Shown piece by piece: positions 1 through 24,135 of a stretch of 24,135 nt of DNA. A model generated the notes under the pieces. That model saw nothing but the letters and a program-made list of their open reading frames with translations, ran no database searches and had not been told where the DNA came from. Source of the DNA: a virus. Position 1 is the stretch's first letter; every line of letters starts with the position of its first letter. The DNA is taken from the IMG/VR virus record IMGVR_UViG_3300009826_001457, positions 74,654 through 98,788 of that record, one strand, 5' to 3'. The position numbers and the translations under genes are program-made.

Positions 1-36
1 AAACCAACGGCATTAACAAGCAGCTTGTAGAAAACG

Positions 37-59
37 GGGGAAGCGTGAACTGCTTCCCC
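37..59 (+). terminator. GC-rich stem-loop upstream of the ubiquitin-like gene (terminator-like or stabilising hairpin)
   Basis: GGGGAAGC (37-44) pairs perfectly with GCTTCCCC (52-59); follows a TAG at 28-30; no clear U-tract. Confidence 0.45.
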
Positions 60-87
60 ACTAATATTATCTCTTGGAAGGGGAATT

Positions 88-321
88 TTGATGATAAAAG
101 TTACTATGGGTACAACAGTAAAACGTGTTTCAGATGTCTTTGGTGCTGACACAACATTACGGTCAGCGTTAGACCAGCATGGAATCGACTATACCAGCGG
201 CACAATGCATCTCGACGGCTCACCCCTTGATGCCGATGACTTGGATAGAACTTTCGCAGACCACGGAATAATCGATAAGTGCTTCTTGCTTAACGTAGTT
301 AAGGCCGATAACGCGGCATGA
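88..321 (+). CDS. Ubiquitin-like (beta-grasp) small protein
   Basis: 77 aa; RBS GGAAGGGG; Ubl-like pattern (IKVTM...TTLRSAL...LDGSPL...LDRTFADHGI...LLNVVK); first gene before E2/JAB/E1-like genes; ends KADNAA, not GG. Confidence 0.7.
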   Translation: MMIKVTMGTTVKRVSDVFGADTTLRSALDQHGIDYTSGTMHLDGSPLDADDLDRTFADHGIIDKCFLLNVVKADNAA

Positions 322-341
322 AACCCTGAGGGATGCTAACG

Positions 342-368
342 GGGCAGTAAGCTTATTGTTTGCTGCCC
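342..368 (+). terminator. Stem-loop between the Ubl gene and the E2-like gene
   Basis: GGGCAGTAAGC (342-352) pairs with GTTTGCTGCCC (358-368), 11 bp with two G-U pairs. Confidence 0.45.
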
Positions 369-396
369 ACATATTCTACGGAAAGGGGGACTCATC

Positions 397-1848
397 ATGT
401 TCAAAAAAGGAATAAACCAGACAATTTTTACATCTGAAGCGGCTGACAGGTTATTTTCCAATATAACCGAACTGGACACTCCCGATAGATCATTTATTAC
501 AACCTTGCGGATATTACTACGCAATCGCTTGCCCAAAAATGAAACTATACGAATTAGTTGTGAGCGCATACAAACCACTGTCAATGGCATCATGTCTACA
601 TCTGCTTCAGAACGCATGTACCTGTTTTTGTACAATGCATCAAGATATTTAGATTCATCAGGATATAACATCCATATCATCTACACTGAGCATCCCGATG
701 CCGGCGAAAAAATGTTGGAAATTGCCAAAGCCAATGCCGGAGCAGGTAAATTGCATATAAGCGACTACACCCGCCGTGATGACTTACAGGTATTTTATGC
801 CCGTAAAGCAAAAGCCCTGTTTTTCACAAATGATGCAGCCAAAAAAGCAGTTATTTTTGCAAGTGCATTAGAGCCAAAACACTTCCATGCTTTGCAAATG
901 ATGATACCAAGGTACCTGCCGCACCTATTTGTTGATGCCCCCTTAACCGAATCAGAAATAAACTTACTTAAAAGCACAGGAAATAAATCTGCAAGTGAAT
1001 ATGAACAATTAATAGAAGAGTTCGCAAAGGATTTAGATTTTCGAGCAGAAAATATCCGCAGCAACTTGGCACGGTTTGAGACTTTATTCGAACGCGAAAG
1101 AGCTGCTGAACTTCGTCAGCAAATAACAGAGCATGAAAATACGTATAACCAACAACTCATCGCCCTGACCACAACATCCAACAAAATGGATGACTTGAAA
1201 TATACATTGGCAGGACTGGAGCTTGCCATTGATGGGCAATCCGAGGACTCAGAATTGATGGAGTACTTTATATGTAATAAGAACCTGGCGCTTATTAAAG
1301 TTGACGGTACATCCATCGTATTTGTAGTCCATGGCTATGCGAATAATTACGACGAAGATGCCTTCGAGCGATATGTGTCTAACCACAGCGGGTCTCTCTA
1401 TAAAGGTATTAATACTAACATATCAAAATCCCAGATGGAAAAACTGTATCTCGCAATATTCAGCGAGGGGAGATATAAATTACGTATGTGCGCGGCATAT
1501 AAAGCGGATATGCGAAGCGGGTTGTCTGCGATTAGTGGCTACTCATTCCCTCCCGAAAGCAAGTCGTACCTACCAAACCCACATATCCAGATCCATGGAT
1601 GCATTGGTGGTTACGCTATACGCTTTCAAGAATGTATGCAGAATAAGGATTATGTCGGCGCAATAAGCCAGGCGACAGGATCTGCGAGCAACCTAAACTT
1701 TCACGATTCGGGCGTTATTGCTAGATTCGCTGCGAACTTATTTTCAACATCAATAAAATGTATAGAAAGACCCGATGGCACGTTGCTTTCGCCGCATGAA
1801 GCAATTAACGAATTGGAAGGAGATACTGTGCTATGCCAAAGCCAATAA
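397..1848 (+). CDS. Large protein with central coiled coil and C-terminal putative prokaryotic E2-like domain
   Basis: 483 aa; RBS AAAGGGGG; heptad-rich segment ERERAAELRQQ...LAGLELAID; PNPHIQIHGCIGG resembles the E2 HPN/HI-x-G-x-C active-site motif; lies between Ubl and JAB genes. Confidence 0.6.
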   Translation: MFKKGINQTIFTSEAADRLFSNITELDTPDRSFITTLRILLRNRLPKNETIRISCERIQTTVNGIMSTSASERMYLFLYNASRYLDSSGYNIHIIYTEHPDAGEKMLEIAKANAGAGKLHISDYTRRDDLQVFYARKAKALFFTNDAAKKAVIFASALEPKHFHALQMMIPRYLPHLFVDAPLTESEINLLKSTGNKSASEYEQLIEEFAKDLDFRAENIRSNLARFETLFERERAAELRQQITEHENTYNQQLIALTTTSNKMDDLKYTLAGLELAIDGQSEDSELMEYFICNKNLALIKVDGTSIVFVVHGYANNYDEDAFERYVSNHSGSLYKGINTNISKSQMEKLYLAIFSEGRYKLRMCAAYKADMRSGLSAISGYSFPPESKSYLPNPHIQIHGCIGGYAIRFQECMQNKDYVGAISQATGSASNLNFHDSGVIARFAANLFSTSIKCIERPDGTLLSPHEAINELEGDTVLCQSQ

Positions 1849-2591
1849 CCATAACAAAGGAAGTTAGAAAGAAGGCCCTTGCCGATTTCACACAAATGCT
1901 TGACAGCATAAAAGTTTTTGACGGCACTTTTAAATATAACAAAAGCTATTGTTACGAGGTCGATAACGTCACTGTTTGCTACACGCAAGAAGCATACAGA
2001 AAAATCGTTGCCTTAGTAATGGAATTTGATACTGAGGTTGGCTGGCATGGCACCGCATCGCGTATCAACGATAACGAATACTTGATTGACGATATCTTAG
2101 TCTATCCTCAGGAAGTAACAGGCAGTACAGTAAAAACTGACCAGGCGAAATTTGAAAATTGGCTCTATGGGGAGCTTGACGATGACACCTTTAATAAAAT
2201 CCGTACACACGGACATTCTCATGTAAACATGGGCGTATCGCCCTCAAGTGTAGATGACACACACAGGCAGAAACTCGTTGACCAGTTAGAGGGAGATATG
2301 TTCTACATTTTCTCAATATGGAACAAATCCTTGCAGGCATACACGCTGGTTTACGATTTAAAGCGAAACCTACTATTCGACAATGATGAAATTGACGTTA
2401 AGATGCTCGGCAATGAAAGCACAAATGCGTTTTTGACAGATGCCAAGGAGAAAGTCCAAAAACCTACGTTTATGTCATATTCAGAAAAGTTTAAAGGGGC
2501 TAATCATCGAGCATTGGGAATGAACAAAGCAACAACAGCTACACACCGACATGCAGTAGGAATGGAAGGAGGCTATCCATGGGAGTTTTAG
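1833..2591 (+). CDS. JAB/MPN+ metallopeptidase (deubiquitinase-like)
   Basis: EVGWHG N-terminal Glu and HGHSHVNMGVSPSSVDD (HxH-x7-S-x2-D JAMM motif); RBS GGAAGGAG; overlaps the upstream gene by 16 nt. Confidence 0.88.
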   Translation: MPKPITITKEVRKKALADFTQMLDSIKVFDGTFKYNKSYCYEVDNVTVCYTQEAYRKIVALVMEFDTEVGWHGTASRINDNEYLIDDILVYPQEVTGSTVKTDQAKFENWLYGELDDDTFNKIRTHGHSHVNMGVSPSSVDDTHRQKLVDQLEGDMFYIFSIWNKSLQAYTLVYDLKRNLLFDNDEIDVKMLGNESTNAFLTDAKEKVQKPTFMSYSEKFKGANHRALGMNKATTATHRHAVGMEGGYPWEF

Positions 2592-3259
2592 ACTTGTCAA
2601 AAAGCTATACGTTTTTTAAACCGGAGGAAGTCAAGGAACGTATCCATATAATTGGCTGCGGCTCAGTAGGGTCTACCGTTGCAGAACTATTGGCAAGGTT
2701 CGGGCTTACAAAGCTCTCATTATATGACTTTGATATAGTTGAGCCTAAAAATCTGGCTAATCAGTTGTTCCGGCAGGAACATGTAGGCATGACAAAAACC
2801 CAGGCCCTTACTGATATGCTGTCAGAAATAAACCCGGAAATTACACATAATATCAAAACCTTTCCTAACGGCTATACAGGGCAGAGATTGTCGGGCTATG
2901 TTTTTTTATGTATCGACAATATTGACCTGCGGCGTGAGATCGCAACTACCAATAAAGATAATCTCTACATTAAGGCCATGTTCGATTTCAGAACTCGCCT
3001 AACCGATGCCCAGCACTATGCCGCTAAATGGGGCGATATGTCAATGGTTAAGGATTTTATTAAGACCATGAATTTCACCCACAAAGAAGCTGTGGCGGAA
3101 ACCCCGGTATCAGCCTGCAATGTCACATTGTCAGTAGCGCCCACAATTAGAGTGATATGTTCGTTAGGTGTGACCAACTTCGTCAACTTTGTCAAAGGTG
3201 AAAGCCTAAAAAAGATGATTTTAATGGATGCATTCAATTATATTCTGGATGTGTTCTAA
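2579..3259 (+). CDS. ThiF/MoeB family E1-like adenylyltransferase
   Basis: IIGCGSVGS nucleotide-binding motif and YDFDIVEPKNLANQ; candidate catalytic Cys in VSACN; no CxxC zinc pairs; RBS GGAGG; overlaps JAB by 13 nt. Confidence 0.92.
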   Translation: MGVLDLSKSYTFFKPEEVKERIHIIGCGSVGSTVAELLARFGLTKLSLYDFDIVEPKNLANQLFRQEHVGMTKTQALTDMLSEINPEITHNIKTFPNGYTGQRLSGYVFLCIDNIDLRREIATTNKDNLYIKAMFDFRTRLTDAQHYAAKWGDMSMVKDFIKTMNFTHKEAVAETPVSACNVTLSVAPTIRVICSLGVTNFVNFVKGESLKKMILMDAFNYILDVF

Positions 3260-3262
3260 ATA

Positions 3263-3565
3263 ACATGTCGCTTGCAATGGATAGCTTACGTAAGGTAAGT
3301 GCTTCGAGGTATAACCCGAAGTATTAAAAGGTTAGCAAGTGTAGAAGCCGGCCGCCAGGCACCTGGTCCACAAGTTCCATCGCATCGGTCGACTGAGCAA
3401 GGAGTTCAGCACAAAGGGAAAAGCAAAAACCCCTAATTTCTCCGGTTTCTCTTATGCCTTAAAGCCTGCTACAACCAAGCTTGTTAAACCAGAAAAGCTT
3501 GAGAAGAGCGAAACCTGACCTTCCAAGCCATTCTTCCAATGTGCAGATTTCAAGCGATACTATGT
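3263..3565 (+). ncRNA. Retron-like msr/msd cassette 1 (divergent)
   Basis: IR core TCGCTTG (3268-3274)/CAAGCGA (3551-3557); ATGG then hairpins GCTTAC/GTAAGT and GCTTCG-A-GGT-ATA-ACC-CGAAGT (3301-3322), ATTAAAA; TGCAGA before the 3' IR. Confidence 0.75.
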
Positions 3566-3580
3566 CTGAAAGGAAATAAT

Positions 3581-3757
3581 ATGGATGCTAATGTCTACAA
3601 GGTTGAATTGTTTTTCGCTGGTAATGAAGATGATGCTAAAAGCTTACGGAAACACTTGGCACAATCCATCTCGAATGAATTTGACTTGCCAAAGGTTTTT
3701 GGAGTTATTATTGCCTTAGATGAACAAAAAACTGAGAGACTGGAAAGGAGCGACTAA
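3581..3757 (+). CDS. Small hypothetical protein (58 aa) directly upstream of the RT
   Basis: ATG 3581 with RBS AAAGGA (the ORF-track start 3539 lies inside cassette 1); stop 2 nt before the RT ATG. Confidence 0.65.
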   Translation: MDANVYKVELFFAGNEDDAKSLRKHLAQSISNEFDLPKVFGVIIALDEQKTERLERSD

Positions 3758-3759
3758 CT

Positions 3760-4899
3760 ATGCCATATATCACAATTAAGCAACAGCCCACATATAAGCA
3801 AATGACTTTTGAAGAATCGCTTTTTGGTATAGACGATGTAAGCGATTTTATACAGTACAACGAAACTAACACCAGGACATATTGGGTAGAGCACCCAAGA
3901 CAAGAACTGATGGATAACACTGATGTTCCGGCAATGATTGGATTACTAAAGACTTTTAATGAGTCAAAAGATTCATTATTTGCCCAGGACAGGGTTTCTC
4001 TATACCGCTCCTTCAGCATTGCTAAAAAGACTGGGGGACTACGGCGCATTGATGCTCCAGAACCGGAGCTGATGTGCGCTCTGCGTGAATTAAAAATCAT
4101 ATTTGAAAATCATATGTTTGCCTTGTATCACACAACCGCGTTTGCATATATTCGCGGCCGTAGCACAATTGATGCTGTCAAGCGCCACCAAAGGAATAAG
4201 AGCAAGTGGTTTTTGAAACTTGACTTTGCCAATTTCTTTGGCAGTACTACACCGGCGTTTGTACTGGATATGCTATCACAGATATTTCCGTTTAGTGAGA
4301 TTGTAAAGTATCGTTCCGGTAAGGAGCAACTTGCCAAAGCCCTTAGCCTGTGCTTCCTTAACGGCGGGCTGCCCCAAGGAACACCCATCTCACCGTTCAT
4401 AACCAACGTAATGATGATTGCTGTTGACCATAAAATAAGTAACACCCTGCGGAATTTTGATAAAAACCGCTTTGTATACACCCGGTATGCCGACGATTTA
4501 CTTATTTCCAGCGAGTATGACTTTGATAAGAACGCAGTTGAAAAACATGTGATTGATATCTTGGCAGCGTTCAATGCTCCATTCAGCATAAAACGTGAAA
4601 AAACACGTTACGGTTCATCCGCTGGCCGCAACTGGAATCTGGGGGTAATGCTTAACAGTGATAACCAGATAACTATAGGACACAAACGCAAGAAACAGTT
4701 TAAAGCCATGCTCTGCAATTTCATGCGTGACAGAGACTCGGAAAACCGCTGGAGCCGCGAAGATATACAGATACTCAACGGTCTTATATCCTATTATCGC
4801 ATGGTTGAGGCGGAAAACATTGACTATATTATTACGAAGTGCGGAGAGAAATATGGTAATGATGTAAGGCTATGTATTAAAGCGGATTTATCCGCATAG
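3760..4899 (+). CDS. Retron-like reverse transcriptase
   Basis: 379 aa; KKTGGLRRIDAP, AFAYIRGRS, DAVKRH (retron NAxxH position), LKLDFANFF, LPQGTPISP, YTRYADD, NLGV (retron VTG position); no maturase or endonuclease extension. Confidence 0.92.
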   Translation: MPYITIKQQPTYKQMTFEESLFGIDDVSDFIQYNETNTRTYWVEHPRQELMDNTDVPAMIGLLKTFNESKDSLFAQDRVSLYRSFSIAKKTGGLRRIDAPEPELMCALRELKIIFENHMFALYHTTAFAYIRGRSTIDAVKRHQRNKSKWFLKLDFANFFGSTTPAFVLDMLSQIFPFSEIVKYRSGKEQLAKALSLCFLNGGLPQGTPISPFITNVMMIAVDHKISNTLRNFDKNRFVYTRYADDLLISSEYDFDKNAVEKHVIDILAAFNAPFSIKREKTRYGSSAGRNWNLGVMLNSDNQITIGHKRKKQFKAMLCNFMRDRDSENRWSREDIQILNGLISYYRMVEAENIDYIITKCGEKYGNDVRLCIKADLSA

Positions 4900-4901
4900 A
4901 A

Positions 4902-5197
4902 AACTTTTGTAATGTAATGGTTTGTTGTAAAACAAACGCTTCATGCGTTTCGCTGGAGTATCAAAACGTAAGTGAGTGAGACAGAGGACCAGGGCACCCC
5001 CGTCGCTGAGTACGACGACATCGCTGGGTTTGAGCAGCTTGTTTTATTAATCGGAAGCCAGTTAGAATCAAGGTTTTCGTAATCAACTCAAGACTTGAAC
5101 AAAAGTTTCGAGTTTAAGAACCCAGAGCCACCGCAGCTCCGCCCGACTGAACCCAGTCATCCTATGGCTCACCGTTGCCACGCAGATTACAAAAGTT
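4902..5197 (+). ncRNA. Retron-like msr/msd cassette 2 (divergent)
   Basis: Perfect 12-bp IR AACTTTTGTAAT (4902-4913)/ATTACAAAAGTT (5186-5197); hairpins GTTTGT/ACAAAC and GCTTCA-T-GCG-TTT-CGC-TGGAGT (4938-4959); CGCAGA before the 3' IR. Confidence 0.78.
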
Positions 5198-5202
5198 AGA
5201 AA

Positions 5203-5494
5203 ATTCACATTTACATTGTATAACCCTATCTTTGATAAGGTGCTTTGTGGTTTTACCCAAAGTATTAAAATGCTAGAAAGTGAGAGACACCGCAGCCGCT
5301 GCCTGCACAGTAGAAAGACCTGCGCCCGGGGTCATCACCTATATTATTTAGGGAATCAGCTTATCACTTTTCCTTGAAGTATATAGTTTTCTGTGATTTC
5401 GATGAGATGATTATAAACATCTGACTCTTGTGAAGCTGAAGTGCTGAATTCCTCCTTTGGGAAGTTCTCTCTAATGTAGATTGTAGATGTGAAT
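5203..5494 (+). ncRNA. Retron-like msr/msd cassette 3
   Basis: IR ATTCACATTTACA (5203-5215)/TGTAGATGTGAAT (5482-5494); conserved ~65-nt head shared with cassettes 4-8. Confidence 0.8.
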
Positions 5495-5580
5495 CAATAA
5501 TGAAGAATAAAATATTATGAACGCTATCACCTTGGCGATAAATGTTAATGACTATGCAAAATTACCGGGGAGGAAACAAC

Positions 5581-6009
5581 ATGAAAAAAGTAACAATATT
5601 CACTGATGGTGCATGTACGGGCAATCCGGGCCCCGGTGGATACAGTGTCATATTAATGTACGAAGGCCACCGCAAGGAATTATCAGGCGGTGAAGAGTTA
5701 ACTACAAATAATCGGATGGAACTTATGGGCGCTATTAAGGGGCTAGAAGCGCTTAAAGAGCCTTGCGAGGTAGATGTCTACTCAGACTCACGATATGTCG
5801 TTGATGCCGTTAATAAAGGATGGGCTATAGGTTGGAAGAAAAATGGTTGGCGGCGAAAAAAAGGAGACGCTAAAAATCATGACCTGTGGGAAATCCTTTT
5901 GAAGCTCCTTGAAAAGCATAAAGCAGTTTTTCGATGGATTAAAGGCCACTCTGGTCATCCTATAAACGAACGCTGTGACGAATTGGCAAGAGCTGCAATA
6001 CCCTGCTAA
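5581..6009 (+). CDS. rnhA: Ribonuclease HI
   Basis: FTDGACTGNPGPGG, TNNRMEL, YSDSRY, WIKGHSGHPINERCDELA; all four acidic catalytic residues present; ATG 5581 with RBS GGGGAGGA. Confidence 0.96.
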   Translation: MKKVTIFTDGACTGNPGPGGYSVILMYEGHRKELSGGEELTTNNRMELMGAIKGLEALKEPCEVDVYSDSRYVVDAVNKGWAIGWKKNGWRRKKGDAKNHDLWEILLKLLEKHKAVFRWIKGHSGHPINERCDELARAAIPC

Positions 6010-6010
6010 A

Positions 6011-6313
6011 TCACATTTACATTGGATAACTCCATCAATTGATAGAGTGCTTTGTGGTTTTACCCAAAGTTTTAAAATGTCAGCAAGTGAAGGACCCTTG
6101 CGCCTTCCGGCGTGCGAGCCCGCGGAAAGATTTTTCCTGATGATTTAGGATGCAGATACAAATCAATTCTTAGTCAACGCCGCCTTTTTTATTAAGTTTT
6201 ACCATCCTTTTTCCACAGGTAACAAAGCCTAATCGACATTAACATCTTCCCCCGCGTCGAGTCTTCTCTCCTCCAGTCGGATTAGCTTTTTCATATGTAG
6301 ATTGTAGATGTGA
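6011..6313 (+). ncRNA. Retron-like msr/msd cassette 4
   Basis: IR TCACATTTACA (6011-6021)/TGTAGATGTGA (6303-6313); conserved head; separated from the rnhA stop by 1 nt. Confidence 0.8.
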
Positions 6314-6404
6314 GTTTAAACATAACATTGCTTATGATTATTTTTTTACCCAAAGCAGAGTGATTCAACGAGGTGAGTTAAAAAGGAACGCAACCCTATT
6401 ATGA

Positions 6405-6714
6405 TACATTTACATTGGATAACTTTGTCACTTGATAAAGTGCTTTGTGGTTTAACCCAAAGTTTTAAATCGTTAGATTGAGATACTGGAAGGCGACGAT
6501 CAGGAGGCGCCGGCCGCAGTGGCGACCAAGATTCTGAGGTTCGGTTTTCCTCATCATCAATTCTGATGTACGGAAGCAAACCAGTGGAGTTTTCAAGGTT
6601 TCTTGCCATTCTTACTTTCACACAACCATGGCTTTCTCCCCGAAGCGCTCCTCGCCGGTGCGCGCGACAAAGCTCCAGCTCAGGTGGTTCCTTCTCTTGT
6701 AGATTGTAAATGTA
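6405..6714 (+). ncRNA. Retron-like msr/msd cassette 5
   Basis: Perfect IR TACATTTACA (6405-6414)/TGTAAATGTA (6705-6714), with a compensatory C-G to T-A change relative to the other cassettes; conserved head. Confidence 0.8.
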
Positions 6715-6826
6715 CTTTTTCAAGAAACATACTTGAACTTTCTAAGAAACAAAAAGAAATAAATATAGCAAACACCCAGGAAATGAACATATGGGGTGTC
6801 AGACGAAACAACACTACTACATTAAA

Positions 6827-7115
6827 TCACATTTACTTTGGATAACTTTATCTATTGATAAAGTGCTTTGTGGTTTTACCCAAAGTATTCAAACGATAGG
6901 AAGGTGGGAGACTCACCGGTCATGAGCAGGTCACCTGCTTTAGGCAACCCGGGTCGATTAACCGAGGTGAAGACATCAAATGTTCCTTTGTTTTCTGGAC
7001 TTTGCCTATCACCCAAAACACATTCCCGACAAAGATTTTGCGAGGGACTCATCTCCTCTCAGGAAGAAGGCGGCTTCAGAGTGGCAAACAACTTCCCTGT
7101 AGATTGCAAATGTGA
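6827..7115 (+). ncRNA. Retron-like msr/msd cassette 6
   Basis: IR TCACATTTAC (6827-6836)/GCAAATGTGA (7106-7115), one mismatch; conserved head with perfect ACTTTATC/GATAAAGT hairpin. Confidence 0.8.
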
Positions 7116-7247
7116 GCAAGAATGCAACTTAATGTGGTTACGGTATAAAAATGTAATTATAGGACTATCAAGTTTAATGATGGAGTTAGCATGAGCACAC
7201 ATAAACTATGATTAAAGTACAGGATTAAAAGCAGTTATGTTACAAAA

Positions 7248-7532
7248 CACATTTACTTTGGATAACTTTGTCGTTGATAAAGTGCTTTGCGGTTTAACCC
7301 AAAGTTTTAAAACGTCAGGTGGGGGCGAGAAGCAGCGTCTCCTCATCCCATGGCTGGGTAAGATCTGCACCGTCTGGAACCGAGCACTTCTGAAACCCAG
7401 GCCCTAAAAATCCCTGATGTTTACTAAGCTACAGTCTTAGTATCCTTAACCACCACAGGAATGGCACTTGAGTCCGATGCAGTGTCCCCTGCCTTTCCAG
7501 CGCGTGTTTCTCCCCTGTAGACTGTAAATGTG
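7248..7532 (+). ncRNA. Retron-like msr/msd cassette 7
   Basis: IR CACATTTAC (7248-7256)/GTAAATGTG (7524-7532); conserved head; TGTAGA motif. Confidence 0.8.
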
Positions 7533-7596
7533 AATCATAAAATTAACACATATGCACATGAACAAAATTGTTGCTTCATCCAAAGGAGACGATAAA

Positions 7597-8058
7597 TTGA
7601 AGGAACTACATTATATTGGAACTGGTAGATTTGATAGACCAGCTTACAAAGACGGCGATGGCAACATATGGTTAGACATAAGTGAAGGTAGTGGCAAACC
7701 AGATTTGCATAAGTCAGCGGATAACGAGTTGGATGGTGAGCCGGATTACCGAATTGACTGCGATTATATTATTGCTACCCCCGCACCGGAAGAAAATCCA
7801 TACGCACATGACTATTCGATGCTAGACCGACTTAAATCAGACTGCAACTACTATCTCGGCTATGGCAACAGACATCCCAGTAGATTAATTGACAACAGCG
7901 TAGCCACCCACATCGAAGAAATGAGACGTAGATGGAACGCCTTCCCAGAGGATGCAAAACCCGAATGGCTGACGATGGAAGACATAAATAAATATGAAAA
8001 AGAAATGTTGTTTGGAACAGGCAATATATACATTAATGGGTGGTCAACAGTTGAATAA
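7597..8058 (+). CDS. Protein with C-terminal LPD11-like (large polyvalent protein-associated) domain
   Basis: YSMLDRLKSDCNYYLGYGNR...W...PEDAKPEWLTMEDINKYEKEM matches the LPD11 pattern as I recall it; probable TTG start 7597 after AAAGGAG (ORF track starts 7552). Confidence 0.7.
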   Translation: MKELHYIGTGRFDRPAYKDGDGNIWLDISEGSGKPDLHKSADNELDGEPDYRIDCDYIIATPAPEENPYAHDYSMLDRLKSDCNYYLGYGNRHPSRLIDNSVATHIEEMRRRWNAFPEDAKPEWLTMEDINKYEKEMLFGTGNIYINGWSTVE

Positions 8059-8143
8059 CCTGTTTTGGTATGAATGAATTAAGAACTTCGAAGATATAAA
8101 GGCATTTAACTAAACGATTGCGTTATAAAGGAGTGCATCGCAA

Positions 8144-8452
8144 ATGATACCCACAACCTATATTTACATTCTAAAGCGTTCAAATGGGTTCTACGGAGTT
8201 TATGTAAACGGAAAGCAACAGGAACATCTTAAAACGAATTCCCCGCTTAGTATGCCTGCCAAATATCTGATAGATAAAGTGCTACATGAAATGAAAAAGA
8301 TTGTTGGCCCAATTACTATATTGTTTACTGATGATGAGTCGGAATTTCAAAATGACTTGCCTAAACTTGAAGACATTGTTTGAAAGGCAATATCAGCATA
8401 CCCCGAAAGCAAACACTGCAATGAATTGGCTGAAGAAGCCGTACCATATTAA
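8144..8452 (+). pseudogene. ORF interrupted by an in-frame TGA (8381-8383) whose continuation resembles the RNase H C-terminus
   Basis: RBS AAAGGAG; after the TGA the frame reads KAISAYPESKHCNELAEEAVPY*, versus rnhA [22 protein letters not shown]; same TAA-A-TCACATT junction to the next cassette. Confidence 0.55.
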
Positions 8453-8453
8453 A

Positions 8454-8730
8454 TCACATTTACTTTGGATAACTTTATCTATTGATAAGGTGCTTTGCGG
8501 TTTTACCCAAAGTTTCAAAAAGTCAGCGAGTGGAACACGCCGTAGCTATGGCCACGGTCCTGGAAATCCGGATACATGAAGGAACGACAGGTGTGGAATA
8601 ATCCTCAGAAACCTTAGTTTCCACCTTTTCGTCTTTCTCGCCGACAGCCCAAATCCTAGTGCAGTAGAATGCCGGTAAGCTTCAGAACACTACGGCATCT
8701 CTGGCTTGCTCATGCAGAAGGCAAATGTGA
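8454..8730 (+). ncRNA. Retron-like msr/msd cassette 8
   Basis: IR TCACATTTAC (8454-8463)/GCAAATGTGA (8721-8730); conserved head; TGCAGA motif. Confidence 0.78.
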
Positions 8731-8772
8731 ATCAGTAAATATTACTTGAAAATGTGAACAAGGAGTGAACTC

Positions 8773-9054
8773 ATGGAAAATTATATTTTACAATTCAATT
8801 TTGAAACGGGAGATACACCGCCATGTGCATATCACCAAGTCTATGTCGTGGTGAAAAGCCAAGGCTACCCGGACTTCGAGAGCCTTGAAGATTCCATTAT
8901 ATCTTACTTTGAAAGCAACTTTGACAGCAACAATGATAAAGATTTGGAGTATAAAGACAATGTTGAGGACATTATGCGGGAATCGGGCATGAACTGGGAG
9001 TTTGCACGAGGCTCATTCCCAGAAAGTAAAGCAATACATTCTTTATGGATATAG
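8773..9054 (+). CDS. Hypothetical acidic protein
   Basis: 93 aa ORF with RBS AAGGAG. Confidence 0.75.
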   Translation: MENYILQFNFETGDTPPCAYHQVYVVVKSQGYPDFESLEDSIISYFESNFDSNNDKDLEYKDNVEDIMRESGMNWEFARGSFPESKAIHSLWI

Positions 9055-9083
9055 TGAATTAGCGATTCTATTTAAGAGGAGAT

Positions 9084-9548
9084 ATGCACATGATTAAATA
9101 TGTTGCCACGGTGTTCTTTATGGGCATTGGTAATGAAATTATTAATATTAACGCAGCAAACTATGATGCGGCGTTTAAGCTGCTATTTAATTATTATCTT
9201 GATAAGGGCGACCGCTTGGGACATTGGCTAGATGACAACGGTGAAAACGCCGGTGACTTTAACGATATAGATGGTCAGTACGAGGACGAGCATGGTTGGA
9301 GTTGGCATATTGAAGAAGCGGCTAAAATTAAGACAATTGGCGAAGTAAACATACGTAAAGAAATATTCTGTGGATGGACGACAGCAGATGCAATGAGCAA
9401 GTATCCGACACTTACTGAGGCTCAGGCATACGAGATTATGTCATTCGTTGACAAGCACAAGGATTATGACCAGGGAGTTACATGGGACAGCATCAAGTAT
9501 GCAATGGAAACCCTGTACCCGAATTTAATTAATAAACAGCACCAATGA
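9084..9548 (+). CDS. Hypothetical protein
   Basis: 154 aa ORF with RBS GAGGAG; start may be 9090. Confidence 0.75.
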   Translation: MHMIKYVATVFFMGIGNEIININAANYDAAFKLLFNYYLDKGDRLGHWLDDNGENAGDFNDIDGQYEDEHGWSWHIEEAAKIKTIGEVNIRKEIFCGWTTADAMSKYPTLTEAQAYEIMSFVDKHKDYDQGVTWDSIKYAMETLYPNLINKQHQ

Positions 9549-9641
9549 AATTATAACTTAGGCGATGCATAGATAAAATGGTTAATATGTCTGAAATGAT
9601 ATGTGATTAATTTACTAATTAATGAAAGGATCTTGTGGCCC

Positions 9642-10172
9642 ATGACGCGAAGAAGAGTTATTTTCTATTGCCCTGACAGCAAGAAACTATATATGACCCC
9701 GGAATTCAATGGCGATAAAAGCGAATACGCCGCGAGAGGGACTAGCAACGATTCCTGTGATAAGAACTGGGATGAAATTATGCAAGATTTTCATGGGGTT
9801 GCTACGCTATCACAGTTTAATCAAGCGAATGAATCCGCGCAGGCTGCCTATCATTCCTGCTTCGGAAATGTAGTATTACCTATCGATAGCTTGGACAGAT
9901 CTTTAGTCCGATGCGATATAAAGATATATCTTAATACCGAAGCAATGCTTCACTACTTCTATTTATTATATCAGCTTGATTGGACAGGGGTACGCGGATA
10001 CAACATAAACGACTATGATGATGAACATGGCTTTGAAGGTGAATCGTGGGTATGCTTTGAGGAGTTCATCGGTGCCGAATTCACAGACAAAGAATATATG
10101 CGAGTTATTTTGGACAATAATGACTTCGCCCTTTGGTGTACACACCTCGGGCTTTCTAACGAGGGGGAATGA
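9642..10172 (+). CDS. Hypothetical phage-like protein
   Basis: Long ORF; probable ATG 9642 after AAAGGA (ORF track starts 9603). Confidence 0.7.
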   Translation: MTRRRVIFYCPDSKKLYMTPEFNGDKSEYAARGTSNDSCDKNWDEIMQDFHGVATLSQFNQANESAQAAYHSCFGNVVLPIDSLDRSLVRCDIKIYLNTEAMLHYFYLLYQLDWTGVRGYNINDYDDEHGFEGESWVCFEEFIGAEFTDKEYMRVILDNNDFALWCTHLGLSNEGE

Positions 10173-10173
10173 A

Positions 10174-10368
10174 ATGAAATGTTCATGCGGTAGCGATAAA
10201 TTTTATGGTCGTCAAATAATCCGCGCAGACATTGTAGTTGATGAAACAGGCAGTTTTTACAGCAATATTAAAGATGGCCTGGAAAGCGCGATTTATGATG
10301 CCGGCAAACCCTATGGGCCCTTCAACTGTACCAGATGCAATAAGGAATACAATAAAATAGATTTATAG
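10174..10368 (+). CDS. Small zinc-ribbon protein
   Basis: ATG 10174 after GAGGGGG; MKCSCGS...CTRC. Confidence 0.7.
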   Translation: MKCSCGSDKFYGRQIIRADIVVDETGSFYSNIKDGLESAIYDAGKPYGPFNCTRCNKEYNKIDL

Positions 10369-10419
10369 CACCACGACAAATGTTAACGGAATGAACATGA
10401 CAAAGAAGGAGATGGTTAT

Positions 10420-11148
10420 ATAGACGAACAAAAGCGGAAGTATATCGATGATTTTGATAAATATCGCCTCGAACTTGATGATATCTTTGCATTCAAGTGT
10501 CGCTCATGTGGTAAATGTTGCAGGAACCGAGAAGACATCTTGCTCAACTCCCGCGATGTATATAACATTGCCACCGCTCTTAATCTAACACATAATCAAG
10601 TTGTCAATATGTATTGTGACCGCTATATCGGAAGTGATTCACGCATTCCGGTACTCCGGCTCAAGCCTCAAGGTGCAAATAGGGTATGTCCATTACTTAA
10701 AAACGGTCGATGTTCTGTTCACATGTTGAAACCAACAGTCTGCGCTACCTTCCCAATCGGAAGGATTTTTAAATCAGAAAATACTCCAGCAGAACTTGGA
10801 TTGGGTAGCCCTGATGAAGTTGCTTATTTCAATAATGGTGCCACATGTGGCTCCTCAAAGAAAAAGCAAACCGTCCGCTCATGGCTAGAGAGTTTCGGCA
10901 TACCAACTAATGACCATTTCTTTTTTATGTGGAATAAAACCGCATTTAAGCTTATTAAAATAATCAGTCAGTATGAAGGCAAGGAAGGTATAACAGATAA
11001 GGCCATGAATACGATGTGGAATGCAATATTTTCAGCTTTTTACTTTGATTATGAAACAAGCAAAGAATTTTATCCGCAATTTGAATCCAATGTGGCGAAG
11101 CTAATGAGCTTCTTTGTGAATCTGAGTATAGTATCTTATCCTCAATGA
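10420..11148 (+). CDS. YkgJ-family cysteine-cluster (CxxCxxCC) protein
   Basis: Frame stays open upstream of the track start 10540 and contains FKCRSCGKCC, then CPLL...CSVH..KP.VC..FP; the only start near the AAGGAG RBS is ATA 10420. Confidence 0.8.
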   Translation: MDEQKRKYIDDFDKYRLELDDIFAFKCRSCGKCCRNREDILLNSRDVYNIATALNLTHNQVVNMYCDRYIGSDSRIPVLRLKPQGANRVCPLLKNGRCSVHMLKPTVCATFPIGRIFKSENTPAELGLGSPDEVAYFNNGATCGSSKKKQTVRSWLESFGIPTNDHFFFMWNKTAFKLIKIISQYEGKEGITDKAMNTMWNAIFSAFYFDYETSKEFYPQFESNVAKLMSFFVNLSIVSYPQ

Positions 11149-11171
11149 AATAGCATGTTAGGAGGCATAAT

Positions 11172-11426
11172 ATGAGCTATTGGAGTGAAATCGTAAACAA
11201 TCACGAAGAAACTGATTTTAATATTGCTGAAGACGGCGCTGTTTCCAAAATAATCTATATTGATGCATGGAGGCCAGGGTGCGACCAAGGAGCTGTAATA
11301 GCAACGGTCATTTTAACCGAATCGGGGGATGTATGTATTATATACAGGGACAACATAGCCAGAACTAATGCATATGCCCAAGAAGTTATTCGAACTACTG
11401 TCGCTAAAATAAAAGAAGCTGCGTGA
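11172..11426 (+). CDS. Hypothetical protein
   Basis: 84 aa ORF with RBS AGGAGG. Confidence 0.75.
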   Translation: MSYWSEIVNNHEETDFNIAEDGAVSKIIYIDAWRPGCDQGAVIATVILTESGDVCIIYRDNIARTNAYAQEVIRTTVAKIKEAA

Positions 11427-11553
11427 TATGAAGATGAGTTGACTAATCATCTGCTTTACACATTGCTTGCCATATACTTAATAAAACACAAGTAACAAGC
11501 AGCCCTACATGATCTATCATTAAATGACATGCAAACAAGCTATAACACAATGG

Positions 11554-11579
11554 GGCTGTGTACATATAATTACACAGCC
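11554..11579. promoter_or_regulatory. Inverted repeat with TATAAT in its loop, upstream of ardC (operator/promoter candidate)
   Basis: GGCTGTGTA (11554-11562)/TACACAGCC (11571-11579); TATAAT at 11565-11570; no good -35 seen. Confidence 0.35.
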
Positions 11580-11605
11580 TCTCTTAATTTGAAGGGGGAA
11601 TTATC

Positions 11606-12469
11606 GTGGCACAAACGACTGTTTATGAAATGGTGACGCAGCGTATTATTGAACAGCTTGAAAAAGGTATAATCCCCTGGCACAAGCCCTGGGTAGGCAA
11701 TTCTGCTATAAACTATAAGACTCGTAAACCGTACAGGGGTATTAATCCCATACTTCTGCCTGAAGGCGGAGAATACTTATCTTTCCTTCAGTGCAAAGAG
11801 CTTGGCGGGAATGTTAAGCGTGGTGAAAAAGGACATATGATTGTCTTCTATAAAACATTGCAAGTGGAAGACGAGAATAATCTCGGAGAACAAAAAGATA
11901 TTCCCTTTTTGAGATATTCAAAAGTCTTTCATATAACCCAATGTGAGGGGATTGAATCGAAGACACCTCCCCTTAATGTAAATCCTGATATTGTTCCCAT
12001 TGAAAAAGCACAGACTATCGTAGACAGTTACTGTAAGCGTGTCGGGGTTAAAGTGAGGCATGTTTTAGGCAGTGACCGAGCTTATTATGCTCTAGGGTCT
12101 GATGAAATTACACTGCCGGATATCTGTCAGTTTACATGTGCATACGAATATGCAAGCACATCCTTTCACGAGGCTGCACATTCAACAGGACACCGCTCCC
12201 GCTTAAACAGAAAGGTCGGCGCATCATCTTTCGGGAGTCATGTGTACAGCAAAGAAGAATTATGTGCCGAAATTGCAAGTGTAATGTTAATGAATAAAAC
12301 CGGCATAGAGTTGCCAGAGACGTTTGATAACAGTGCGGCTTATATAGGAAGTTGGCTGAAGAAACTAAAGAACGATAAAACATTTATCATAGCTGCCAGC
12401 AGTCAGGCTCAAAAAGCTGCCGACATGATTCTTGGAGTTAGCGCCAGTGAATCAAATGCTGCGGCATAA
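11606..12469 (+). CDS. ardC: ArdC-family ssDNA-binding antirestriction protein with zincin-like domain
   Basis: VTQRIIEQLEKGIIPWHKPW, YRGIN, GGNVKRGEKG, HEAAHSTGH, YSKEELCAE, AAYIGSW. Confidence 0.9.
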   Translation: MAQTTVYEMVTQRIIEQLEKGIIPWHKPWVGNSAINYKTRKPYRGINPILLPEGGEYLSFLQCKELGGNVKRGEKGHMIVFYKTLQVEDENNLGEQKDIPFLRYSKVFHITQCEGIESKTPPLNVNPDIVPIEKAQTIVDSYCKRVGVKVRHVLGSDRAYYALGSDEITLPDICQFTCAYEYASTSFHEAAHSTGHRSRLNRKVGASSFGSHVYSKEELCAEIASVMLMNKTGIELPETFDNSAAYIGSWLKKLKNDKTFIIAASSQAQKAADMILGVSASESNAAA

Positions 12470-12643
12470 AAGATAAGCAGAGGTATTTTATGATGAAGGA
12501 GAGAATAGGCCGTTTTATGATAGCCTTAACGAAATCCGCAAGGCTTTCCCAAATGTGGTAATGGATTTATCCCTTAGATATCAATAAAATCGCCTTTTTG
12601 CAGCACAACATACAGGAGTGATAACCATGAAAGGAGCTGTTGT

Positions 12644-12958
12644 GTGAGCATAGTAAGAAAAATTATGGAGCGCGTATGCACAAAAACGGTAATCCTAAAA
12701 TCTAGCAGCAACTGGGACATACATCTCGGAAGTAATATGAGATGCTACAGCATGGCAACAAATTCTCAATGCAACGACTCGTTTTATGGTGATTTGGAGC
12801 ATTTTGTGCGAACAGTTTATCAATGCGACCAGGTGTATAAACACAAATGTGCTTTAGATGACCTAACGGATATCGGAAAAGAACTTTATGCCCTTTGGCT
12901 AGGCGGTGCAACAAAGGATGTTTTATATGATTATTCGAAATCGTATTTTAATGTATAG
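12644..12958 (+). CDS. Hypothetical protein
   Basis: GTG start with RBS AAAGGAG. Confidence 0.65.
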   Translation: MSIVRKIMERVCTKTVILKSSSNWDIHLGSNMRCYSMATNSQCNDSFYGDLEHFVRTVYQCDQVYKHKCALDDLTDIGKELYALWLGGATKDVLYDYSKSYFNV

Positions 12959-13004
12959 CAAGATATAAAACAAGTCATTGATTTTTATATGTAAAGGAGA
13001 AGTG

Positions 13005-13295
13005 ATGACTAAACAACAATATGAAACATTTGGAAACGACCAATTTTTAACCGATGAAGAGAAAGAAAAAATGAAGGAGTTAAACTGTAAAAGCGAGTAC
13101 TGCTTGAGCAAGGGCCAAATGACTGCGCTCATGCGAAGACATAGAACCGCCAGGAGAAAGGAAGAGTATAGAGAAATGGCGCTAATTGAATATCGTCTCA
13201 CCGATACAAATTTTCATGCATTTTGTGGATTCCTTTGTAACGGGGATTACAAAAGCGCAAGAGATGTAGTAAGGCATATTTTTTGCAAAGAGTAA
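13005..13295 (+). CDS. Hypothetical protein
   Basis: ATG 13005 after AAAGGAG (track starts 12978). Confidence 0.7.
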   Translation: MTKQQYETFGNDQFLTDEEKEKMKELNCKSEYCLSKGQMTALMRRHRTARRKEEYREMALIEYRLTDTNFHAFCGFLCNGDYKSARDVVRHIFCKE

Positions 13296-13327
13296 AATAA
13301 AACACGGGTTTTAATATAACTGGAGGC

Positions 13328-13657
13328 ATGAAAATGGGAAGTAGCAAAAGTAATATACAGCTAAAGCAAGGGTTAATAAAAGCCTATGAATTTACAGATG
13401 ATTTTTATAAAGCAAACAAGATGCTATGCAATAAATTCATCAAGCATTACGATAAAATATTCGATGGTGTGGCTAGTATGTACGATGCAAAGCAAAAAAA
13501 CAGGCATAATGAAGCAATAAAAATAGAGCTGGTAGAGCTGCTAGATAAGTTCTATGACCTTGGTGTGAGGATATGGAATGGTTTCGATAACAAAACTTAC
13601 GGATCAAAAGAGGAATATCGTGACTATGTAATAAATTATGGATTAGATGAAACCTAA
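13328..13657 (+). CDS. Hypothetical protein
   Basis: RBS GGAGG; start 13328 or 13334. Confidence 0.7.
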   Translation: MKMGSSKSNIQLKQGLIKAYEFTDDFYKANKMLCNKFIKHYDKIFDGVASMYDAKQKNRHNEAIKIELVELLDKFYDLGVRIWNGFDNKTYGSKEEYRDYVINYGLDET

Positions 13658-13675
13658 CATAGAAGTAAAGGGGGT

Positions 13676-14038
13676 ATGAAAATGGCGCAAATAACCGTAC
13701 AGGAAATGGCAACCCTTCTAAGGAACATAGCATATTCGGATAATCAAACTCACGGATTGGATTGGTCTTTAAGTGTAGTCCATCCCAAAACCAACGACGG
13801 AGATGTGGGTTTTAGCGGCGGGATATGGCGTAACCATAATCATAGAAATAGCAAGAAAGATATACGTTTAAGCTTTTCGTTTTCGGAAACCAGGGGGATT
13901 CATCAGTTCATGTTTTGGAGAGATAAGAGCGAAATACGCTTCGACTTTATTGGCAAAGGTGGAAAAATTGGCTTCGAGAAATTTAAGGAGCTGGTCATCA
14001 AGGAATATGGAATAAAAGAACTATATCAAACTAAATAA
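13676..14038 (+). CDS. Hypothetical protein
   Basis: RBS AAAGGGGG; start 13676 or 13682. Confidence 0.7.
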   Translation: MKMAQITVQEMATLLRNIAYSDNQTHGLDWSLSVVHPKTNDGDVGFSGGIWRNHNHRNSKKDIRLSFSFSETRGIHQFMFWRDKSEIRFDFIGKGGKIGFEKFKELVIKEYGIKELYQTK

Positions 14039-14074
14039 TACACGAATGTTTATGGAATAGCAGGGGGGCATCAT

Positions 14075-14470
14075 TTGAAGAAAATAAAGCTGTCCGAGCG
14101 ACATCGCGATAAAATCATGGAGCATTGCAACAAACAAATTGATGAATCACATGACCGCGACCACCATCAATACCATTTATATATCACCGACAAGATACTT
14201 AATGGTGTATTTGATTGGATGGTTAAACACAAGCTAACAGTCAATAATAAAGGCGCAAGTTGGTACACTAGAAATGGAAAGAGAGTAATAGAAAGTTACG
14301 GCTATAGCGGAGGCTCTTCCGGAACGATTGACGATAAAGAGGAAATGCTATGGAAATTAGGACACGAGGTTTTTTGTGCGGCTGAGTACTTAGCAAGAAC
14401 AGTTAGGGAGGGCAAAGACTTGGCAAGACAATATTTCGGTAATGACTTCTATAACATTGCAGCAAAGTAA
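14075..14470 (+). CDS. Hypothetical protein
   Basis: TTG start with RBS AGGGGG. Confidence 0.7.
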   Translation: MKKIKLSERHRDKIMEHCNKQIDESHDRDHHQYHLYITDKILNGVFDWMVKHKLTVNNKGASWYTRNGKRVIESYGYSGGSSGTIDDKEEMLWKLGHEVFCAAEYLARTVREGKDLARQYFGNDFYNIAAK

Positions 14471-15009
14471 TACAGATCAGTGCATACTATCTATCTAAGC
14501 TATACCATCGAAGAGGTAAATAGGTTCTGCTGAAAAGCCTGTAGCACGCATAAATACTGGCCTTACAAGCATATAGTCCTACCCCAAAACACATACTTTT
14601 CACACATTTATAGCCAATATGGGGTGATGGGAACAAAACGCTAATCCAGTGTCTGTCGTGAAATAACATATAATGGGCAATCATTTCAACCCTAGCGCTA
14701 TTGAATACAAGTGTTTTAGCGTTCTTTCTGGCATGAAACGTCTATTGTTGTGTTCTATGATGCAGTTAATGACTTTTTCAGCAGGCCCTAAATATGTTTA
14801 TAAAAGGAATGCTTGTTAGCCCACATGATACTGCACTTATTTCTGGAGTCGGCACATTAGTTACCCTTGCCAATGATGACTCCCCAGGCACAACAGAAGA
14901 ATGGATTGTTAATTTTGGTGATGGGGTTGGCACTTGCACTGTACACATAAACGACATGGAGCCATGCCTATCTTTGCCTGTAATACAAGGTTTTAATGGA
15001 GGACATTCG

Positions 15010-15333
15010 ATGTGCAAAATTGAGAAGTTAAATAATAAACTGTCTAACGACTACAAGCGATATCGCGAAAAGGCACTTGAAGCCGACAAGGAGACACTGT
15101 TAAACAACTCCTACTATCACGCTATATGCGGAGAGTGGCAATGTTATCTTGAGAGTTGGTTTGGTGATGGCAATGGTTATGGAGGATTCGAGGAAAGAGT
15201 TATAAACATATTATTAACACAAGACAATATCTTCGATGCATTAGTGGGCTACTTGAGGAATAAAGACTCAATAATCCTTAGCTCAGACGCTTTTCATGGA
15301 TACTTAGAGGAGTTTGCCGCAAGAGTCACATAA
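15010..15333 (+). CDS. Hypothetical protein (weakly DUF3848-like)
   Basis: ATG 15010 after GGAGG within the track ORF 14794..15333; helical KLSNDYKRYREKAL...LLNNSY; family call is from memory and weak. Confidence 0.6.
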   Translation: MCKIEKLNNKLSNDYKRYREKALEADKETLLNNSYYHAICGEWQCYLESWFGDGNGYGGFEERVINILLTQDNIFDALVGYLRNKDSIILSSDAFHGYLEEFAARVT

Positions 15334-15661
15334 AACATGTTACACAGAGTTCGGAGGAGCGCAGTTGGTGAACTATTATGATATTTACCCAAGCATATTT
15401 ATTATAGCTACAAACAGGCATGGCGTGATGTGTTATTACAGCAACCACGGCAGCTTTCACGGGGCGGATGAAGTAATATGCTATACAGATAAATGTAATG
15501 CCAAGGTTTTTTACGCGAAAGATGAAACGGAGGACTTCATTAAAGAACAGTTGCCAGAATGGAGTCGATTTTCACATTTTTCCGTAGAGATAAAAGGCTT
15601 GGAACTAGCGGCCAGATATCCACAACTATTGTTGAAAATTCTCACATTGGTTTGTGTATGA
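15314..15661 (+). CDS. Hypothetical protein
   Basis: ORF; true start probably 15365 or 15368 after GGAGGAG. Confidence 0.55.
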   Translation: MPQESHKTCYTEFGGAQLVNYYDIYPSIFIIATNRHGVMCYYSNHGSFHGADEVICYTDKCNAKVFYAKDETEDFIKEQLPEWSRFSHFSVEIKGLELAARYPQLLLKILTLVCV

Positions 15662-15822
15662 ACCTATATACATCAATTAACTTTTATATAAAGGAAGGGA
15701 TTGGATGGGATGGATATTCTATAATGCGAACCATTACTATAGTTTTGATGGTTATATAGTGGTAGTTGTGAGCACATAAAGGCAATATTACCTTGGCTAA
15801 CATATGAAGTGGAGGAAACATA

Positions 15823-16386
15823 GTGAAGGAAGACATTAAATATGTGGTAGGAGAGAAGCTTACCCCAAGCACGGTTTCTATCAAAGTTGTAGGGTATAGC
15901 GGTACATGGTACGTTATAAATACGAAGGTTCACAATGGCACAAATGTTTTTCTTCTGGAGCATGAGCAGCGGGGTGATGAAGCCTCATGTTTAATTGCAG
16001 ATGAAAATTGCTATGTGCTACGTGATGAAGTATGGAATGGATTTGATGACTTAGAAATTGCAGATGAGTCATCAACAATTGCAGAAACAAATACAAACGA
16101 TACAACATCGTCGGATGAGTCAGTGGATAAAATGCATATAGATCTCGGCTTCGCAAACCTTGTAGTTGAAAAATATGACGGCGATAGTTCTATGCATGAG
16201 TTTGTCATAATGCTTGTGGATAAGGAAACAGGACTTGCTATACAAGATATTGCGTTGGTTCGACAGGCTATCAATGCAAACAACGGAGAAATAATACCTG
16301 AGGCTGTAGACTGTATTGTGTGGGCAGATTCAGGTGCTGAGGATTATACGGATAAGTTCTTCATCAATTGCTACAAGCCCGACTAA
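15823..16386 (+). CDS. Two-domain hypothetical protein, possibly polyvalent-protein-associated
   Basis: GTG start with RBS GGAGG; N-terminal GTWYVI...FLLEHE..GDEA..I.D...V..EVWNGFDDL domain, S/T/D-rich linker, acidic C-terminal domain. Confidence 0.7.
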   Translation: MKEDIKYVVGEKLTPSTVSIKVVGYSGTWYVINTKVHNGTNVFLLEHEQRGDEASCLIADENCYVLRDEVWNGFDDLEIADESSTIAETNTNDTTSSDESVDKMHIDLGFANLVVEKYDGDSSMHEFVIMLVDKETGLAIQDIALVRQAINANNGEIIPEAVDCIVWADSGAEDYTDKFFINCYKPD

Positions 16387-16407
16387 AGTGAATAAGTTGT
16401 TGAAAGA

Positions 16408-16641
16408 TTGGAGAGAGATGCCTTAGTTGTAAATGCCATACGGCATTACATGGATGCCGTATATCCCTGGGTATCAGAAACTCTTCCCAATATCGTTACG
16501 TCAGCTTGCGGTTTTTCTGAAGAAGAATACGACAAGTATTACGGCTTGTGGCCCAAGGGGACTTCTAAGCATGTAAATGCCTTTTCATATTCAAGGAGGG
16601 TAATATGTTACAAGTTTTTATTAATGATTGCAATAAAATGA
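16408..16641 (+). CDS. Hypothetical protein
   Basis: ORF only; weak RBS; overlaps the next gene. Confidence 0.35.
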   Translation: MERDALVVNAIRHYMDAVYPWVSETLPNIVTSACGFSEEEYDKYYGLWPKGTSKHVNAFSYSRRVICYKFLLMIAIK

Positions 16642-17042
16642 TTCAAGAGTATAACAATGGAAAGCGGCATAACTATCCTCACTGGAAAGACCATATCCTC
16701 CTTCCACTGGTTAGGGAAATAGGGATGAAACTAAACATGCAGTATGAGGTTTCAGGTGTTTTCGGCTTGCGACTTGCGGCATACATCTCTATTAAAAATG
16801 AAAGTAAGCATTATATGCTCTGTATTACGCCACATTTTATGAGTATTCCACCAGAGGTCATTAACCGCTCGTTAGCGTCAAAAGAAGCTAATGCCTCGGC
16901 TCAAATAGATTACCTTAACTATGACACAGGTAAGGACGATAAGCCCTGGGATGCAAATGGGTCTGGCAAAGAAGCAATGCGGCTGCCATATAGCATTGAC
17001 GAGGTTATCAACTTGCTGAAAACTAATAAGGCAGACGCATAA
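16605..17042 (+). CDS. Hypothetical protein
   Basis: RBS AAGGAGG; 145 aa. Confidence 0.75.
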   Translation: MLQVFINDCNKMIQEYNNGKRHNYPHWKDHILLPLVREIGMKLNMQYEVSGVFGLRLAAYISIKNESKHYMLCITPHFMSIPPEVINRSLASKEANASAQIDYLNYDTGKDDKPWDANGSGKEAMRLPYSIDEVINLLKTNKADA

Positions 17043-17137
17043 AGAAACATGATTCCTCATGGGTACGGCCGCCAGACCACGCTTAATGACTTTAATGGTG
17101 AGCAGGAAATATAAGTAGTAAACAAAGGGAGATAATC

Positions 17138-17368
17138 GTGGTTAAAAATGTACAAAATTGCATTAATAAGCAGAGGCACTTACCCATGCATCCAAAATGG
17201 TGGGACAAATACCAGACAGAAGAGGACTTGGTGGCTGCATTAAATGCCAAAGGCGAGGAGTGGAGCCAGCTACTTAGTAAGTATGAAGGGTATGCAAACA
17301 AGACCGCAAGTGAACATGAGTTTATGGCTGATTTACGAAAGTACATCAGGATATTAAAGGAAGCATAA
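17138..17368 (+). CDS. Hypothetical protein
   Basis: GTG start with RBS AAAGGGAG. Confidence 0.7.
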   Translation: MVKNVQNCINKQRHLPMHPKWWDKYQTEEDLVAALNAKGEEWSQLLSKYEGYANKTASEHEFMADLRKYIRILKEA

Positions 17369-17416
17369 GCTTGTTAAAACACACGATATAAATTTATAGC
17401 ATAAAGGAGCAGTCAT

Positions 17417-19477
17417 ATGTCTACGGATACATTACTAAAAAGGACACGAGTACGCAAACTGGTGGCTGAGCTTAACCGCCACCGGCACCTTTACTACAAC
17501 GAAAATACCCCTGAGATATCAGATGCCGTATACGATAGCATGGTTGATGAACTCGCCGCATTAGAACGAGAAACGGGATTGATTTTATCGTCATCGCCTA
17601 CTCAAAGTGTAGGCGCGCCTATTGTAAGCTCACTCGCAATCGTTCAACATAACATACCACTCCTGTCACTGGATAAAACTAAAACTCCGGTAGAGGTAAT
17701 TGAGTTTATAGGAAACAGAGTAGCGCTGTTTATGCTTAAGTTAGATGGCCTAACAACCAAGCTTGAATATTCGGATGGCGAACTCATCAGAGCATCAACC
17801 CGAGGCGATGGAAGCGAAGGCGAAGATATAACCCACAACGCCCGTGTTTTCATGGATGTGCCTTTGAAGATACCGCACAAGGGCTATCTCTGTATTTCGG
17901 GTGAATCGTATATCTCAAACGATGATTTTATATATCTACAGGCTAATACAGTCGGCAAAGATAATAAACCCTACAAAAATGCCCGCAATCTGGCCGCAGG
18001 TTCAGTACGTCAACTTGACGCTAGGGAATGTTCTAAGCGGCGCATCCGGTTCAGCGCGTTTAATGTCCTGGATGGAAAATCGTTGGAAGGCGTAGAGTAT
18101 AACGATAATTCAAGTGAAACCCCTGCAATGATACCAGTTGACACCAATAGTAAGAGTTCAATGCTTAGCTATTTAAACCAAATTGGCTTTAATGTAGCAC
18201 ACTTCCACAAGATAGACGGCGATAATAACAATGCCATTCCCCATGCTATAGAAAGTTTACAGGTATATGCAAAGAAACACGGCATCCCAATAGATGGCCT
18301 TGTTGCGACCTACGATGACGTTGAATATAGTAAATCATTAGGCCGCACAGGACACCATTATCGAGACGGGCTTGCTTTCAAGTTTGAAGATGGCGCGATA
18401 GAAACTATCTTAACAAATGTTGAGTGGAATGTATCGCGTTCCGGCGAACTAACCCCCGTGGCAATCTTTGAAACAGTCAAATTAGATGGCACTGATGTTT
18501 CACGAGCATCGTTGCATAACTTAAACTTTTTACAAGAGCTGAACTTAAAAATTAGGGACAGGATTATGGTTAGCAAGCGCAACCTAATTATCCCTCATGT
18601 GGAAGAAAATCTCGACATTGATAAGCCACCGGCTTTTGATGCACAAGCCCTTATCCCAAGCACATGCCCATGCTGTGATAATCCACTTAACACAGTACTT
18701 AATAACGATGGAGACCCATCATTGTTCTGCGATAATCCCATGTGCTTTGACCGTAAACTAAGGCAGTATGAACACTTTGCCTGCAAAAAAGCTATGAACA
18801 TCAACGGCCTTTCTACCGCTGCGCTTGCAAAATTTATGATAGCGGGCCTACTTAACAACAAAGTTGATATCTACTCTTTATGCAATCATAAGGCCACAAT
18901 TGTAAGCATGGACGGTTATGGTGCTAAGGCTTTTAGTAAGCTCATTGAAGCTATAGAAAAAAGCCGCACAACCACTATGGAGCGATTTCTTATCGCGATG
19001 GACATTCCCATGGTTGGCCGCCATGCAAGTGCGATCTTGTGCCAGGCATTTAATTATGACTTAAGTGCTATCAAAGTTGCCGCACTAGGAAACTATGACT
19101 TCACAGTGTTACAAGACTTTGGCGACATCCTTCACGATAATATCCGATCTTGGTTCCAATCAGAATGTAATCTTATACAATGGGAGGAGATTATAAACCT
19201 TATGGACTTCAAAACAGCAAGTACGCGACCGGCGGGAGCCAGTGATAACCCATTCGCCGGCAAGACTATCGTTGCCACAGGCAGTTTCGTACACTACACC
19301 CGCGACACAATAAACGAACAAATACTAACACTTGGGGCAAAGCCAGGGAGTAGTGTTTCAAAGAAGACGGATTATCTTATCGTCGGAGACAAGGCCGGAA
19401 GTAAGAAAATAAAAGCAGAACAGCTCGGTGTTCCAACCCTCACGGAAGAAGAGTTCAGAGAAATGGCTGGAGTGTAA
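17417..19477 (+). CDS. ligA: NAD-dependent DNA ligase
   Basis: YY...PEISDAVYD, LLSLDK, KLDG adenylation motif, TRGDG.EGEDIT, NARNLAAGSVRQ, OB fold, CPCC...C....C zinc finger, HhH region, C-terminal BRCT (SVSKKTDYLIVG). Confidence 0.97.
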   Translation: MSTDTLLKRTRVRKLVAELNRHRHLYYNENTPEISDAVYDSMVDELAALERETGLILSSSPTQSVGAPIVSSLAIVQHNIPLLSLDKTKTPVEVIEFIGNRVALFMLKLDGLTTKLEYSDGELIRASTRGDGSEGEDITHNARVFMDVPLKIPHKGYLCISGESYISNDDFIYLQANTVGKDNKPYKNARNLAAGSVRQLDARECSKRRIRFSAFNVLDGKSLEGVEYNDNSSETPAMIPVDTNSKSSMLSYLNQIGFNVAHFHKIDGDNNNAIPHAIESLQVYAKKHGIPIDGLVATYDDVEYSKSLGRTGHHYRDGLAFKFEDGAIETILTNVEWNVSRSGELTPVAIFETVKLDGTDVSRASLHNLNFLQELNLKIRDRIMVSKRNLIIPHVEENLDIDKPPAFDAQALIPSTCPCCDNPLNTVLNNDGDPSLFCDNPMCFDRKLRQYEHFACKKAMNINGLSTAALAKFMIAGLLNNKVDIYSLCNHKATIVSMDGYGAKAFSKLIEAIEKSRTTTMERFLIAMDIPMVGRHASAILCQAFNYDLSAIKVAALGNYDFTVLQDFGDILHDNIRSWFQSECNLIQWEEIINLMDFKTASTRPAGASDNPFAGKTIVATGSFVHYTRDTINEQILTLGAKPGSSVSKKTDYLIVGDKAGSKKIKAEQLGVPTLTEEEFREMAGV

Positions 19478-19549
19478 AGTCTAGCTTTAGGCACATGGAG
19501 CAGATACAGTCACCTATGACTGTAAACTAACAAAGTATGTTCGTGTTGC

Positions 19550-19586
19550 AACCCGATAGGCATTTGCTTATCGGGTTTTCATTTTT
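19550..19586 (+). terminator. Rho-independent terminator after ligA
   Basis: AACCCGATAGGCA/TGCTTATCGGGTT stem followed by TTCATTTTT. Confidence 0.8.
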
Positions 19587-19684
19587 CGGTATGTATCCGT
19601 ATTCATCAAGAAATTCAGTACCATGAAAATAATGACTATGTTTTTGGGTTTTGAATAAAGGCAGAAATAAATAAGAGGTGAAGA

Positions 19685-20122
19685 ATGTCTGACAATGCAC
19701 TGCATCCTATTGAGTTGCAAATTTGCATGGGGCTATTGCGATTATGCGAAATAAAAGATGATAAGCTGGCACTGGAGCGTATGGTTGCATTAATAACACT
19801 TGGCGGCAGGTGCAGGGCTTATCAGAAGGAGTTTGCTAATAATCCGTTGATACTTGTTATCTGCGAGAAGAAAGTAGATTTTATCTTGAAAGCGAAGACC
19901 AAATCTGATTTAAAGGAAATTCTGTCACCGCCAAAGGTTCGTTATAATTGGAACTCGGTTGTTCCCGTTGGTGATTTTCATATTGAAGAGGAGGAATTAT
20001 TAATTTGGAGTCTCACATCCCTTTGGTGTGGCGGACCATTGCGCGGCCCCGGGTTAAAGCGTTACATGGAGTTATTCAAAAAATTTTATCCTGACTTCGC
20101 CGGTGAAATAGGGATTGAATAA
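19685..20122 (+). CDS. Hypothetical protein
   Basis: RBS AGAGGTG; 145 aa. Confidence 0.75.
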   Translation: MSDNALHPIELQICMGLLRLCEIKDDKLALERMVALITLGGRCRAYQKEFANNPLILVICEKKVDFILKAKTKSDLKEILSPPKVRYNWNSVVPVGDFHIEEEELLIWSLTSLWCGGPLRGPGLKRYMELFKKFYPDFAGEIGIE

Positions 20123-20152
20123 TCACTGGAGCAATGTAATCGAAACAAGAGG

Positions 20153-20692
20153 ATGGGTAGGAAGGAGAATATAATGAGCATTTGGAGAAATATCTCGCAA
20201 ATTGAAGAAATAACGTCGAAAATTAGTCATAGAAGATCCATTGATGTTGCACGAGCTATTGCATTAACAAGATTTTTACAAGAGATGGAAACTATCTTCG
20301 ATGATGATTTTCGAATAGTAACCGCTCATCCAATATTAATGATAAATAAAAACGATGGCTCAAACGAGCCTATTTTTACTGTTGGTTTGTGGGTGCGTTT
20401 TTCAGTATGCAAGGTAGAATACTACATTGAAATGAATGAAAATCCATTCTTCCCAGCTTTGTTCCTAAAGAATTATCGTTTAGATAGTAAAACAGTGTGC
20501 TGCGAATATGCTGACGATATGAACGGAGAAATGTATTTCAATTTTGGCTGGGACGCCGAGCAGAGTACGATTACCCAATTGATAACAAACATGCACAGAT
20601 TATTTTCTGTTGTCCAACAGCGGAATGGCAACACCTATGTGAAGGAGATTCCGGCATATAGTAGGAGAGAAAAACAAACCATATACACGTAA
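20153..20692 (+). CDS. Hypothetical protein
   Basis: 179 aa ORF; probable start 20174 after GAAGGAG. Confidence 0.7.
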   Translation: MGRKENIMSIWRNISQIEEITSKISHRRSIDVARAIALTRFLQEMETIFDDDFRIVTAHPILMINKNDGSNEPIFTVGLWVRFSVCKVEYYIEMNENPFFPALFLKNYRLDSKTVCCEYADDMNGEMYFNFGWDAEQSTITQLITNMHRLFSVVQQRNGNTYVKEIPAYSRREKQTIYT

Positions 20693-20950
20693 ACATCAGT
20701 AGATGCAATGCTATTGTCGCAAAATATCAGCACTGATATAATAGCCATAACGATTGTGCATTGCTTCCAAATAGCTGCACACTCAATGTTTTCATGCCAT
20801 GCCCTCAAAAGAAAGATATGTTTTATCAGTGGAGAAAATCTTGAGGGTACCTTGGCAAGAGTAACACACAAGGCAATCAGAGCATCGCCATTTCAAGCTG
20901 ATGATGTCATGAACCACAGGATAATTTACCTATGAGATGGAGGATTATTC

Positions 20951-21142
20951 ATGGAAAATAAAAGAATTTATGTTGTAATCGGAACATATCCAAACGGAAC
21001 TAAGCGCCCATATCGGGTATGGGCAGAAACCCCTACTGAAGCAATAACCAAAACAATGGCATATGAAAGTGAAAGCAGTGGCAGCCATTTAATTAACATT
21101 GATGTCATAGAATCATACGGTGATGTTCCTGTTTTAAAATAA
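20951..21142 (+). CDS. Hypothetical protein
   Basis: RBS GGAGG; 63 aa. Confidence 0.7.
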   Translation: MENKRIYVVIGTYPNGTKRPYRVWAETPTEAITKTMAYESESSGSHLINIDVIESYGDVPVLK

Positions 21143-21161
21143 AGTTGTACTGGAGGTAAAA

Positions 21162-21701
21162 ATGAATTGTGGAATCATCAGTGCGGCTAACAATCTACAA
21201 AACGACGCTAGACAATATGGGATTGATTTGGTGGTAAACAGCGATGGCACAATAACTTTTTACCATGGAACTAGCAAGGAAAATGCTCTAAAGATAAAAG
21301 AAAGTGGTTTTTTTAAGGATACGTTTTTCTCCCACGCCATAGATGTAACTGGCTATTGTGATGCGTCCCCTATATATTATGCTAAGGTAAAAAACAAAGA
21401 CGGAGTTATAATTAAAGCAGACATAGATTGTAGATATATTGACTTCGCAAGTGGGACTGGGGAGTTCTTAACTAACGATGATTGCGTTCCAATAAGCTGC
21501 ATTTTTATTGAACCTCCAGAGCACCTAATGGAAAAAGAACAGCATGACCCTGCGGATTTAATAATAAATATTTTCAATATTATTACCCCTGCTCTTAAAC
21601 AAAATGGATTTAAGATATCAGAGGGAGATAATACAACCGTGTATGTCAGCCACGAGGAAAGTGACATTGATTTCGTGATTAAAGTGAAAGCGTTGAATTG
21701 A
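21162..21701 (+). CDS. Putative ADP-ribosyltransferase-fold protein
   Basis: RBS GGAGG; ITFYHGTSKENALKIKESGF...FFS...YYA...GEF pattern like H-Y-E ART domains. Confidence 0.5.
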   Translation: MNCGIISAANNLQNDARQYGIDLVVNSDGTITFYHGTSKENALKIKESGFFKDTFFSHAIDVTGYCDASPIYYAKVKNKDGVIIKADIDCRYIDFASGTGEFLTNDDCVPISCIFIEPPEHLMEKEQHDPADLIINIFNIITPALKQNGFKISEGDNTTVYVSHEESDIDFVIKVKALN

Positions 21702-21792
21702 GCAAAGATTCAATAGGTTAAACTGATACTGTAACTATAGAAAGTGTTTTTCAAAGTGAAAAAAGAGAATCAAATCCATCTTTTATAATAGA

Positions 21793-22044
21793 ATGGAGAG
21801 CAGAGAAATGAAAGAACACTTGATATATGAGTACGCAACCAAAGAAGGCTTATTTGTATTGAGCAGTGATGGCTCTGAAATTGGAACAATTACGGGCGAA
21901 GACGAAGAAGGCATGTGGGATTGTGGTGTGGAGTCATGTCGTGGTACAAATTACATTGTTAAATGGACGAATGATGATTCGACTAATTACGTTTGTAGCA
22001 GAGGACTAAAATGGGTCACGGAGAACGTTGCACAAATTCAATGA
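21793..22044 (+). CDS. Hypothetical protein
   Basis: 83 aa ORF; start may be 21808. Confidence 0.6.
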   Translation: MESREMKEHLIYEYATKEGLFVLSSDGSEIGTITGEDEEGMWDCGVESCRGTNYIVKWTNDDSTNYVCSRGLKWVTENVAQIQ

Positions 22045-22177
22045 TAATGGTGCACCGAAACAAACATTACAATACCCTTCTACCGTTTCAGAAATTGGTA
22101 TGAGTTATAGATTCAACGGGTTATAAATTGCATGGATGCCTGGCATCTCAATCCTATAACGTGCGCGGAGTGATAAA

Positions 22178-22468
22178 ATGTCTAAAATAATGGGAAACAC
22201 AGAAACCGTTGGATTAGAGTCCGATTACGATTTCCTTAAAGAGTTCTATAGCATTAACTTTAACGAAACGGGAACAACCATACGAGTCATCGCCTTTGCG
22301 ACACGACACGGCGATATTGTGGCTAAATACAGCGATAGGTTAGGACTTGAAGCAGAGTATGTAGAGGCACTGATTGCCATGGTAATCGACAATAGCTCTA
22401 GCAATGAAGAATTAGAAGCTAAAATAATGATAAAAAACTGCGAACTAAATGAAAATAAGATGATATAG
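22178..22468 (+). CDS. Hypothetical protein
   Basis: RBS GGAG; 96 aa. Confidence 0.65.
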   Translation: MSKIMGNTETVGLESDYDFLKEFYSINFNETGTTIRVIAFATRHGDIVAKYSDRLGLEAEYVEALIAMVIDNSSSNEELEAKIMIKNCELNENKMI

Positions 22469-22518
22469 TGCCACAAGTTGAACAACAACTATGCGAAATC
22501 GGAGTTTAAAAAGAGGGG

Positions 22519-22740
22519 GTGAGGATAATCTTTAACAAAGAAAAGATTAAGATGATTGAGTTTGACGAGCATTGTTCATCAAGTGTAATTCCAATGGTAG
22601 CTATCTACCATGAAGATGCCGCCACCGAGGAGGATGTTCAAGCTGCTATCCAAACATTTGGCATTGGCGAATCCAATAACGTGTTAATAATTAGCAAGCA
22701 ACTTTACAACAACGTGTTCTATGGGGGAAGTCTAGCATAA
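22519..22740 (+). CDS. Hypothetical protein
   Basis: 73 aa ORF with purine-rich upstream sequence. Confidence 0.5.
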   Translation: MRIIFNKEKIKMIEFDEHCSSSVIPMVAIYHEDAATEEDVQAAIQTFGIGESNNVLIISKQLYNNVFYGGSLA

Positions 22741-22781
22741 TATGTGTTAAATAAAATATGCATTTTATGTTGACTTGAGAG

Positions 22782-23042
22782 GTGTATATAGTGGCTTATA
22801 CAGCAAAAGAACTAAGGTATTACGAGGCTGGCATTAAAGACGCTAACGAGAAATTGAAAATGGTTTTTGCGAATAGCCAAAGAGCGATGAAACTTTACAA
22901 AGAAGATAACCCAGGCGCACAAATTGGCGACGACGAACACGAGCAACGACAAAATTGCATGAACGCCTACTATGCGGGCTACAACTTTGAACAAGATAGA
23001 CAACTGCATTTAATGTTCCCGGAAATGTACGCAAACGGCTAA
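22782..23042 (+). CDS. Hypothetical protein
   Basis: 86 aa ORF; start may be GTG 22791 after GAGAGG. Confidence 0.6.
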   Translation: MYIVAYTAKELRYYEAGIKDANEKLKMVFANSQRAMKLYKEDNPGAQIGDDEHEQRQNCMNAYYAGYNFEQDRQLHLMFPEMYANG

Positions 23043-23213
23043 AAGAGGATATGTTGTGCATAAGATAAACATCAAGCTCAGTACAACCAATGGAAATGAA
23101 CTCGTAATAACCGGATTATACACATCCTCTGGTGACAATATTGGACGAACATTGGCCTCTGGAAAAATTAGTGGATAAATCATGGGTTTTAATTGCGAGA
23201 AGGAGAGAGGTAT

Positions 23214-23393
23214 ATGATAGGTCATATAAACAGATTTAAAATAGGGGATAAAGTAAAGATTTTACAAAAGGGAAGTTATTTTGGATTATCAAGAGTCATA
23301 GTAGATATTATTTTCGACCTTCATAACCCAAATGGACTATACGACTTGGGGGCAGGTTTACGCTTTCGGGATTATGAGTTAGAAGCCGCATGA
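23214..23393 (+). CDS. Small SH3/KOW-like hypothetical protein
   Basis: ATG 23214 after GGAGAGAGG; FKIGDKVKI motif. Confidence 0.6.
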   Translation: MIGHINRFKIGDKVKILQKGSYFGLSRVIVDIIFDLHNPNGLYDLGAGLRFRDYELEAA

Positions 23394-23676
23394 CATTGTT
23401 AACAATGGATTTCATTATATAAATATCGAAGACAGGCAACTTCATTGATAAAGGAGAAGCCCTTACGATTCATTAGTATTGAAACAACAGTAAATCCGAG
23501 TTTTAATTTCATTAAATTCTGCTCTGTTGATTTTCCATGCATTGATCGCTCACCGTAAATATATATTCTATTGTATTAAAGGTTTCCATCTGTGTCTATA
23601 CCGCATTCTATAAGCACTCTTATATTTAACACCTCCTATAAAACTCGGATTTCATCCAAATTATAGGAGGATTACT

Positions 23677-23874
23677 ATGAAAACGATAAAAGAAGGTTTA
23701 GCCATTGTAAGATACGAATTTACATGCGAAGTTTGCGGTCATGTTTGGCAAGATGACTGCCAAAATCCTAAAGTATCGGTGTTATCGGAAAAAGCACACG
23801 CTCCATGTCCACGGTGCAAAGAATGTGGGCGTAACGTTGGCATGAAAACAGAATGGGGCAAACGCATAAGTTAA
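23677..23874 (+). CDS. Small zinc-ribbon protein
   Basis: RBS AGGAGG; CEVC...CPRCKEC. Confidence 0.7.
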   Translation: MKTIKEGLAIVRYEFTCEVCGHVWQDDCQNPKVSVLSEKAHAPCPRCKECGRNVGMKTEWGKRIS

Positions 23875-23913
23875 ATACATGAAACTCACTAAAACCATGG
23901 CGGGGGTCTTCTT

Positions 23914-24135
23914 ATGAACGCCGCTTACAGTTCCAGAGAATGTAAAATATGTGTGACTACACTAACCTTTGATGAACCCGATGCTTTAAAGGGTCTATTA
24001 CTTGTATGTATACGTTGCCAAGACGCATTTTGCCAAGCATGTTTTGTTGAGGCTCACGGTAAAGAAGAATACGGGGCGATGATGGGAGACGATGATAGGG
24101 ATATCATATGCCCTCAGTGCTTCACGAAATCCTAA
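23914..24135 (+). CDS. Small Cys-rich zinc-finger protein
   Basis: Four CxxC pairs (CKIC, CIRC, CQAC, CPQC); RBS GGGGG. Confidence 0.65.
   Translation: MNAAYSSRECKICVTTLTFDEPDALKGLLLVCIRCQDAFCQACFVEAHGKEEYGAMMGDDDRDIICPQCFTKS

What the first reader, a model, noticed from the sequence alone, without database searches (positions are those of the whole stretch)
88..4899. Ubl-E2-JAB-E1 conjugation operon joined directly to the retron-like locus
Seen: Ubl, E2-like, JAB and ThiF genes are contiguous (the last three overlap), and cassette 1 starts 3 nt after the ThiF stop with no terminator, then runs into the small ORF and RT. Established: prokaryotic E1/E2/JAB/Ubl modules conjugate proteins in antiphage systems such as Bil and CBASS Cap2/Cap3, and retrons usually control an adjacent effector. 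Inference: ubiquitin-like conjugation is the effector or regulator of this multi-msDNA RT, here carried by a mobile element for superinfection exclusion or counter-defence.
Basis: partly seen in the sequence, partly recalled or inferred. Interest (0 to 1): 0.85.

Follow-up and report, generated by a model that had tools for sequence, protein, structure and literature searches.

The report
Phage ubiquitin-like kit welded to retron
A large gut-bacterial phage carries one tightly packed operon that joins a complete but very unusual ubiquitin-like protein-tagging kit to a retron-type reverse transcriptase and its template RNAs; I found the pairing in no paper, and every related phage sampled keeps it intact.

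Summary
Ubl (91-321), a 483-aa protein with a UBC/E2-like C-terminal domain (397-1848), a JAB/JAMM protease (1833-2591) and a minimal ThiF-type E1 (2579-3259) are contiguous. The last three overlap by 16 and 13 nt. The first retron-like RNA cassette starts 2 nt after the E1 stop, with no terminator-like site, and runs into the retron-type RT (3760-4899).

The linkage is conserved:
- 28 of 30 informative loci found through the E2-like protein have the RT.
- 73 of 75 loci found through the RT have all four kit genes directly upstream.
- 71 ordinary retron RTs have none.

RNase H and small ORFs move about inside the block, and the block moves as a unit relative to the ligase gene.

I add a sixth conserved gene, X (132 aa). 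It lies just outside the window's 5' end, and in some phages it is fused to the Ubl tail.

Caveat: all carriers tested belong to one phage lineage (terminase 47-53% identical), so the co-occurrence counts are not independent events.

Which part controls which, and whether the module defends the host or serves the phage, remain inference. No paper in the library searched describes the pairing. This scan has noted the same pairing before on other DNA.

The parts
1..2 (+). Last bases of gene X (132 aa; window -396..2 = G000:C1:74257-74655 = L245:7604-8002), the sixth conserved gene of the block
   Evidence: tblastn finds X directly upstream of Ubl in 99 loci. It is fused in frame to the Ubl tail in L127, L131, L136/L137 and L148. 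No Pfam, PHROG or PDB hit.
37..59 (.). G+C-rich hairpin between X and Ubl (8 pairs)
   Evidence: It has no T-run on the + strand, so it is not an intrinsic terminator for the operon. Its role is unknown.
91..321 (+). Ubl precursor (76 aa from ATG 91), tail ...V-V-K-A-D-N-A-A
   Evidence: K72 is invariant and D74 nearly so. The tail K-A-D-N/G-A/G is followed by 0-3 variable residues or by a fused protein. The fold was not tested.
397..1848 (+). 483-aa protein: N-terminal alpha/beta domain of unknown fold (about residues 1-210), long helix 215-280, UBC/E2-like domain 283-483 (nt 1243-1848) with P-N-P-H396 and C402
   Evidence: Models; fold search; invariant residues. The family has 2340 clusters at 50% identity.
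1833..2591 (+). JAB/JAMM metalloprotease (252 aa)
   Evidence: The JAMM motif is invariant. Weak HMM hits.
2579..3259 (+). Minimal E1: a single ThiF-type adenylation domain (226 aa) with invariant C180
   Evidence: Pfam ThiF 9.2e-26. Nearest solved relatives are UBA5, MoeB, MccB and Cap2. Invariant G26xG28xxG31, N58, N61, Q62, K73, D113, R118 and C180.
3261..3558 (+). Retron-like ncRNA cassette 1, abutting the E1 stop codon
   Evidence: Covariance-model hit 3261-3349, E 6e-13. Terminal stem and fold z-score -2.55.
3582..3757 (+). Small ORF (58 aa from ATG 3582), 3 nt before the RT start
   Evidence: The only homologue found lies between Ubl and E2-like in L033.
3760..4899 (+). Retron-type reverse transcriptase (379 aa, YADD intact)
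4896..8738 (+). Seven further cassettes. The first starts at the RT stop codon. RNase HI (5542-6009) lies among them.

Best explanation
The stretch is the core of one phage operon: X, Ubl, E2-like, JAB, E1, template RNA, RT, then more template RNAs and RNase H.

How the kit most likely works (inferred from motifs):
1. The four kit proteins form a minimal thioester-type ubiquitin-like cascade.
2. JAB trims the Ubl precursor to ...K-A-D-N-A.
3. The 226-aa E1 adenylates that end and takes it onto C180.
4. The Ubl passes to C402 of the UBC-like domain of the 483-aa protein.
5. That protein's N-terminal domain and coiled coil choose the target.

How the kit relates to the RT: it is transcribed together with a retron-type RT and its RNAs and works in the same pathway. 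By analogy with tripartite retrons, the RT-msDNA complexes are most likely the sensing or controlling part, and Ubl tagging of proteins is the output.

What is shown: gene identities at motif or fold level, fixed linkage, and abutting boundaries. What is inferred: co-transcription, the order of the cascade, the direction of control, the targets, and whether the host or the phage benefits.

I put about 0.8 on 'one functional unit'. The 0.45 below is for this particular effector model.
For: Linkage:
- 28 of 30 E2-centred loci reaching at least 1.3 kb past the E1 have the RT. The two exceptions have a truncated E1.
- 73 of 75 RT-centred loci with at least 5.5 kb upstream have all four kit genes. 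The other two are a 5.9-kb insertion (L154) and a truncated locus (L095).
- 71 ordinary retron RTs (37% identity or less) and jumbo-phage RTs have no kit.
- The block persists down to 22-31% E2-like and 37-45% RT identity.

Boundaries, from my comparison of the coordinates:
- The first cassette starts within 10 nt of the E1 stop in 20 of 24 loci, including MT835544.1.
- Another cassette starts within 5 nt of the RT stop in 14 loci.
- There is no + strand terminator-like site in window 1-9167.

The parts intermingle:
- RNase H lies after the RT (window), between Ubl and E2-like (L114, L116, L128), or between E1 and RT (L173).
- The small ORF's only homologue lies inside the kit (L033).
- The block changes place as a unit relative to the ligase.

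Cascade:
- Invariant Cys in both E1 and E2-like.
- Invariant JAMM motif.
- The Ubl tail followed by variable extensions or a fused protein is the pattern of DUB-processed precursors reported for Bil and Bub.
Against: - All carriers tested share a terminase 47-53% identical to this phage's. The association may therefore trace to one ancestral event plus vertical descent, so the counts are not independent.
- There is no evidence of physical contact, expression or activity.
- Unrelated ORFs sit between E1 and RT, or between JAB and E1, in many relatives.
- The Ubl fold is untested, and the E2-like fold match is only middling (Z 5-7) with no Foldseek hit.
- No promoter was found.
- Conservation of the block throughout the lineage is unlike the patchy distribution typical of accessory defence systems.
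Confidence: 0.45

Rival explanations
1. Same functional unit, opposite direction of control. The Ubl cascade regulates the reverse-transcription machinery, for example by tagging or untagging the RT, X or an RT-msDNA complex, much as Cap2/Cap3 prime and reset the cyclase in type II CBASS. The real output is the set of eight reverse-transcribed DNAs.
For: - The linkage evidence is the same as for the best explanation.
- No other recognisable toxin-type effector lies in the block.
- The array of eight different templates plus a dedicated RNase H suggests that the DNA products themselves matter.
- The RT ends in a conserved K-x-D-L tail with variable extensions. In this clade (K-A-D-L-S-A) it loosely resembles the Ubl tail K-A-D-N-A-A.
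Against: - A separate, strongly conserved Ubl and an E2-like protein with a large extra domain point to tagging of other proteins.
- In many relatives the RT tail ends in Arg, a poor fit for adenylation by an E1.
- No interaction test could be run.
Confidence: 0.25
2. Two independent modules, a phage Ubl kit and a multi-template retron-like element, happen to be neighbours in one phage lineage and are inherited together.
For: - There is one phage lineage only.
- The upstream neighbour family (cluster 7) also always co-occurs with the block (25 of 25 loci). This shows that synteny alone can give perfect co-occurrence here.
- Insertions separate E1 and RT in many loci.
Against: - Neither half was lost in more than 150 loci spanning 22-100% identity.
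- The cassette overlaps the E1 stop codon, leaving no room for an intergenic promoter or terminator.
- RNase H and the small ORF hop between the two halves.
- Flanking genes change while the block stays together.
Confidence: 0.15
3. The E1 and E2-like enzymes do not tag proteins. They attach the small protein, or X, to a nucleic acid or another non-protein acceptor made by the RT, or they use adenylation chemistry for another purpose as MccB or TcdA do.
For: - The E1 is a bare adenylation domain. Its nearest solved relatives include non-Ubl enzymes such as MccB, TcdA and PaaA.
- The Ubl ends in Ala rather than Gly.
- The Ubl fold is untested.
Against: Invariant Cys residues in E1 and in a UBC-like domain, a JAMM protease, and a tail with precursor-type extensions or GG variants (L003, L155, L157) together make up the signature of protein conjugation.
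Confidence: 0.08

Closest known systems
Tripartite retrons (RT + msr-msd ncRNA + accessory effector; 13 types, Mestre et al. 2020, PMC7736814); nearest RT profiles are type II-A / retron St85
   Same: - Retron-clade RT with YADD.
- Structured RNA with terminal inverted repeats directly upstream of the RT.
- Accessory genes in the same operon.
   Different: - The accessory module is a five-gene Ubl cascade. The Mestre et al. paper holds no mention of ThiF, ubiquitin or JAB.
- There are eight template cassettes instead of one.
- It has its own RNase H.
- It is carried by a 100-140 kb phage lineage.
- The RT scores below the St85 family cut-off (184 against 235 bits).
BilABCD (type I/II Bil) anti-phage ubiquitin-like systems (Chambers et al., bioRxiv 10.1101/2023.09.26.559546; Hor et al., bioRxiv 10.1101/2023.09.04.556158)
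   Same: - The same four roles: Ubl, E2, JAB DUB and E1.
- Ubl tails with variable extensions that a JAB would trim.
- The Bil E2 (8tyz_C) is among the fold matches, at Z 5.3.
   Different: - The E1 is a single 226-aa adenylation domain, with no inactive adenylation domain and no separate Cys domain.
- The E2-like domain is the tail of a 483-aa protein.
- The mature Ubl end is mostly Ala, not Gly.
- No sequence-level match was found.
- It is linked to an RT, which the Bil preprint (Chambers et al.) does not mention.
- It is phage-borne.
Type II CBASS Cap2 (E1-E2 fusion) / Cap3 (JAB)
   Same: - An E1-superfamily Rossmann core (PADLOC E1-E2 7e-19, over residues 19-94 only).
- A JAB partner.
- The idea of a conjugation kit serving a nucleotide-polymerising enzyme.
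   Different: - E1 and E2 are separate proteins.
- There is a separate Ubl.
- There is no CD-NTase.
- The enzyme served would be a reverse transcriptase.
Bub (bacterial ubiquitination-like) operons (Ye et al., bioRxiv 10.1101/2024.11.21.623953)
   Same: A Ubl made as a fusion precursor that the operon's own peptidase cuts. Here the equivalent is the Ubl-X fusions in some relatives.
   Different: Bub works through oxyester intermediates and its E1 lacks a catalytic Cys. Here Cys is invariant in both E1 and the E2-like domain.
PRTRC cassette (ParB-related, ThiF-related; NCBIfam TIGR03735-03742)
   Same: A small ThiF-type E1 with E2-like, JAB-like and Ubl-like partners on a mobile element.
   Different: PRTRC_ThiF scores 26.6 bits against a cut-off of 144.75. 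No other PRTRC model matched, and there is no ParB.

Membership tests
Retron | RT of the retron clade with an intact catalytic YADD | tested here: met
   PADLOC RT_II-A 1.3e-50; 80 retron/DRT-type models hit. NCBIfam retron St85 RT 2.7e-54, though below its cut-off. YADD at 243-246.
Retron | Structured ncRNA directly upstream of the RT, closed by terminal inverted repeats (a1/a2) | tested here: met
   Cassette 1 at 3261-3558. Its ends pair in the minimum-free-energy and centroid folds, z -2.55. The covariance model finds a cassette upstream of the RT in many relatives.
Retron | Production of branched msDNA from a priming guanosine | not testable with these tools
   Needs nucleic-acid extraction or sequencing reads.
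Retron | Accessory genes of one of the 13 described types | tested here: not met
   No PADLOC retron effector model hit. The classification paper contains no ThiF, ubiquitin, JAB or adenylyltransferase term.
E1 / ThiF-MoeB superfamily | Adenylation domain with a nucleotide-binding GxGxxG, Asp for Mg and a conserved Cys | tested here: met
   Pfam ThiF 9.2e-26. Invariant G26, G28, G31, D113 and C180 in 35 homologues.
UBC / E2 superfamily | UBC-like fold | tested here: inconclusive
   In the VIA wide search nearly all of the 50 top rows are E2, RWD or UEV domains, but Z is only 4.2-7.0. Foldseek found nothing.
UBC / E2 superfamily | Catalytic Cys a few residues after an HPN-type motif, between strand 4 and helix 2 | tested here: met
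   P-N-P-H396 ... C402, with H396, C402 and N434 invariant in 54 sequences down to 24% identity. The position in the model's topology fits.
JAB / JAMM metalloprotease | E ... HxH x7 S xx D motif | tested here: met
   E68, H128, H130, S138 and D141 invariant in 28 homologues. HMM support is weak.
Ubiquitin-like (beta-grasp) modifier | Beta-grasp fold | not tested
The profile search against PDB gave only non-significant beta-grasp hits (E 0.5-0.9).
Ubiquitin-like (beta-grasp) modifier | Conserved small-residue C-terminus exposed by trimming of a variable extension | tested here: met
   K-A-D-N/G-A/G, then a stop, 1-3 residues, or a fused 130-aa protein.
BilABCD | Multidomain E1 (inactive + active adenylation domains and a Cys domain) | tested here: not met
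   The E1 is 226 aa, a single domain. The Bil E1 architecture is as described in the preprint.
Type II CBASS | Cap2 E1-E2 fusion together with a CD-NTase | tested here: not met
   E1 and E2-like are separate genes. Cap2 models match only residues 19-94 of the E1. No CD-NTase model hit.
PRTRC | PRTRC-type ThiF and partner proteins reaching NCBIfam cut-offs | tested here: not met
   TIGR03736 scores 26.6 bits against a cut-off of 144.75. No other PRTRC family hit.
Bub | Oxyester chemistry, with an E1 lacking a catalytic Cys | tested here: not met
   Invariant C180 (E1) and C402 (E2-like).

The most novel reading that the evidence does not exclude
A nucleic-acid-programmed ubiquitin-like tagging system. 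The eight different reverse-transcribed DNAs, held by the RT, act as separate baits or sensors. The 483-aa E2-like protein, through its unknown N-terminal domain or through X, reads their state and then tags the protein bound to them, or the complex itself, with the Ubl. One conjugation kit would thus be aimed at many targets by a set of DNA templates.
Probability: 0.12. Interest if true: 0.95.

Novelty: new variant of a known kind. Interest (0 to 1): 0.8.

Why it matters
- Retrons are known with nucleases, NTPases, proteases, TIR domains and the like as partners. Bacterial ubiquitin-like cascades are known as stand-alone defence systems or as CBASS regulators. A fixed union of the two would be a new retron type and a new type of prokaryotic Ubl system at once. 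It would link reverse transcription to protein tagging.
- The kit is built from protein families that no library names. The E2-like family alone has more than 2,300 clusters at 50% identity, so it is abundant in gut viromes yet unstudied.
- The system is carried by a phage, not a host, and kept throughout a deep phage lineage. This raises the question of whether phages use retron-like RNAs and Ubl tagging for their own ends.
- The minimal 226-aa E1 and the Ala-ended Ubl would also widen the known limits of E1-E2 chemistry.

Tried and rejected
Fold and family searches that gave nothing useful:
- Foldseek against PDB with the full 483-aa model and with the C-terminal domain: no match at E 0.001 or better.
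- VIA wide search with the full model: swamped by the long helix.
- BFVD: only one uncharacterised gut siphovirus homologue.
- Atlas look-ups for the N-terminal domain and for X.
- PDB profile searches for the E2-like protein, JAB, Ubl and X: nothing significant.
- Pfam scan of 34 X homologues: only scattered chance hits, and no Whirly match.
- X as a second Ubl: rejected (hhalign probability 0.5%).

Ideas weakened:
- RT as a direct E1 substrate because its tail resembles the Ubl tail. Many relatives end in K-x-D-L-R.

Searches for context or controls that failed:
- Ligase as a lineage marker: no relatives found.
- Terminase as a marker to find lineage members that lack the block: it returned only fragments plus one 84-kb record that does have the RT. 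'Core or accessory' stays open.
- Promoter scans found no + strand promoter before X or Ubl.
- Megablast against phage records: no match. Rfam: no family. No tRNA.

- The look-up of encoding contigs.
- Complex prediction. An E1 + Ubl + E2-domain job was prepared.
- The look-up of sequencing runs, and hence read laying.

Full report
**Setting.** The window is the last 24 kb of a 98.8-kb IMG/VR virus record classed as a provirus. The rest of the record carries a large terminase, a portal and a giant tape-measure gene on the other strand. The window itself is a run of + strand genes. These include an anti-restriction-type protein, an NAD-dependent ligase and RNase HI. It contains no tRNA and no Rfam family, and has no near match among deposited phages.

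**The observation.**
- Ubl at 88-321. The likely start is ATG 91.
- A 483-aa ORF at 397-1848.
- JAB at 1833-2591, overlapping the previous gene by 16 nt.
- ThiF at 2579-3259, overlapping JAB by 13 nt.
- A structured cassette.
- A small ORF.
- RT at 3760-4899.

I built a covariance model from the 5' parts of the window's eight cassettes. It places cassette 1 at 3261, two bases after the ThiF stop. It places cassette 2 at 4896, on the RT stop. Cassette 1 folds with its two ends paired, about 3266-3276 with about 3549-3558, z -2.55. That pairing reaches into the listed start of the small ORF, so ATG 3582 behind AAAGGAAA is the more likely start. No terminator-like site lies on the + strand anywhere in 1-9167.

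**What the genes are.**
- *ThiF* is a clear E1-superfamily adenylation domain (Pfam 9.2e-26). Its nearest solved relatives are UBA5, MoeB, TcdA, MccB and Cap2. At 226 aa it is a single domain. In 35 homologues the nucleotide-binding glycines, N58/N61/Q62, K73, D113, R118 and C180 never vary.
- *JAB* has only weak HMM support. Even so, the complete JAMM motif (E68, H128, H130, S138, D141) is invariant in 28 homologues that go down to 35% identity.
- *The 483-aa protein* matches nothing in Pfam, PHROGs, NCBIfam, PADLOC or PDB sequences.
  - A full-length model (pLDDT 82) shows an N-terminal alpha/beta domain, a 65-residue helix and a C-terminal alpha/beta domain.
  - Folded alone with 54 diverse homologues, the C-terminal domain reaches pLDDT 91.5.
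  - Foldseek finds nothing for that domain.
  - The exhaustive VIA search returns a list made almost wholly of E2 enzymes, RWD domains and UEV domains. It includes Ubc9 (Z 5.7) and the E2 of a bacterial E1-E2-Ubl complex, 8tyz_C (Z 5.3). The top Z is 7.0.
  - These Z values are middling, so on fold alone I call the result inconclusive.
  - The topology does fit an E2: helix, two strands, an insert, two strands, a loop, a short helix, then three helices.
  - P-N-P-H396 followed by C402, with N434, is invariant across the family.
  - 'E2-like' is therefore a fair name for residues 283-483 only.
- *The 77-aa protein* has no family hit, and I could not fold it.
  - Its tail is telling. K72 is invariant and D74 nearly so.
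  - The tail reads K-A-D-N-A in most relatives, and K-A-D-G-A or K-x-D-G-G in some.
  - After the tail comes a stop, one to three variable residues, or a whole fused protein.
  - This is the pattern of precursors trimmed by the operon's own peptidase, as shown for Bil and Bub.
- *The RT* is of the retron clade. Its best profiles are type II-A / St85, but it scores below the St85 family cut-off. YADD is intact.

**A sixth gene.** Directly upstream of the Ubl gene, ending at window base 2, lies a 132-aa gene that I call X (G000:C1:74257-74655).
- tblastn finds X directly upstream of the Ubl in 99 loci.
- In L127, L131, L136/L137 and L148 it follows the Ubl instead. There it is fused in frame straight after K-A-D-N-A-A.
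- X has no Pfam, PHROG or PDB relative and is not Ubl-like.
- The operon therefore starts outside the window. A G+C-rich hairpin (37-59) sits between X and the Ubl gene.

**Is the link to the RT real?**
- *Searching from the E2-like protein.* The search gave 80 metagenome loci. Of the 30 that reach at least 1.3 kb beyond the E1, 28 have the RT. The two that lack it also have a truncated E1.
- *Searching from the RT.* The search gave 80 viral and 9 close genome loci. Of 75 with at least 5.5 kb upstream, 73 have Ubl, E2-like, JAB and E1 directly upstream on the same strand. The other two are L154, with a 5.9-kb insertion, and L095, which is truncated.
- *Controls.* The 71 ordinary retron RTs picked up at 37% identity or less have no kit. 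Neither do the 24%-identical RTs of Staphylococcus and Listeria jumbo phages.
- *Distant members.* A deposited human-gut phage contig, MT835544.1, has the same block at 23-50% identity.
- *Bacterial genomes.* Six of 399 Clostridia genomes sampled hold the E2-like domain. I opened two of them, one being the most divergent strong match (G266), and both have the whole block.
- *Boundaries.* I compared ORF ends with covariance-model hits. The first cassette starts within 10 nt of the E1 stop in 20 of 24 loci. Another cassette starts within 5 nt of the RT stop in 14 loci.
- *Insertions.* Where extra ORFs are inserted between E1 and RT, the cassette stays with the RT.
- *Intermingling.* RNase H lies after the RT here, between Ubl and E2-like in L114/L116/L128, and between E1 and RT in L173. 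The small ORF's only homologue lies between Ubl and E2-like (L033).
- *Movement as a unit.* In the termite-gut relatives the ligase lies 0.1-3 kb upstream of X. Here it lies 12.5 kb downstream of the RT.

**The main caveat.** Five diverse carriers, four of them 97-100% complete at 133-140 kb, all have a terminase 47-53% identical to this phage's. A further 52%-terminase relative also has the RT. All carriers thus belong to one old phage lineage, and the many loci are not independent events. An unrelated upstream gene family (cluster 7) also co-occurs with the block in 25 of 25 loci. That shows how far plain synteny can go in this lineage. I could not find lineage members without the block, so I cannot say whether it is core or accessory.

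**Mechanism.** I put about 0.8 on the kit and the RT acting in one pathway. This rests on four points:
- Neither half is ever lost.
- The boundaries leave no room for intergenic signals.
- Accessory genes hop between the halves.
- The block travels as a unit.

Within that, I favour the retron-style reading (0.45). RT-msDNA complexes would be the sensing or controlling part. The thioester cascade would be the output: JAB trims the Ubl, E1 C180 takes it up, and E2-like C402 receives it. Targets would be chosen by the unknown N-terminal domain or by X.

The CBASS-style reading, in which the kit regulates the RT, is the main rival (0.25). Independent neighbours get 0.15, and non-protein chemistry gets 0.08.

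Whether the module protects the lysogen or serves the phage is open. Its retention across the whole lineage, among early DNA-metabolism and anti-restriction genes, makes a role for the phage itself at least as likely.

**Comparison and novelty.**
- The kit fails the membership tests for Bil (multidomain E1), type II CBASS (E1-E2 fusion and CD-NTase), PRTRC (26.6 against 144.75 bits) and Bub (oxyester chemistry, no E1 Cys).
- The RT-RNA part meets the sequence-level features of a retron, but none of the 13 described types has such partners.
- Five full-text searches found no paper that joins retrons or reverse transcriptases to ThiF, JAB or Ubl genes.
- The E2-like family has 2,340 clusters at 50% identity and no name.
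- Earlier notes of this scan report the same pairing on other DNA in at least 38 genomes. They were leads only. I tested their claims of linkage and of the closest known systems here.
- I file the finding as a new variant of known kinds: a new retron partner class and a new minimal Ubl system.

**Limits.** Expression, co-transcription and binding are therefore untested.

Noticed in passing
window -396..2 (L245:7604-8002): Conserved 132-aa gene X of no known family lies directly upstream of the Ubl gene in 99 loci. The operon therefore begins outside the window.
   Followed up: yes
L127:3064-3606, L131:3063-3674, L136:2732-3346, L148:3926-4540: In these loci the Ubl is fused head-to-tail with X, right after K-A-D-N-A-A, like ubiquitin fusion precursors. 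This predicts that the JAB cuts there.
   Followed up: partly
window 5542-6009; L114:3056-3706; L173: The RNase H gene takes three different places in the block: after the RT, between Ubl and E2-like, or between E1 and RT. The L114 form carries an RNase H1-type hybrid-binding N-terminal domain.
   Followed up: partly
window 4876-4899 against 298-321: The RT ends in I-K-A-D-L-S-A and the Ubl in V-K-A-D-N-A-A. K-x-D-L at the RT end is nearly invariant, and some relatives carry variable extensions after it. The likeness to the Ubl tail is loose outside the termite-gut clade.
   Followed up: partly
window 3582-3757: Small ORF (58 aa) translationally coupled to the RT. Its only detected homologue lies between Ubl and E2-like in L033 (2768-2932).
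   Followed up: no
window 37-59: Strong 8-bp G+C-rich hairpin between X and the Ubl gene with no T-run on the + strand. It could be a processing or attenuation site.
   Followed up: no
L086:6378-6977, L088:6830-7639, L004:12083-12910: Two unnamed ORF families are often inserted inside the block. 'Cluster 6' lies between JAB and E1. 'Cluster 10', weakly DUF6273-like, lies between E1 and RT. Cluster 6 copies also lie downstream of the RT.
   Followed up: partly
L154:2148-8001: In this locus about 5.9 kb is inserted between the E1 and the RT. I did not examine its content.
   Followed up: no
window 11606-12469 and 17417-19477: An anti-restriction-type protein (phrog_7245, 7e-70) and an NAD-dependent DNA ligase (phrog_3869, 7e-158) lie downstream. 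In termite-gut relatives the ligase lies just upstream of X instead.
   Followed up: partly
window 397-1026: The N-terminal roughly 210 residues of the E2-like protein form a confident alpha/beta domain with no recognisable relative. It is followed by a 65-residue helix that suggests a dimer.
   Followed up: partly
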